Source of the DNA: Candidatus Kapaibacterium sp.
GTDB lineage: Bacteria; Bacteroidota; Ignavibacteria; Kapaibacteriales; UBA2268
Reading direction: 5' to 3'
DNA length: 64,000 bases
NCBI GenBank assembly: GCA_963665665.1
Contig: OY762428.1
Coordinates: 768,001 to 832,000 of the forward strand
Each line of letters opens with the position of its first letter. Within the stretch, counting starts at the first letter, position 1. This document shows positions 1 through 64,000 of this stretch, in pieces. A program made the position numbers and the translations under genes. Below the pieces are notes generated by a model. That model saw only the letters and a list, made by a program, of their open reading frames with translations. It was not told where the DNA came from and ran no database searches.

Positions 1-423
1 GTATTACTATAAAGAAATTAATAATCCTGAGATAATAATGGCTTTGCCAATTTTTTATTAAATTTAGTATGTGTGAAAGTCAGATTTTACCTTAATCATG
101 AACTCTCAGAAATATTGCCATCTGATGTTGAAAGCCCCAAGGCTCTGCTGCTTTTTCCCTCCGGAAAACCTGCACTTTCAGGATTATACACATTATTAAT
201 GCTGAGAAACAGATTTTGATAGTAAAAATCAACTTTATTCGTTTCGAACTATTGTTTCATTACAAATTCTATAGTAAATTATACCTTGTTGAATATGATG
301 ATTTATTTATGTTATATTAACAAATTACGAAATATAATCGTCATATATCATGTCAATTAAATCATTGGTATATTATCAAAGTTTAATGGCTGACAATATT
401 TTTTAATTATTCTGAGATCAGTT

Positions 424-1029
424 ATGGCATTTACCTTTTTTTTCAGGGATTATCACACAATCGAAAAGGCTATTGAATTTCTATTACCCCAGGTTGCAGG
501 CTTTAAAAAAATCAAAATTTGGGATGCAGGATGTGCTCACGGCCCTGAACCCTATACCTTTACAATTTCATTATCAGAAAAAATGAATCACTATAGTTTC
601 AACAATGTACAGGTTGATGCCAGCGATATTGACGAAACTGATACTTTTGGTAAAATCATTACCGAAGGAATATATCCTTACCACGAATTACAAAGAATTC
701 CCGAAGATATTTTCAAAAAATATTTTTCAAAGGCTGATGAAAACAATCATTTTAAAATATCTGAAAATATCAGGTCGAAAGTGCATTTTAAGAAACATAA
801 CCTGCTTACACTTCAGCCCTACGACCGTGGGTATCACCTGATAATCATCAAGAATGTATTACTTCATTTCCAGCCTTCCGAACGAATTGAAGTTATAAAA
901 ATGTTCCACAGCGTTCTGGCTGATAACGGACTAATGATGACTGAACAGACACAGCCATTACCGGATGAATGCAAGAGTTTGTTTGAGAAAATGGCTCCTG
1001 ATGCTAATATTTTCAGGAAAATCGGATAA
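424..1029 (+). CDS. cheR: CheR-type SAM-dependent methyltransferase (catalytic domain only)
   Basis: TFFFRD, KIWDAGCAHGPEPYT, DASDID, F.KHNLL, KNVLLHF match CheR motifs; N-terminal helical domain absent. Confidence 0.85.
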   Translation: MAFTFFFRDYHTIEKAIEFLLPQVAGFKKIKIWDAGCAHGPEPYTFTISLSEKMNHYSFNNVQVDASDIDETDTFGKIITEGIYPYHELQRIPEDIFKKYFSKADENNHFKISENIRSKVHFKKHNLLTLQPYDRGYHLIIIKNVLLHFQPSERIEVIKMFHSVLADNGLMMTEQTQPLPDECKSLFEKMAPDANIFRKIG

Positions 1030-1030
1030 G

Positions 1031-1630
1031 ATGAGAGTAACGAAACTGGCAAATAATCCAAAAGTATATTCCTGCAATGTGTATTATGTCAGGGGTGAAT
1101 GGAATACTCTTGATGATGTAAACACTTTGATCGATACAGGCACTGATAATTTTACTCTCTCGGAAGTTAATAAGATAACATCATACGGAGTTGGTAAAAG
1201 AAAAGTTGAACAGATAATTCTGACACATGAGCATTTTGACCATACCGGAGGCCTGAAATTTATCAAACCGGAATACAATCCCGTTGTTCTTGCAGCAGCA
1301 AGAATACCGGGGGTTGATATTATGGTAAAAGATGAAATGCAGATAAAAATCGGCGACAGGAAATGTACCATATTCATGACTCCGGGACATTCCAACGATT
1401 CGATTTGCATATACTGCGAAGAACAGGGAATACTATTTTCCGGTGATACACAACTGTTTATAACAAATAATGACGCAACTCTATCGTATGAATATGCAGA
1501 GGCCATCAAAAGGCTGAGTAAACTTAAAATCAATGTTATTTACAGCGGCCACGACGACCCGTTTACAAGAAATATCGATCAGTTTTTTCAAGAATCACTT
1601 AGAAATATTAAAAATTCCAGGATTATTTAA
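1031..1630 (+). CDS. MBL-fold metallo-hydrolase
   Basis: LIDTG, THEHFDHTGG, TPGHS.DS, FSGD, SGH motifs; ATG at 1031, 1 bp after the cheR stop, preferred over 965. Confidence 0.85.
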   Translation: MRVTKLANNPKVYSCNVYYVRGEWNTLDDVNTLIDTGTDNFTLSEVNKITSYGVGKRKVEQIILTHEHFDHTGGLKFIKPEYNPVVLAAARIPGVDIMVKDEMQIKIGDRKCTIFMTPGHSNDSICIYCEEQGILFSGDTQLFITNNDATLSYEYAEAIKRLSKLKINVIYSGHDDPFTRNIDQFFQESLRNIKNSRII

Positions 1631-2728
1631 ATGTTTAATATTATCAGATTATCACTTTTAGTTATTCTAATTTCTATTCTTTCATGTCAAATTTCACGAT
1701 CTCAGGTTGATGAGCAGGCAGCGAGAATAGCAGCCCGTGGTATGATAGCCATGAATAAGGCTGATTATGAGCTGGCCGCCAGAACTTTTGACAGCGCGAT
1801 GAAAATTGACCCGGCCCCGATTCTATATCCTTATGAAAAAGCCCTTGCCTACTACCAGATGCAGCAATTCGATGCAGCAGCATTTATTCTTGATTCATTA
1901 ACAGCCCTGGATGCAGCCAGCGACCAGATATGGCAGCTACTCGGAAATTGCTATGACTACATGAAAATGAAAAAGAATGCTCTTGATACATATAAGGAAG
2001 GCCTTAAAAAGTTCCCGAACTCCGGAAGGCTGTATAAGGAACTTGGCGTTTCAACTTTCCGCGAAGACTGGCCCCGGGATGCCCTGGGTTATTGGGAAAC
2101 AGGAGTTCAGGCTCAGCCGGCCTACCCGGATAATTATTACTATCTGGCCAAATATTATGAAAATACCGGTGAAAAAATCTGGGGCCTGTTTTACTCTGAA
2201 GTATTCCTGAATAAAACTCCCAACCAGGTAAAAGCTGATGAAATCAGCCAGGTTCTTTATAATACATACAACAAAGCGCTGTTCAATTTCATCGACAGCG
2301 TCAGGACTATCTCTTTTACAAGAGTGAAAGTAAATGTTGACCTGGAAAGTAAGAACAAGTACATTCCCTTTCAGACTGCCTATCAATTGATTATGGAAAG
2401 CCTTCCTGAAGCACAGTTTTCACTTCTGGAAACAAAAGCTTCGATTGCACAGGTATCCGATATTAGAATTGCGTTTATAAAAAAATGGTATAGTGAAGGT
2501 TTTGATAAGAAGTTCCCGAATATAATCCTGGAATATCAGAAAGCCATGGATGAAGACAATGTACTCGAGGCCTATAATTATTGGATTTTAAAGAATGGGG
2601 CTCCGGAAGAATTTGAAGCATGGAAGGAAAATCATCTAAAAGACCTTGCACGTCTCGGTAAATGGCTGGAGATTAATCCTCTGCCTATCAGCCCTGAAGC
2701 ATATTTCTCAAGGCAGTTTTACGAATAG
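1631..2728 (+). CDS. Exported tetratricopeptide-repeat protein
   Basis: Hydrophobic signal peptide; TPR-like helices (A...F..A..IDP, LLGNCY, YKEGLKKFP). Confidence 0.75.
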   Translation: MFNIIRLSLLVILISILSCQISRSQVDEQAARIAARGMIAMNKADYELAARTFDSAMKIDPAPILYPYEKALAYYQMQQFDAAAFILDSLTALDAASDQIWQLLGNCYDYMKMKKNALDTYKEGLKKFPNSGRLYKELGVSTFREDWPRDALGYWETGVQAQPAYPDNYYYLAKYYENTGEKIWGLFYSEVFLNKTPNQVKADEISQVLYNTYNKALFNFIDSVRTISFTRVKVNVDLESKNKYIPFQTAYQLIMESLPEAQFSLLETKASIAQVSDIRIAFIKKWYSEGFDKKFPNIILEYQKAMDEDNVLEAYNYWILKNGAPEEFEAWKENHLKDLARLGKWLEINPLPISPEAYFSRQFYE

Positions 2729-2746
2729 AAAGCAGGCACAAATATT

Positions 2747-3634
2747 ATGAAATCACCGATAAAGAGAATAGCTGCAATACATGACCTATCAGGCTTCGGA
2801 CGTGCTTCGCTGACGGTTGTTACTCCGATTCTATCCACAATGGGGGCTCAGGTTTGCCCCCTCCCTACCGCGGTTCTTTCCACGCATAGCAAGTTCAAAG
2901 GTTACCACTTCGTGGATCTGACCGACCACATGCAGCCAATGATAGACCATTGGAAAGAACTGGACATAAAATTCGATGCAATATATTCCGGTTTTCTGGG
3001 TTCACACAGGCAGATAGATATTGTTATTGATTTCATAAAAGATTTCAAAAAAGAAAAGACACTTGTGGTTGTTGATCCTGTTCTCGGGGATAATGGTAAA
3101 GTTTACGGCCCCCTGAATGATGAGGTCGTTCAGGAAATGAAGAAACTTGTAAGGGATGCAGATATAATCACTCCCAACCTGACCGAACTTGCCCTGCTGC
3201 TTGACAAACCATACAATCCTGCAATCGGTATGGAAGAATTAAAAAATGATATACTACAACTGGCAAAAACAGGCCCGAGAATTGTTATTGCAACTTCAGT
3301 GCCTTCCGATTTGAATAATCAGAATGGTGATGCGAAGGGAACATCTGTGGTGGCTTACAATAAAAGAGGCGACCGTTTCTGGCGTGTTAGCTGTTCATAC
3401 CTGCCTGCCGATTACCCCGGTACAGGCGATGCTTTTGCAAGTGTGGTTACGGGTTCCCTGCTGCAGGGCGATTCGCTGCCGATAGCCCTGGATAGAGCCG
3501 TCCATTTCATATCCATGGGTGTTAGAGCTACTTTCGGCTATGAATACAATCCCGACGAGGGTATCCTGCTGGAAAGGATGCTCCCAACCTTAAACGCCCC
3601 GGTTCAGATGAGCAGCTATGAAATTATTGATTGA
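2747..3634 (+). CDS. pdxK: Pyridoxal/pyridoxamine kinase
   Basis: IHDLSGFGRASL, LPTAVLSTH, YSGFLGS, VDPVLGD, ITPNLTE, GTGDAF. Confidence 0.9.
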   Translation: MKSPIKRIAAIHDLSGFGRASLTVVTPILSTMGAQVCPLPTAVLSTHSKFKGYHFVDLTDHMQPMIDHWKELDIKFDAIYSGFLGSHRQIDIVIDFIKDFKKEKTLVVVDPVLGDNGKVYGPLNDEVVQEMKKLVRDADIITPNLTELALLLDKPYNPAIGMEELKNDILQLAKTGPRIVIATSVPSDLNNQNGDAKGTSVVAYNKRGDRFWRVSCSYLPADYPGTGDAFASVVTGSLLQGDSLPIALDRAVHFISMGVRATFGYEYNPDEGILLERMLPTLNAPVQMSSYEIID

Positions 3635-3648
3635 ATTTCTAATATGCC

Positions 3649-3684
3649 AAAAAGGACGACAAATTAGAGTGTCGTCCTTTTTTT
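3649..3684. terminator. Bidirectional intrinsic terminator between convergent pdxK and lpxD
   Basis: aaaaaggacgaca-loop-tgtcgtccttttttt. Confidence 0.85.
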
Positions 3685-3705
3685 ATCATACATTGAGGTT
3701 TTGAA

Positions 3706-4773
3706 TCAGCCATTATCAATCTGCTTAAGCATTTTATCAACTGATTTCTTAAGAGTATTCAGGTCATTCCGCATTTCAGGAAGGGAACGGATAACAGCCT
3801 CGATCTTGAATCCTTTCAGTCTTTCCCTTGCCGGTGAACCAAAATAGATACCTTTCTTTGTTATTGACTTGGAAACACCGGATTGTGCCATTACGATAAC
3901 ATCGTCGGCAGTATCCATGTGGCCGGCAAAGCCTACCTGCCCGCCAAGCCTGTTGCGTTTACCGATATTCACGGAACCTGCAATACCTACCTGCGATACT
4001 ATTGCAGTATTCTCACCAATCGAACAATTGTGCCCTATCTGAACCAGGTTATCAATCTTCACTCCGTCTTCAACAATTGTTGAGCCAAGCAGCGCCCTGT
4101 CAATTGTAGTATTTGCACCTATCTCAACGCGATCTCCGATTACAACGTTTCCGAGCTGGGGTATTTTATCATAGGAACCGTCTGCATTTTCAAGATAACC
4201 GAAACCGTCAGCCCCGATAATGGCACCGGAATGAATAATAACCTCATTACCGATTATACAATCCTGATAAATAACAACCGATGAGTTTACCCTGGTTGAT
4301 TTACCGATTGAAACATTGTCATATAGAGTAATATTTGGCATAATTATTACATTGTCGGCTACTTTGCAGTTCTCACCTATCACACAGTTTGCCCCGATAA
4401 AAGCAGTTCCGGATATCTCGGCGCTTTCAGCTATAACAGCTGAAGGATGTATCATAGGCCTGGGCTTTTCAGCCATTGCATCAACGGCTTTGAATAGTTC
4501 CGCCAGCTTGAAATAAGGGTTCTCAACCCTGATAAAACATTGATTATCCGCGGGTTCAGCTTTAAGTGAATCTTTTACTATTATGCAGCTTGCCCCTGTT
4601 GTGGCAAGGAACTTTTCAAATTTTTCGTCGGAAAGAAAAGTCAATTCTCCTTCTGTGGCCTGTTCAATTCTGTTAAAACCATTAACAGAAAGGCCGGTCT
4701 GTCCTTCAAACCGGCCATTGATTATTTCAGCAATTTTTTCGCATGAAATTGGCTTCATAACCATATATTCCAA
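3706..4773 (-). CDS. lpxD: UDP-3-O-(3-hydroxyacyl)glucosamine N-acyltransferase
   Basis: Hexapeptide repeats, IGADGFGY, KIPQLG.V.IG..VEIGANTTIDR, KIDNLVQIGHN; in bamA-skp cluster. Confidence 0.95.
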   Translation of the reverse strand: MEYMVMKPISCEKIAEIINGRFEGQTGLSVNGFNRIEQATEGELTFLSDEKFEKFLATTGASCIIVKDSLKAEPADNQCFIRVENPYFKLAELFKAVDAMAEKPRPMIHPSAVIAESAEISGTAFIGANCVIGENCKVADNVIIMPNITLYDNVSIGKSTRVNSSVVIYQDCIIGNEVIIHSGAIIGADGFGYLENADGSYDKIPQLGNVVIGDRVEIGANTTIDRALLGSTIVEDGVKIDNLVQIGHNCSIGENTAIVSQVGIAGSVNIGKRNRLGGQVGFAGHMDTADDVIVMAQSGVSKSITKKGIYFGSPARERLKGFKIEAVIRSLPEMRNDLNTLKKSVDKMLKQIDNG

Positions 4774-4787
4774 TAAATATTATTATT

Positions 4788-5549
4788 CTATTTTCTGTTC
4801 GGCCCCGTGGGCATTTCGGGAAGTTTTCCTTCTTCGCCCGGTTCCTTCGGATTTTCTTCCTGCTCTTCTACTTCTTCGCTGCCTTCTGCCGGCTGGCTGT
4901 TTTCAACAGGATCTCTTTCAATTTCCCTGCTTTTGCTTGAACGGCTTCTGCGGCGTGGTTTATAGCTTTTTTTCTTCTTGTTGCGCGGATCATTTTCGAT
5001 TTTCTTTTTCAGGTCCTGTTCCAGTTTGTCAACATCCACACCAAGTTTACGAAGAACTTTAACCGTAAGGTCGTATTTAAAATTAACGTAAGGCATGGGC
5101 TGTTTACTCTGATCCCAAACCATGTCGAATCCCTGTTCCGCAGCAACTTCCTGAACAGCAGCATAAATTTTTTCTTCAACGGGTCGCATGATAATCTTCA
5201 CAGTTTCATCATATTCCCCACCGGCTTCAAATTTTGTTTTAGCGTATTGAAGGCGGTTTTGTTTTTTCTGCTCAAGTTCTTTTTCCTTCATAACTCTTTC
5301 GGCATCGCTCCATACGAGCCTGTTTTTCTGTATTTCGAACTCGAGAGATTCAATTTCCTGCTGCATAGCATCAAGTTCCCTCTTCCACTCTTCCACCATA
5401 GACTGTATTCTTTGCTCAGCCTGTTTGTTTTCAAGAAAATGCTTCCTGATCGCATCCGAGGAAATAAACGCCACTTTCTGAGCCATCATTCCCGCCGGTA
5501 GCGAAAGGATTATTAGCATTGCTGCAAAAATAATTTTTTTAATAGTCAT
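4788..5549 (-). CDS. skp: OmpH/Skp family periplasmic chaperone with charged C-terminal extension
   Basis: Signal peptide ending AQKVAFI, coiled body, GFDMVWD...YDLT.KVL; ATG at 5549 preferred. Confidence 0.85.
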   Translation of the reverse strand: MTIKKIIFAAMLIILSLPAGMMAQKVAFISSDAIRKHFLENKQAEQRIQSMVEEWKRELDAMQQEIESLEFEIQKNRLVWSDAERVMKEKELEQKKQNRLQYAKTKFEAGGEYDETVKIIMRPVEEKIYAAVQEVAAEQGFDMVWDQSKQPMPYVNFKYDLTVKVLRKLGVDVDKLEQDLKKKIENDPRNKKKKSYKPRRRSRSSKSREIERDPVENSQPAEGSEEVEEQEENPKEPGEEGKLPEMPTGPNRK

Positions 5550-5622
5550 AATAAGAGTCCTGTTTTTAATACTATCTAAAAATCCGGTAAAAACTTCCAC
5601 AGGCAAAAACAAATTAATTCAA

Positions 5623-6150
5623 CTATTTATTACCACGTTTTATTTCATCCAAAACTCTGAAAGTAATATCAAATTTCTCGTCGAAATACAAAAGTGATGT
5701 ACTTGAAGTATCAAATACGAGAGTAATTTTTTCTTTTTTGGATACTTTTTCTATGGCCAAACGGATTTTTTCTCTTATTGGCTCAAGCAGGGCATTGTTT
5801 TTCTGAATAAGAAGGCCTGTCTGCCCGAAAATTGATTCTCTGTACTGAAGAATCTGCATATTTTCCTGCTGCAAAGCCGCTTCTTCTTTCTGCTGCTGCT
5901 CGGGAGTCATCATACCTTTTTGCTTCTGATACTGCTGGAATTTTTCTTCCAGAGAGCTTTGCATCTGCATTAAAGTATCCTGATATTTTTTTGTCATATC
6001 CTGAAGGTCTTTTTGTGCCTGTTTGGCTTCAGGCATTTGCTGGGCTATAGTTTCCATGTTTACAACACCAACTTTAACTGCCTGTGCGTTTGCATTAGTA
6101 TAAAGCCCGAAAAGAACAAGGGCAAAAATTACAGCATAAAATTTCTTCAT
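5623..6150 (-). CDS. skp: OmpH/Skp family periplasmic chaperone
   Basis: AQAVKVGVVNMETI..QMPE, Gln-rich coil, LVFD...LLY...FDIT..VL. Confidence 0.9.
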   Translation of the reverse strand: MKKFYAVIFALVLFGLYTNANAQAVKVGVVNMETIAQQMPEAKQAQKDLQDMTKKYQDTLMQMQSSLEEKFQQYQKQKGMMTPEQQQKEEAALQQENMQILQYRESIFGQTGLLIQKNNALLEPIREKIRLAIEKVSKKEKITLVFDTSSTSLLYFDEKFDITFRVLDEIKRGNK

Positions 6151-6192
6151 TTTTTCTCCAATAAATTATTCATTTATAATAAACATTATTAT

Positions 6193-8559
6193 TTACATAT
6201 AATTACCAAGGTGGAACAGGAATTTCCATCCTGATTTCACTCCGGTGTTATCTTTGTCAAATCCATATCCGTAACTGAATCCGATAATCCCGATCGGGTT
6301 AATCATAAGCTGTACACCCACACCGGCTGATCTTTTCAAATCAAAAGGATCTGTATTTCTTAAGTTTGTCCATACATTACCTGCCTCGGCAAAACCGTAG
6401 AAATATATAGGCATTGGATTTACTGCCAGTGCAAAGCGCAGCTCGGCTGTGGTACGAAGCATAATCCTGCCTCCGTCCTGCACGCCAACAGCCCTGTCGT
6501 CATATCCTCTGAGCGGCGTAACGCCAAATCCTGATAAACCGTTACCACCCATATAATATAATTCCAGTGGCGACATAGCGGTATCAGATTCAAAACCGGT
6601 CAGGTAACCCATTTTTGTACCAAGGTAAAGTACAACCCTGTCATAATCTTCAATTTTATACAGAGGATTGTATGTATCAAAAGTTATTTCATTCTTAATA
6701 TAGTCAGTTGTTCCAAGCCCGGCAGCCCCGAGAGCTACAGAAGTTGTATAGCTGAACTGTGAACCGTCGGTAGCGAAGAACCTGTTATTCAGGCTTATGC
6801 GTGAGAATGACTGTACCAATGTAATTTCTGTATTAAGTCCAGGCCTGTAATATGATGAAATATTTTCACCAACATTGTTTTCCTGAAGCCTGATGCTCCA
6901 GTCACCACGCCAGTAATCATCCGGCCAGCGGAATCTTCGGCCAACATTGAACTGAATACCCGTGCGTTTCAATTTGTAGAAATAATCAACATTTGTGTTG
7001 AATATATTAAAACCAACAGTTGTAGGTTCATCAAAAAGCCATGGTTCGGTGAAACCAAGTGACAAAGTCTGATACCTGCTGGCCTGTCCGAATTCCCATG
7101 TAAAATTCAGAACCTGTCCGGCTCCGCCCTGCAAGGGCTCGGCCAGAGAAAAATTATTGAATGTCATACCGATAGCTCCGGTAAGACCGAATGTTCCGGC
7201 AAACCCGATAGAGGCATTAAATGTATCAGTTGATTGCTCTTCAACGGTATATTCAAGATCAACGCGTGTATTATCAACAGGTTTCACGTCCGGCCTGAGT
7301 GCCTCGGGGTTGAAGTACTGAAGAACTCCAAGAGCCTTTACGCTGCGAATAATCGCGGAACGGTTGAAATAATCTCCGGGGCGTGTGTAAAGCTCCCTGC
7401 GGATAACTTTATCCTTGGTTTTGGTATTACCAACGATATTTACGCGCCTGATAGTAACCCTTGAATTTTCGAAAATACTAATCTTCACATCAACGGAATC
7501 AGAAGCTACTCTTTTCTCTTCTTTCTCGATCCTGAACATCAGGTAGCCGTTATCCATATATAGCGAGCTTACATCGGTCTGGTCTTCATTTGCTCTAAGA
7601 TTGGCCTCGAACTGTTCGGCATTGTATTCGTCCCCGACTTTAAAATCAAGCCTTTTTAAAAGTAAATCGTCTTCATATACGGTATTACCTTCAAAGCTGA
7701 CATTCCTTAAATAATATTTATTACCTTCATCCACATTCAGGACAATATCAACAGTTTCTTCATCTTCGTTATAAATAAGTGAATCAGACAAAATACGGGC
7801 ATCAATATATCCTTCTCTCTTAAAAAATTGTTTTAAAAGCCCGAGATCAGTCTCATATTCATTTTTATCAAATTTTGAAGAACTCCAGAATTCGTACCAT
7901 GATTTGGTATGAGTATCATCAAAAGCAGAAGCAAGATCGTCATCATCAAATACTTCATTACCGTTAAAAGTAATTGATCTGACATAAAATTCCACGCCTT
8001 CATCAATTTCGATATTCATATCAGCATACCGTGCAGTATCAGCTTTATCCAGTTCGGCATCGACTTTAGCGAACATCAGCCCTTCTTCTTCATAAAGCCG
8101 CTTAATATTTTTCTCTATCATGTAAAGGTCGTACCCGGTAATGATATCCCCCTTGACTTTGCCGATATCATCAATAATCTCTCTTTTTGTAAGTTCCTCG
8201 TTGGATTCAACATTAACTGAATTCAGACGTGGAAATTCTTCAACTTTGATAACCAGAAAAACGCCAAGCTCGGTAAGCCTGTCCACCATAATTTCCACAG
8301 AAGAGAATTGTTTTCTTTTCCACAGATTCCTGATAGCCGTATTCAATTTATTATCACTCGGCAGAGTAATCTTATCGCCGATCCTAAGGCCTGTAAGGTT
8401 TACTATAGTTTCGGCATCGGAATATTTATTGCCCTGAACTTCCATTCCGGCAATCGTATAAGTGGCTTGTTCCATTCCATATTGAGCAAAGGATTCGGTT
8501 TTTGCGCCGAAGAATATAATAATTGATATCGCAAGGGATATTGAGCAGAATAATCGCAT
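6193..8559 (-). CDS. bamA: Outer membrane protein assembly factor BamA
   Basis: POTRA repeats (GNTKTKDKVIRREL), GFTEPWLFD, PLRGY, AEAGNVW, RSAGVG. Confidence 0.95.
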   Translation of the reverse strand: MRLFCSISLAISIIIFFGAKTESFAQYGMEQATYTIAGMEVQGNKYSDAETIVNLTGLRIGDKITLPSDNKLNTAIRNLWKRKQFSSVEIMVDRLTELGVFLVIKVEEFPRLNSVNVESNEELTKREIIDDIGKVKGDIITGYDLYMIEKNIKRLYEEEGLMFAKVDAELDKADTARYADMNIEIDEGVEFYVRSITFNGNEVFDDDDLASAFDDTHTKSWYEFWSSSKFDKNEYETDLGLLKQFFKREGYIDARILSDSLIYNEDEETVDIVLNVDEGNKYYLRNVSFEGNTVYEDDLLLKRLDFKVGDEYNAEQFEANLRANEDQTDVSSLYMDNGYLMFRIEKEEKRVASDSVDVKISIFENSRVTIRRVNIVGNTKTKDKVIRRELYTRPGDYFNRSAIIRSVKALGVLQYFNPEALRPDVKPVDNTRVDLEYTVEEQSTDTFNASIGFAGTFGLTGAIGMTFNNFSLAEPLQGGAGQVLNFTWEFGQASRYQTLSLGFTEPWLFDEPTTVGFNIFNTNVDYFYKLKRTGIQFNVGRRFRWPDDYWRGDWSIRLQENNVGENISSYYRPGLNTEITLVQSFSRISLNNRFFATDGSQFSYTTSVALGAAGLGTTDYIKNEITFDTYNPLYKIEDYDRVVLYLGTKMGYLTGFESDTAMSPLELYYMGGNGLSGFGVTPLRGYDDRAVGVQDGGRIMLRTTAELRFALAVNPMPIYFYGFAEAGNVWTNLRNTDPFDLKRSAGVGVQLMINPIGIIGFSYGYGFDKDNTGVKSGWKFLFHLGNYM

Positions 8560-9407
8560 TATTTTTTTGTTGACTTAATTGCTTTAACAACTCTTTTAAA
8601 ATATGATTCGTTTTGAGAACCTTCTTCACTATTTTTCAATTGTGCGGTAGTGCGTCCGTAACGCCTTTCACGGGACATAAAGCTTTCCAGAGCCTCATAA
8701 AGGTCGTCCCGCCTGAATTCAGGCCAGAATTTCCGTGTAATGTACATTTCTCCATAAGCCATTTCCCAAAGAAGGAAATTGCTCAGGCGCATTTCGCCAC
8801 TTGTGCGAATTAGAAAATCAGGATCAGGAATATCCTCGGTTTGAAGATAAGAAGAAAAAAGCTCTTCGTTAATATCTTCCGGAGATACTTTTCCGCGCCT
8901 TACATCAAGTGATATCATTTGTACAGCTCGCACAATATCCCACCTGCCACTGTAACTAAGCGCCAGTGTCAGTGTCAGTCCCTGGTTGTCTTTGGTTTTT
9001 TCCATGGCATCATGGAGCAGTTTCTGAACTACTTTGGGTAGCGAACTTAATTTACCGATAGCGTTAATACGAACCTGGTTTTTATGAAGTTCTTCGAATT
9101 CTTTTCTAAGATAAAACTCAAGGATCTTCATCAAACCACCAACCTCATCAGCCGGCCTGTTCCAGTTTTCATTCGAAAATGCGTACAATGTAAGATATTT
9201 AATTCCAAGCTGGGAGGATGCTTTCACAATATCGCGAACGCTGTTAATTCCTTCCTGGTGCCCGTTTATCCTTCCAAGCCCTCTTTCCAGAGCCCAGCGT
9301 CCGTTTCCGTCCATTATAACTGCTAAATGATTAGGGAACTTACCCAGATTCCTGATTTTTTCCTGTCTTTGCCTGTCTTCTTCCGAATTTTCTTTTTTCC
9401 AGAGCAC
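8559..9407 (-). CDS. uppS: Undecaprenyl diphosphate synthase (isoprenyl transferase)
   Basis: HLAVIMDGNGRWA, LTLYAFSNENWNRP, IRTSGEMRLSNFLLW, RERRYG. Confidence 0.95.
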   Translation of the reverse strand: MLWKKENSEEDRQRQEKIRNLGKFPNHLAVIMDGNGRWALERGLGRINGHQEGINSVRDIVKASSQLGIKYLTLYAFSNENWNRPADEVGGLMKILEFYLRKEFEELHKNQVRINAIGKLSSLPKVVQKLLHDAMEKTKDNQGLTLTLALSYSGRWDIVRAVQMISLDVRRGKVSPEDINEELFSSYLQTEDIPDPDFLIRTSGEMRLSNFLLWEMAYGEMYITRKFWPEFRRDDLYEALESFMSRERRYGRTTAQLKNSEEGSQNESYFKRVVKAIKSTKK

Positions 9408-9719
9408 AACTAATACTCCTAATTACAACATTACATTCTTGCAAATTACAAAAAAATTAGTTTATAAACCTAAAATTCATAGGCTTTTTACTAATTGCCA
9501 ACTGAATTTTTATAAACTGGTAAAATCGGACCTATAAACCTCCGGTTCAAAATGCAATGTTTTTAATTAGAACGAATATAAGTATAAATTATTAAAATCC
9601 AAATTATAATAATCTGTAACAAACCAATTTTTAATTAAGTAAAAAGCTTACAATAATTCAATAATCGAAAAACTTATTCTTTTGTTAATAGTAATTTGTG
9701 AAAGAGTGATTTAAATACC

Positions 9720-9746
9720 CATCCGATGACTCCAGGTCATCGGATG
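9720..9746. repeat. REP-like palindrome, copy 1
   Basis: catccgatgac-tccag-gtcatcggatg; near-identical copy at 25326-25360. Confidence 0.8.
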
Positions 9747-9757
9747 AACATTAATAA

Positions 9758-12700
9758 TTAATCCTGATAAATAACTTTTTCTGTCTGAACGAACCTTCCT
9801 GATCTGAGTTTAACAAAATAAACACCTGAACTTACATTTTCAGGTATCCATGAGAATTTATGATCACCGGCTGTCATGCTGCCAGATACTACCGTATAGA
9901 CCGTATTACCGAATACGTCCATTATTTCAATGCTGCTGAATTCATCACGAGGAATATTTATTGCAATAACAGTCCTGTAATTGAATGGTAGCGGACTTAT
10001 TGATATTATACCGAAACCTTCTTCAAATGTTTGCGGTACATCTGTATCAATTTCTGTTGTGAAGCTCCATGTTTCGCTAATTTCTCCCGGGCCTGCCGCA
10101 TTGTGAGCGCGTACTTTCCAGTAATAAGTCGTTGAGCCTTCCAGTTCGCTGAAAATTGTTGTCCTGGCAAGGGAAATCCCGGTTTTTTCATACACGATAT
10201 TATTGAATTCACTATCAGTTGATGCCCAAACTTCATAGAAGTCAGCATTGTCAACATCTTCCCATTGCAGCTTGGCTCTGATCTTAACTTCAGTAGCTCC
10301 GTTTCCGGGCTCAAGTAATACCGGAATACCTGGAACTGCCAATGTCATGAATGACCACGTATCACTCCATGGCCCGTAAGCAGGCCGCTCGGCATTAATC
10401 GTATTCACAGCGCGAACCCTCCAGTAGTATCTGGTATTTGCATCAAGAGAATCAGTAATTTTAAAAATGAAATTTTTGATATTTTCCTGATCTTCAACAA
10501 TTTCAGTAAAGTTTTCGTCAAGTGCTAACTGTATGTGAAACATTGTTTTATAACCAAAATCAACATTATATCTGACATCAGACCAGTTCATTTCAGGGAT
10601 GACGGTAACGTCGGTTTCATTATTCTCAGGTCGGTTTAATTCAGGCGCTCCGGGCGCAGGCATACCAACGGTGAACTGCCATGTTGATGACCAGTGCTCC
10701 GGGTTATTATTGCCGATATTATCGTATTCAGGTATTACTTTCCAAAAATATACGCCGTCTTCTAGTTCATCGAATGTGGGAAATTCAGATGTTTCTATTG
10801 TTTCAATTACATTTTCCGGATTGTCTTTTGCAAGCGAAACCGTATAGTTAACAGCATCCGGAACAAACTGCCATTCCAGGGTAACTGATGAAGTTTTGCC
10901 ATAAGCAAAATTTTTAGGTGACAGCAGGCCAACAGCTGTTTTTACTCTTTTAATATTACCGTTTGTGTCCAGCCTGATACAAATATTAGATTTTAACCCT
11001 TTCGTCGTTCTTAAAGTCGTTTGTTCATCATTAACCGTAAAGTATAAATTATGTATTGCATTATCTCTGCCGGTTCCGAAATGAATCATATCAGATGATT
11101 GTGCAGCCCTGCCGTTCATAACAGATCCCGGCAGCCAGCGAACCAACTCGCCATTATTGGCAGCAAGCCTTGCCTTTGCACCATAACCCGAAGCATTAAC
11201 TCCCGAGCCGTCGTTAAGGAATTGGTTTGAAGGAATAATTTCAAGGTACGAATTTTCGCGGGGAATATCATTCCTGAAAAGTTTTACATATTCCTGGCTG
11301 CTGGCAACAAGCAAATCCATATCACCGTCCAGGTCGTAATCCAGCCTTATGGGGGCCCATGCGCCGTGAATTACCGGGCCGTATTCCCAGGTTTTATCCC
11401 TTAAACGGAAATCATTATCGGCACCGGAATTCATGTATAGCCTGGACAGGCGGTCAACGCCGTCGCCTCTTCGGTCGTATGAATACTGGCAGTGGTAAAG
11501 GTCCTGGAACCCGTCGTTATCGAAATCAGCCCAAACCATACCTGCATTCATTTCAAAGAATTTTAATCCCAGTTCTTCCTTTACATTTGTAAATGAGTAA
11601 TCATCGGGGCCGTTGTTTTTCATGATCATTGACGGATTGGAAACAGCACCGCGCCAGTCCGGATGCCCCAGATTGCCGATTGCAAGGTCCATGTAGCCGT
11701 CATTGTTGTAATCAGCCCAGTCAGAGCCCATTCCGTGCCCGAAATAATTTGCCTGCTGAGTTGGAACACCACGTGCGCCTGTTTCAGCTCCAACTTCGGT
11801 AAAGGTACCGTCGCCGTTGTTTTTATAAAGCAGGTCGGGAGCAAGGCGATATGTTGCAACGAAAATATCCGGCCAGCCGTCGTCGTTGTAATCGCAAACA
11901 CTCGCGCCCCAGCAGTCGTAATATGGGGAAGGCTCGCCTGCTGCAATTCCTGATGAAGATGTAACATCTTCAAATTCCCGGTTGCCAAGATTTTTGAAAA
12001 GTTTATCCTGGTAGAATACTTCATTGGGATATGATCCGCTGCGGCCATAAGCTATAAACAGGTCAAGCAGCCCGTCGTTATTATAATCCAGCCAGATAGG
12101 GGTAACAGTAGGCGCATCCTTCACAATATCAGGGTCAGTCTGCTCTGTAAAAGTACCGTCGCCATTGCCCCAGTACATTTTATCGTTGCCGCTGCCCCTT
12201 GCGGAGAACGCATCTAAATTGCCGTCGTTATCAACGTCTGCCCAAACTGTTGCAAAGCAGTTGAAACCGAACCTTGAGCTAACATTGCTGTATGTTCCAT
12301 CACCGTTATTCTCAAAGAATCTGCTGCCAATTGCAAGGTCTGCAAAGCCGTCATTATTCCAGTCCGGGGCGCTCGCCATAGCCGAACGCAGGGGATTGCC
12401 CGAGTCATCAGTCAAGCCTGCTTCAACGCTAACGTCAAGGAACAGGGGTGCAGGTGCCGGCTGGGAAGTATTATTATCCGGGTATGTATATTCAATTATG
12501 CTCCTTACCATGTAATCGCCCGTGGCAAGGTAATAATTACCGGGGCCACCAAGGGAATTTGTTTTAAACGGGTTCATCATATATGAGGTATATGGCTGTG
12601 TCTGGCTGTTATCATCCGCAGCGAACCATGGCCCGTTCTTTCCCGTGCTGTGCTGAATCCAGATACGGTCGAAGCCGTCTGATCTGAGGTTGCTAACTGG

Positions 12701-13057
12701 TATGCTAACCCATCCGGGATTTCCGTCGTACTCGATAATAATCGGATCGATAAGCAGGTTATAATCCCAAACCCAGCCTGTGGGTGGAATGGCACCTTCG
12801 GAAGGATCGCCGGCCACATAAATGGTGTCTAATCCGGGTTCATCGCCAGTGTAATAAATTTTAATTTCTTTAAATGAGCAAGGCCCGTCAGGCGACAGCA
12901 TTGCCGATTCCTCGTAAGTTTCATTTTCCGCCCATCCGCTTGGCGTCTGGTGTCCGGCTCGTGGCGAGCCGTTATCATTAGCAAGCTCTACAAGATTTGA
13001 ATAAACATTTGAAATCGAGAGAGAAAATATAGAAAAAATAAGTAATAAAAATTTCAT
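9758..13057 (-). CDS. FG-GAP/CRTAC1-like beta-propeller protein with ASPIC/UnbV-like and FN3-like domains and T9SS-type CTD
   Basis: Many D.N.DG..DL repeats, NNGDGTF, YYWRVRA.N repeats, SSGVYFVKL C-terminus; GGAGG before ATG 13057. Confidence 0.85.
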   Translation of the reverse strand: MKFLLLIFSIFSLSISNVYSNLVELANDNGSPRAGHQTPSGWAENETYEESAMLSPDGPCSFKEIKIYYTGDEPGLDTIYVAGDPSEGAIPPTGWVWDYNLLIDPIIIEYDGNPGWVSIPVSNLRSDGFDRIWIQHSTGKNGPWFAADDNSQTQPYTSYMMNPFKTNSLGGPGNYYLATGDYMVRSIIEYTYPDNNTSQPAPAPLFLDVSVEAGLTDDSGNPLRSAMASAPDWNNDGFADLAIGSRFFENNGDGTYSNVSSRFGFNCFATVWADVDNDGNLDAFSARGSGNDKMYWGNGDGTFTEQTDPDIVKDAPTVTPIWLDYNNDGLLDLFIAYGRSGSYPNEVFYQDKLFKNLGNREFEDVTSSSGIAAGEPSPYYDCWGASVCDYNDDGWPDIFVATYRLAPDLLYKNNGDGTFTEVGAETGARGVPTQQANYFGHGMGSDWADYNNDGYMDLAIGNLGHPDWRGAVSNPSMIMKNNGPDDYSFTNVKEELGLKFFEMNAGMVWADFDNDGFQDLYHCQYSYDRRGDGVDRLSRLYMNSGADNDFRLRDKTWEYGPVIHGAWAPIRLDYDLDGDMDLLVASSQEYVKLFRNDIPRENSYLEIIPSNQFLNDGSGVNASGYGAKARLAANNGELVRWLPGSVMNGRAAQSSDMIHFGTGRDNAIHNLYFTVNDEQTTLRTTKGLKSNICIRLDTNGNIKRVKTAVGLLSPKNFAYGKTSSVTLEWQFVPDAVNYTVSLAKDNPENVIETIETSEFPTFDELEDGVYFWKVIPEYDNIGNNNPEHWSSTWQFTVGMPAPGAPELNRPENNETDVTVIPEMNWSDVRYNVDFGYKTMFHIQLALDENFTEIVEDQENIKNFIFKITDSLDANTRYYWRVRAVNTINAERPAYGPWSDTWSFMTLAVPGIPVLLEPGNGATEVKIRAKLQWEDVDNADFYEVWASTDSEFNNIVYEKTGISLARTTIFSELEGSTTYYWKVRAHNAAGPGEISETWSFTTEIDTDVPQTFEEGFGIISISPLPFNYRTVIAINIPRDEFSSIEIMDVFGNTVYTVVSGSMTAGDHKFSWIPENVSSGVYFVKLRSGRFVQTEKVIYQD

Positions 13058-13119
13058 AACGCCTCCGTTTGATATGTCATTTCCTGTGTAAGTACAATGG
13101 AAAAATATAAGGATAAGAT

Positions 13120-13146
13120 ATAAATAAATCAAGTGTTATTTTAGAA
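13120..13146. repeat. Toxin-antitoxin module boundary motif, copy 1
   Basis: ataaataaatcaagtgttattttagaa; identical at 13835-13861, 23/25 match at 14616-14640. Confidence 0.85.
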
Positions 13147-13263
13147 GGATGGTAGAGAATATCAATATTTGAATAATTTTGTTTGTCTTTTTGTATATAT
13201 ACGATATTCGGGATAAATTTATCTCAAATATTATTTGCTTTAGTTGAATTATTTACATATTAT

Positions 13264-13281
13264 AGTACAGAATAATGTACT
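13264..13281 (+). promoter_or_regulatory. Probable YefM autoregulatory operator
   Basis: agtaca-N6-tgtact inverted repeat just upstream of yefM; TGTACA-type cores are known YefM operators; repeated at 14756-14773. Confidence 0.65.
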
Positions 13282-13298
13282 TTATATTGGACAATTCA

Positions 13299-13553
13299 AT
13301 GATGACAACAACTTTAACGGAATTCAGGAAAAACCTGAAATACTATGCTGACAGAATTATTGAAAATTTCGATACCCTGATCATCAATCGCGGCAAGAAC
13401 CGCGGCATTGTAGTCCTGTCCCTTGATGAATACAATGCTTTGTGCGCTACCAGGCATGAAACATCGTCCGAAAGAAATAAAAGCAGGCTGGATTCCGCAA
13501 TTAAGAAGCTTAATGAGGGAAAATCGCATGAAAAATCTTTGGTTGAAGAATGA
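13299..13553 (+). CDS. yefM: Phd/YefM family antitoxin
   Basis: TLTEFRKNLK.Y.D......TLII.R....VVLSLDEYN; ATGA overlap with yoeB. Confidence 0.9.
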   Translation: MMTTTLTEFRKNLKYYADRIIENFDTLIINRGKNRGIVVLSLDEYNALCATRHETSSERNKSRLDSAIKKLNEGKSHEKSLVEE

Positions 13554-13813
13554 AATACATCTTTGTAGATGAATCATGGGATGATTACCTTTATTGGCAG
13601 AAAACTGATAAAAAGATTTTGAGAAAAATAAATAAACTGCTAAAAGATATCTCAAGAAATCCCTTTTCGGGCCTTGGCAAGCCTGAACCTTTGAAATTTG
13701 AATACAATGGTTTCTGGTCGAGGAGAATTGACGGGGAGCACAGGTTGATTTACAGGGTTGAAGGGGATGAAATACAAATTGCCAAATGCAGGTTCCATTA
13801 CGACAGGAAATAG
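13550..13813 (+). CDS. yoeB: Txe/YoeB family toxin
   Basis: WDDYLYWQKTDKK, GLGKPEPLK, WSRRIDGEHRLIY, CRFHY. Confidence 0.95.
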   Translation: MKYIFVDESWDDYLYWQKTDKKILRKINKLLKDISRNPFSGLGKPEPLKFEYNGFWSRRIDGEHRLIYRVEGDEIQIAKCRFHYDRK

Positions 13814-13907
13814 TTTATATGACCATGGCCGGTAATAAATAAATCAAGTGTTATTTTAGAAAGATGATATTTTGAAAATTGTAAATATTTAAATAATTCT
13901 TGTATAT

Positions 13908-13930
13908 ATGTAACGAATACGTTACATTTG
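13908..13930 (+). promoter_or_regulatory. Operator palindrome overlapping a probable promoter of the HigBA-like pair
   Basis: Perfect atgtaacg-aata-cgttacat; overlaps TACATTTG (TAnnTTTG Bacteroidota -7 type) 4 bp before ATG 13935. Confidence 0.6.
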
Positions 13931-13934
13931 TTTG

Positions 13935-14279
13935 ATGAGAGAAATAGATATAACAGAAAAATGTTTAGAATTTATTGATTCCCAACCGGAAAGAGTAGCA
14001 AATAAATTCTTTCAATTAATTGAAGTTATTGGTGAAATTAAAGTCGTTCATAAAAATTTTGTAAAAAAATTGATTAATACAGAATATTATGAATTGCGAA
14101 TTAAAGCAGGTAATGAATACAGAGTAATAATTTTTGCAATAGATCACAATAATTTCTCTGAATGTTCTCTTGCAGTATGTTTAAATGGATTTATTAAAAA
14201 GTCGAATAAAGATTATGTAAAGGCATTAAAAGAAGCGGATAAAATTTTGAAAGATTATCTGAAAGGTAAAGTATCATGA
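13935..14279 (+). CDS. RelE/ParE-superfamily (HigB/Gp49-like) toxin
   Basis: VKKL....YELRIK..NEYRVI.F, LNGFIKKS; toxin-first order upstream of an XRE HTH gene. Confidence 0.8.
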   Translation: MREIDITEKCLEFIDSQPERVANKFFQLIEVIGEIKVVHKNFVKKLINTEYYELRIKAGNEYRVIIFAIDHNNFSECSLAVCLNGFIKKSNKDYVKALKEADKILKDYLKGKVS

Positions 14280-14557
14280 AAACAATCAGGGCAAAAGAAA
14301 TATTGGCAGAACGCTATGGCGAAAAAGGATCGGAAAGCAGGGAACAATTCCGCAACGAAGCATATTCATACTATTTCGGCGAGATAATAAGAAACAGGAG
14401 AAAAGAACTTAATATGACACAAGAAAAACTAGCCGAGTTGATAGGAAAGAAGCGGCCGTATATATCAAGGATTGAGAACGGGGAAGACGTTAGAATATCT
14501 AATCTTATGCTGGTTGCCAATGCATTGGGTTTATCAATTCAGCTTACGGCAGTATAG
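14276..14557 (+). CDS. XRE-family HTH antitoxin (HigA-like)
   Basis: IRNRRKELNMTQEKLAELIGKKRPYISRIENG; ATGA overlap with toxin. Confidence 0.85.
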   Translation: MKTIRAKEILAERYGEKGSESREQFRNEAYSYYFGEIIRNRRKELNMTQEKLAELIGKKRPYISRIENGEDVRISNLMLVANALGLSIQLTAV

Positions 14558-14790
14558 AATTAAATTCAACTGTTTTTAAATTATTATTGATAGTAATCTA
14601 ACGACACGAAAAGCAAAATATATCAAGTATTATTTTAGAAAGACGTGGAGCATCAAAATTTGAATAATTTTGTTTGTCTTTTTGTATATACCAGTATAGA
14701 AGGGATAAATTTATCTAAAATATTATTTGCTTTAGTTGAATTATGTACATATTATAGTACAGAATAATGTACTTTATATTGGACGATACA

Positions 14791-15045
14791 ATGATGACAA
14801 CAACTTTAACGGAATTCAGGAAAAACCTGAAATACTTTGCCGACAGAATTAATGAAAATCTCGATACCCTGATCATCAATCGCGGTAAGAACCGCGGCAT
14901 TGTAGTCCTGTCTCTTGATGAATACAATGCTTTGTGCGCTACCAGGCATGAAACATCGTCCGGAAGAAATAAAAGCAGGCTGGATTCCGCAATTAAGAAG
15001 CTGAATGAGGGAAAATCGCATGAAAAATCTTTGGTTAAGAAATGA
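14791..15045 (+). CDS. yefM: Phd/YefM family antitoxin, second near-identical copy
   Basis: Differs from 13299-13553 at about 6 residues; upstream about 175 bp also duplicated. Confidence 0.9.
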   Translation: MMTTTLTEFRKNLKYFADRINENLDTLIINRGKNRGIVVLSLDEYNALCATRHETSSGRNKSRLDSAIKKLNEGKSHEKSLVKK

Positions 15046-15704
15046 AAAAAGAGAAAATAAATAAATATTTAGAAAATGTATTAATTAGCAGGTCTAACGA
15101 AAAAATGAAGGTTACCTATATAAATAATGGAAGGTATTTCAATGATTTATTTGGTATTAGCTTCAAAGTTCCTAAAGAATGGACTATGTTAGATTCAGAG
15201 CAATTTGAAATAGGAATGAATAATCATATTCTTATGGGCGAATATGAGTATTATAAACAAGATTTCATTTCTGCTATTGGTTGTCCGTCTTTGAGGTTGA
15301 CAAAGTATAATCCTGAATTTAATAAATGTTATGGATTAGTATCACCCACCTTTAATTTTGATATTACATCAAAATATCCTGATTATTTAAATTACTCTCT
15401 TAAAGATTATGCTGATTTAGTTGATAATCAGGCTGAATTTGGTTATCATATGTTAAAGCATTTTCGAGTTATATCAAGGGGTGATATATACAAAAGAAAT
15501 GGTCATAAATACATTAAATATCATTTAGAATATTTATTTGAATGTAAAGAATTAGATTTTGGAATAATGGTTGAAATGAGTATTTTAAATATTGAATACG
15601 GTGATTTTTTTCTTGAATTTGACCTCACGGATTGCAAAAGTCAGAATCAGGATGAAACGGAAACTTTTAAAATGATTGAAGATTCCATTGAACTTTATTA
15701 TTAA
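15042..15704 (+). CDS. Hypothetical protein in the toxin position after yefM copy 2 (possible PsbP/Mog1-like fold)
   Basis: 220-aa AT-rich ORF with ATGA coupling; YFNDLFGISFKVPKEW pattern; no YoeB similarity. Confidence 0.6.
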   Translation: MKKEKINKYLENVLISRSNEKMKVTYINNGRYFNDLFGISFKVPKEWTMLDSEQFEIGMNNHILMGEYEYYKQDFISAIGCPSLRLTKYNPEFNKCYGLVSPTFNFDITSKYPDYLNYSLKDYADLVDNQAEFGYHMLKHFRVISRGDIYKRNGHKYIKYHLEYLFECKELDFGIMVEMSILNIEYGDFFLEFDLTDCKSQNQDETETFKMIEDSIELYY

Positions 15705-15738
15705 AAACATTGGATGGTCTTAACCATAATCAATATTC

Positions 15739-16266
15739 CTAATCCTTTTCAATACGGATACAACTGAAAATCTCATCATAAATTTGTTCTTTGTTGTCTG
15801 CTGATAGAGGCATGGAAACATGGAATACTACAAGCCAGGCTCCCTTTTTGAAATATACGATTCTATGATTCTCGCCGGGCCAGGATACATCAACGGAATC
15901 TATAGAATACTCGCAGCAATATAGATCGCCCGAAAAATTTAGGATACTGTTTTTACATGGTTGCATATCGCTCTCTTCACAATTTGTCCTGTTGTGAATA
16001 TGCCACAAATTTTGGTTTTCATAAAAATTTAAGCTCAAGGTTATATTGCTATCCATGAAAGCTGCGGCAAACAGCTTATCGTCGCCGTAAATTTTTCCCT
16101 CATGCCGCAGGTAGTTATAAGTAACTGCCTGTTCAGGCTTATAAACTACCTCCCAGTCCTCGCCGGGGATGGATATTTCGAGCGTGTTGTCGTTCTCGCT
16201 TATATAATATAATTTACATGAGTTAAAAAGTGTTAAAAAGAAAATAAAATATACGCCGGTTTTCAT
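15739..16266 (-). CDS. Hypothetical lipoprotein
   Basis: MKTGVYFIFFLTLFNSC lipobox-like N-terminus. Confidence 0.6.
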   Translation of the reverse strand: MKTGVYFIFFLTLFNSCKLYYISENDNTLEISIPGEDWEVVYKPEQAVTYNYLRHEGKIYGDDKLFAAAFMDSNITLSLNFYENQNLWHIHNRTNCEESDMQPCKNSILNFSGDLYCCEYSIDSVDVSWPGENHRIVYFKKGAWLVVFHVSMPLSADNKEQIYDEIFSCIRIEKD

Positions 16267-16270
16267 GAGA

Positions 16271-16714
16271 TTATCTGAATTTATATTGTAATACACTTGA
16301 ATATATATTGCTTATATACCACTTCCCAAACTTTAAGCTGAAGGTAAAAATCAGGTAAGTATCCCTGCTATCGGATTTTAACCTGATAAATCTATTAATA
16401 TTATTGTCATTAGAATTTTCCATGAAATAATTATTATAATAGATGCCGTCGAAATAATAATTATCTTTTTCAAAATCATTAAGCATATCCAATTTATAAT
16501 TAAAATCGAAATAATGAACTATCGAATATCCCGCCGAGTCCAGTAATTCACATATATCATTGGGGTAAGAAGCTATAAGGCAACTGACGGCGATCTGATC
16601 CTCACGGCTTCCGTCGTCCGGTAAAATCAGATCATCCTTGATAGTTTGATAATTTGAAAATACGCATGACTGAAATGCCAAAGCAATAATAAATATTAAT
16701 ATTCTACCTGTCAT
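16271..16714 (-). CDS. Hypothetical lipoprotein
   Basis: MTGRILIFIIALAFQSC lipobox-like N-terminus; tight co-directional spacing. Confidence 0.6.
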   Translation of the reverse strand: MTGRILIFIIALAFQSCVFSNYQTIKDDLILPDDGSREDQIAVSCLIASYPNDICELLDSAGYSIVHYFDFNYKLDMLNDFEKDNYYFDGIYYNNYFMENSNDNNINRFIRLKSDSRDTYLIFTFSLKFGKWYISNIYSSVLQYKFR

Positions 16715-16721
16715 TATCTTA

Positions 16722-17612
16722 TTACTCCATAACAAAATTTTTAATGATGGTATAATAATATTTGAATCCAATTTGAAAACTCATAGATTCGGTGTCTAAT
16801 TGATCGTATGAAAATTTGGAATAAATCATCCGAATCTGAATTTCCCAGTCCTTTATTCCGCGAAAATGCTTATTGTAATATTGGCCCATTTCGAAAAATT
16901 GCATTTTGTAGAAATTCAAACCGACTGAAGCCTGCCGGCAATAAAGCTTTTTACCTTCTTTATAAAGAAAATGAATATTATGAATGTATTCGAAATCAAG
17001 CGATACAGGGTTGAAATTAATATTACCTGCTATTTCAGGAGTTAAATTTGCCGAAGCCGACGAGGCCATACTGTGCCGGATTTCCGGAAACATTGAGTAG
17101 GACGGGGCAATTGAACCAATACCAGCCCTCAACCCGAGCTTTAAATCAATTTCTTTATTAAAATTTATCGGGAAACTTCGTAGCAATCCGAAACTGCCTT
17201 CGGCATAAGTTATTTTTCTGAAATTGATATTATCTTCTCGTTCCATAATTTTGAAGCCAAAAGAACGATCAAACCCAATGTGTGTACCGGTTACATCAAG
17301 ATCAATTAAACAATATCCTACAGAACTAACATTTCCTGCGGTAGATAAGCTGTTGTTGAAATAAATATATGGTAACCTGATACATCCATCAACTTTCGAA
17401 AAAGAAGATAGTTCACGCCTATCGTTATATTTCAATTCCTTTAGATTTGCAATATTATCAGACAGGCCAATACCAATGCTCAGAAAATTATTTCCCCTTG
17501 AATTTTCATAAGAAGCTGATAAACTGAAAAGGTCTTCTACTCTTCTGAAATCAAAAGCTTGCAAGTTACAGCTAATTAAAACTAATAATAATATTGGTAC
17601 AGGAAATTTCAT
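16722..17612 (-). CDS. Hypothetical exported protein, possibly an outer-membrane beta-barrel
   Basis: Signal peptide; alternating aromatic/Gly strands (LGLRAGIG, ASVGLNFY, FQIGFKYY). Confidence 0.55.
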   Translation of the reverse strand: MKFPVPILLLVLISCNLQAFDFRRVEDLFSLSASYENSRGNNFLSIGIGLSDNIANLKELKYNDRRELSSFSKVDGCIRLPYIYFNNSLSTAGNVSSVGYCLIDLDVTGTHIGFDRSFGFKIMEREDNINFRKITYAEGSFGLLRSFPINFNKEIDLKLGLRAGIGSIAPSYSMFPEIRHSMASSASANLTPEIAGNINFNPVSLDFEYIHNIHFLYKEGKKLYCRQASVGLNFYKMQFFEMGQYYNKHFRGIKDWEIQIRMIYSKFSYDQLDTESMSFQIGFKYYYTIIKNFVME

Positions 17613-17696
17613 AATAATCAGCCCACCGGCCCTCAACTAATATTCTGATTTTTCATTCACCTTAATAATATAACATTTATTATTGATTATAGGCAC

Positions 17697-17735
17697 AAAA
17701 AAACCTTCCGCAGTTTCGGGAGCTGCGGAAGGTTT
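17697..17735 (-). terminator. Intrinsic terminator downstream of the CoA-transferase gene
   Basis: aaaccttccgcag-loop-ctgcggaaggttt with a T-tract on the minus strand. Confidence 0.8.
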
Positions 17736-17944
17736 ATTAAATTTCCGGCATTAACAGATATTTTCTGATTTTGCCCGAATTACAATATTTCTATATCACA
17801 TTATCTATGCTAATAGTAAGCAAATATGATACGATTTTGTTAAGAGCAAGAACAACAAAATTTCTCAGAAATATTTATTATCCTTCATTCATTTATTATC
17901 AGCTTAGAAGTATCGAACAGATAATCACATCTTTACTTCCGGAG

Positions 17945-19459
17945 CTATACTTTCATTGTTCCTTTGTTCAGGAAATTAACGTGCCATGCCAAACTCTGTT
18001 CAATATTGTGCGGCGTTTGCTTGCCGGGAGAAGTTGACAATGCACGGCGGTAATATTCTTTAAGCATTGGCTTGTAGTCAGGATGAGCGCAGTTTTCTAT
18101 CACCACCTTTGCTCGTTCGCGCGGTGCCAGTCCTCTCAGGTCGGCAAGCCCCTGCTCGGTAACGATTACATGCACGTCGTGTTCCGTATGGTCCACATGA
18201 GAAACCATTGGCACAATGCAGGAAATATCTCCATTCTTTGCCACAGACGGGGTCATGAAAAATGAAATATATCCGTTCCGGGTAAAATCGCCCGAACCGC
18301 CGATACCATTCTGTATTTTTGTTCCCATTATATGAGTTGAGTTTACGTTCCCGTATATATCGGCTTCAATCATTCCATTCATAGCCAGGCAACCCAGACG
18401 GCGGATAATCTCCGGGTGGTTGGATATTTCCTGAGGCCTCAGGATAATTTTTTTATTGTACTGACTCATATTTTTGTTTACTTCTGTCATCGCTTCCGGC
18501 GACAAAGAAAATGCCGTAGCTGAAGCAACAGTCAGCTTTCCGGATTTCATCATATCAATCATGCCGTCCTGAATAACCTCGGTGAAGGAAGTAAGGTTCT
18601 CGAAAGGGCCTTCGTTCAGGCCGTTAAGAACCGCGTTGGCAATATTACCCACGCCGGATTGCAAAGGAAGCAGATTTTCAGGTATCCTTCCTTTTTTTAC
18701 TTCATGCTCAAGAAATTCCAGGATATATCCGGCAATTTTTTTTGATCCTTCATCCGGCGGGCTGAAAGGGGAATTCCTGTCAGGATCATCTGTTTCTACA
18801 ATTGCAATTATCTTGTCATCGGGTATTTGGAAATAAAGTGAGCCCGGCCTGTCGGTTGGTTTTACAATCGGAATCGGAATTTTGTTAGGAACGCATTGGT
18901 CGCGGTAAATATCGTGCATACCCTCTAATTCTTCATTTTGCCATGAGTTAACTTCCAGGATCACCTTATCGGCGCAATCGATCCAGGTAAGATTATTTCC
19001 AACCGAAGAAGATGGCACAATTGAACCGTCTTCTTTAATTTTTGTTACTTCAATTAATGCTATATCCAATTTCCCAAGAAAGCCGTTCCTTACGAAAGGC
19101 GCTACATGCGACAGGTGAATATCGGTATATTCCATTTCACCGGCGTTAATTTTCTTTCTTGAAACGGGGTCTGACTGATATGGGAGCCTTAAATTCATGC
19201 CGTCCACCATTGCCAGTGCACCATCCAGTTCCGGTGCAGTAGATGCTCCCGTCCATACTCCGATTTTAAAATCCTCACCTCGCAGGCTCGCGTCCATTAT
19301 CCGTTTAGCAAGGGCAAGAGGTACTGCCTTGGGATACCCCGAGCCTGTAAATCCGCTCATCCCTACATTGTCATTTGGCTTAATTAATCCCGCAGCTTCT
19401 TCTGCTGACATAATTTTTCCGTGTAATGATTTCCTTCCGATCCTTGATCTGTCTGCCAT
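17945..19459 (-). CDS. Acetyl-CoA hydrolase/succinate CoA-transferase family protein
   Basis: SGFTGSGYPKAVP, PLQSGVGNIANAV, FTEVIQD, NGIGGSGDF, SHVDHTEHDV, TEQGLADLRG. Confidence 0.93.
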   Translation of the reverse strand: MADRSRIGRKSLHGKIMSAEEAAGLIKPNDNVGMSGFTGSGYPKAVPLALAKRIMDASLRGEDFKIGVWTGASTAPELDGALAMVDGMNLRLPYQSDPVSRKKINAGEMEYTDIHLSHVAPFVRNGFLGKLDIALIEVTKIKEDGSIVPSSSVGNNLTWIDCADKVILEVNSWQNEELEGMHDIYRDQCVPNKIPIPIVKPTDRPGSLYFQIPDDKIIAIVETDDPDRNSPFSPPDEGSKKIAGYILEFLEHEVKKGRIPENLLPLQSGVGNIANAVLNGLNEGPFENLTSFTEVIQDGMIDMMKSGKLTVASATAFSLSPEAMTEVNKNMSQYNKKIILRPQEISNHPEIIRRLGCLAMNGMIEADIYGNVNSTHIMGTKIQNGIGGSGDFTRNGYISFFMTPSVAKNGDISCIVPMVSHVDHTEHDVHVIVTEQGLADLRGLAPRERAKVVIENCAHPDYKPMLKEYYRRALSTSPGKQTPHNIEQSLAWHVNFLNKGTMKV

Positions 19460-20118
19460 TATTTTTACTCTTCATTAATTTTACATTTAACAACTGCTGA
19501 TTTATCAAAGCGGCTTTTTATCTATCCTGTATTACTTTTGCCTTAACTTCAAAAAAAGCCGCATATTTGCCAATATTACAAAGAACTTATCCCAATACAT
19601 AAAAACCTTTTTACCTGAACGAGCAAAATTGATTCAGGCAAATATCCAAGCCAATTAAATATACGAAATAATGGAATAAAATCCTGAATATATCAAATAA
19701 TGTTTTAATATTTAAAGGGCATTTTCAGGGGACTAAATTCTTCAAATCCGATCTCATAAGTTTCATGATTAATCATAAGTTTCATAAAACTTTTAAAAGT
19801 AGTAATAAAGTTGACGGGAAATTATTATAATTGTTAAAGTCAAAACAGGACCGATCAACTACTTTTCAAAAATTTAAACATCTGATCAATGTAGTATTGG
19901 AATATTGGTTATCCCCAAACAGCATAAAAGGAAAGGCATCTAATCCTTATATTTTTCTCTGTTTCGTGGTTTCATACTTAAACCGTTTTTTTAAATCATT
20001 ACACTTCCGAATTGAACTCCCTGCAAACTCTGTTGTATCGCTGATCCGAAAAGTGCTTTATTTATATTCTTTGACACCTCCCGCCCCCTGTGAGAGTAAA
20101 ATTTTGTCAAAAAAGATA

Positions 20119-20397
20119 ATTTCGGAAGCATGAGGGAACGCTCGGGAAGCTTGGGGGAACGCTCGGAAGGCATGGGGGAATGCTCGGGAAGCATGGGGTA
20201 TCGCTCGGGAAGCTTGAGGGAACGCTCGGAAGGCATGAGGGAATGCTCTGAAGGCATGGGGGATCGCTCGGGAAGCTTGAGGGAACGCTCGGAAGGCATG
20301 AGGGAATGCTCTGAAGGCATGGAGGAATGCTCGGAAGGCACGAGGGAACGCTCGGGAAGCATGGGGGAACGCTCGGGAAGCATGGGGGATCGCTCGG
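20119..20397. repeat. 21-bp tandem repeat array (about 13 units, GC-rich)
   Basis: Unit like gctcggaaggcatgagggaac; includes a near-identical 63-bp higher-order repeat at 20203-20328. Confidence 0.95.
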
Positions 20398-20418
20398 ATC
20401 ATTCTTAAAACACATGTA

Positions 20419-20697
20419 TTAGTAATTACTAACTTTGATTTGGTAGCTAAATTTTAAAATTTTTTGTAAAAATTTATCTTTGAGTGCAGCAACCAAGACC
20501 ATGACGGCACAAACCAAGGTAAAAAATTTCACAGAATACAGACCTTTCCCATAACTACCAGCCCGCAAATTCGTGATTGTGAATTTGGGGGATGTGAAAT
20601 TTGATTCTCCAATTTCATTGTAAACAAGATACATCAATAATAATTCCTGTATGATCACTAAACTGCACGCTATTTTTAGTATTATTCTTTTTCCCAT
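20419..20697 (-). CDS. Small hypothetical 2-TM protein
   Basis: 92-aa ORF with two hydrophobic segments; no recognised family. Confidence 0.35.
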   Translation of the reverse strand: MGKRIILKIACSLVIIQELLLMYLVYNEIGESNFTSPKFTITNLRAGSYGKGLYSVKFFTLVCAVMVLVAALKDKFLQKILKFSYQIKVSNY

Positions 20698-20799
20698 TTT
20701 ATACTTCTATTCAAGTTTATCTGCATTTTGATCTGAGGGTGATTTGGTTATCGTATATTGATTTAACCCGGATTGCCTGACTGAATAATATTATGAAAT

Positions 20800-21129
20800 T
20801 CATATATGAGACCATGTTAATTGTCCAGACAGTGTCTGGACATCCTGATATTCAAGATAAAATTTCCTCATATTGAAAAGATTGGATCTTGAAAATCCTT
20901 TACCAATTTCAGATGTTAATTGCTTTGATAACTCAAGAATTATTTGTCTTGATGAAACATTATCAATATTGTTGGCCTTTTCATTATCAATAATTATCCT
21001 GCCAATATTCCAGTATGCCATTATTAGTTGACGATTAACATTTACTGAAACAGATTTCCTCGCGGATAAAATGATTTCTTTGATACTGTCTAACAGTACA
21101 TTTTCCTTTTTATATAAATCATTTTTCAT
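20800..21129 (-). pseudogene. Truncated DUF1016/YhcG N-terminal fragment
   Basis: VN..LI.AYWNIGRII, LSKQLTSEIGKGFS.SNL.NMRKFY, LTWSH then stop; PDDEXK domain absent. Confidence 0.8.
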
Positions 21130-21461
21130 AAACTTTACTAAACAAATTTGGAGTTGTCCGAAAAATTTAGCTTTATCAAAATATTAATATTTTGAAAAGT
21201 AATAATTTTATTTAGTGATTTCTATGTATAAAGCAAATTTACAAAAGAAATAAAATAAAACAAATGAAAACAGAAACCTTGATTCAGGTAGGATTGGAAA
21301 CCTTTCGTTGTTTCAATTAGGTTGAATTGCAATTGCAGTATTTTTACATCATTCTCCCACCTACTAATTTTCCACCCCCAAATCAATAATACACTGCTAA
21401 TTCCGTTCTAAACCCTTATATTTGTAGTTTACAGTAAATTTATAAGATAAACGGATACTAT

Positions 21462-23150
21462 ATGAAAAAATCAGCAGCATTAATGTTATTTATTCTAATA
21501 CTATTTACCGGTTCAGCCATTGGCAAAGCCGACCCGGTACTGAAGGCGGCAAAGGCCGAACTTGATAAATCGATGAAGGTACTTAGCCAGGAAGATACGC
21601 CGCCCTATTTCATTTCCTACGGTATAAGTGATACCAGGAAAATTTCGATTACCTCCTCTTTCGGCAGGATAAAAACTGATAATGATACCCGCAGCAGGAT
21701 TCTTGATATTGATATGCGCGTGGGCGATTACAAGTTTGATAATACGCATATCATTCGCGGCCAGCGCTTTTCTTTCGGCGGAGGGCGCAATTATACTGCT
21801 TTGCCGATAGAAAATGATGAAAAAGCTATTAGGAAATCTATCTGGTTCCTGACCGACCAGCAATACAAAAAAGCTACGGAAACGCTGGAAAAAGCCCGTA
21901 CAAACCAAGCCGTGAAAATTAAAGAAGAGGATACTTCAGCCGACTTCTCGCACGAAAGGGCATATCAATATATCGAAGACAATAAGGAAATGAATATTGA
22001 TATTGATAAATTCAGAAAGCAGCTAAAGGAACTTTCTGCTATTTTTATGCCCTACCAGTGGCTGTATATAGGCGAGCTAAGCTTTTTTGCCGAGATTCAG
22101 ACAAAATACTTCGTCAGCAGCGAGGGAGCCGAGTTGAAATGGCCTGAAAACCGCTTCCGCATTTATGTTAACGTAAAAACCAAAGCAGAAGACGGGATGA
22201 GCCTGCCGCTTTATAAAAGTTATTTCTCATTTACTCCCGACGGGCTGCCTGATTTTGAAATAATAAAAAACGATCTGAAAAAACTTATTTCAACTCTCGA
22301 CCAATTACGAAAAGCCCCCATGCTTGAGGATACATACTCCGGCCCGGCAATTCTGTCGGGTGAAGCTTCGGGCGTTTTCTTCCATGAGATATTCGGCCAC
22401 AGGGTGGAAGGCCACAGGGAAAAAGACCCGAATTCCAGCCAGACCTTTAAAAATTCAGTTGGTAAGAAAATTCTGCCTGATTTCATTGATGTGATAATGG
22501 ATCCGACAATTAAAACTATACGCGGCAGAGAAATATCAGGATTTTATCCCTACGATGATGAAGGGATTGAAGCACAGAAAGTTGTAGTGGCTGATAATGG
22601 TAAGTTCAACAGTTTTCTTATGTCGCGCTCGCCGATCGAGAATTTTGATCATTCCAACGGCCACGGGCGACGCTCGCCGGGCCACAGGGCTGTTTCCCGA
22701 CAGTCTAACCTGATTGTTAATGCTGATGAAACTGTCAGCCGTGAAGAGCTGACAGCCAAACTACGCGAAATGCTGAAAGAAGAAAACAAAGAATGGGGCC
22801 TGTATTTCGAGCAGGTGCAGGGCGGATTCACATTCACCGGTCGCTCGATTCCAAATGCTTTCAACGTAAACCCGCTGCTCGTTTATAAAGTATATGCAGA
22901 CGGCAGGCCTGATGAAATGGTTCGCGGCGTCGATCTGATTGGAACTCCGCTCGCCACTTTTGCCAATATAACTATGGCTGCCGACGACCTTGGTGTGTTC
23001 AACGGTATTTGCGGCGCTGAATCCGGCGGCGTGCCTGTTTCGGCTTGTTCTCCCAGCCTTCTCGTGTCGCTGATTGAGGTGCAGAAAAAAGCAAAATCTC
23101 AGGCAAAGCTCCCTATACTTGATGCTCCGGTTCCCGGGAAAGATCAGTAA
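21462..23150 (+). CDS. tldD: Exported TldD-like metalloprotease
   Basis: Signal peptide; GVFFHEIFGHRVEG (HExxxH), YDDEG, SNGHGR, CGAESGGVPV. Confidence 0.85.
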   Translation: MKKSAALMLFILILFTGSAIGKADPVLKAAKAELDKSMKVLSQEDTPPYFISYGISDTRKISITSSFGRIKTDNDTRSRILDIDMRVGDYKFDNTHIIRGQRFSFGGGRNYTALPIENDEKAIRKSIWFLTDQQYKKATETLEKARTNQAVKIKEEDTSADFSHERAYQYIEDNKEMNIDIDKFRKQLKELSAIFMPYQWLYIGELSFFAEIQTKYFVSSEGAELKWPENRFRIYVNVKTKAEDGMSLPLYKSYFSFTPDGLPDFEIIKNDLKKLISTLDQLRKAPMLEDTYSGPAILSGEASGVFFHEIFGHRVEGHREKDPNSSQTFKNSVGKKILPDFIDVIMDPTIKTIRGREISGFYPYDDEGIEAQKVVVADNGKFNSFLMSRSPIENFDHSNGHGRRSPGHRAVSRQSNLIVNADETVSREELTAKLREMLKEENKEWGLYFEQVQGGFTFTGRSIPNAFNVNPLLVYKVYADGRPDEMVRGVDLIGTPLATFANITMAADDLGVFNGICGAESGGVPVSACSPSLLVSLIEVQKKAKSQAKLPILDAPVPGKDQ

Positions 23151-23176
23151 GGATAAATAGTAAGAAAGAAAAGATA

Positions 23177-23358
23177 GTAGCTACTCAGAATATGTGATTA
23201 TATTGAAAATTTAATATACATATTAAAACCGACCCCTCCCAACCCTCCCCGGAGGGGAGGGCTTAGAGATCAAACTCTTTTTTCGAAGTACTATTTGGGT
23301 TGTCGCTGAAAAAATTAATAGAGAGTATAATATATTTAATAATTCTCTGAGCAGTAAC
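23177..23358. mobile_element. MITE-like element with IS66-type ends (degenerate)
   Basis: Ends gtagctactcag ... ctgagcagtaac as in 55153-55376; different interior with a GC hairpin; no clean target duplication. Confidence 0.6.
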
Positions 23359-23398
23359 ACATAATCAATTTGAAATCAATATTTGGGATCAATATAAA

Positions 23399-25303
23399 AT
23401 GACAAAGAATAAATTTTTAACAATTAGTAACAGTTTAAATACTGACAATAAATCCGGAAGTATATATAACAGTACAATTTTGCCCCCACTCATACCCTCC
23501 ACGAAGGGAAGGGCTAAAAGGTTTATGCCCCTCCTTCAGAGGGGTTTGGGGAGGTCGATTACAATTTTTGCGCCCCTGTTTTTAATACTTTTCACGACGG
23601 CTTTGAGCGCTAACGATGATATTATGAATGCCATGCGCGACGAGATAAAACGTTCGATGGACGAATTGAAACTGGAGAACCTGAAAAGGCCTTACTTTGT
23701 TGAATATACGCTATCTGTTACGCATTCCCGACAGATAAAAAGCGAGCTTGGCGCTATCAGCGAAACTGCCGACAACAAATACGCCCAGCTTACTGTTGGC
23801 GTAAGGGTGGGCGATTACAAGTTCGACAATACAAATTTCTTTGATATCGGGCTTAGCTTTTTTGGTAGTGGCGATGACGAAGAAAGATTCAAGAAAAGAA
23901 ATATCCCGATAGAAATTGATTACGATATGCTGCGCCGGGAACTATGGCTTGCAACTGACGCCGCCTACAAGCAAACAGCCGAGATATTCTCGAAAAAGGA
24001 AGCCACTATTAAAAACCGCATGAGAATGGACACTACCCACGACTTTATGCAGGTTCAACCTTCAAAGCATATTGATACTGTCAGTGCTCCGGATTTTGAT
24101 TTTGAAACTTATAAGACAATATGCAACAAGCTTTCTGCTGTTTTCAGGGATTATCCGCAGATTTATCTTTCTGGCGTTGGTATGGAATATATCCCCAAAA
24201 CAATTTACTATGTGAACAGTGAGGGGACCGAATATATAAAATCAGAAATGATGGCCGGGCTGGAAATTGTAGGGATCAGCCAAAGCGACGATGGCATGCC
24301 CTCATCTGATTTCTATACAGCTTATGCCGACAATCCATCAGAATTTCCATCTGAAGACTCACTTATGAGAGCTGCAAAAACAGTTGCAGACAAACTGAGT
24401 AAAATTCTTAAAGCAGATTACCTTTATGAACCTTATTCCGGCCCAATATTATTTGAAGGAAGAGCTGCTGCGGAAATTTTTGCACAGGTATTTGCTCCTA
24501 ATCTTGTAGCGCAAAGGCCTCCGCTCACCGAGAACGGCACGCAGGACGGCGGCAGGTATTCCGCTTTTCAGACAAAGATAGGCGGGCGCGTGCTTCCGGA
24601 ATTCATGAGCATTGAAGCGCTGCCGAACACAAAAGAACTTGAAAGAACAAAGCTGATGGGCTATTATAAAATTGACGACGACGGGATTATGGCAAAGGAT
24701 GTTCCCCTGGTTAAGGACGGCTACCTGAAAAACCTGCTATCAGAGAGGATACCCACAAGGCGAGTGCGCGGAACAAACGGGCATAAGCGGGGCGGTTCAG
24801 CCATGCTAAGCAATATCGTTGTCAGTGCTGATGAGGAACACAGCAAAACGGACGCCGAACTGAAAGAAAGAATGATGCAGCTTTGCAAAGACCGTGAGCT
24901 GCCATACGGGTTGATAGTCCGTAAAGTACTGAACCAGAACCTGATGTTTACAACCTTTTTCCGTATGACGGGTGGCGAGTATCCTACTCCGGTTGGGCAG
25001 AATAAACTTGCCCTGACCGAGCTATATAAAATATATCCCGACGGCCGCGAGGAGATAGTCCGCACATCAGTAGGTAACGGCTTCACAGTGCAGTCTTTCA
25101 AGGATATTATACTTGCAGGCAAGAACCGCTACGCCATGAACTATCTTGCCCCGGCGGTAGTATCGCCATTTGTTACCGGCGGCGACCAGTATGTGGTTTC
25201 ATCACTGGTAACACCGGATATTCTTTTTGAGGACGGCGAGATCAAGCCCTGGGAAGACGATTTCCCCAAACCGCCGCTTATCGGCAGCCCGCTGGAAAAA
25301 TAA
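23399..25303 (+). CDS. pmbA: Exported PmbA/TldE-like partner subunit
   Basis: Paralogous to upstream gene (RVGDYKFDNT, YSGPIL, DDDG, TNGH.R); lacks HExxxH; start 23399 or 23525. Confidence 0.75.
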   Translation: MTKNKFLTISNSLNTDNKSGSIYNSTILPPLIPSTKGRAKRFMPLLQRGLGRSITIFAPLFLILFTTALSANDDIMNAMRDEIKRSMDELKLENLKRPYFVEYTLSVTHSRQIKSELGAISETADNKYAQLTVGVRVGDYKFDNTNFFDIGLSFFGSGDDEERFKKRNIPIEIDYDMLRRELWLATDAAYKQTAEIFSKKEATIKNRMRMDTTHDFMQVQPSKHIDTVSAPDFDFETYKTICNKLSAVFRDYPQIYLSGVGMEYIPKTIYYVNSEGTEYIKSEMMAGLEIVGISQSDDGMPSSDFYTAYADNPSEFPSEDSLMRAAKTVADKLSKILKADYLYEPYSGPILFEGRAAAEIFAQVFAPNLVAQRPPLTENGTQDGGRYSAFQTKIGGRVLPEFMSIEALPNTKELERTKLMGYYKIDDDGIMAKDVPLVKDGYLKNLLSERIPTRRVRGTNGHKRGGSAMLSNIVVSADEEHSKTDAELKERMMQLCKDRELPYGLIVRKVLNQNLMFTTFFRMTGGEYPTPVGQNKLALTELYKIYPDGREEIVRTSVGNGFTVQSFKDIILAGKNRYAMNYLAPAVVSPFVTGGDQYVVSSLVTPDILFEDGEIKPWEDDFPKPPLIGSPLEK

Positions 25304-25325
25304 AGTAAGCTTTTAATTACATAGT

Positions 25326-25360
25326 TTTTCATCCGATGACTTCAGGTCATCGGATGAAAA
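25326..25360. repeat. REP-like palindrome, copy 2 (may act as terminator between convergent genes)
   Basis: ttttcatccgatgac-ttcag-gtcatcggatgaaaa. Confidence 0.8.
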
Positions 25361-25417
25361 TGTTGAATTATTGAAAAACAATAAAACTATATCTGTTCAG
25401 TAAATGGAAACAGTTAA

Positions 25418-25915
25418 TTATTCCACCCCAATGGATGTATGTATTTGTACAATTTTCCATCCGTCATCTCTTTTTTCCAATACCCCGCTCATTCTAACCC
25501 CTGAGAAACTGTAATGTTCGCTTTCAAAATCAAATTTCCAGTCCAGTAATTCTGAAAACCATGCAGTATATCCTTTCGGGCTTAATTTTATGGCCTGGTT
25601 GCTCACGGTGATTTCAGTATTTTGTGTCTGCCCGTTTTGTGCCTCCATTAATTGTTTCAATGCCTCCCAGCCAACAACGCGCTCATCAGCATCTGTTCCG
25701 AAAGCAATAATATCATCGTCGTGGGCATAAATTTGCGACAGCATATCCATATCCTCGGTTTCTATCTGAGTTACAAGATTATCAACAACTATCTGAACTT
25801 TGGCTTTTTCAGCAACAAGATCAACATCATCATCGCAGTCAGAATCAACATTAGATGAACAGGCAGCAAAAGCTATCATAGGTGAAGCGAGTAAAAACGA
25901 CAGCAGTGATTTCAT
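25418..25915 (-). CDS. NTF2/SnoaL-like lipoprotein
   Basis: FAAC lipobox; FGTD..E...GW, R.SGVLEKR..GWKIVQ.H.S. Confidence 0.8.
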   Translation of the reverse strand: MKSLLSFLLASPMIAFAACSSNVDSDCDDDVDLVAEKAKVQIVVDNLVTQIETEDMDMLSQIYAHDDDIIAFGTDADERVVGWEALKQLMEAQNGQTQNTEITVSNQAIKLSPKGYTAWFSELLDWKFDFESEHYSFSGVRMSGVLEKRDDGWKIVQIHTSIGVE

Positions 25916-25964
25916 TGGATATCTCCATTAATTTGAAAAAAGAGGTGTATTGAATCCGGTTTAC

Positions 25965-26510
25965 TTACTTTCCTGCCATTTTATGCCCAATCAAGCCAAG
26001 AATTAGCCAGGGAACTACCGCATCGGCAAGATAAGCAAAAATTCCGGGTTCCTTGTACCATATAAATTCAGTATATGGCAGGAATAAAAATGCTATTAGC
26101 CCTATAAATACTGAAGTCAATACACGGTTCTTAAGATTGGGTTCTTTTTGTTGCAGGAATATCCAAAACAGAAACCATGCAATAACAATATCAACAAGCA
26201 GGCTGCGGATCATAGGCATTGCCATGTTCATATCCATTTTATGCCTGTAATTAAGCGTTGCCCATGGTTTATCCATGTACTTCTTATCCCATTCTTTTTG
26301 AATTTCATCCTGAGAAAGAGAAGGGTCGGGCTGGCCTAAATGATACATTCCTTCATCAAGGTTTATTGCTTCAAGTTTTTGCAATATTTCATCCTGGTAC
26401 GGAGTGTATTGGCTTGAAGCAGAATGAAAATTCGGAAAAGCATGGGCAAGAAACTGCCAGACAAAAATTACAACAGCGCCAATCAAAGAAAATAATATAT
26501 GTTTCTTCAT
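25965..26510 (-). CDS. Hypothetical integral membrane protein
   Basis: About 4 hydrophobic segments. Confidence 0.7.
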   Translation of the reverse strand: MKKHILFSLIGAVVIFVWQFLAHAFPNFHSASSQYTPYQDEILQKLEAINLDEGMYHLGQPDPSLSQDEIQKEWDKKYMDKPWATLNYRHKMDMNMAMPMIRSLLVDIVIAWFLFWIFLQQKEPNLKNRVLTSVFIGLIAFLFLPYTEFIWYKEPGIFAYLADAVVPWLILGLIGHKMAGK

Positions 26511-26562
26511 TTCTATCCTTTAAATTGGTAATAAAATTATTATATATTGTAACAAAACAGGT

Positions 26563-27813
26563 TTAAACTTTGCCGCGCCGGACAGGCATTGTCATACATC
26601 TTGCACCGCCGCCGCCACGTGAAAGCTCAGAGCCTTCAATTGTTATAACATATTTATCAATTCCGTCAATATTAATTTTGTCTTCAACCAGATCTTTAGC
26701 TTTTATCACTTCAAAGCCGTTATTGTTCAGTTCCTCTATCGTGTTAAAATTCCTGCCGTAACCAATCACTTTCCCCGGTCCGACAGCAAAGAAGTTAGCC
26801 CCGGAATGCCACTGTTCTCTTTCCTGGCTATATTGATCCTTTTTCCCGCCACAGTACATTGGCTCAAGATCCATTCCCAGATCCTTCAGTGCTGCAAGAA
26901 TGTTTTTTTCCTCGCGAATAAATTTTACTTCGCCGTTTTCAACAAAAATATGGATCGTAATATTTTTACTTGATCTCATTATCAAAGGTTCGTATATCAT
27001 GCATTTGTCCACATCAAGAAAAGTAAAAGCCATATCAAGATGAATGAAAGATTCCGGTGAGTGCGGTAGTTCCTGCACGAGGATATGCTTTTTACATCCA
27101 TCCCTGCAAAGTGAATCAATAATAAAATCAACTCCCTGGGTTGTGGTTCTTGGGCCTATTCCAACCAAAATAATATCTTCCCTTGCTATCAGTACATCTC
27201 CGCCTTCAATTATTATCTCGTTGTTTCGAACTTTCATCGAAGGGTTTATGGTGTTGACATCAAAAGCAGGATGATGCCTGAATATAGCATCCATTATTGT
27301 TGATTCTCTCATCCTTACTTTACTGGCAGTCTTACCGATAAGAACTTTATCAAATATTGATACTGAAGCATCTCGAGTGAAAAAGAAATTATGAAGCGGC
27401 CTGAGAGAATATCTGTTTTTGTCAATAAATTTAGTAAGGTTGTTCTTCAGCATTGGCACTCCCTCGATAAGAAGCCTTGCCAGCTCTTCATCCTTTTTTT
27501 CCATAAGGTATGATTTATTCTCGTCAACTTTTTCAGTTTCAAATATTTTATCTATTAAATTTTCTTTAACATCCGAATCAACCAAAATATCTCTTAGCAG
27601 TTCATTTACTTTGAATACTTTTGTAAGCTTCCTTAATACTTCCTCGAACAGAGTATATTCTTTCCTTGCAACGGACAGGTTAAGTATATCTGAATAAAGT
27701 GCCCGCTCTACATTTTCAGGAATCATATTCTGCACCTCCATACCCGGAGAATGAAGTATTACTGCCTCCAGCGGCCCTATCTCAGAATAAATATTAATAC
27801 CTGTTTTATTCAT
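26563..27813 (-). CDS. arcA: Arginine deiminase
   Basis: SEIGPL..V.LH.PG, NFFFTRD, IEGGD, HLD, GSELSRGGGGARCMTMP. Confidence 0.93.
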   Translation of the reverse strand: MNKTGINIYSEIGPLEAVILHSPGMEVQNMIPENVERALYSDILNLSVARKEYTLFEEVLRKLTKVFKVNELLRDILVDSDVKENLIDKIFETEKVDENKSYLMEKKDEELARLLIEGVPMLKNNLTKFIDKNRYSLRPLHNFFFTRDASVSIFDKVLIGKTASKVRMRESTIMDAIFRHHPAFDVNTINPSMKVRNNEIIIEGGDVLIAREDIILVGIGPRTTTQGVDFIIDSLCRDGCKKHILVQELPHSPESFIHLDMAFTFLDVDKCMIYEPLIMRSSKNITIHIFVENGEVKFIREEKNILAALKDLGMDLEPMYCGGKKDQYSQEREQWHSGANFFAVGPGKVIGYGRNFNTIEELNNNGFEVIKAKDLVEDKINIDGIDKYVITIEGSELSRGGGGARCMTMPVRRGKV

Positions 27814-28148
27814 AATTTATTACTCTCAAAATAATTAGATAACAATTTTATGGTAAGATATTTACTTTTGTCGTAAAAATCAAATTCCATTGATATATTT
27901 ATGGTAATGGAGCAGGGCAATGCAGAAATTCTAACTGCTTTATTCCTTTCCCGCTATCCTGCGGAATAGCCACTTCCACGGCTTATGATGAACTATATTC
28001 TGTATTTCTTTATAATTCTGATGCAAAGTGCCGGTTCCAACATTACTAATGTCAATAAATCCTAAATTCTTAAAGCATATAGATTTTACATTTCGGGCAT
28101 CAGCACTTTTAGTAAGTTTGCACAGATATGTTGCTATACAAGGCAAAC

Positions 28149-28175
28149 AAAAAAAGCTCCACTCCGGAGCTTTTT
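28149..28175. terminator. Intrinsic terminator after the GT2 gene
   Basis: aaaaagctcc-actcc-ggagcttttt. Confidence 0.8.
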
Positions 28176-28200
28176 ATATTTAAAATTTAATTCTTTTTTT

Positions 28201-29649
28201 TCAGGCTTTTACAAGTGCGTGTTTCAACGACATGTAACCAACAGTACCAAACCCTGCCAGGAACATAAGCTGGAAGGGTATTGCAGCTATTTCGGTGTAA
28301 TACACAGAAATTACAATACCAATAAAGAAGTAAAGTGTAAGAAATAATTCCATAACAACTGTACCGCTGATCTTCCTGGAAGTATAATTTTTCTTCACTG
28401 TCTGCATTTTGCTGTCACCGGATTTTGGTGTACGTGCAAAACCTGATTTCTTGTTTATAAGGGCTTCGAAAACTGCTTTGGTATTATTAACGGCAAGGCC
28501 CATCGATCCGGCAAGAAAAACAGGAAATAGCAACAGCCGCCTGCGCCAGTCTATGTGAATGGCTTTTTGAGCAAAAGTATAGAATAAAAAAGTGGATATG
28601 GAAGCAAGAACGAAAATCGACATCAAAGAATAAACTTTGTCGAAACCGCCAATAGTATTTTTTATTACTACGATCGGCACATTCAGGAACGCAACCATTA
28701 TTATAAACGGAAAAACAATATTGCTTGTAAGGTGGATAAAGCATTCCAATTTCACTTTCAGAGAAAGGTCTGAACGGAACACACTTGGCAGAAGTTTTTT
28801 TGCTGTTTCCACCGCTCCTTTGGTCCAGCGGAACTGCTGGGTTTTCAGAGCGCTGATATTATCAGGCAATTCAGCGGGAGATGTTACATCGGGAAGATAG
28901 ATAAACTGCCATCCTTTAAGCTGAGCCCGGTAACTAAGGTCCATGTCTTCGGTAAGAGTGTCAGGCTGCCAGTTCCCGGCATCAAAAATACACTCTTTAC
29001 GCCATACGCCTGCGGTACCATTGAAGTTCATAAAAAATCCGGCCTTGTTCCTTACCTGCTGTTCAAGCACAAAATGCCCGTCAAGCGCGAGAGCCTGCGC
29101 ACGTGTCAGGTAGGATTCTTCCTCATTGAGATGTTCCCACCTGGTTTGTACCATACCAACTTTAGAATTGTTGAAATGCGGTATTGTTTTTTGCAGGAAG
29201 TCCGGATTTGGCACGAAGTCCGCATCAAAAATTGCAACGTAATCGCCTTCGGCAACTTCGAGCCCTGCCTTCAGTGCTCCGGCTTTGAAGCCTGCCCTGT
29301 CAATACGGTGGATATACTTGATATTGAATCCTTTAGCAACATAGCTATCTACCAGGTTCGAAGCAATTTTTACTGTTTCATCAGTTGAATCGTCTAGTAC
29401 CTGAATTTCAAGTTTATCCTGGGGATAATCGAAATTGCATACTGATTCAATGAGCCTTTCCACAACATTCAACTCGTTAAAGAGCGGCAATTGAACAGTA
29501 ACAACAGGATGATCTTCGGGCATTACAGGCGTTTCCCGCTTCTGTCCTTCAGTTTTCCTGAAATAATACAGGAGTACAAGCCCGTGGATACCAAAACCGA
29601 AAAGTACACTCAACGAGGCAAAGTAAACAATAAGTATAATATTTTCCAT
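28201..29649 (-). CDS. Processive family-2 glycosyltransferase (cellulose-synthase-like)
   Basis: VLDDSTD, KAGAL, FDADF, TED.DL, QQFRW (D,D,D,QxxRW) plus TM helices. Confidence 0.92.
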   Translation of the reverse strand: MENIILIVYFASLSVLFGFGIHGLVLLYYFRKTEGQKRETPVMPEDHPVVTVQLPLFNELNVVERLIESVCNFDYPQDKLEIQVLDDSTDETVKIASNLVDSYVAKGFNIKYIHRIDRAGFKAGALKAGLEVAEGDYVAIFDADFVPNPDFLQKTIPHFNNSKVGMVQTRWEHLNEEESYLTRAQALALDGHFVLEQQVRNKAGFFMNFNGTAGVWRKECIFDAGNWQPDTLTEDMDLSYRAQLKGWQFIYLPDVTSPAELPDNISALKTQQFRWTKGAVETAKKLLPSVFRSDLSLKVKLECFIHLTSNIVFPFIIMVAFLNVPIVVIKNTIGGFDKVYSLMSIFVLASISTFLFYTFAQKAIHIDWRRRLLLFPVFLAGSMGLAVNNTKAVFEALINKKSGFARTPKSGDSKMQTVKKNYTSRKISGTVVMELFLTLYFFIGIVISVYYTEIAAIPFQLMFLAGFGTVGYMSLKHALVKA

Positions 29650-29704
29650 AAGCTAAGGGGTTCAGCCCCTAAGTATTATTAATGATAATTAATAAAAAAG
29701 TATG

Positions 29705-30250
29705 CTACCAGCCTGAAACAACTGCCAGCATAATATCATCTGCTATTTGACTTATGGCAGACCTGACTGCCTCATCACGCTCTGTAAAAGCATTATTAAC
29801 ATCAAAAGTTCCGAAGCTGTTGAACTTCTTCTCAATTAACATCACTTTTTTTACCGCGTCAAAATATTCAACTTTACATGATATTGTTATTTTCCTTTCG
29901 CTTTCCAGTTCTCCTGCCGAGCCTCCGTCGCTTATTCCTACCGTTGCTTCCCTGATTGACACGATACTTACGTTCAGATTAGCGTTGGCGTTCTGCTCAA
30001 CTATTTCAAAGCTCTTGTCGTTCCTAAACTTATCAAACAACTCCTGTGCCAGAAAATTCCTGTATTCCGGATTTCCATATCCGCTGTTGTCTTCAACAGG
30101 AGAAATCTTCAAAGTTTTCAAATGCGGTGGTATCGAACCTCCTGTAAAGGAATAGCACCCTCCCAGAGTGAATATCACCAAAATGCAAGATAAGCAATGT
30201 AAATGAAAATAAACATTACTTAAATATGAAAAATATTTCATCTTCCGCAA
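29705..30250 (-). CDS. lptE: LptE-like LPS assembly lipoprotein
   Basis: GGCYSFTGGSIPPHLKT...; C-terminal helix ending VVSGW, typical of Bacteroidota LptE. Confidence 0.75.
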   Translation of the reverse strand: MRKMKYFSYLSNVYFHLHCLSCILVIFTLGGCYSFTGGSIPPHLKTLKISPVEDNSGYGNPEYRNFLAQELFDKFRNDKSFEIVEQNANANLNVSIVSIREATVGISDGGSAGELESERKITISCKVEYFDAVKKVMLIEKKFNSFGTFDVNNAFTERDEAVRSAISQIADDIMLAVVSGW

Positions 30251-30276
30251 TGAAATGGTTCCGCCTGTTAATTTAT

Positions 30277-30921
30277 TTATAATTCCCCCGAATAATCCGG
30301 CCTGTTCTTTTCAGTTCCGATCGTTGTCGGGGAGCCGTGCCCCGGCAAAACAGTGTAATCATCATTGAACGAAAACAGCACCTTTTTCAACGAATCCATA
30401 AGCACAGCCCTGTTACCACCGTGCAAGTCGTATCTCCCGTACCCGTTATTGAAAATTAAATCTCCGCTGAAAATTATTTTTTCATTTTCGGATACCAGAA
30501 TTATACTTCCTTCAGTGTGTCCAGGTGTGTGAAATACCATCAGCTTCTCATTTCCAAATAGAATTTCGTCACCTTCGAACAGAAATCTGTCGGATTCTAC
30601 CTTCTCAATTTCAAATGGCAGTGGAATTACAGTGTATGGTTCCGGGTCGATAAGCCTGTAATTATCTTCTTCGTGCAAAACTACAGGAACCCCAAATTCC
30701 CTTTTCAACTCGGCAGCGCCAGCGCTGTGATCCCAATGCGAGTGTGTAAGAACAACTGCCACAATCTTTATTTCCAGCTTATCAATCGTGGCTTTGAATG
30801 CATCCAAACATTCAGGCGGAGCATCAATTATTATACCTTCTCCTTCCTCCTCGTCGTAAGCAAGATATGTATTTGTTGCTATTGGCCCTGATTCTGCTCT
30901 GAATATTTTCATATCATTCAA
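30277..30921 (-). CDS. MBL-fold hydrolase (glyoxalase II-like)
   Basis: GP..TNTY, LTHSHWDH, HTPGHTEGS, FSGD.IF..G.GR.DL, PGHG..TTIG.E. Confidence 0.9.
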   Translation of the reverse strand: MNDMKIFRAESGPIATNTYLAYDEEEGEGIIIDAPPECLDAFKATIDKLEIKIVAVVLTHSHWDHSAGAAELKREFGVPVVLHEEDNYRLIDPEPYTVIPLPFEIEKVESDRFLFEGDEILFGNEKLMVFHTPGHTEGSIILVSENEKIIFSGDLIFNNGYGRYDLHGGNRAVLMDSLKKVLFSFNDDYTVLPGHGSPTTIGTEKNRPDYSGEL

Positions 30922-31216
30922 ATAAATTACACACTTTCAAACAAGCAAATATAAAATCTTTAATTGAAATTTGAAAATTTGTTTGAATTCCATATATTCA
31001 TAAAAGATGAATGTACAGAAAAAAGAAAATAAAATTCTTTTGAAAATAAAGGTTTTAACTGATAATTCCGAATTTTGACCTTCTGAAAGAAAAAAAATTA
31101 CCGACAGGCAAATTCTTTTGATTTCACAGCCCGGACAGATATAACAGCTAATTTCTCGCTTCTAATTGCAATTTTATTTGTTTTGAATTTTTTATTAAAA
31201 AAATTGGAGAATTTTT

Positions 31217-32389
31217 ATGAACACTGTAATTCTATCCGCCGGCAGAACACCTATCGGAGCTTTTATGGGTTCGCTTGCACCGCTCAGCGCTCCTCAACTT
31301 GGCGCCGAAGTTATTAAAAACGTTATCGATAGAGCCGGAATTGACGGCAATGAAGTTCAGGAAGTTATTATGGGTAATGTGCTTACTGCCGGTATTGGCC
31401 AGGCACCGGCAAGGCAGGCAGCCATTTATTCAGGCCTGCCGGTTTCAGTGGAATGTATGACTATCAACAAAGTTTGCGGAAGCGGGCTGAAAAGCCTTAT
31501 GCTGGCCGATCAGGCCATAAGATGCGGCGACAGTGAAGTATTCGTTGTTGGCGGAATGGAATCCATGACTAATGCTCCCTACCTGCTGCCTAAAGCACGA
31601 TCAGGATACAGGATGGGCAACGGTGAGATAGTTGATTCCATGGTTAATGACGGCCTTTGGGATGTTTACAACAACCTGCACATGGGTATGGCCGGTGAAC
31701 TTTGCGCGGATGAATATAAAATATCCCGCGAAGAGCAGGACGAATATGCTATTATGAGTTACAAACGCGCTATTGAAGCTACGGAAAAAGGCTGGTTTGC
31801 CGATGAAATGATACCCGTGACTATTAAAAACCGCAGAGGCGACATTGTTGTGGATAAAGACGAGGAACCATTTAAAGTAAAATTTGATAAGGTTGGCGCA
31901 TTACGTCCGGCATTCAAAAAAGACGGAACCGTGACGGCTGCCAACGCTTCATCAATTGACGATGGCGCGGCAGCTATGGTGGCTGTATCCGATAAATATG
32001 CCGAAAAAATCGGTGCCAAGCCGATTGCTAAAGTAATTGCTCATGTTTCACACGCCCAAAAGCCTGAATGGTTTACAACAGCGCCGGCTGAGGCTATCAA
32101 AAAAGTTCTGGCAAAAGCTGATATGAAAATTGATCAGATAGACTTGTTTGAAGTGAACGAAGCATTTTCAGTGGTTACACTATACACACAGAAAGAGCTT
32201 GGGATTTCGATGGATAAATTGAATATCCACGGCGGAGCTGTTGCCCTTGGGCACCCGATAGGAGCTTCAGGAGCAAGAATAACTGCTACACTGATCAACG
32301 CGCTGAAACGGACAGGCGGCAAATATGGTATTGCCAGCCTTTGTATCGGTGGCGGTGAAGCCAACGCTATGATAATAGAAATGCTATAA
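31217..32389 (+). CDS. atoB: Acetyl-CoA C-acetyltransferase (thiolase)
   Basis: RTPIG, NKVCGSGLK, NEAF, GHPIGASG, CIGGG. Confidence 0.95.
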   Translation: MNTVILSAGRTPIGAFMGSLAPLSAPQLGAEVIKNVIDRAGIDGNEVQEVIMGNVLTAGIGQAPARQAAIYSGLPVSVECMTINKVCGSGLKSLMLADQAIRCGDSEVFVVGGMESMTNAPYLLPKARSGYRMGNGEIVDSMVNDGLWDVYNNLHMGMAGELCADEYKISREEQDEYAIMSYKRAIEATEKGWFADEMIPVTIKNRRGDIVVDKDEEPFKVKFDKVGALRPAFKKDGTVTAANASSIDDGAAAMVAVSDKYAEKIGAKPIAKVIAHVSHAQKPEWFTTAPAEAIKKVLAKADMKIDQIDLFEVNEAFSVVTLYTQKELGISMDKLNIHGGAVALGHPIGASGARITATLINALKRTGGKYGIASLCIGGGEANAMIIEML

Positions 32390-32578
32390 TGGAGCATTGT
32401 CTGAATTTTATTCGTGAAACTCAACCCTTATAAATGTAGCGATATGAATTTTTCAGATTAACGATGCATGGCGAAATCGCAAAATAAAAAAACATTCCGG
32501 CTTATTTCGGAATCCGTTTTCAAAGTTTAGCTGGATTCATACACAGAATTATTATATCTGATATAAATTTAATATCGT

Positions 32579-32615
32579 AAAAAAAAATCCTTCTGTCAGC
32601 ACAGAAGGATTTTTT
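32579..32615. terminator. Bidirectional intrinsic terminator
   Basis: aaaaaatccttctgt-cagc-acagaaggatttttt between convergent genes. Confidence 0.85.
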
Positions 32616-32635
32616 AATAAAAATTTGAGATAAAA

Positions 32636-34081
32636 CTACCTTCCCACAACAAAGGACTCAATCATCTGTCTGCCAGCGGATGTTATTTTAACAAAGTAAA
32701 CACCCGGATTTAAATCGCTGATATCAATTTTTTCGTCAAATACCCCGGAGTTGATTTTTTGATAATTCCTGATTGATTGTCCGATTGTGTTTAGTATTTC
32801 AACATTTACGGCGTTGGCGCTATCGGTATCGCATTTGATATTCAAATAATCTGAAGCAGGATTGGGATATATCTGTATATCGCTGCTCATAATAGCGAAT
32901 TCGACAGAATTTGGTTTGCCTGTTGTGAACTCCATAATACGCGACCAGGGGCTAACGTCGTTCCCGTGAACAGCCCGAACGCGCCAGACGTAAACAGTAT
33001 TGTCGGTCAGTTCTGTTTCAACTGTGTAAGTTGTATCGTGTATCTCGTATTTCTCGATTATCGGGTCGTCGAAATCCTTATCGCCAAGCAGGTTTGAATT
33101 TGTTTTTGCAGCGAGTTGCAGAATGTAATAGTCAGCACCGGTATTTGTCCAGTTCAGAACAGGAGTTGTGCTTACAGGTTCTCCTTCTTTGCCGATAGGA
33201 AGAAGTTTGGGAATTTTCTCAATATCAACCAGTTGAATAAAATCAACTGTATTTGTTAATTGATTGGGTATGGCCAGCTTTCCGTCGGCTGGATTGTACA
33301 GTATATCGCATGGTTGAGCATATCCCGGCCTGAATATTTCCGGCCGCCCCGAGAAATCAAAATTAACCTTATAAATTTTTCCGGAGAACTCGCCACCATT
33401 ATCCCAGCTTGCAATGTAATATGCATCAGGCCCCTCAGTGATACCCTCAAGTTTGTAAAGGCTGGTTTCCATCAGCATAGTTACTTCGCGTGATTCAATA
33501 TCAACAGCAACGATATTGGATGCCCTCATGGAATTTTTCCAGTTCGAAAGGATTATCAGGCGGTTATTATCCGCATCAAATATCATATCGGAAGGACCGC
33601 GAATAGAATCCATTGTATTGAACATTTCAAGCTGTCGCGTTCTGATATCGTAGCGGTATAACTTATAGCTTTTGCCTTCGGACATATAAAGATAATTTCC
33701 TCCGTCGTAGCAAACCGAATTCAGATTGAAATAATCGCTGTTGTTGAAGAAATAATCAGTTCCGAACACCTGTGATGAATTCAAATCACAACGGATAACA
33801 GAGCACATAAATACACCGTAAATAGTATCACCTACAATAGCAAGGTCAGTCATACCGTTAACAGTTGAATGAGGATATGTATTGCCAAGTGTATCTATTT
33901 TTAATACCATAGCCTGTGTAGTTGTTGCATTACACGATTCAGATGGTCCAATATTTGCCACATAATATGAATTGGTTTTTTCTGAATAAGCAATCCCGTC
34001 CGGTTTGTCGTACTGGGAAAAAAGATCAACTGAAAAAAATAAAATTACAACTGAAAGAGTAAACAAGTAAATATACTTCAT
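32636..34081 (-). CDS. Beta-propeller + FN3-like protein with T9SS-type CTD
   Basis: Signal peptide, P.GI/P.D. propeller blades, YVWRVRA, IYPNPASD...GVYFVKI. Confidence 0.8.
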   Translation of the reverse strand: MKYIYLFTLSVVILFFSVDLFSQYDKPDGIAYSEKTNSYYVANIGPSESCNATTTQAMVLKIDTLGNTYPHSTVNGMTDLAIVGDTIYGVFMCSVIRCDLNSSQVFGTDYFFNNSDYFNLNSVCYDGGNYLYMSEGKSYKLYRYDIRTRQLEMFNTMDSIRGPSDMIFDADNNRLIILSNWKNSMRASNIVAVDIESREVTMLMETSLYKLEGITEGPDAYYIASWDNGGEFSGKIYKVNFDFSGRPEIFRPGYAQPCDILYNPADGKLAIPNQLTNTVDFIQLVDIEKIPKLLPIGKEGEPVSTTPVLNWTNTGADYYILQLAAKTNSNLLGDKDFDDPIIEKYEIHDTTYTVETELTDNTVYVWRVRAVHGNDVSPWSRIMEFTTGKPNSVEFAIMSSDIQIYPNPASDYLNIKCDTDSANAVNVEILNTIGQSIRNYQKINSGVFDEKIDISDLNPGVYFVKITSAGRQMIESFVVGR

Positions 34082-34247
34082 CACTTCTCCGATTTTAATG
34101 ATCAACAAATTGTTTTTTACAAAATATAAAAAAAAAGAAAATATTTAGCTAATAATTTTATCAATAATTTGATTCATTTATTAAATTTTGTTATATTAAA
34201 GCATTATATTGAAAACTAAGGTTTTATTGATGTTAGAGGTTTATCCT

Positions 34248-34994
34248 ATGAAAAAACTCATGACTTTTACAGCTCTATTATTTTTAATCTTTTCATCTTG
34301 CGACGATTCTCCGTCCGGGCCGGATACTTATACTTTGGATAATTACAAAATACTGAAAGATCAGACTCATAACGTGATAATGCCGCTGGCCGACAGCAAT
34401 CGCTGGGATTACCATACCTTTTCATATATAGATGAAAAATTTGATAGCAACAGATATACAGAAAATTACATTAAAATCTGGGTAAGCAAAGATACACTTG
34501 GAGGAGCCTATTTTGCGATTCTTTCAAATCTTCAATATTTTAAATCCTATCTGTTTCCCTATACAAATACTGTATCAGGTTTTGTTTGCATGGACTGCGA
34601 TAGTTCCCTGCTGATTAAATATCCTGCAAAAAAAGGAGATTCATATAGATTAATCCGGGAAGCAAAGTATCCGGTTTTGGTAAAAGATACCGTTACAGGT
34701 GATATTATTGTTGATTCATTATGCGAATTTTTCTATGACTATAAGGTAATTTCAACTGATAACAAAATTACAACAACTTGTGGTAATTTCAGGACTATAT
34801 TATATGAATTGAATGTTACAATACGAAGAACCGAAATTCAGGACAGAATACCTGATCTTAATTTTTTTAAAATTGAGTTCGATTTCGCTCCTGATATTGG
34901 TTTGATTAAAATGAAAAATTACAGTAGGAGATATAATCAGCATGAATTTAAAACTGTGTCAGAATCAGTATTGACAAATTATATATTAAATTAA
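34248..34994 (+). CDS. Tandem lipoprotein 1 (type A N-terminus)
   Basis: FSSC-DDSPSG lipobox; MPLA..N.W.Y, KYP..KG, IT..G.F, FAP.IGLIK. Confidence 0.8.
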   Translation: MKKLMTFTALLFLIFSSCDDSPSGPDTYTLDNYKILKDQTHNVIMPLADSNRWDYHTFSYIDEKFDSNRYTENYIKIWVSKDTLGGAYFAILSNLQYFKSYLFPYTNTVSGFVCMDCDSSLLIKYPAKKGDSYRLIREAKYPVLVKDTVTGDIIVDSLCEFFYDYKVISTDNKITTTCGNFRTILYELNVTIRRTEIQDRIPDLNFFKIEFDFAPDIGLIKMKNYSRRYNQHEFKTVSESVLTNYILN

Positions 34995-35007
34995 CAGTGG
35001 TCTCAAC

Positions 35008-35757
35008 ATGAAAAAAATACTTACTCCGCTAATATTATTTATCATCATAGCAGCATGTGACGATTCTCCGTCAGGGCCGGCAGAATACGACTATGACGAT
35101 TTTAAAATCCTTGACAACCAGCGCGAAGGAGTTATAATGCCCCTTGCCACAGGTCATAAATGGGTATATGAAAACTGGAAGTTATACCCGGATGGAACAA
35201 TAAACGAAGAGAAGCAATTGGATTCGATAGTAGTTGTCAATTCAGTAGATACTTTGGAAGGGCCAGGGTATATATTAAATGGATATGTGCCTGGAATTGA
35301 TTTTGTTAATTATCCAATTTCAAATAAAGTAAACGGACTATGGTTTCTTGTATCCGAAGGCCATTTAAAATTCAAATATCCAATAAAAAAAGGAGAAAAA
35401 TGGAAATATTCGAATCCTATTATCAGAATTGCACAATCGAAAGATACAACCAAATGGGAGAATAAATTTATCCGATCGGAAATTGTAAATGAAATAGTTG
35501 TAACAAGTGTTTCTGAACAAATCAAAACTCCTTTACAGGATTTTAAATCAGTTGTTTATAAAAAGCATCAAAAAGTTAAAGATACAGAAGAATTAGAAGG
35601 AGATTATTATCCTGTCCGGGCCGCAGAAGCAATTATTACAAGCTATTTAGTTCCGGATATAGGAATTGTAAAAATTGAGATATATTGGAAAGAATATAAT
35701 ATGGATAATTTTTACTTGCGTTGGGTATCTGAATTAACCCACTACGAACTTTATTAA
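35008..35757 (+). CDS. Tandem lipoprotein 2 (type B N-terminus)
   Basis: IAAC-DDSPSG; same family motifs. Confidence 0.8.
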   Translation: MKKILTPLILFIIIAACDDSPSGPAEYDYDDFKILDNQREGVIMPLATGHKWVYENWKLYPDGTINEEKQLDSIVVVNSVDTLEGPGYILNGYVPGIDFVNYPISNKVNGLWFLVSEGHLKFKYPIKKGEKWKYSNPIIRIAQSKDTTKWENKFIRSEIVNEIVVTSVSEQIKTPLQDFKSVVYKKHQKVKDTEELEGDYYPVRAAEAIITSYLVPDIGIVKIEIYWKEYNMDNFYLRWVSELTHYELY

Positions 35758-35769
35758 CCAGACATTACC

Positions 35770-36513
35770 ATGAAAAAAATACTTACTCCCCTATTAATAT
35801 TTATCATCATCGCAGCATGTGACGATTCCCCGTCCGGGCCGGCAGAATACGACTATGACGATTTTAAAATCCTTGACAACCAGCGCGAAGGAGTTATAAT
35901 GCCCCTTGCCACAGGTAATAAATGGGAGTATGAGACAATATCATACAATTATGACGGTTCAGTTAATGATACATCAACAATGGTATATAATGTTTTAAAT
36001 CCAGTTGATTCTTTAGATAATAAAGGGTTTTATTTTGATAAAGATTTAGTTTATTTTTCTTCAAACAACCCGGTAACAAATAAAACAAATGGATTTTGGA
36101 TTGCAGCTTGTAGGAAGTTTTTGGCTTTTAAATATCCGGCAAAGCGTGGCAATCATTATTTGCATTCTTACACTTTTAAATACCCGTCTCTCGTCGTTGT
36201 TATTGAAAACGGAGATACATCAAATAAAATTATTGATGTTGAGACACAGTTAATTTATGATTTCAAAGTTCTTAGTACGAATGAAACTGTTCAAACCCCT
36301 GCCGGAAAATTCAAAGCATATGTTTATGAATTAAATATGTGCATGGATAATCTTTCTGACGAGAACGTTGTAAACCGTTATTTTAAATTTAAATATTTCA
36401 TTGCTCCCAATATTGGCATTGTTAAAATTAATTATTACTACGAACAAAACAATTTAGAATCCGATTTTAAATTATGGTCTGAAAATTATCTTGCTCATTA
36501 CGAACTTTATTAA
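35770..36513 (+). CDS. Tandem lipoprotein 3 (type B N-terminus)
   Basis: First about 50 aa near-identical to gene 2; TPAGKF, APNIGIVK. Confidence 0.8.
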   Translation: MKKILTPLLIFIIIAACDDSPSGPAEYDYDDFKILDNQREGVIMPLATGNKWEYETISYNYDGSVNDTSTMVYNVLNPVDSLDNKGFYFDKDLVYFSSNNPVTNKTNGFWIAACRKFLAFKYPAKRGNHYLHSYTFKYPSLVVVIENGDTSNKIIDVETQLIYDFKVLSTNETVQTPAGKFKAYVYELNMCMDNLSDENVVNRYFKFKYFIAPNIGIVKINYYYEQNNLESDFKLWSENYLAHYELY

Positions 36514-36525
36514 CCAGGCATTAAA

Positions 36526-37248
36526 ATGAAGAAAATACTTACTCCGCTAATAATATTTATCATCATCGCAGCATGCGACGATTCTCCGTCCGGGCCGGAT
36601 ACTTATACTTTGGATAATTACAAAATACTGAAAGATCAGACCCATAATGTGATAATGCCGCTGGCCGACAGCAACCATTGGGAATACCAGGTTCTTAAAT
36701 CCAGTTGTCATGATGATGATTGTTATATAACAATTTATGACTACCCGGATACCCTTAGAGGAAAATATTTTTTTCTTGGTTCAAATATTGGTTTTCTCTC
36801 ATGCAGTGGATATTTAAGTTCAAATACTGATGAAGGGCTTCTGCTACTTGATTCAAACATGAAGCAATTCTTTAAATACCCGATCAAAGTTGGCGATACA
36901 TACGATGTAGAAATTTCATTCAAAGTACCTTATCTTTATTACTTTTCGGAAAACGATTCTACGGCAGTTGTTGCAACGGATAGCATATTATTTAGATATA
37001 CATTAATTTCAAATAATGAAGAAATAACAACTGATGTTGGTTCATTTAGTACTTATGCATATAAAGTCGAATCCTTCATGGTATTTCCTGAAGGATCAGA
37101 CTGCCAGACTGAACTGGCCTGGGATACTTTCTATTATTTTGCCCCTGGCATAGGATTAATTAAATATCAAACTTATAAATATAATTATAAAACTTCTGAA
37201 TATACTATTTTGGAAAAATTAATCCTTAAAGAATATACTTTGAATTAG
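36526..37248 (+). CDS. Tandem lipoprotein 4 (type B signal peptide, type A mature N-terminus)
   Basis: MKKILTPL signal as in genes 2/3, then DTYTLDNYKILKDQTHNVIMPLADSN as in gene 1. Confidence 0.8.
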   Translation: MKKILTPLIIFIIIAACDDSPSGPDTYTLDNYKILKDQTHNVIMPLADSNHWEYQVLKSSCHDDDCYITIYDYPDTLRGKYFFLGSNIGFLSCSGYLSSNTDEGLLLLDSNMKQFFKYPIKVGDTYDVEISFKVPYLYYFSENDSTAVVATDSILFRYTLISNNEEITTDVGSFSTYAYKVESFMVFPEGSDCQTELAWDTFYYFAPGIGLIKYQTYKYNYKTSEYTILEKLILKEYTLN

Positions 37249-37310
37249 CATCCAAAAAAGTTCAATTTAACACCTGCCCCCTGCCTGCCCCGACAGGTCG
37301 GGGAAGGGCG

Positions 37311-37584
37311 GGGGTGGTTTCTTAAACATTCCCCTCCAGTGGAGGGGTGGCGAGCGCAGCGAGTCGGGGTGGTTTCTTTTTCTTAGTCCCAAGGTATTTT
37401 TATCCACGAGAATGCACGTGGCTATTGAATTTTGCGATATTCTGGATGGATTGTCATTCTGAGCGGAGCGAAGTATCCATTCTTCATACATTATCTGCAA
37501 TCAAAGATAGATTCTTCGGTCGCTTCGCTCCTGAAGCCTGCCCCTGCCTGCACCGATTTATCGGTGACGTGTCGGGGAATGACA
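37311..37584. repeat. Composite palindrome mosaic, left copy
   Basis: ggggtggttt..., gagcgcagcgag.cggggtgg, tatccacgag..gcacgtggctattgaattt, tgtcattctga..gaatgac, in the same order as 38657-38956. Confidence 0.85.
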
Positions 37585-37761
37585 ACATAATACCTCATTC
37601 TTTTGCTCTGTTTACCCGTTCTTCCACCACAATGAACAGGCCGCCGGCCTTAATTCCCCATCCTGTGGTTTCAATGAATCGGATAATTTCCTTACTTCAA
37701 CGCTGTTTTGAACCAGAATCCTGATGTTTGGGCTAAATGCTTTGTTGGCAGGGCTTTAAAC

Positions 37762-38060
37762 TGCCTTGGCCGGAGTTATTGAATCATTGTTTGGCCTTAA
37801 TGTAGTGAAATTTGACCTCATTGAGGTCTTGTTTGGCCTTATTGAGGACTTGTTTGGCCTTACTGAGGACTTGTTTGACCTTATTGAGGTCTTGTTTGAC
37901 CTTATTGAGGTCTTGTTTGACCTTACTGAGGACTTGTTTGACCTTATTGAGGTCTTGTTTGACTTTACTGAGGTCTTGTTTGGCCTTACTGAGGACTTGT
38001 TTAGCCTTACTGAGGACTTGTTTAGCCTTATTGAGGTCTTGTTTGGCCTTACTGAGGTTA
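37762..38060 (-). repeat. 21-bp tandem array A (11 full units plus degenerate units)
   Basis: Unit like gaccttattgaggtcttgttt; its reverse complement aligns to the array B unit. Confidence 0.95.
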
Positions 38061-38061
38061 C

Positions 38062-38544
38062 TCATTATCTTCAAACAAGGCATCATTATCTTCAAACAAG
38101 GCATCAATGACTCCGACCAAGGCGTCAATGCCTTCAAACAAGGCATCAATGACTCCGACCAAGGCAGCAATAAAGCAAAACATTGCTGCAATAGCTTCAA
38201 CCAAGAGTTCATTATCTTCAACCAAGACGTCAATAACTTCGAACAAGGCATCAATGACTTCGACCAAGGCAGCAATGACTTCGAACAAGGCATCAATAAA
38301 GCAAAACATTGCTGCAATAGCGTCGACCATTGGTACATTGATTTCGAACAAGGCGTCATTATCTTCAAACAAGGCGGCAATGACTCCGACCAAGGCGGCA
38401 ATGACTCCGACCAAAGCAGCAATAACTCCGACCAAGGCATCAATAACTTCGACCAAGGCGTCAATGCCTTCAAACAAGGCAGCAATGGATTCAAACATTG
38501 GTGCAATAACTTAGACCAAGGCAGCAATAGGTTAAACCATTGGT
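38062..38544 (+). repeat. 21-bp tandem array B (23 units)
   Basis: Unit like tcaatgacttcgaccaaggca, strict 21-bp register. Confidence 0.95.
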
Positions 38545-38656
38545 GCTTTGCTTTCGACACTTTCTACCTCCCCCCGGCCCCCTCCTTCAAAAGGAGGGGG
38601 AGTTAATCTTATGATATTTAACTTCTTATCCACTCCTCGGGGAGGAGGGAATTATA

Positions 38657-38956
38657 GGGGTGGTTTTATTAAACTGCTCGCCCCGCGATCTCCGTATCCC
38701 GACGCAAAAAAGGGAAAGGATTTCCCAATCCTCTTTTCTTTCGGATAAGATATCCGAAAGAGCATCGGAGCGCAGCGAGACGGGGTGGATTCTTTTTCTT
38801 AGCCTCCTCCCTTATCCACGAGCTAAAGCACGTGGCTATTGAATTTAACGATGGTAAAACTGCATGTCATTCTGAACGCCAGCGAAGAATCCATTCTTAT
38901 TACATTATCTGCAAAGGAAGATGGATTCTTCGGTCGCTTCGCTCCGTCAGAATGAC
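38657..38956. repeat. Composite palindrome mosaic, right copy
   Basis: Direct repeat of 37311-37584 with different internal insertions. Confidence 0.85.
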
Positions 38957-39117
38957 GGATGGGAATGTCCACCGATGGTGAGGGACAGAGGGGATTGAAT
39001 TAACAAGAAAAATAAGTGATGTGCTAATGTTAATCAGTTTTTATATTTGGCGGAAATAAAAAAATGATTAATTTGAATTATCAATATATTATCAACAAAT
39101 ATTTAATTGGTTTAAGG

Positions 39118-39867
39118 ATGAAAAAATTACTTCTATTATTCATTACACTGTTAGTATTTTCCTGTGATAACTCTACTGATAACAGTACTGCTGATATTGG
39201 CCTGATAGGACAGGTTATGTTCAGAACCCAAAGAACTGCCGACAACGGGCAAAAAATAGGTAAATATTTTAACAATGACGGAACAGCAGGGATAAAGGTT
39301 GAACTTATCAGCGGCGATGAGGTTGTTGCAACTACAACTACAAAAGAATCCGATACAATTGATTGTATGTTCGTTTTCAATGATGTGCAAACGGATGTGG
39401 AATATAGGATTAAAGCTTCAATAGCTGATGATATTTACAAAGAGACGGAACCTTTTACTATTAGCGATTCGGATATTTTCGAAGAGGATAAGGAAAGTTT
39501 TTATAGCAAGTTCTCGATTGTGCCTGAATGGTTTGAAAAGGGGGCTTATTATCTGAGAATGATGGAGTATAATCATTCCAATCTTGTTTTTGATCTATAT
39601 GAAAATGATATCAATTTCTTGATTTATCCCCAGCCTGTTAATCAATACACCAATGTTGTATTTGAAGTTCCTGAAACAAATACTTGTGTCCTTGAGATTA
39701 CAACAATTCTGATGGAACCGGTAAAAGTAATTGCCAATGAGATACTTGAAAAGGGATTTCATCAAATTTCAGTAGATGCTTCTGATATTTCAGATGGAAT
39801 TTATATCCTAAGATTAACAATTGACGATGAAAAATATTATTATTCTTTCAGAAAATATTCTTTGTAA
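39118..39867 (+). CDS. Lipoprotein with T9SS-CTD/FlgD-like C-terminal domain
   Basis: VFSC-DN lipobox; IYPQPV...GFHQISVDASDISDGIYILRL. Confidence 0.75.
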   Translation: MKKLLLLFITLLVFSCDNSTDNSTADIGLIGQVMFRTQRTADNGQKIGKYFNNDGTAGIKVELISGDEVVATTTTKESDTIDCMFVFNDVQTDVEYRIKASIADDIYKETEPFTISDSDIFEEDKESFYSKFSIVPEWFEKGAYYLRMMEYNHSNLVFDLYENDINFLIYPQPVNQYTNVVFEVPETNTCVLEITTILMEPVKVIANEILEKGFHQISVDASDISDGIYILRLTIDDEKYYYSFRKYSL

Positions 39868-39974
39868 ATGAAATATTCAATAAATCGGGCTTTTATCCGG
39901 AAAACGGGGTTCAGAAATCTGTTTGAACATTGTTCGGAATCCTGGTATATAATTAATAAGGAAAATAATTAAAC

Positions 39975-40724
39975 ATGAAAAAAATACTACTGCTATTCAT
40001 TGCCCTGCTAATATATTCCTGCAATAGCGCAACTGAAAACGATGAACCCAAGACAAAACTGATAGGCGCAGTAACTTTCCGCATAATTCGAATTAATGAA
40101 ATCGGGCAAATGCTTGGGCGCTTCCTGCAGAAGACCGGAATTGACGGGGTAAAAGTTGAACTTTTGAGCGATTCCAGAGTAGTTGCCACCACATACACCC
40201 GGGAATCTGATTCCCTGGACTGTTTTTTTGTTTTCGACAATGTGGATAGCGGAGTGGAATACAGGATAAAAGCATCCCTGGACGATAATATTTTCAGTAT
40301 AACAGACCCATTTACAATAGCAGAAAACGAAACGGGCGAGCAAAATAAAGACAGCATCAGAAAAATTCTCGGTTTCGCACCCGAATGGTTTAAAAGCGGT
40401 ATCTATTATATGGATATATTAAAGAATTATCAGAACAACCTTGTTATAGACGCTTATAACGAAGATATTCATTTCTTCGCTTTTCCACAGCCACTTAGCA
40501 ATAAAGGAACAATTTTTTTCGAAATGCCCGAAACGGATGAATGCAAAATGGAAATTTTAAATCACAGATTTGAAAGTGTCAGAATAATTTTCAGAGGAAT
40601 ATTGGAATCCGGAAACCATACTTTTTCTTTCGATGCCGCTGATATTGACGAAGGTTTCTATTTAATGCATTATTCTTATGGCGAAAACAACAAATATTTC
40701 CCTATGTCTGTAAAAAGGAATTAA
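39975..40724 (+). CDS. Paralogous lipoprotein with T9SS-CTD/FlgD-like domain
   Basis: IYSC lipobox; shares G.KVEL.S...VVATT.T.ESD..DC.FVF..V...VEYRIKAS and PEWF..G.YY with the upstream gene. Confidence 0.75.
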   Translation: MKKILLLFIALLIYSCNSATENDEPKTKLIGAVTFRIIRINEIGQMLGRFLQKTGIDGVKVELLSDSRVVATTYTRESDSLDCFFVFDNVDSGVEYRIKASLDDNIFSITDPFTIAENETGEQNKDSIRKILGFAPEWFKSGIYYMDILKNYQNNLVIDAYNEDIHFFAFPQPLSNKGTIFFEMPETDECKMEILNHRFESVRIIFRGILESGNHTFSFDAADIDEGFYLMHYSYGENNKYFPMSVKRN

Positions 40725-40725
40725 T

Positions 40726-41277
40726 ATGAAGAAAGAATTTCCGGCATTCGAAACCCAAAGGCTGATTCTCAGGGAATTCAGCCATCAGGATAAGGATATT
40801 ATTCATGATATACGTTCTAACCCGTCTATGATGAAGTACATGAACCGTCCGTTGCACAAAAATTTACAGGAAACAATAGATTTTATTGATAATTCAATAC
40901 GTGGTTTCTACGATTCCACTGGAATTAACTGGAGTATTGAAATGAAGGACAGCGGTATTGCAGCAGGATATATCGGCCTTTGGCGTATTGACCGTGATAA
41001 TAATATCGGCGAAACGGGTTTTGCAATACATCCGGACTTTCGTGGGAAAAAGATAATCGGAGAAGCAATGCTTCCTGTTATTGAATATGGCTTCAACCGT
41101 GAAAAACTTAATAAGATTATAGCTGATGTTGATCCTGAAAATATTCCCTGCCGCAGGATATTGGAAAAACATAATTTCACGGCAGAAGCACATCTGCGGG
41201 ACAATATATTTTTCCTAAGCAAATATTTCGATAGTATTATATATGGTTTGCTTAAAAGAGACTGGAAACAGTTATAA
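40726..41277 (+). CDS. GNAT acetyltransferase (RimJ/RimL-like)
   Basis: ET.RLILR, GETGF.IHP.FRGK, N.P.RRILEK..F..E. Confidence 0.9.
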   Translation: MKKEFPAFETQRLILREFSHQDKDIIHDIRSNPSMMKYMNRPLHKNLQETIDFIDNSIRGFYDSTGINWSIEMKDSGIAAGYIGLWRIDRDNNIGETGFAIHPDFRGKKIIGEAMLPVIEYGFNREKLNKIIADVDPENIPCRRILEKHNFTAEAHLRDNIFFLSKYFDSIIYGLLKRDWKQL

Positions 41278-41283
41278 TTTAGT

Positions 41284-42267
41284 TCAATCCTTATTACTCT
41301 TTTTAATAAACACCCTGAGAAGGCTTTCAATTTCTTTGGCACTGGAAAGATTATTTGTTCCCAGCAGGGAAGTACTATTTCCGGAAGCTGATCTGGAATG
41401 TTCATGCTCTGTTTCTTCGTCCTGTTTGGCATACATCAGGGTAGTGGCATAGGTTATCAGAAGCGAGAACTCCAGCCCAAGGGCAAAAAGAACCAGTGAA
41501 GGCTGTGTGGGAGGAATAAATTTTAACCCTCTAAGCCCGATAATAATAATCAGAACAGCAGCACCGATATACACAAAACCAAGTACGGCATTGTTGTATT
41601 TCACGGTAAAGTATGAATGCATGTATATTCCCAGCCCGTCACGAACATGAATTATTTTGTATAAAAGTGAGCCATTATACCACTTCAGTGCTTTCTGTAA
41701 TATTTTCAATTCCTCTACATTAATATTCCATATCTCTTCATAATCATAAAGGTCGCGAATATCAGCATTGATTATTTCATCTGCAAGTTCATCATGATAT
41801 TCTTCAGAATAAAAGCCGTCACGTGAAATAAGAATTTTGTCCAGGAAGTTGGTTATTTCGCGCTGTATCTTCTGATTCATGTATCCAATACTACGGGGAA
41901 GCAAAGCTGAAACAGAAACACCACAGGCAATAGACAAAAGCGAAACCGGAACAAAAACTGCAAGGATTGGATTAAACCAATATCTTCCTTCGGACGGAGT
42001 ATTAACATAGATATCAACAGCCCAGGAAAAAAGCCAGTCAGTTCGGGATTTCGGATCGGGATATTCAAGGCTTTTGCCAAGAATTTCTCCGGAATGGAAT
42101 ACTCTGCCGTCAAGAAAATCCCTGAAGAAGCCTTCCAAACCAACAATAATAATATTAAAAATTATTATTGCGAATATTAGTATAACAACAAAGAAAACTA
42201 TTACCTGGATGGAATTATGTTCGCTGAGTTCAAAATAAGATTTCCTGCCTGACTGATTTGATACCAT
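41284..42267 (-). CDS. 4-TM membrane protein with a GldL/PorL-like C-terminal helix pair
   Basis: Four hydrophobic segments; YIGAAVLIIIIGLRGLKF...LGLEFSLL resembles GldL TM1-TM2. Confidence 0.6.
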   Translation of the reverse strand: MVSNQSGRKSYFELSEHNSIQVIVFFVVILIFAIIIFNIIIVGLEGFFRDFLDGRVFHSGEILGKSLEYPDPKSRTDWLFSWAVDIYVNTPSEGRYWFNPILAVFVPVSLLSIACGVSVSALLPRSIGYMNQKIQREITNFLDKILISRDGFYSEEYHDELADEIINADIRDLYDYEEIWNINVEELKILQKALKWYNGSLLYKIIHVRDGLGIYMHSYFTVKYNNAVLGFVYIGAAVLIIIIGLRGLKFIPPTQPSLVLFALGLEFSLLITYATTLMYAKQDEETEHEHSRSASGNSTSLLGTNNLSSAKEIESLLRVFIKKSNKD

Positions 42268-42374
42268 AACAACCCGGAATATTACAAACAAAAGTTAATG
42301 CAAAATACAAAAAAACAAACGTATTTATTCCATTAGTAGGAAAAAATCCTAAAAAAATGACAGCAAATTATACA

Positions 42375-43013
42375 TTACTTTTTGGTTTTTAAAAGAAGTT
42401 TTTTAATTGATTCAATATTTTTCTTTTCATCTTCCTGGTAGTGCTGAAGGAGCCGTCCTTTATCAACCTTGGGTTTATCTGAGTCTTTTGCGGAAGGTTC
42501 GGACGAAACATCTTCATTATCAATTCCGCTTATACGGTTTTCGGGTTGTTGAAAAGGTGTTTTAATAACATCATCACCATAGAACTGCGTTTCGGTATCG
42601 ACATCTTCGCCCCTTTTAATCATGTCGAGAGCTTCTCTGCCGTATATATTAACAAGTTTTTCGTAAATGGTGGCTTTTGTGAATGGTTTGGAAATAAACC
42701 CGGCAGTACCGCTTTTCACTGCCAGCCCGAGATTTTCCACATCCGAAAGGGCAGACACCATTAAAACGGGTATATCGCGCGTAGCTTTTATTTTCTTCAG
42801 TATTTTTAAGGATATATGCCCGGAAAGTTCCGGCATAAGAATATCCAGAATTATGAGTGAAGGCTCGTGTTCAACAGCCAGGGCTATACCGTCAAAACCG
42901 TTTGATGCCAGGTAGGCAGGCTTGAACCCGTAGCTTTGCAGTGTTTTTGATAATATTCGCTGCATCCATATATCATCATCGATTATTAGAACCGAGTGTT
43001 CCTTCATTTTCAA
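42375..43013 (-). CDS. Response regulator receiver protein with low-complexity tail
   Basis: LIIDDD, LDILMPELSG, PVLMVSA, FISKPF. Confidence 0.9.
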   Translation of the reverse strand: MKMKEHSVLIIDDDIWMQRILSKTLQSYGFKPAYLASNGFDGIALAVEHEPSLIILDILMPELSGHISLKILKKIKATRDIPVLMVSALSDVENLGLAVKSGTAGFISKPFTKATIYEKLVNIYGREALDMIKRGEDVDTETQFYGDDVIKTPFQQPENRISGIDNEDVSSEPSAKDSDKPKVDKGRLLQHYQEDEKKNIESIKKLLLKTKK

Positions 43014-43032
43014 TTCCAGATAATTTTTAAAA

Positions 43033-43326
43033 TCATTTTTTCTGCCCCGTACTGATAACTGATCCCGGCGTTAATTTCGAGTTTGTTTCATCCGGAAACT
43101 GCATTGCCGATTCGGACATTGCAGTTTTCAAGGCTGAAAGGTCAGTTTTCGAAGCCTGAGTATTAAGTTCAATAATTCTGTCGTAAACTTCTTTCCGGTG
43201 AACCGGTACTGATTTAGGTGCCTCGATTCCCAGCCTGACAACACCGCGGTCGAAACTTAAGACCCTGACGGTAACAGATGACCCTATTGTTATTACTTCT
43301 CCTATCTTCCTTGATAAAACCAGCAT
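43033..43326 (-). CDS. csrA: Carbon storage regulator CsrA
   Basis: MLVLSRKIGE.I.IG, VRLGIEAP.SVPVHRKEVY; C-terminal extension typical of FliW-binding CsrA. Confidence 0.95.
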   Translation of the reverse strand: MLVLSRKIGEVITIGSSVTVRVLSFDRGVVRLGIEAPKSVPVHRKEVYDRIIELNTQASKTDLSALKTAMSESAMQFPDETNSKLTPGSVISTGQKK

Positions 43327-43401
43327 CTATGCTAATCCTAAATTTGTTAAAAACTCCGGGAACAACCCTTTTCTGATAACATATCAAAAACAATACCAGT
43401 T

Positions 43402-43833
43402 TTAAGCATCTCTTTTAGGTATCACAAAATCCGGAGAGTACCTGTCTTTTGGCAAAACCGTCTGAAGGCCTGACTGATCAACAACATCAAGAATAATAGG
43501 CGCTTTCATGTTTGCAGTCATTAATCCTCTTGAATTTTCAAGGGTAACAACAACAAAGAGCACTTTCCTGTCCAGGTTGAATTTTTTACCAGGATTATAT
43601 GTCAGATCAATATGCCAGGGGCTTAGAAGAGGGAAACCAATTTCCGGCTGATCGATAGAAATCAGCCATTTAAACGGCAGGGTTTCTTCTTCCGCGATTA
43701 GAACGAAATGCTGTAATGTTTCAAAGCCAAGAAGGCCAGTCTCGAAAGTAAAAATGTGGCGCTGTTCGACTTCTATTTCGCCGAACTGAGACGTCCTGAT
43801 GCGCCTTATTCCTGTTTTTTCATTAACTTCCAT
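43402..43833 (-). CDS. fliW: Flagellar assembly factor FliW
   Basis: T.QFGEIEV, F..GLLGFE, PF.WL.S, TANMKAPII; adjacent to csrA. Confidence 0.92.
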   Translation of the reverse strand: MEVNEKTGIRRIRTSQFGEIEVEQRHIFTFETGLLGFETLQHFVLIAEEETLPFKWLISIDQPEIGFPLLSPWHIDLTYNPGKKFNLDRKVLFVVVTLENSRGLMTANMKAPIILDVVDQSGLQTVLPKDRYSPDFVIPKRDA

Positions 43834-43945
43834 AACTCAAATGCCTGTTATTATTTATCACCGGAGTAAAAATACTTCCGCCGGAATATAATGTATGTAA
43901 TTTATTAATCTTTTCAAAAGATTTATTCAATTGTCAAATTTTTAA

Positions 43946-44740
43946 TTATCCAGTAGAATCATTCCGTTTCAAAGAATCATTTTCATCAGCATATCCCCTT
44001 GTAGATGGAACATTGCCGGGAATTTCGCTAATGGTAACTTCCACCCTTCTGTTTTTCGACTTGCCGGCAGCATCATTATTTTCTGCTATCGGCCTTTGTG
44101 AACCAAAGCCGCGTATGCTCATATTTCTTTCCGGCACACCGCTTCTTATCAATGTATAAGCTACATTGGTAGCTCTGGCAACTGAAAGATGCCAATTAGA
44201 TTCGTACCTGAATGTTCTTATCGGATCTGTATCAGTATGGCCGTCAACGGCAATCTGTTTGTCAATTCCGCTTAAAACCCTGGCAAGAGTATCCAGAATA
44301 AACCTTCCTGCAGGCTCAATTTCAGCTTTTGCGGATTTGAAAAGCAATTTTTCCGGCAGGGTGAGAACAAAATTTCCGTTACCTCTTGTCATGGAAATTG
44401 TACCGTTATCAATGTACGAACTGAGTGCTTTTTTCGTTTCTTCAACAATTTCATCCACACTTACTTTCGATCCGCTTTGAAAGATCGGTTCAGGAAGTCC
44501 GTTCTTTTGTCCTTCCAAAAGCCCGTCGCCTCCCTCAAGAACCCCGGCACCTGTTTTAAAATACTGAGCCATGGCAGCAGAAAACTCACTGTACTTTTCC
44601 TGATCCACCTGCGAAGCAGCGTAAAGTATAACAAACAGGCCCAATAGCAGTGTTATTAAATCGGCATAAGTAATCAGATACCTGTCGGTTCCGGAATTAT
44701 GTTCTTCATCGCTTAAATCATGTGTTTTTCTTTTTTTCAA
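43946..44740 (-). CDS. motB: Flagellar stator protein MotB
   Basis: YLITYADLITLLLGLFVILYA plug/TM with conserved Asp; OmpA domain GHTD..P...SNW.LS..RA, NRRVE. Confidence 0.9.
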   Translation of the reverse strand: MKKRKTHDLSDEEHNSGTDRYLITYADLITLLLGLFVILYAASQVDQEKYSEFSAAMAQYFKTGAGVLEGGDGLLEGQKNGLPEPIFQSGSKVSVDEIVEETKKALSSYIDNGTISMTRGNGNFVLTLPEKLLFKSAKAEIEPAGRFILDTLARVLSGIDKQIAVDGHTDTDPIRTFRYESNWHLSVARATNVAYTLIRSGVPERNMSIRGFGSQRPIAENNDAAGKSKNRRVEVTISEIPGNVPSTRGYADENDSLKRNDSTG

Positions 44741-44996
44741 TCCGTTACTCAGTATATGCTACATATAATCAACGCCGATACGCCCTGCCAGATATTTCAT
44801 ACCAAAAGAATATTAATAAAAACATTCCAATGGGACAAATTTTAATTCGGGTGCAAAATAAAAAAATTTTCAAAAAACGTTCATAATTCTTTCTTTCCAT
44901 TTTTAATTATCGGTATTTTTTAAAAAATCTTGCGTTATTATTTTGCAATTGTATCAATATCTTTTCCACATGAATAATTTTGGTATAACAAAACTG

Positions 44997-45031
44997 AAAA
45001 ACCCCATGCGGTACTGAAGACTGCATGGGGT
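44997..45031 (-). terminator. Intrinsic terminator after the repeat lipoprotein
   Basis: accccatgcggt-loop-actgcatggggt with a T-tract on the minus strand. Confidence 0.75.
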
Positions 45032-45055
45032 AATATCTTCATTATTATTAATTGT

Positions 45056-47614
45056 TTAATTCTTTTCCATCCGGATAGTTTCTTTCAATGTTATACACTT
45101 TTCAAACCTGAATTCTACTGTTTTCGCCTGGTAACCATCATATTCTAATACCACACGATAAACTGCCGGCGCTGTAAGGCCGTCGAATATAACAACTCCG
45201 TCGTTGTTTGAAATCAAATCTTCAATAATCCTTTCGCCACTATAAATAATTACTTTTACTCCGCCCAGAGCACGTGACGATTCTGCATCTTTGATAATCA
45301 ATTTCAATATAGCATCATCGCAAGGTTCGCCATTGGACTTTTCCATTAATTTCACAGGATCAATCACTTCATTGCAACCTATCCTGACTTCAAATTCAAC
45401 GTCCTGATATCCTTCGGCAATTATCTCGACTACATAGCTTCCTTCACATACATCTTCGAAAAGAGCGTAACTTTCGCCACAGACAGCATCAGCAATAACA
45501 TTACCTGAATGCCATAACTTTACTTCCGCCCCTTTTATTACGGTCTTTGTTTCAGCATCCTTTGGAACAATATATATCTTGCCGTCACAGCAGGAATCTT
45601 TCTCCGATGTCCTGACAAGTTCCTTTACTATTTCCTTTTCTTTATTACAACCAAGTTCTATTGCAAATTCTATGTGCTTGTAACCCTCGGCCATTATATC
45701 AACACCATATTTACCCTCGCAAAGGTCAGTAAACAGTACCATGCCGTTCTCGGTATATTTGGTTTCAAGCTCTTTTCCGTCCTGCCATAATACTACTTTG
45801 GCATTATTTATTTTCTCGCCGGTGCGGCTGTCTTTGGCTAATATATATATCTTGCCGTCGCAGCAGGAATCTTTCTCCGATGTCCGAACAAGTTCCTTAA
45901 CTATTTCCTTTTCTTTATTACAACCAAGTTCTGTTGCAAATTCTATGTGCTGGTATCCTTCGGCCATTATATCAACACCATATTTACCTTCGCAAAGGTC
46001 AGTAAACAGTACCATGCCGTTCTCGGTATATTTGGTTTCAAGCTCTTTTCCGTCCTGCCATAATACTACTTTGGCATTATTTATTTTCTCGCCGGTTCGA
46101 CTGTCTTTAGTTATTATATATATCTTGCCGTCGCAGCAGGAATCTTTCTCTGATGTCCTGACAAGTTCCTTAACTATTTCTTTTTCTTTATTACAGCCAA
46201 GTTCTATTGCAAATTCAATGTGCTTATATCCCTCGGCCATGATATCAACCCAGTAATTACCCTCGCAAAGGTCAGTAAACAGTACCATGCCGTTCTCGGT
46301 ATATTTGGTTTCAAGCTCTTTTCCGTCCTGCCATAATACTACTTTGGCATTATTTATTTTCTCGCCGGTGCGGCTGTCTTTGGCTAATATATATATCTTG
46401 CCGTCGCAGCAGGAATCTTTCTCCGATGTCCGAACAAGTTCCTTAACTATTTCCTTTTCTTTATTACAACCAAGTTCTGTTGCAAATTCTATGTGCTGGT
46501 ATCCTTCGGCCATTATATCAACACCATATTTACCTTCGCAAAGGTCAGTAAACAGTACCATGCCGTTCTCGGTATATTTGGTTTCAAGCTCTTTTCCGTC
46601 CTGCCATAATACTACTTTGGCATTATTTATTTTCTCGCCGGTTCGACTGTCTTTAGTTATTATATATATCTTGCCGTCGCAGCAGGAATCTTTCTCTGAT
46701 GTCCTGACAAGTTCCTTAACTATTTCTTTTTCTTTATTACAGCCAAGTTCTATTGCAAATTCAATGTGCTTATATCCCTCGGCCATGATATCAACCCAGT
46801 AATTACCCTCGCAAAGGTCAGTAAACAGCACCATGCCGTTCTCGGTATATTTGGTTTCAAGCTCTTTTCCGTCCTGCCATAATATAATTTTAGCACGATT
46901 TATCTTCTCGCCGGTTCGACTGTCTTTAGTTATTATATATATCTTGCCGTCGCAGCAGGAATCCTTGTATTCATTACTTGAAAGTGTAAAATCTTTTGCA
47001 ACAGTATCACATTTTCCAAGTTCAAACTGAGTTTCAATTACTTTATAACCGTCTTTTGCAATTCTTATCCAGTAATTTGCAGAACAGAGGCTGTCAAACC
47101 TGATATAACCGTTATCATTTGTATTACCCTCTGCTATTATAACATCCTCCAACCCTATCCTGACATTTGCATTGCCGACCTTTTCTTTCTCCATGTTGCC
47201 GACATTTATTTCAACAACAGAACAGCAATCATCATCTTCAGCTCTTGAATCAACCAGGGTTATCAGAAGATTCTCTGTTTGTTTGTCATCGCCGCTTATA
47301 TCGCTCAGGCTGGAATTAAACGGATCATGGCCATCAGCCTGAACTTTAATCGTAACAGAAGCAAATGTTTCAGGAATATTCATCAATTCGAAATTCCCTT
47401 CATCATCAGTTGTATCCCTGTCAATTAAATTATTAGCAGCTCCATAAGCTTCAATTACTGCTCCGCCAATAAATTTTCCGGAAGTACTTTTTATCTTACC
47501 GCTAATCGTTTGCAGGCTGCTGACGGAATCCGTTGAATTATCGCAGGCCCAAAAGGACAGTACTATAATTAACAGAAGAGCTCCTATATATTTTATCTTG
47601 TTAAAAGTTTTCAT
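45056..47614 (-). CDS. Lipoprotein with tandem Cys-rich 91-aa carboxypeptidase-regulatory-like (prealbumin-fold) repeats
   Basis: FWAC lipobox; five near-identical DSCCDGKIYI...GCNKEKEIVKEL units plus diverged flanking units. Confidence 0.85.
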   Translation of the reverse strand: MKTFNKIKYIGALLLIIVLSFWACDNSTDSVSSLQTISGKIKSTSGKFIGGAVIEAYGAANNLIDRDTTDDEGNFELMNIPETFASVTIKVQADGHDPFNSSLSDISGDDKQTENLLITLVDSRAEDDDCCSVVEINVGNMEKEKVGNANVRIGLEDVIIAEGNTNDNGYIRFDSLCSANYWIRIAKDGYKVIETQFELGKCDTVAKDFTLSSNEYKDSCCDGKIYIITKDSRTGEKINRAKIILWQDGKELETKYTENGMVLFTDLCEGNYWVDIMAEGYKHIEFAIELGCNKEKEIVKELVRTSEKDSCCDGKIYIITKDSRTGEKINNAKVVLWQDGKELETKYTENGMVLFTDLCEGKYGVDIMAEGYQHIEFATELGCNKEKEIVKELVRTSEKDSCCDGKIYILAKDSRTGEKINNAKVVLWQDGKELETKYTENGMVLFTDLCEGNYWVDIMAEGYKHIEFAIELGCNKEKEIVKELVRTSEKDSCCDGKIYIITKDSRTGEKINNAKVVLWQDGKELETKYTENGMVLFTDLCEGKYGVDIMAEGYQHIEFATELGCNKEKEIVKELVRTSEKDSCCDGKIYILAKDSRTGEKINNAKVVLWQDGKELETKYTENGMVLFTDLCEGKYGVDIMAEGYKHIEFAIELGCNKEKEIVKELVRTSEKDSCCDGKIYIVPKDAETKTVIKGAEVKLWHSGNVIADAVCGESYALFEDVCEGSYVVEIIAEGYQDVEFEVRIGCNEVIDPVKLMEKSNGEPCDDAILKLIIKDAESSRALGGVKVIIYSGERIIEDLISNNDGVVIFDGLTAPAVYRVVLEYDGYQAKTVEFRFEKCITLKETIRMEKN
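45580..46965 (-). repeat. 273-bp coding tandem repeat (5 units) with 546-bp higher-order duplication
   Basis: Identical antisense ORFs at 45741-46256 and 46287-46802 (offset 546). Confidence 0.92.
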
Positions 47615-47950
47615 TATTTTGCTCCGAATGTTAAAGTTTATTAATTTAAAGCGACCCAATATTACTAACAGCTAATATAATAAAAGCTCACAAAATTCCC
47701 CTGATATTTAGCTAAGTTTTAAAAAAACGTATGAGTGTAATTATATAATTTAATTATTTACTATTTATACAAAAATAATAATGAAGAATGGGTTGTTTTT
47801 ATTAAAATAAATGTTATATTATGTTGTACGACATAATAAAATGATAAGCTTGGAAAATAATACTAACTTAATTCAAATATGACGGGCCGTGAAGATTTTA
47901 ATTAACGACATTTATGATCTTGCATTATATACTATTTCAGGAGATTATCA

Positions 47951-48490
47951 ATGGCTAAAAAAATTGATGAAAAAGAAGCAACTATGCTTCCTACTGCCGG
48001 AAACTTAGAACAAATCAGAGATATCCTTTTCGGTAAATCCATGCAGGAACTGGAGGAAAGATTCGTTAACCTTCAGGAATCATTGACTAATGAAATATCC
48101 GTCCTAAGGGACGATACAAAAAAAATGTTCAATACTCTTGAAACTTATGTTAAGGAAGAGCTCAACTCTTTCGGCCAGCAACTAAAAAGCGAATCCGATG
48201 AAAGAGAAGAATCTGATGAAAGAATTATCAGGGAAAAAGATACACTGGCAAAGAAATTCAATGCCTTCGAGAAGGAAACCACCCGGGTTCAAAGTGATAT
48301 AAGATCCCAGATTCTTGATCTTAACAAGAAATTTTCAGACGAACTTTCAGAAGCAAGGAAAGATCTTACCACGAACCTTAAAAAAGCACAGGCTGATTTG
48401 CAGAATAAGAAAACAGACCGTTCCAAACTTTCTTCACTTCTGACGGAAATGGCTTTAAGAATAAGCGACGATGATTCTGAAACAAATTAA
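47951..48490 (+). CDS. Coiled-coil protein
   Basis: NLEQIRDILFG...K.DR..L..LL.E.A; heptad-rich, first gene of the GTPase operon. Confidence 0.75.
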   Translation: MAKKIDEKEATMLPTAGNLEQIRDILFGKSMQELEERFVNLQESLTNEISVLRDDTKKMFNTLETYVKEELNSFGQQLKSESDEREESDERIIREKDTLAKKFNAFEKETTRVQSDIRSQILDLNKKFSDELSEARKDLTTNLKKAQADLQNKKTDRSKLSSLLTEMALRISDDDSETN

Positions 48491-48505
48491 TATTGCCAGG
48501 ATTCA

Positions 48506-50230
48506 ATGAGTAAAAACACAGATATTGAATCATTGAAAGAATGGGAACAACTCAAGGAAATCCTGACCGGAGAAGAAAAAAGGCAAATCGAAAGTATTCT
48601 CCGCCGGCTTGACGACGATAAAATACACGCTTCGGAAATTAGCAGGATTCTCCCCGAAGCCCTCAGGCTGAGCGCCAAGCATGGTAACAGGCTAAACGAG
48701 GTTCTCATTCCGATAATTGAAAAAACTTTGCAGGAAAGTATGCGAAGGAATTCGCATATACTTGTTGATGCATTGTATGCTCTTATTGGCCCTGCTACCA
48801 GAAAAGCAGTTTTCGAATCTATGAAGGGCCTGCTTCAGTCTTTTAATACCGCGCTGGAAAGTGTCTTCACAATTAAGGGTATTAAATGGAGAATAGAAGC
48901 AATTGCCACAGGCAAGCCTTATGCCGAAGTGGTTCTTATCCATAGTATCGTTTACCAGGTTGAGCAGGTTTTCCTGATTCACAAAGAAACAGGATTATTG
49001 CTTCAACATGTTAAAACTGATAATATAATAGTCCAGAATGAAGATATGATCTCCGGAATGCTGACTGCTATTCAGGATTTTGTTCATGATTCATTTCAGG
49101 TAAGTGAAAATGATTCGCTGAACACGATGAATGTTGGCGAGATGACCGTATGGGTTGAACAAAGCCCGCATACAGTTCTTGCAGTCGCTATAAGGGGCAC
49201 AGCACCTGTATCCTTAAGGCAGACGATGACTGATACAATAGAAAGGATTCATTCGGATTATATTCAGGACCTTATAGAATTTGAAGGCGATACAGATGTT
49301 TTTCAGCCTTCGGCAGGAGAGCTGGAAAAATGCCTTGAAAAACAGGTTAAATCAGACGATAAAAAGACCCCGGCTTTTGCCTGGGGGGGTATCACTGCTG
49401 CTATTTTGATTTTCATGACATTTTTATATTTTCAAATTTCGGATTCTATCAGATGGAGCGACTATACAGAAACCCTTAGACAACAGCCTGGAATTCTGGT
49501 ATTAAACGAGGACAGGGGAATTTTCACTAATTATATTAGCGGAATGAAAGATATGTATTCGGAATCCCCGGACAGCCTTCTGAAAAATTTCGGATATACA
49601 ACTGAGAATGTTGAATCCGAATGGCTTGAATATCTTGCGCTTGATCCGCAAATGATGATACGAAAAGCAATCCTTATCCTTGATGCTCCTGAAACAATTT
49701 CTTTTAGCTTCAGTAACGGATTATTGAAGGCCTGGGGCAAATGTAACGAGAAATGGTATGAAAGAGCTTTGAGAACAGCGCCTTTGATAACTGGTGTAAA
49801 GGATATTGACTTTTCAGGAATCAGTTTGTCCGAAGGAGAAAATGTTGATGCGATTATTAAAAGTATTGAAAAAACATATATCAACTTTGTAAAAAACAAA
49901 ACCAGGCTGATAAAAGGGCAGGATGAAAAAGTAGAGAAACTGGTACAGAAAATTAGAAACCTGATAAAACTTTCGCCAAATAAAGAAATCAGCTTAGAAA
50001 TAATGGGTCACACAGATTCAAGCGGCTCTGAAAAAACAAATGCCAAACTGAGCTGGAACAGAGCCAAGAGTTTTATGGAATTACTAAGCACTCACGGGTT
50101 GATAGATATTGATTTCACTATAAAAGGTATAGCTTACTCTCAGCCATTGGTTGAGGAAAAGACAGAAAATGACCGCCAACTAAACAGGCGGGTTAGTTTT
50201 GATGTTAAACTTGGATGGAACGAAAAATAA
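48506..50230 (+). CDS. Bitopic protein: cytoplasmic helical and longin/roadblock-like region, one TM, periplasmic OmpA-like peptidoglycan-binding domain
   Basis: VEQVFLIHKETGLLL...MISGMLTAIQDFV.DSF; TM AWGGITAAILIFMTFLYF; GHTDSSG...N.KLS..RA...NRRV. Confidence 0.8.
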   Translation: MSKNTDIESLKEWEQLKEILTGEEKRQIESILRRLDDDKIHASEISRILPEALRLSAKHGNRLNEVLIPIIEKTLQESMRRNSHILVDALYALIGPATRKAVFESMKGLLQSFNTALESVFTIKGIKWRIEAIATGKPYAEVVLIHSIVYQVEQVFLIHKETGLLLQHVKTDNIIVQNEDMISGMLTAIQDFVHDSFQVSENDSLNTMNVGEMTVWVEQSPHTVLAVAIRGTAPVSLRQTMTDTIERIHSDYIQDLIEFEGDTDVFQPSAGELEKCLEKQVKSDDKKTPAFAWGGITAAILIFMTFLYFQISDSIRWSDYTETLRQQPGILVLNEDRGIFTNYISGMKDMYSESPDSLLKNFGYTTENVESEWLEYLALDPQMMIRKAILILDAPETISFSFSNGLLKAWGKCNEKWYERALRTAPLITGVKDIDFSGISLSEGENVDAIIKSIEKTYINFVKNKTRLIKGQDEKVEKLVQKIRNLIKLSPNKEISLEIMGHTDSSGSEKTNAKLSWNRAKSFMELLSTHGLIDIDFTIKGIAYSQPLVEEKTENDRQLNRRVSFDVKLGWNEK

Positions 50231-50731
50231 ATGGTAAAGAAAAAGATAGTTATGCTTGGGGCATTTGCAGTCGGAAAAACTTCACTTGTACAGAGATTTG
50301 TCAGAAGTATTTTCTCCGAGAAATATCACACGACAATAGGAGTGAAAATTGATGAAAAAACTGTTATTGTCGGAGATATTGAAGTAAAAATAATTCTTTG
50401 GGATATCCACGGTGAAGATGAGTTTCAGAAGGTAAAAAAATCATACATCATGGGTTCTTCGGGATATATAATGGTTGCTGACGGAACCCGAAAAAATACT
50501 TTCAACACAGTGGAATACCTTCACGATCTTGCTGTATCAACAGTTGGCGAGGTTCCATTCCTGTTTTTAATCAACAAATCCGACCTGACAGATGAATGGG
50601 ATATTGAAGATAGTGATATCGATAAAATCAAAGCAAAAGGATGGAACACTTTTATTACCAGTGCAAAAACCGGGAATAATGTGGAAGAAGCCTTTAGATT
50701 ACTTGCAGAATTAATGGTTAAAGCGAAATGA
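50231..50731 (+). CDS. Rab/Ras-like small GTPase
   Basis: G1 GAFAVGKTS, G2 TTIG, G3 WDIHG, G4 NKSD, G5 TSAKTG; no prenylation motif. Confidence 0.93.
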   Translation: MVKKKIVMLGAFAVGKTSLVQRFVRSIFSEKYHTTIGVKIDEKTVIVGDIEVKIILWDIHGEDEFQKVKKSYIMGSSGYIMVADGTRKNTFNTVEYLHDLAVSTVGEVPFLFLINKSDLTDEWDIEDSDIDKIKAKGWNTFITSAKTGNNVEEAFRLLAELMVKAK

Positions 50732-52260
50732 TTAATATACCTCCTGAAATAGTTGAATTTATTGCCTCGCGGGGATTAGAATTCTCCAAACCGGCATATA
50801 TAATTGCTAATTACGATGAAAAGATAGTTAACTTCGGCGGCGAACTTAGTTATTATGGTTTCAATAATATAAGTTTCGGTGATGATATCAATGATGTTCA
50901 TAGCATGTTCGAGGGATATTTCCCCTTCAGGGGTTCAGAAACAGAACTACCACTTATAAAATTCAATGACGACATAAGAGCAAACGTTTTTATCTTTCAC
51001 CGCAGCAGTCATTACTGGATTGTTTTTTTAGATATTTCACAATCAGAAGATAAATTGAAGGAATTCTACCAGGCAAGGAATGATCAGAAATTGTTCCTTG
51101 ACAAAGAATTTCATTTTAGTAACGATGACTCGGTATTCGATGTTCTCAGATTCCTTGATATTTTAGTATTGGAAAGGAAGAGCCAGGATATTTTCGCTGC
51201 TCACGGGAAAGCTCCTATTTGGGCAGATTTTCTGAAACCAGGTTCCAAAGGATATGTTAATACATCGAAACTTATTGACAAGTATCAATTTGTTGAAATA
51301 TTTCTGATGACAGCTGAAGTTTTCTGGGAAAATAACAACCGCGGGCTGATGAAAAGCGATATATGGTCGGAAGAAGATGAAAACAGGAATGAAATATTTA
51401 TGGAAGCAACGGCAATTAGCATGGGTGTAAGAAAGTTCCTGCTTATCCAGAAATCATCAAGTTCGGCCAATGAAAAAAGAATGCTGATACAGCGTGCCAG
51501 GGAACTTAGCCTTGAGCATGAACTCAGGAAAAAAGCCGAAGCTGCCCTTGAAAAGAAAAATAAAGAATTACAGGAGCTAAATGCTACAAAGGATAAATTT
51601 TTCTCGATAATTGCCCACGACCTGAGAAACCCGATCGGAGCTTTCAGAAATATTACCGAAGTATTTTCACTGCATCTTAATAAAATGTCTGAGGATGAAA
51701 TCCATGAATTGATTGTAATGCTCAGCGATCAGAGCAACAACCTGATACGGCTGCTTGACAATCTGCTTCAATGGTCCAGGGCTCAAATGGGGTCCATTAA
51801 ATACAGGCCAGATATTCATAACATAAATGAAATAATTTCAAATATTATTGAAATCCAAAATGTTCAGGCAATTGAAAAAAATATTAAAATTGAAAATAAA
51901 ATTGATATTAAAGATGCTGTATATTGCGATAGTGATATAATTGCCGTTGTTACCAGGAATTTAATTTCCAATGCAATAAAATTTACTGAAAAGGGAGGTG
52001 AAATTGTTGTATGGAGTGAAGATAAGGATAATGAAATTATTTTTCACGTGCAGGATAGTGGTGTCGGGATTTGCGAATCTAATCTAAATAAATTATTCAC
52101 CATCGACTCGAATTTAAGCACTTCAGGGACTTCAAAGGAAAAAGGAACAGGTTTAGGATTGATTCTCTGTAAGGAATTTATTAATTTACATAAAGGGAGA
52201 ATATGGGTTGAAAGCGATTGCGGAAAAGGCAGTACTTTCAGTTTCTCGATACAGAAATAG
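50728..52260 (+). CDS. Cytoplasmic sensor histidine kinase
   Basis: IIAHDLRNP H-box, NLISNAIKFT, DSGVGI, GTGLGL, GKGSTF; no TM; ATGA overlap with GTPase. Confidence 0.93.
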   Translation: MINIPPEIVEFIASRGLEFSKPAYIIANYDEKIVNFGGELSYYGFNNISFGDDINDVHSMFEGYFPFRGSETELPLIKFNDDIRANVFIFHRSSHYWIVFLDISQSEDKLKEFYQARNDQKLFLDKEFHFSNDDSVFDVLRFLDILVLERKSQDIFAAHGKAPIWADFLKPGSKGYVNTSKLIDKYQFVEIFLMTAEVFWENNNRGLMKSDIWSEEDENRNEIFMEATAISMGVRKFLLIQKSSSSANEKRMLIQRARELSLEHELRKKAEAALEKKNKELQELNATKDKFFSIIAHDLRNPIGAFRNITEVFSLHLNKMSEDEIHELIVMLSDQSNNLIRLLDNLLQWSRAQMGSIKYRPDIHNINEIISNIIEIQNVQAIEKNIKIENKIDIKDAVYCDSDIIAVVTRNLISNAIKFTEKGGEIVVWSEDKDNEIIFHVQDSGVGICESNLNKLFTIDSNLSTSGTSKEKGTGLGLILCKEFINLHKGRIWVESDCGKGSTFSFSIQK

Positions 52261-52618
52261 ATTTCATGGGGAAAAATGAAAATTGGGGATCACATATAAA
52301 AAATTTCTTAATTAGCCATTCATTGATTTAAAATATTTATAAAATGATATCTTAATTATTTATTATCAACCAAAATATTTTTATATACGATTGTAAAAGC
52401 AACAGTATGGGTACTTTCTCCTCCTTCTGTTATTTTAGACAGGCTCCTGAATCACTACCATCCTTTTTTATACAAGGGAAATGTTGGAGGATTATAGATA
52501 TTTTGAAAAATTATTATATTGGAGCGGGTCAAAATTGCCGGGAAAAAAGGGTCAATTTTTTAATTGGAATCAACATTTAGTGAATCTGAAATTGAGTTTT
52601 ATCGTTTTTTCAATTTTC

Positions 52619-53884
52619 TCAGTTGTTCAATATTGGGATTTTTACAATAAAAGTACTTCCATCCCCCGGTTTGCTTTCAACTTCAATTATCCCGCCAAGA
52701 GCATCAACATATCTTTTACTGATAGATAATCCAAGGCCAATCCCTCTTTGCAGGCCAATATATTTTGAACTTCTGTAAAATGGTTCGAATATTTTTTCCA
52801 GTTCCCCGGCAGATATACCGTCTCCAAAATCTGTTATTGAAAAAATAAAAGAATTATCAGGCATATTGAATGTAATGATAATTGGTTTTTCTTGTGGTGA
52901 ATATATTTGCGCGTTAGTTAATAAGTTTTTCATGATATTTTTTAGCAAATGGATATCTGTGCATACCTTTGTAGTTGTGCTATTGTTCTTTATTTCAAGC
53001 CTTCTGCCGGAATTAGCTTTAATTTCCGAAGCAAATATATTGGCCAGGTCAACAAAATCTAAAAGTTCCCGATTTACCCGAATTTTGTGAATATCTGAGG
53101 GGTTGACTTCCAGAGTTTTGTCCAGCAGTTCTGTCATCGATTGAACTGAAGAGAAAATTTTATCGAAAAACCTATCGTATTTAATGTCTCTTCCTTTGCT
53201 CAGGGCTACTTTAATAATTTCAGCCGAAGATAATATTTCTGTCAGGGGTGTTCTGTATTCATGTGAAATTGTCGAAATAATCTCTGATTTTAAAAGTCCT
53301 ATTACTCTTTCTTTTTCAAGCAATATTTCTAAATTATGATGGGCTTCTTCCAGCTCGAGGGTTCTTAATTTAACTCTTTCTTCAAGATCCCTGTTCATTT
53401 TAGCAAGGTCATCCCCGAATTTTTTTCTTTGGGTAATTTCGCTTTTCGCTTCATCAATTTCAACCTTTTTTTCAACTATACGCCTGGACAGGTCTGAAAC
53501 ATCATTAACTGTAATTGCCAGATAATTAACAGAATCATCCTGCTCGAAAACAGGGAACATTGATATATTCTGCTTAACATTACCGCAGTTTTTACCTTTT
53601 GCAACAAAAAGGCATTCATGCAGCTGAGATGACAAAGTAACAGGCAGGCCTTTTTCAAATGCAATCTTCAATCTGTTTTTTAGCAGTGGATTTGAAAAAG
53701 CAGGGAAAAGGCAATCAATTTTAGAACCCAGAATATGTTCTCTTTCAATACCGGTATATGTTTCCAATATTGAATTCCAGAATATTACTTTCTCTGATTC
53801 ATCTATAATGCAACAACCTGTTGCAATGTAATCAAGCAATGAAAATCTTGCGCTAAAGCTATTATTCCTGATTGGCTTATTCAT
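52619..53884 (-). CDS. PAS-domain sensor histidine kinase
   Basis: N-terminal PAS (VIFWN..LE..TG); SHEYRTPL, NLLTNA, DFGDGI, IFEPFYR, GIGLGL. Confidence 0.92.
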   Translation of the reverse strand: MNKPIRNNSFSARFSLLDYIATGCCIIDESEKVIFWNSILETYTGIEREHILGSKIDCLFPAFSNPLLKNRLKIAFEKGLPVTLSSQLHECLFVAKGKNCGNVKQNISMFPVFEQDDSVNYLAITVNDVSDLSRRIVEKKVEIDEAKSEITQRKKFGDDLAKMNRDLEERVKLRTLELEEAHHNLEILLEKERVIGLLKSEIISTISHEYRTPLTEILSSAEIIKVALSKGRDIKYDRFFDKIFSSVQSMTELLDKTLEVNPSDIHKIRVNRELLDFVDLANIFASEIKANSGRRLEIKNNSTTTKVCTDIHLLKNIMKNLLTNAQIYSPQEKPIIITFNMPDNSFIFSITDFGDGISAGELEKIFEPFYRSSKYIGLQRGIGLGLSISKRYVDALGGIIEVESKPGDGSTFIVKIPILNN

Positions 53885-54485
53885 TATCTGTGCTTATGTG
53901 TTCATCAATAATCTCGATAATTTTGCTAAGTGTTTCAAATTTCAGAAAAAGAATAAAATCCCCTGACAGTTCTAACTCACTTATGGTAAATTTGGTTTTG
54001 GCAAGAAGTGCTCTTTTGGAATCATCTAAATTATTCTTAATAACATCCTGCATTGTTTGCTCAAGATAAAAAGGAGCCTTGAACCTGATCCGGGTATCGA
54101 GAACATTGCAAATCGATCCCATTAGTGAATTAAGTACAATATTTCCGATTTCAATAAAAGTAGCTTCAAAAAGAGATTCCGTATCCTCCTCTAAGTTATA
54201 ATATCCCGCAAAAGCATGAGTTAATTTATGTGCATTTTCTTTTGTAAAAAATAATTGCGACACTCCGCTAAGAGGGCCGCCAAAATCCATTTGTACAATC
54301 GAGAGTTTGTTGTTCTTCAAATAGTCATATTCTTCGATAGCATCGGCAGAATTAATTATTTTAATATAAGGCACTTCAAGATTGATCGGCTTATTTACCA
54401 GGGAGTTGAGAATGTCCGCAGCCTGGAAAACCCCGATATTGATCAGGTCGTTTAATTTTTTTCTTAATGGATCCTGAATTAGCAT
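53877..54485 (-). CDS. cheC: CheC-like phosphatase
   Basis: DLINIGV..AA..L, I.LEVP.I, F.G.LSG, EIGNIVLN (ExxN). Confidence 0.8.
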   Translation of the reverse strand: MLIQDPLRKKLNDLINIGVFQAADILNSLVNKPINLEVPYIKIINSADAIEEYDYLKNNKLSIVQMDFGGPLSGVSQLFFTKENAHKLTHAFAGYYNLEEDTESLFEATFIEIGNIVLNSLMGSICNVLDTRIRFKAPFYLEQTMQDVIKNNLDDSKRALLAKTKFTISELELSGDFILFLKFETLSKIIEIIDEHISTDNE

Positions 54486-54883
54486 ACCGACTTCTCCGTT
54501 TCAATAAGCGGTTTCAATAAATTGAAAATATCTTCTTTTCGGGGCGGTTTATTAAGAAATCCGTAAGCACCCAGACTGTAGCATTCATCTTTTACTTTGT
54601 CCTGAATATCAGAAGTGAGTACGATAATCGGAATTTTCATATTATATTCTTTAATTAATTTCAGGAATTCAATGCCATCCATTTCCGGCATTAACAAATC
54701 AAGAATTATTATGTCAGGTTTTTTTGCAAGAACTTTAGCAAAGCCGTTTTTTCCATTTGCTGCTTCTATAGTATCCAGATTCAGTTCGTCAATTGTTCTT
54801 CCTATCATTTTTCGGGCTATCAAAGAATCGTCAATTATCAAAACACGTTTTTTACTTCTATCCATCAGGTCGTTTTCCTTCAT
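54479..54883 (-). CDS. Single-domain (CheY-like) response regulator
   Basis: LIIDDS, LDLLMPEMDG, LTSD, FLNKP. Confidence 0.9.
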   Translation of the reverse strand: MKENDLMDRSKKRVLIIDDSLIARKMIGRTIDELNLDTIEAANGKNGFAKVLAKKPDIIILDLLMPEMDGIEFLKLIKEYNMKIPIIVLTSDIQDKVKDECYSLGAYGFLNKPPRKEDIFNLLKPLIETEKSVC

Positions 54884-55152
54884 ACGTAAATGTAATCCTA
54901 AACCAAAAATAAATAAAATCATTACCAATTACAATCATTTACAATTACGAAAGTAATATTGGATAATTGTTAAAAATTCAAAACTCTTTGCACACAAATG
55001 AATTCAAGTAGTTTTAAATATTAGCATTATAAAAAAGTAAAATACAGTTTAATCAATTAAAATCGACTATTAATAATTCAGTTCATAAGATGCCGCTGAT
55101 TCATCTTCAACCCAACATCCTGTATGATGGATCAGATTTCAATAGCTTTCCG

Positions 55153-55376
55153 GTAACTACTCAGCACAAAGGAAAGATTTAATGGATATGGATAATAATT
55201 GAAGAAAATGTCACTCTGAACAAAGTGAAGAATCTATTCTTCATAATTTTATCCAAAAAAAAAATGGATTCTTCAGTCGCTTCGCTCCGGAAGCCTGCCC
55301 CGACGTGTCGGGGAATAACAATTTTGCAATTATTCTTTTCATAAACAGAACAATATTATATTTGCTGAGCAGTAAC
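55153..55376. mobile_element. 224-bp MITE with IS66-type ends and 8-bp target-site duplication
   Basis: gctttccg|gtaactactcagca ... tgctgagcagtaac|gctttccg. Confidence 0.88.
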
Positions 55377-55502
55377 GCTTTCCGAATATCAAAAATTCAA
55401 GTATTTAAGTGAGCCAAAGACACATAATCTCCGCGCCGTCGGTACAAGAAACATTGCAACGTCACGTCAAAGAAAAAGGTATTATGAACAAAAGGTACGG
55501 AA

Positions 55503-56735
55503 ATGGAACGAATTATGATTTTTTTCTCGGTACTGCTGATATTAATCCTGCTTATTGAATTCTATGTATTAAAGAACTGGACGAGGTTTACCAAAGAAAG
55601 AAACTGGATGAAATGGACTTATCTTCTTCCATGGTTCGTTAGTGCTCTAACCCTTTTGATGACAATAATAACACTGGGAATCAGAATATCCGGTGCTGAT
55701 AGTGGTTTAGCGGACAAAATATATTTGTCAATGGTAAGTTTGTGGATAGTTCCCAAGATTGTTATCGTACCATTCCTGATTTTAAAAGATATTTCAAAAT
55801 TTCCCCGCAAAATTTTCAGGAAGTTATCGGGAAGAAGAAAGGATTTATCTGCTATCAGAGTCAATAAGTCCAATTCACGTAGAAGATTTGTACAGACCGT
55901 TGGGTGGAGCCTTGCCGGAATACCTTTTGTTGCTGCCGGGCACGGTATGATAAAAACCCGCTACAATTTTACGGTTTATGAAAGCGATGTGTGGCTTGAT
56001 AATTTAGATCCTGCTTTGGATGGTCTGAAAATTGTACAGATCTCGGATATTCACGCTGGATCTTTTATCAGTGCCGAACCTTTTAAAAATGCTGTAGGAA
56101 TAATTAATTCCCTTGATCCGGATATCATTACTCTGACCGGTGATTTTGTTAATAGCCGGCATCAGGAAACTGATATTATTCTTGATGATTTTAAAAGCCT
56201 GAAAGCAGGCTATGGAGTTTTCGGATGCCTTGGAAACCATGACCACTATATGGATGAGCCTGATAAAAAGATATTACTCGAAAAGCTAAAAAGCTCAGGT
56301 GTTGATATGCTTGTAAACGAGAACAGGACAATTACCGTAAACAGCCAGGGGTTACAGATTGCAGGTGTGGACAATACCGGGCATAATACTCACTATGCAG
56401 ATTTTGATAAAGCCATAAAAGGATTATCTGCTGATGAACCAATCGTAATGCTATGCCATGACCCCACTAACTGGGATAAATCTGTAAGGAATAAGTTGCC
56501 GATAGACCTTATGCTTACAGGGCATACACACGGAGGGCAGATTGGAATGGAATTATTTGGCAGGTATATCTCGCCTGTAAGAATGGTTTATAAGCAATGG
56601 GCAGGCCTTTACAAAGATTCCGAGCAATATCTTTATGTTAATCGCGGACTTGGAACAGTAGGGCCTAATATCCGCGTAGCTATGCCACCGGAAATAACTC
56701 TTATCAGGTTGCGCTCATCGCAATCAGCGGTTTAA
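55503..56735 (+). CDS. Membrane-anchored metallophosphoesterase (YkuE-like)
   Basis: SDIH, TGDFV, LGNHD, LCHDP, GHTHGGQ, YVNRGLG. Confidence 0.92.
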   Translation: MERIMIFFSVLLILILLIEFYVLKNWTRFTKERNWMKWTYLLPWFVSALTLLMTIITLGIRISGADSGLADKIYLSMVSLWIVPKIVIVPFLILKDISKFPRKIFRKLSGRRKDLSAIRVNKSNSRRRFVQTVGWSLAGIPFVAAGHGMIKTRYNFTVYESDVWLDNLDPALDGLKIVQISDIHAGSFISAEPFKNAVGIINSLDPDIITLTGDFVNSRHQETDIILDDFKSLKAGYGVFGCLGNHDHYMDEPDKKILLEKLKSSGVDMLVNENRTITVNSQGLQIAGVDNTGHNTHYADFDKAIKGLSADEPIVMLCHDPTNWDKSVRNKLPIDLMLTGHTHGGQIGMELFGRYISPVRMVYKQWAGLYKDSEQYLYVNRGLGTVGPNIRVAMPPEITLIRLRSSQSAV

Positions 56736-57905
56736 ATATTTGAATGCGGTATTAGCCATCATCGCTGCTCCCAAAGCCAGAGCAGATTCGTCAGGACAAA
56801 AACCTGAATTGTGCAGAGGAGGCATTGTGGCCATTGAATTGGGCCTAACCCCGAGAAACCAGAACACTGAGGGCTTATAGCGTGAATAGTAAGCAAAATC
56901 CTCGGCCCACATTTTGGGTTCGGTTTCGATAACGTTTTCCGATCCGAATATTTCAGCAGCTGAGGTTTTTACAAAATCAGTCAGGGATTTATCATTGATC
57001 AATGAAGGATAGCCGTTTACGATATTCAACTCACATTCGGTATCATATAATGAAGCAATTTTACCCGAGTTCTCTTCGATGAACTTTTGGGCCTGTTTCC
57101 GCCAGTCTTCGTCGTAGGAACGAAGAGTTCCTTTCAGTTCTGCTTTATCCGGAATAATATTTGTTGTAAAACCTGAATTAAATGCCGTAACAGAAAGAAC
57201 TCCCGGAGTAAGAGGATTTCGGAATTTTGATATCAATGATTGAAGGCCGGTAACAATATTGGCAGCAGCTAACAACGGGTCGCGGCTAAGGTGTGGCTGA
57301 GCAGCATGGCCTGATGAACCTTTCACAGTCCAGTATAGCTCGTCGGTGGAGGCCATGAAGGGGCCGGAAGCCAGATGAAGCTCGCCTACAGGAGCTTCTG
57401 GAAAAACATGCTGCCCGAATATGGCTTCGGGTTCGATACCTTCCTTAAGTATTCCCGATTCAATTATCTGTATGGCTCCGCCAGGCAGTTTTTCTTCTCC
57501 CGGCTGGAATATCAGTTTTACCACTCCATTCAATTTATCTTCATTTTCTTTAAGGTATTCTGCTGTGCCAAGAAGCATTGCTATATGCATATCATGTCCG
57601 CATGCATGCATTACCCCGGCATTTTCGGATGAAAATTCCAGCCCGGTAGTTTCCTGAACAGCTAACGCGTCAATATCAGCCCTGAGTGCCACGCAGCTCT
57701 TACCCGATCCAATCACGGCAACAGTGCCGGTTTCAAGAACTTTTGAATATTTTATTCCAATCTTGTCAAGACAGGAACGAATGTATTCCGCCGTTTGAAA
57801 TTCCCTGAAAGAAAGTTCCGGGTTCGAATGGAACTGTCTGCGATGCTTTATGATTTGGTTTTCAATAGCATGAATTGATTTTTTTAAATAATCAGGTTTT
57901 GTCAT
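56724..57905 (-). CDS. M20D-family amidohydrolase
   Basis: H.NPELSF.E, LRADIDAL, MHACGHD.H, FQPGEE, GHAA.PH, EDF.YY. Confidence 0.92.
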   Translation of the reverse strand: MTKPDYLKKSIHAIENQIIKHRRQFHSNPELSFREFQTAEYIRSCLDKIGIKYSKVLETGTVAVIGSGKSCVALRADIDALAVQETTGLEFSSENAGVMHACGHDMHIAMLLGTAEYLKENEDKLNGVVKLIFQPGEEKLPGGAIQIIESGILKEGIEPEAIFGQHVFPEAPVGELHLASGPFMASTDELYWTVKGSSGHAAQPHLSRDPLLAAANIVTGLQSLISKFRNPLTPGVLSVTAFNSGFTTNIIPDKAELKGTLRSYDEDWRKQAQKFIEENSGKIASLYDTECELNIVNGYPSLINDKSLTDFVKTSAAEIFGSENVIETEPKMWAEDFAYYSRYKPSVFWFLGVRPNSMATMPPLHNSGFCPDESALALGAAMMANTAFKYLNR

Positions 57906-58759
57906 AACAGTTCCCGAACGTTAATATCTTTTGAATCATGTTTTAGAATAACGGCTTCACCATTCAACACTATACCTGAAATATTATCATTATCCAATTC
58001 GAACTTTACCTTCAAAATACTGTTTCCTGGAGTATGGAATGAATACTCGTTCCTTTTGTCTCCTGATAGAAAAAGGCTTACAGCTGATGACATAGCACCG
58101 GTACCGCACGCACCTGTTACCTTCTCCACGCCGCGTTCAAAGGTTTTTATATTAAAGCCTCCATCATCCCGGTTTTGAAGGATATTAATATTCGCTCCGC
58201 CACCTGGAAGTGATTTATTATACCTTAGATTCCGTGCTTTACTATCGATACCGAAATCAGCAAATTCAATTACTTTTCCCTGTCCGCGATGAATAACGAA
58301 ATGATCGGAATCAACGTCAATATAATCGCCGCTGACCGTTCCGTCACCGGTTTCAATTTTCAAATCCTGACTAATTAAAACAGGGGCAGGAAAATGCACG
58401 CTAATCCTGTCTTTTAAAATTTCTGCTGAATAAATATTGTCCAGCATTTGAAAAGAGACATTATGACTATTCCCGATAAGGCCCGAAAATTCGGCAAATC
58501 TGACCGAACATCTTGCGCCATTGCCGCACATCATTGAAGAGCTGCCGTCCGGATTGAAGAATTTAACGGAAAAATCGGCATCATTACTTTTTCCGATAGT
58601 TAGAAATCCTTCCGTATCAATATATTTATTCCATTTCCCGGAACAGGATTTTACTGCCAGATTTGATAATTCCTCATTGCTCAAACCATATTTATCATTA
58701 TTAATTACAGTAAAAAGGTTTCCGGCCCCGGACATATAATTGAAATCAATAAGCATCAT
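57902..58759 (-). CDS. dapF: Diaminopimelate epimerase
   Basis: M.GAGN.F, NPDGS...MCGNGARC, ERGVE..T.ACGTGA. Confidence 0.92.
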   Translation of the reverse strand: MMLIDFNYMSGAGNLFTVINNDKYGLSNEELSNLAVKSCSGKWNKYIDTEGFLTIGKSNDADFSVKFFNPDGSSSMMCGNGARCSVRFAEFSGLIGNSHNVSFQMLDNIYSAEILKDRISVHFPAPVLISQDLKIETGDGTVSGDYIDVDSDHFVIHRGQGKVIEFADFGIDSKARNLRYNKSLPGGGANINILQNRDDGGFNIKTFERGVEKVTGACGTGAMSSAVSLFLSGDKRNEYSFHTPGNSILKVKFELDNDNISGIVLNGEAVILKHDSKDINVRELL

Positions 58760-59556
58760 AATTTTATATAGTGGTTACATGTACTTAGTTTTTTTACCAG
58801 CTCGGGATGCATTTTTGCAGAACTTGCTATCAAAGTCCGGTCAAAAAGATTATACTCATTGCCATTGAATTCAGTTACTTTGCCGCCTGCCTCCCGGATA
58901 AGAAGAATTCCTGCTGCAACATCCCAGGGATTCAGGTCAATTTCCCAGAAACCGTCGAATATTCCGGCAGCCACATAAGCCAGATCAAGAGCTGCCGAGC
59001 CAAGTCGCCTGACAGGGTTGCCATTACGTATAACATCTACAAAATGATCGATACAATTGCAGGGATTTTTATAAACATTATAAGGAAACCCCGTAACAAG
59101 AAAAGCTGTGCTGTAATCTTCATTTTGAGAAACTGACAGTGCGGCACCGTTCCTTGTTGCCCCCTGCCCCTTAATGGCAACAAAAATCTCATCCAGTACA
59201 GGGTGATAGATTACTCCTGCTACAATCTCATTGTCAATTACAGCAGCAATGCTGATACTGAATATTGGTAATTTATGAGCAAAATTAACAGTGCCATCCA
59301 AAGGATCAATTACCCAGGTAATTTTTTTATTCTCTATACCGCTTTTGCCGCTTTCTTCAGCAAGGAAATTGCTGTCCGGAAAATCATTACCGAGCATTTC
59401 AATGATCATTTTCTCAGACAGGGTATCAAATTCGGTAACTAAATTATTTCTTCCCTCTTTGTTATATATCTTGAAATCAGTTCCGAATCCTCTTCTTAGT
59501 TCCCTGCCTGCGGCATAAGCCGCTTTTACAGCCGCGTCGGCCAGTTGCTTATACAT
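58756..59556 (-). CDS. suhB: Inositol monophosphatase family protein
   Basis: WVIDPLDGTVNFAH, RRLGSAALDL, PWDVAAG.L...EAGG. Confidence 0.92.
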   Translation of the reverse strand: MYKQLADAAVKAAYAAGRELRRGFGTDFKIYNKEGRNNLVTEFDTLSEKMIIEMLGNDFPDSNFLAEESGKSGIENKKITWVIDPLDGTVNFAHKLPIFSISIAAVIDNEIVAGVIYHPVLDEIFVAIKGQGATRNGAALSVSQNEDYSTAFLVTGFPYNVYKNPCNCIDHFVDVIRNGNPVRRLGSAALDLAYVAAGIFDGFWEIDLNPWDVAAGILLIREAGGKVTEFNGNEYNLFDRTLIASSAKMHPELVKKLSTCNHYIKL

Positions 59557-59763
59557 ATATTTTCCAATTAATCATTAATCATTCAACTTTACAAAGTTAT
59601 GAATATAAAGTAAAGGTTGCAAGAAAAGATAAGCATGTCAAAAAAAATTATTAATTACGATTAAATACTTTCATTAGATTAAAAAAAGTTTATTTGCACC
59701 TGAGATTTTACGTATTTTTTTGTTATTTTGAAACGATACATAAAACTGGCTGGGAATTAATTT

Positions 59764-61977
59764 TTGGAGCGTGAAGTGAACTTAAACCTGAGTAGAAAAA
59801 TTACAATTTTGGCCATCACGGCAGCCTTTATTCCGGTATTGATAGTATATTTTCTTACAACTGCTTTCGAGGAAAAAATCGCGGAAAAAGCTAAAGAAGA
59901 ACTGGATAAACTGGCGGAAGCAAATCTTGGGCAAATTGCCCGGGATGTTTACTCAATGTGCAACAATACCGATATCCTTCTGGACAACAAAATAGTTCAC
60001 GACGAAAGAGTTCTTGAATATTTTGAAAATATTTACGGCGGATACAGCCTTGGGAACGAATCTGTTGTCTGGGATATGAAGAATCAGTTCACCGGCAACG
60101 TTTCCACCGTAAGGCTTCCAAAATTTCTTGTTGGCGGAAAGTGGTTCGGCCAAAATTACAGCCGAAATCAAAAGACTATCTTTGTTGATGAAATTAAAGA
60201 AAAGACAGGAGCTACATGCTCGATTTTTCAAAGAGCTAATCAGCAGGGAGATATGCTGAGAGTTGCGACAACCGCGGATACAGAAAACAACAGAGCTATC
60301 GGCACATATATTCCCGCGAGAAATCCTGACGGAACACCTAATGCCGTTGTTGATTCTGTACTCAGGGGAGCTACTTTCCGAGGCCCGACTTTTGCAATTG
60401 ATGCATGGTATATTGCAACATATAAACCCATTTTTGACAGTAACAAAGAGGTTATCGGCATATCGTGCGTGGCCGAGAAAATCGAGGGAGTTGCATCTAT
60501 CAGAAAAGTTATTAGCGAAATTAAAGTGGGAGAAACCGGAAAAGTGGTGGTGATCGGTGCAGATGGCATGCTGGAAGGTAAATATATTATTTCCAGAGAT
60601 GGCAGCCGTGACGGAGAAAATATTATTGATGCTGTTGATGCAAAAGGCAATAAATTTGTAAGAGATCATATTAAAAATGCAAAGGCTCAGGTTCCCGGTG
60701 AATATATTATTGAAAGATATCCCTGGAAGGACGAGGCCACAGGTAAAATTAAAAATAAAATAGCAGCAATCATTTATTTCGAGGAATGGGAATGGATTGT
60801 AAGTATTGGCTTGTACAAGGAAGAATACTACACTGCAAATAAGGAACTGGAAATAATTATTAATGATCTTGAATCCAAACAGATGTTAACATCGATCGTG
60901 GTGGTTTTGGCTTTGATAGTTGTATTTATGATTATTGGCGGACGAATAACAAGGCCATTGGTATTTATTGATTCACTTGCCAGGAATATTGCTGCCGGAA
61001 ATCTGACAGAAGCGAAAAATGAAATAAAAAAATATTCCGATAAAAGAAAAAATAAGAAAATGTCCAAGTTTTTCAGGGATGAAATCAGCCAGCTGTTCGA
61101 TTCATTTAAACTTATGGTTAACAACCTGGAATCTCTAATCAAAAAAGTTCAGGAATCAGGAATAAAAGTAAATGCTTCTGCAACACAGATATCTGCTTCT
61201 GCAAGAGAGCTTGAATCAACAGTTGCAGAAAGGGCAGCTGCCACTCAGCAGGTAACAGCCACAACCAGGGAAATTTCAGCAACATCTGATGAGCTGGGCC
61301 ATACACTGAACAGAGCTGCCGATACGGTTAATGAAACAATGGAAGTAGCTGATACCGGAAAATCAAAGATTGGGGAAATGGAAGGCGCTATGGACGGCCT
61401 AAAGAAATCGACAGGTTCGATTTCGGCCAAGTTATCAATTATTAATGATAAAGCCAGCAAAATCTCTTCTGTGGTTACTACTATTAATAAAATATCAGAC
61501 CAGACAAACCTGCTTTCCCTTAATGCCGCTATCGAAGCTGAAAAAGCCGGAGAGTACGGAAAAGGCTTCTCCGTTGTTGCCAGGGAAATCAGCCGCCTGT
61601 CGGATCAAACGGCTGTTGCAACAAGAGATATTGAATATATGGTAAATGAAATGCAGGCCTCGGTTTCATCAGGTGTAATGGAAATGGATAAATTTTCACG
61701 GGGAGTTAAGGACGGAGCAGATAAAGTTTATGAAATTGGCGATCAGCTTGCTGTGATAATTGAAATAATCGAAAGGTTTAAACCGCAATTCATGACCGTC
61801 AATGACGGTATGAAAGCTCAGGTTCAGGGAGCGGCACAGATAGCTGAAGCAATGAGCCAGCTAAGCATTGCAGCAAATCAGACAAAGGATTCTCTTGCAG
61901 AGTTTAAATCAGCAACAACACAGCTGAACGATGCTGTAGGCGGCCTGCAGAATGAAGTTAGAAAATTTAAAATATAA
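59764..61977 (+). CDS. Methyl-accepting chemotaxis protein with Cache_3-Cache_2-like sensor (WspA-like signalling domain)
   Basis: Two TMs; IFQR...GDMLRVAT..RAIGTYIP; HAMP; [29 protein letters not shown]. Confidence 0.93.
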   Translation: MEREVNLNLSRKITILAITAAFIPVLIVYFLTTAFEEKIAEKAKEELDKLAEANLGQIARDVYSMCNNTDILLDNKIVHDERVLEYFENIYGGYSLGNESVVWDMKNQFTGNVSTVRLPKFLVGGKWFGQNYSRNQKTIFVDEIKEKTGATCSIFQRANQQGDMLRVATTADTENNRAIGTYIPARNPDGTPNAVVDSVLRGATFRGPTFAIDAWYIATYKPIFDSNKEVIGISCVAEKIEGVASIRKVISEIKVGETGKVVVIGADGMLEGKYIISRDGSRDGENIIDAVDAKGNKFVRDHIKNAKAQVPGEYIIERYPWKDEATGKIKNKIAAIIYFEEWEWIVSIGLYKEEYYTANKELEIIINDLESKQMLTSIVVVLALIVVFMIIGGRITRPLVFIDSLARNIAAGNLTEAKNEIKKYSDKRKNKKMSKFFRDEISQLFDSFKLMVNNLESLIKKVQESGIKVNASATQISASARELESTVAERAAATQQVTATTREISATSDELGHTLNRAADTVNETMEVADTGKSKIGEMEGAMDGLKKSTGSISAKLSIINDKASKISSVVTTINKISDQTNLLSLNAAIEAEKAGEYGKGFSVVAREISRLSDQTAVATRDIEYMVNEMQASVSSGVMEMDKFSRGVKDGADKVYEIGDQLAVIIEIIERFKPQFMTVNDGMKAQVQGAAQIAEAMSQLSIAANQTKDSLAEFKSATTQLNDAVGGLQNEVRKFKI

Positions 61978-61989
61978 TACGGTGGTAAA

Positions 61990-64000
61990 ATGCTAAGGAA
62001 AAGACCAATCGGATTTATTCTTTCTACCCTGATAGCCTTATGTGCCTCGGTTATTATATTAATCCTTTTTTATTATAATTACTTAATATCAGCAGAAAAT
62101 GTTACGGGTATTGTAACCGATGATGCTATGAAAAATGCCGCTTCACTGGCAGGACAAATAGAAAAAGTATTAATCAATACACAAAAAATTACCGAAAATG
62201 CTGCTTATTTTATTCAGAGCAATGATTATAGCGAGAATAAAGTTAAGTCACTTCTAAAAGGTATTGTCAGAAATAATAATGAAATATACGGATCGGCATT
62301 AGCTTTCGAACCATATAGCTTCAAGCCGGATATTGAACTTTTCGGCCCTTATTACTACCGAAATGCAGGTGAAATTAAATATCTCGACCTGAGCGTGAGT
62401 GATTATTATTATCCCGACTGGGACTGGTATAAAACCCCCAGGAAACTAATGAAGCCAATATGGAGCGAGCCTTATTTCGACGAAGGTGCCGGCGATGTTA
62501 TGATGACAACCTATTCCGTTCCATTGTTCAATAATAATAAGGTAATCGGCGTTCTGACAAGTGATATTTCCCTGGATTGGATGAGAAATTTGCTTGATTC
62601 TCTGGAATTGTATAAAACAGGTTTTGCTTTTCTGATATCCAAGGAAGGTAATATACTTTCTCATCCAAGAAAAGATATTATAATGACAGAATCAATTTTC
62701 TCTTTTGCCGAGAAATTCGATGACGAGCAGCTAAAAGTTATAGCCAAGGAAATGTTGGGCGGCAAGCAGGGATCTGTTGAATATGATTCTAAAGCATTTG
62801 ATGTGGAAGGGATTTTATGCCACTATCCTCTGAATTCCTGTGGCTGGTCTCTGGCTCTTGTAATTCCGGAAGACGAGTTTATGGAGCCGGTACATGAATT
62901 GAATAAAATAATTGTAATCCTTGCTGCTATTGGAATACTCCTTATTGCAGCATTTACAACTTTTATTTCAAGAATTATTACCAGGCCACTAAATATTGCT
63001 ATAAAGTCAGCAGAATCCATCGCCGTTGGAAAAATGGATGAAGCCAACAAAATATCCGATGAATTTACTTCAAAAATTCATCTTAATGACTCCGAAGAAT
63101 CTAAATCAAAAAATGAAATTGTCCGGCTGTTTTGTGCTGTAAGAAAAATGTCCGGCAATCTGGATTCACTTCTTTCCCAGGTGCATAATTCGGGAGCGCA
63201 GGTAACAGATGCGGCCCTGAAAATATCATCTCTTGCCAGGGATCTCGAAGCAACAGCTTCGGAGCAGGCGGCTTCATCCAATGAAGTCAACACCACCAGC
63301 AAGGAAATATCGGCAACAGCTACCGAACTGGCTCTTTCCATGAGCAAAGTGGCTAAATCAGCCTCGGGTATATCAGATAAAGCCGGAATAGGAATACAGG
63401 GACTCAGCGAGATAAAGAATTCTATGAACGAACTTATTCAAAACAGCGAACTGATACTTGAAAAACTAAATGAAATAAATACAAGAACTGCCGGTATCAG
63501 CCAGGTTATTGATACTATTACCAGGGTTGCAAATCAAACAAACCTGCTATCGCTTAATGCTGCTATCGAAGCCGAAAAAGCTGGTGAGTACGGAACCGGA
63601 TTTGCAGTGGTGGCCAGGGAAATAAGGCAATTGGCAGATCAGACGGCAGTAGCCGCACTTGATATTGAAGAAATGATCAATGATACTCAGAATTCTGTAA
63701 GCGATGGCGTGAAAACAGTTGAGAATTATGCAAGGCGAACTTCCGAAAGCCTTGAAAAAATGGCAGATATCAGCCTGGAACTTGAAGAAGCAATAACAAG
63801 AACCCGCGATATTGAACCGGAATTTGAACTTGTTGACAACGGAATGCAGATGCAGTCCATGGGGGCTGGTCAAATAAGCGAGGCAATCGGCCAGCTAAAC
63901 GAAGTTGCAGTGCAAACAAGGGATTACCTGATTGATTTCAATAAAGCAACTGAATTGCTAAATGATGCTGTCAGGGGATTGCAAACTGAAATGGATAAAT
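61990..64000 (+). CDS. Methyl-accepting chemotaxis protein with dCache sensor, truncated by window end
   Basis: Not in ORF track; ATG 61990 [17 protein letters not shown]..., [42 protein letters not shown]. Confidence 0.9.

Follow-up and report, generated by a model that had tools for sequence, protein, structure and literature searches.

Can a hairpin of 20 bases move through bacterial genomes by entering other repeats, including copies of itself? This question is raised by a stretch of 64,000 nt (positions 768,001-832,000 of contig OY762428.1, hereafter the window) from Candidatus Kapaibacterium sp. (genome label G000), for which an earlier note had proposed a minimal mobile unit that targets other repeats. 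How the smallest repeats move, among them transposase-less REPs, the small dispersed repeats (SDRs) of cyanobacteria and mitochondrial GC clusters, is a long-standing open question, and the unit is among the smallest mobile-looking elements known.

Anatomy of the Unit and Its Copies in the Window

The unit is composed of the tag CCTG and a 16-base hairpin with a 6-7 bp stem, YMCCGA/TCGGKR, and a short loop; its 20 bases have no coding capacity. The three units previously placed at 37284, 37547 and 55294 were all borne out by the letters of the window (Table 1). A pattern search of the window returned four matches, against 0.10 expected and at most one in each of 100 shuffles. The first unit has an alternative reading at 37288-37307 of the minus strand, where the tag is CCTT. 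The inner unit of the nested pair is predicted to form a hairpin of -5.5 kcal/mol (z -5.0), and no Rfam family was matched within the 64-kb window.

Table 1. Units, host repeats and insertion sites in the window (positions counted from its first letter).
Feature	Position	Strand	Observation
Unit copy 1, TG + CCTG + CCCCGA/CAGG/TCGGGG	37282..37303	+	Inside small host hairpin CCCCGC-CA-GCGGGG
Module ..gaaaccacccc-g^actcgctgcgctcgcc.., empty state	37350..37379	-	Site between 37364 and 37365, filled in 29 paralogues
Host palindrome GTCATTCTGA...GAATGAC, double (nested) state	37453..37583	+	DNA fold pairs outer arms and inner unit
Outer unit CCTGCCCC-G-ACGTGTCGGGG, split by inner unit	37537..37577	+	21 extra alignment columns relative to single state
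Nested insert: extra T (37545), retained G (37546), inner 20-base unit CCTGCACCGATTTATCGGTG (37547-37566)	37545..37566	+	Alignment and fold
Host palindrome, empty state	38866..38956	+	Insertion point ..tcag^aatgac between 38950 and 38951
Host palindrome variant GTCACTCTGA...GAATAAC, single state	55210..55319	+	Six empty paralogues of the subfamily
Unit CCTGCCCCGACGTGTCGGGG	55294..55313	+	Commonest sequence type; letter-identical in other phyla

The compensatory stem changes described earlier were seen at three pairs among the 80 units of the genome. The first pair is C-G in 38 units and T-A in 32, the second is C-G in 64 and A-T in 13, and the outer loop bases make up a seventh pair (C-G in 52, T-A in 18), all of these counts including many non-independent copies. 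The tag reads CCTG in 80/80 units by construction of the search, and related copies with CCTT or CTTG occur. The last stem base goes with the unit: units of the T..A type were found in many contexts and genomes.

Copy Number and Flank Contexts in the Genome

The genome-wide search for CCTG-N6-N4-revcomp(N6) suggested in the earlier note revealed an enrichment far above chance. The genome contains 96 perfect CCTG+6/4/6 hairpins, 70 of them with a CCGA core, while each of five first-order Markov genomes contained 7-15 such hairpins and none with this core. The pattern CCTGYMCCGANNNNTCGGKR was matched 39 + 36 times, and its reversed control was not matched at all. The copy number was placed at 75-80 units, with none in the simulated genomes. 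The unit is a real family, far above chance.

The 80 units were distributed over 20 distinct flank contexts, with 17 singletons and with 63 units in three clusters. They lie in intergenic mosaics, and tandem arrays of a 21-base repeat adjoin 33 of the 54 unit loci; the only recurrent genes near units were pseudo-ORFs of these arrays and an IS-type transposase. A G precedes the unit in 77 of the 80 cases and an A follows it in 71 of the 80, so that the statement that all copies lie between G and A describes most contexts of this genome but not those of other genomes. The location inside other hairpins was likewise found for some hosts, but not for the largest cluster (29 copies, ..ccacccc-g^actcgctgcgctc..), which is not a hairpin, and the immediate flanks of the units in this genome pair no more than shuffled ones (5/80 vs. 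5%). In other genomes, 24 of 81 flanks pair, against 8% on average and at most 17% after shuffling.

Empty, Filled and Nested States

A paralogous empty site exists for 57 of the 80 units. Several unrelated host repeats are present with and without the unit, the difference being a clean 20 or 21 bases. The reported empty (38950/38951), single (55294-55313) and nested (37537-37577) states of the host palindrome agree with the alignment. This palindrome hosts the units at 55294 and 37537; the one at 37284 has a different host, the module CCCCGC-CA-GCGGGG, which is filled in many copies elsewhere in the genome and empty in seven. Host arms starting exactly with GGATTCTTC were counted as 184 empty, 34 single-size and 14 double-size, and each of the three downstream-flank subfamilies of the palindrome includes empty, single and double states. 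One triple nest, holding a third, different unit, was also detected, and the inner unit CACCGA...TCGGTG occurs only nested.

The outer unit of 37537..37577 is uninterrupted in 15 paralogues, and the uninterrupted form is the common one both in this genome and in other phyla. Relatives carry the host palindrome in the empty form, and no hairpins of the unit stem were found in genomes G018 and G007. Since the palindrome is empty in relatives and the uninterrupted outer unit is common, the polarity of the change is taken to be insertion and not deletion.

Insertion is found 3' of a G, usually at G^A and in this genome often after CCCC, and self-insertion at the same G^A inside the unit's own stem gives the nested states. 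In agreement with the earlier observation no target duplication was seen, and the junctions were clean in contexts B, C and C2. The insertion size of 20 bp held for some contexts, but the nested and most other contexts gain 21, with an additional base, mostly A or T, on the 5' side of the G before CCTG. Filling of the main palindrome is accompanied by a difference at two bases of the flank (TCAG vs. GAAG), which resembles gene conversion or templated copying more than cut-and-paste. One arm, at genome position 3135693, is a derivative that has lost the stretch between two CCTG repeats. A junction model with a 21-mer stopping one base before the stem end and placed 5' of a G was rejected because units with a terminal A recur in many contexts, and a 4-base target duplication (CGGG), possible in the Cytophagales genome described below, fails at the nested site.

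Contigs of the near-identical strain X4 extend to 55313 and include the whole unit at 55294, so that the contigs compared showed no polymorphism of this unit alone. In X4 and X5, one joint omits the whole 155-base host element (55197-55351) and has seven other letters instead; it was not counted, since its shorter side has only 22 letters.

Occurrence in Other Genomes and Phyla

The pattern search found no unit in 60 other genomes of the order, and five of the 26 family genomes showed an expansion of the stem family. Units were abundant in metagenome-assembled genomes (MAGs) of a Cytophagales, a Caldithrix and a Paludibacter, and only genomes with many copies and zero reversed-pattern matches were used for counts across phyla. 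The richest was the Cytophagales MAG (G076), with 123 units. Of 62 matches to its GTAG-type REP AGGGCGGG-G-GCAAGCCCCGCCCCTAC, 49 were empty and 13 filled, with a net gain of 21. In the doublets that these host REPs form, one member is filled and the other is not. The Caldithrix MAG (G077) contains 74 units, and its hairpin loop CCTGAGC-NN-G-TCGAAGG holds the unit in 16 among the 100 matches listed (of 174), again with a net gain of 21. Beyond the preceding G, the target differs from genome to genome. The units are patchily distributed and nearly letter-identical in distant phyla.

In a scan of the whole collection (596 Gb), chance alone could account for an estimated 70 or so exact matches; single matches, such as those in a conserved Dehalococcoidia stretch, are uninformative. 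In viral contigs the strict pattern had no match and a looser one had 56, about the chance level by a rough estimate; no case for phage as the vehicle was obtained. A literature search for the 14-base core of the unit gave no match, and a search on GIY-YIG, tRNA and mobile palindromic hairpins returned nothing on bacterial elements of this kind.

The 20 flank contexts of the 80 units, the empty/filled pairs (57 of 80 units), the nesting and the same +21 event in the Cytophagales REP and the Caldithrix loop support the proposal of a tiny mobile unit invading other repeats.

A Proposed Mobile Hairpin and Its Alternatives

Judging from the sequence, we give a probability of roughly 0.5 to the explanation that the unit is a very small mobile DNA element without genes, of the REP or small-dispersed-repeat kind, moved in trans by a hairpin-specific enzyme. 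The unit would move as single-stranded hairpin DNA, the enzyme being encoded outside it. It would usually arrive with one more base, (A/T)G-CCTG-hairpin replacing the target G, for a net gain of 21, or of 20 where the target already reads AG. The filled sites show entry 3' of a G without target duplication, in this genome mostly at G^A and often after CCCC, and entry at the same G^A in its own stem produces the nested states. After insertion, the unit is also carried along as host repeats multiply, and it may have been acquired by horizontal transfer on larger DNA. Against this explanation stand the three flank clusters, whose 63 units are perhaps passengers of host-repeat amplification, and the mixture of +20 and +21 gains with a G or AG overlap at the 5' junction, which also fits microhomology-mediated copying.

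Such copying would need no dedicated enzyme. A stalled polymerase would switch template at hairpins through one to a few bases of microhomology, copy the unit and return; gene conversion would then spread it among paralogous repeats, and other phyla would be reached with larger repeat-bearing DNA. This would account for the overlap of the donor (A/T)G with the target G (+21) or AG (+20), for the co-conversion of flank bases from TCAG to GAAG, for the G-run or C-run microhomology at several junctions and for the deletion derivative at 3135693. The targets, being repeats themselves, offer homology, and no enzyme gene tracks the unit (Y1 and GIY-YIG, 26-31 genomes). We nevertheless consider this process rather unlikely, as the element boundaries are identical in at least three unrelated hosts in three genomes, the nested junction cctgcccc^g has no microhomology to the insert ends and the 17 singleton contexts have no flanking homology. 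The dominance of one near-identical 20-mer over arbitrary hairpins in distant phyla would also be left unexplained.

The earlier note had recognized in the unit the logic of HUH (IS200/IS605, RAYT) substrates. An HUH/Y1 transposase, RAYT-like or resembling the TnpA of IS200/IS605, would then act on the unit in trans, with CCTG in the role that GTAG has in REPs. The unpaired tetranucleotide 5' of the hairpin, the lack of target duplication, the fixed adjoining base and the nesting in REPs and mosaic repeats all agree with this, and Y1 genes were found in 5/5 unit-bearing genomes tested. Moreover, REPs inserted in small palindromes are already described in passages of the REP literature (PMC3733652). 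One Caldithrix Y1 gene is flanked by three hairpins with a CCGA-N4-TCGG core, one after CCTGC and another after CTGC, but this look-alike (CCTGC) has only three local copies and none in G000, G076 or G078. The sole free-standing Y1 gene of the Kapaibacterium genome, for a 153-aa protein, is flanked by other, GTAG-containing hairpins, and a CCTG-tagged unit stood at the gene in 0/10 Y1 loci scanned in five unit-bearing genomes (G076-G080); at one locus, L149, an untagged hairpin with the same stem lies about 270 bases from the gene. Y1 presence does not track the unit either: it was detected in 16 of 26 family genomes, including the hairpin-free G007 (11 matches), but not in the hairpin-rich G085. 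No orientation bias was observed between replichores (right, 22+/24-; left, 17+/13-), the assignment being rough given the asymmetric GC-skew extremes, and the unit contains one hairpin rather than two differing ends. The HUH interpretation was not upheld by these tests, and we hold it to be clearly unlikely, though an enzyme acting in trans would still be compatible with them.

Even less probable is that the unit is not mobile alone, so that old insertions or deletions, few in number and confined to a handful of repeats, would have been followed by amplification and recombination of those larger repeats. The concentration of units in three clusters, the solely nested CACCGA...TCGGTG unit, the 21-base tandem arrays shared by 33 of 54 loci and the lack of unit-only polymorphism in the X4 contigs compared are in its favor. 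The singleton contexts, the three states in each palindrome subfamily, the unrelated hosts that carry the same unit at +21 in other phyla and the third, different unit of the triple nest argue against it. Finally, a functional site under selection, such as a hairpin bound or processed by a conserved protein or RNA, is highly improbable: the compensatory changes at three pairs and the near identity across phyla would suit it, but the unit lies inside other repeats and itself without a fixed position relative to genes, had no match in the 60 order genomes searched and has no Rfam family match in the window.

Candidate Enzyme

If the unit is a mobile hairpin moved in trans, a tentative first candidate for its enzyme is a predicted 81-aa single-domain GIY-YIG nuclease behind tRNA-Ser; an unrecognized enzyme is at least as likely. 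The Kapaibacterium genome has two identical genes for this protein, bracketed by TCCCGA...TCGGGA hairpins in partial tRNA copies; the hairpin of this cassette is preceded by GGCA and not by CCTG. The closest relatives of the protein with a solved structure are UPF0213 proteins rather than a demonstrated Ssn, and the only NCBIfam match, sub-threshold, was to a group I intron endonuclease. A nuclease alone does not join DNA, which counts against this candidate.

Homologous loci were scanned at 19 sites (12 + 7). Flanking hairpins with the exact TCCCGA stem were found in G085, in G011 and at one locus each in G077 and G078, and a second G078 locus has a hairpin with a one-letter stem variant. A tRNA was present at 7/9 loci, and in a Niastella record the gene is followed, after about 27 bases, by the unit itself. 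Several of the dispersed hairpins of G085 come after ..GCA, as the cassette hairpin does (8 loci read). The correlation with GIY-YIG genes suggested earlier stands as regards the bracketing by hairpins of the same stem, but the link is weak, since gene and hairpin abundance co-occur poorly. With the query used, the gene was found in only two (G000 and G085) of the five hairpin-rich family genomes; it was not found in G076, the richest unit genome, and it is present in G011, which has only three hairpins.

More doubtful still, though worth considering, is that CCTG-tagged hairpins constitute a third REP-like superfamily beside GTAG and CGTC, spreading horizontally, self-nesting, of 20-22 bases and served by an enzyme of its own, with the tRNA-lodged UPF0213-type GIY-YIG cassette as the candidate. 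If this were true, UPF0213-type GIY-YIG proteins, a large uncharacterized family, would drive hairpin insertion on single-stranded DNA.

Significance

The Kapaibacterium genome offers unusually clean material for the question of how the smallest repeats move: one defined 20-base unit, a well-marked target (3' of G, and G^A in its own stem), dozens of paralogues that represent the empty, single, double and triple states, and the same event in a classical REP of another phylum. Simple oligonucleotide substrates, together with two small candidate proteins, make the question testable. An enzyme, if found, would provide a compact sequence- and structure-specific tool for single-stranded DNA. Additionally, inserts of the unit split and lengthen other repeats, giving rise to spurious ORFs and assembly breaks (contigs end at 55.3 kb).

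Comparison With Known Systems

The repeats SDR1-8 of Nostoc punctiforme and relatives, attributed to work by Elhai and colleagues from 2008, are reportedly 21-27 bases long, several of them hairpin-forming, and are said to be patchily distributed and to nest in one another as well as in further short repeats. We know of no enzyme for them. On this description, the unit resembles SDRs in being dispersed, patchy and nesting in its own kind and in other short repeats, but SDRs have other sequences and cyanobacterial hosts, whereas the unit has a defined tag and hairpin and a G^A self-target and occurs in several phyla. Elements of the IS200/IS605 family (IS608, ISDra2) encode TnpA and have two different hairpin ends and a replication-strand bias. 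Features of a single-strand logic, namely hairpin ends, absence of target duplication and, as far as the preceding G is concerned, insertion by a short fixed sequence, are shared with the unit, which differs in having no gene, one hairpin and no orientation bias. As for a fixed target of the IS200/IS605 type, 77/80 units follow a G without duplication, and beyond that G the target varies between genomes.

REPs are generally lineage-specific, while the unit is nearly letter-identical in different phyla. It also enters its own stem up to three deep, and none of the Y1 genes scanned is flanked by it. As described in passages of Di Nocera et al. (2013; PMC3733652), REPs are palindromes, 20-40 bases long, that carry an unpaired terminal tetranucleotide, GTAG or CGTC; the CGTC class is presented there as having no known transposase, and the GTAG-23 family of Thermomicrobium roseum is reported inside small palindromes. 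Going by the published accounts of REPs, REPINs and BIMEs (PMC3733652; PMC3116915), in the parts that treat these features, a short palindrome, a high copy number, an extragenic location and mosaic assembly are common to them and the unit, which is set apart by its CCTG tag and by its 20-22 bases, at the bottom of the size range.

The single-strand nucleases Ssn (GIY-YIG, cd10448), associated with the hairpin repeats NTS/SRM in passages of Chenal et al. (2025; PMC11893778), offer a further likeness: a small single-domain GIY-YIG gene has on either side a hairpin of which tens to hundreds of dispersed copies exist. The host palindrome of the unit starts with GTCATTC, as NTS does, and the filled arm, when its reading direction is reversed (GTCATT-CCCCGA..TCGGGG-CAGG), comes close to the SRM pattern as published (PMC11893778). 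This pattern is not enriched in the Kapaibacterium genome (13 matches vs. 16 in a reversed-genome control) and overlaps 2 of 76 units. The systems differ in the UPF0213 relatives of the Kapaibacterium gene and in the poor co-occurrence of gene and hairpin abundance, and insertion into other repeats is not among the properties given for NTS in those passages (PMC11893778). Lastly, the GC clusters or double-hairpin elements of fungal mitochondria are organellar, eukaryotic and unrelated to the unit in sequence, and they are reportedly, like the unit, very small GC-rich palindromes that enter one another, as well as hairpin tips (PMC4478555).

The unit and its host repeats

The three 20-base units recognized earlier, each a CCTG tag followed by a hairpin, were present in the window as had been written, and the host palindrome GTCATTCTGA...GAATGAC was likewise found in its empty, single and double states (see table). 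Alignment of the double with the single palindrome gave a difference of exactly 21 columns, TGCCTGCACCGATTTATCGGT. A degenerate search of the window returned four matches, the three units plus the minus-strand reading of the one at 37284, against 0.10 expected and at most one in each of 100 shuffles. Folding as DNA gave hairpins of between -5.5 and -6.2 kcal/mol, the six 5' bases of each unit remaining unpaired.

Coordinates of the features described (window positions unless a contig or locus is named; G000, genome of the window; C1, its contig)
Feature	Location	Remarks
Lipoprotein-like genes	35008-37248	three, tandem and paralogous; 240-249 aa; near-identical N-termini; just upstream of mosaic repeats
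Unit CCTGCCCCGACAGGTCGGGG	37284	in small hairpin CCCCGC-CA-GCGGGG
Non-hairpin module, empty	37350-37379
Host palindrome, double	37537-37577
Unit CCTGCACCGATTTATCGGTG	37547
21-base tandem repeats	37787-38529	~0.75 kb; six open frames (heptad-like pseudo-ORFs)
Host palindrome, empty	38950/38951
Palindrome element	55197-55351	155 bases
Unit CCTGCCCCGACGTGTCGGGG, palindrome single	55294
Tandem GIY-YIG genes	G000:C1:1891383-1892420 (locus L001 1397-2500)	behind tRNA-Ser(GCT)
Triple nest	G000, 2,206,2xx
Methylase-like ORF	G000:C1:2723172-2727368 (minus)	1399 aa; N6-methylase motif NPPY; low-complexity SENPL repeat
Shortened palindrome arm	G000:C1:3135693-3135749	neighbour at 3134478
Four tandem 41-base repeats	G000:C1:3515072-3515210	hairpin TCCCGATTCATCGGGA in each; directly after apparent 3' end of tRNA gene
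Cytophagales (Bacteroidota)	G076	123 units; zero controls
Caldithrix abyssi (Calditrichota)	G077	74 units; zero controls
Paludibacter	G078	27 units; zero controls
IMG/VR viral contig	L191, 121-236	five units in tandem, 24-base period

The window is part of one contig of 5,458,198 bases (38.6% G+C), in which CCTG hairpins were clearly enriched: 96 perfect CCTG+6/4/6 hairpins were counted, 70 with the stem core CCGA/TCGG, compared with 7-15 in each of five first-order Markov genomes, none with that core. The pattern CCTGYMCCGANNNNTCGGKR gave 39+36 matches and its reversal none. A slightly looser rule gathered a set of 80 units, in which the outer two stem positions were perfectly paired in 70. 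The compensatory change noticed earlier was confirmed in this set for three pairs, each in two Watson-Crick forms: two stem pairs (C-G 38/T-A 32; C-G 64/A-T 13) and the outer loop bases (C-G 52/T-A 18). The stem is therefore a covarying one of 7 bp around a 2-base centre; since many copies share descent, these counts are not independent events.

Filled and empty junctions

The units were aligned to the genome together with 60 bases of flanking sequence, and paralogues with abutting flanks were sought; at least one empty paralogue was obtained for 57 of the 80 units. In the nested context, ..cctgcccc-g-acgtgtcgggg.. becomes ..cctgcccc-T-g-[CCTGCACCGATTTATCGGTG]-acgtgtcgggg.. (net +21), the outer unit being uninterrupted in 15 paralogues. 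In a non-hairpin module, ..gaatccacccc-g-actcgctgcgctc.. becomes ..ccacccc-(A/T)-g-[CCTGTCCCGACGTGTCGGGA]-actcgc.. (net +21), with 23 empty partners for the example unit aligned and one empty copy in the window. The small hairpin that hosts the unit at 37284 was empty seven times and filled in many copies, and a second palindrome subfamily (..ttcag^aatgac) showed a clean gain of 20 or 21 bases. The main palindrome differed by +20 plus two changed bases (..gctccgTCAG^aatgac vs ..gctccgGAAG-[unit]-aatgac). The earlier note saw no obvious target duplication, and none of at least two bases was detected in any context examined.

One rule fits all contexts without extra substitutions: a G directly precedes the 20-base unit, and this G is itself preceded by one added base, in most cases A or T. 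The same result is obtained if the donor is taken as 22 bases, (A/T)G-CCTG-hairpin, sharing G (+21) or AG (+20) with its target. Within the set, G precedes 77 of the 80 units, AG or TG 73 and a further CCCC 46, and A follows 71, so the wording "between G and A" describes this genome fairly well. In self-insertion the target is likewise G^A within the unit's own stem (YMCCG^A), and the same rule was followed at every level of a triple nest. Palindrome arms starting exactly GGATTCTTC comprised 184 empty, 34 single-size and 14 double-size copies and 3 others. In one palindrome arm, two direct repeats that contain CCTG flank a gap of 11 bases relative to the neighbouring copy, likely a slippage deletion inside a nested pair.

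Polarity and number of placements

The host palindrome was found in its empty form in other genera of the family, hairpins of the unit's stem numbered zero in each of three relatives tested (G006, G007 and G018), and the empty form in the Cytophagales genome G076 is a perfect GTAG-type REP. The filled state is therefore derived, by insertion and not by deletion. The X4 and X5 sequencing runs contain contigs of a near-identical strain in which, at one joint, the palindrome element around the 55294 unit is swapped for 7 other letters; this may be the empty site of the host element, the short side of the joint being 22 letters only.

The 80 units fall into 20 flank clusters (sizes 29, 20 and 14, plus 17 singletons), so most copies are probably passengers of larger multiplied repeats; in keeping with this, a 21-base tandem array of one kind lies next to 33 of 54 unit loci. 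Roughly 15-20 separate placements remain. Such arrays are flanked by mosaic repeats, and a conserved stretch of ~200 bases between palindrome and array occurs ~45 times. Each of three palindrome subfamilies, distinguished by downstream flank, has empty, single and double members, which requires repeated insertion or gene conversion.

The reading that we favour, at a probability of about one half, is a non-autonomous hairpin element that would be moved in trans as single-stranded DNA, land 3' of G in GC-rich repeats that are accessible and often form hairpins (its own stem included) and later be amplified together with its hosts. The analysis shows the unit's anatomy, junctions, nesting, polarity and distribution, and from there a single-strand intermediate, an enzyme and horizontal transfer are inferred. 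The chief rival, enzyme-free templated copying through template switching plus gene conversion, is favoured by two features, the overlap of 1-2 bases where the 5' end joins the target and, in the palindrome context, the co-conversion of bases next to the unit; it is considered rather unlikely.

Distribution in other genomes

No congeneric genome was in the collection, and relatives matched the palindrome only, not the flanking genes. The unit was found in none of 60 other genomes of the order. When a single genome of each species was scanned, the exact 20-mer turned up in at least 91 stretches; ~70 of these could be chance by our own estimate, and single hits were therefore disregarded. By contrast with the zero controls, three MAGs from outside the order carried many units (see table; the phylum of G076 and of G077 was checked), with stem and loop variation of the same kind. 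In G076, the REP AGGGCGGG-G-GCAAGCCCCGCCCCTAC was empty in 49 of 62 matches and filled in 13 as AGGGCGGG-A-G-[unit]-GCAAG.. (+21). In Caldithrix, the hairpin GTCATCCT...AGGATGAC (loop CCTGAGC-NN-G-TCGAAGG) contained N-G-[unit] (+21) in 16 of the 100 matches listed, out of 174, and another CCTG-tagged hairpin, unrelated to the unit (stem GCCCGC/GCGGGC), in 2 of those listed, e.g., C10:12678-12714. The position was also seen to hold a hairpin version without the tag, and an insert of 42 bases. The patchy distribution and near-identity across phyla point to horizontal spread.

Additionally, YCCCGA..TCGGGR hairpins were expanded in five of 26 family genomes (G000, 97; G005, 92; G085, 74; G082, 26; G009, 21; controls, 1-14). 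They are preceded by CCTG in G000 and G009, and by other letters in G005 and G085 (22 loci).

Candidate enzymes

A Y1/HUH transposase had been proposed as the mover. A single free-standing Y1 gene (153 aa) is present in the genome, flanked by different hairpins with GTAG/CTAC; a second, weak match is a domain within the methylase-like ORF. Y1-like matches also lie inside ORFs of 980-1225 aa in six other family genomes, so this architecture is apparently conserved. Y1 genes were present in all five unit-bearing genomes tested, and no CCTG-tagged unit was found at any of the 10 Y1 loci scanned in them. At one of these loci, in G076, a TCCCGA hairpin without the tag lies ~270 bases away; a Caldithrix Y1 gene is flanked by hairpins with a CCGA-N4-TCGG core, one preceded by CCTGC, and this hairpin has only its three local copies. 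Y1 occurs in 16 of 26 family genomes, including hairpin-free G007 (11 matches) and excluding hairpin-rich G085, and unit orientation showed no replichore bias (22+/24- and 17+/13-). The proposed link is not supported by these results.

The best lead is a GIY-YIG cassette. Six PF01541 matches were found, only two of them small, namely two identical 81-aa genes in tandem, whose nearest solved structures are UPF0213 proteins. Behind each gene lies a partial tRNA copy in which TCCCGA-TGCAA-TCGGGA takes the place of the anticodon arm (ARAGORN, 'tRNA-Cys gca', 91-93 nt); four tandem tRNA 5' halves with the same foreign arm lie upstream. Among 19 homologue loci scanned, a same-stem hairpin was present at the two closest (G085 and G011, 53-56% identity) and at one locus each in G077 and G078, and a second G078 locus has a variant that differs by one letter; a Niastella record has the unit itself ~27 bases after the gene. 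A tRNA was found in 7 of 9 such loci. Several results count against the link: with this query the gene was found in only two of the five hairpin-rich family genomes, a homologue search did not find it in G076, and G011 has the gene and only 3 hairpins. The UPF0213 relatives and the SRM comparison given below count against it as well.

Comparison with known systems

The kind of element is already known from REPs, CGTC-type REPs and the SDRs of Nostoc. The SDRs are 21-27 bases long and nested. No paper containing the unit's sequence was found in the literature search. REPs inside small palindromes are described in PMC3733652, and CGTC-type REPs are now tied to Ssn. The published SRM pattern was not enriched in this genome (13 matches vs 16 in the control) and overlapped 2 of 76 units. 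The GIY-YIG cassette resembles the Ssn/NTS arrangement described in PMC11893778.
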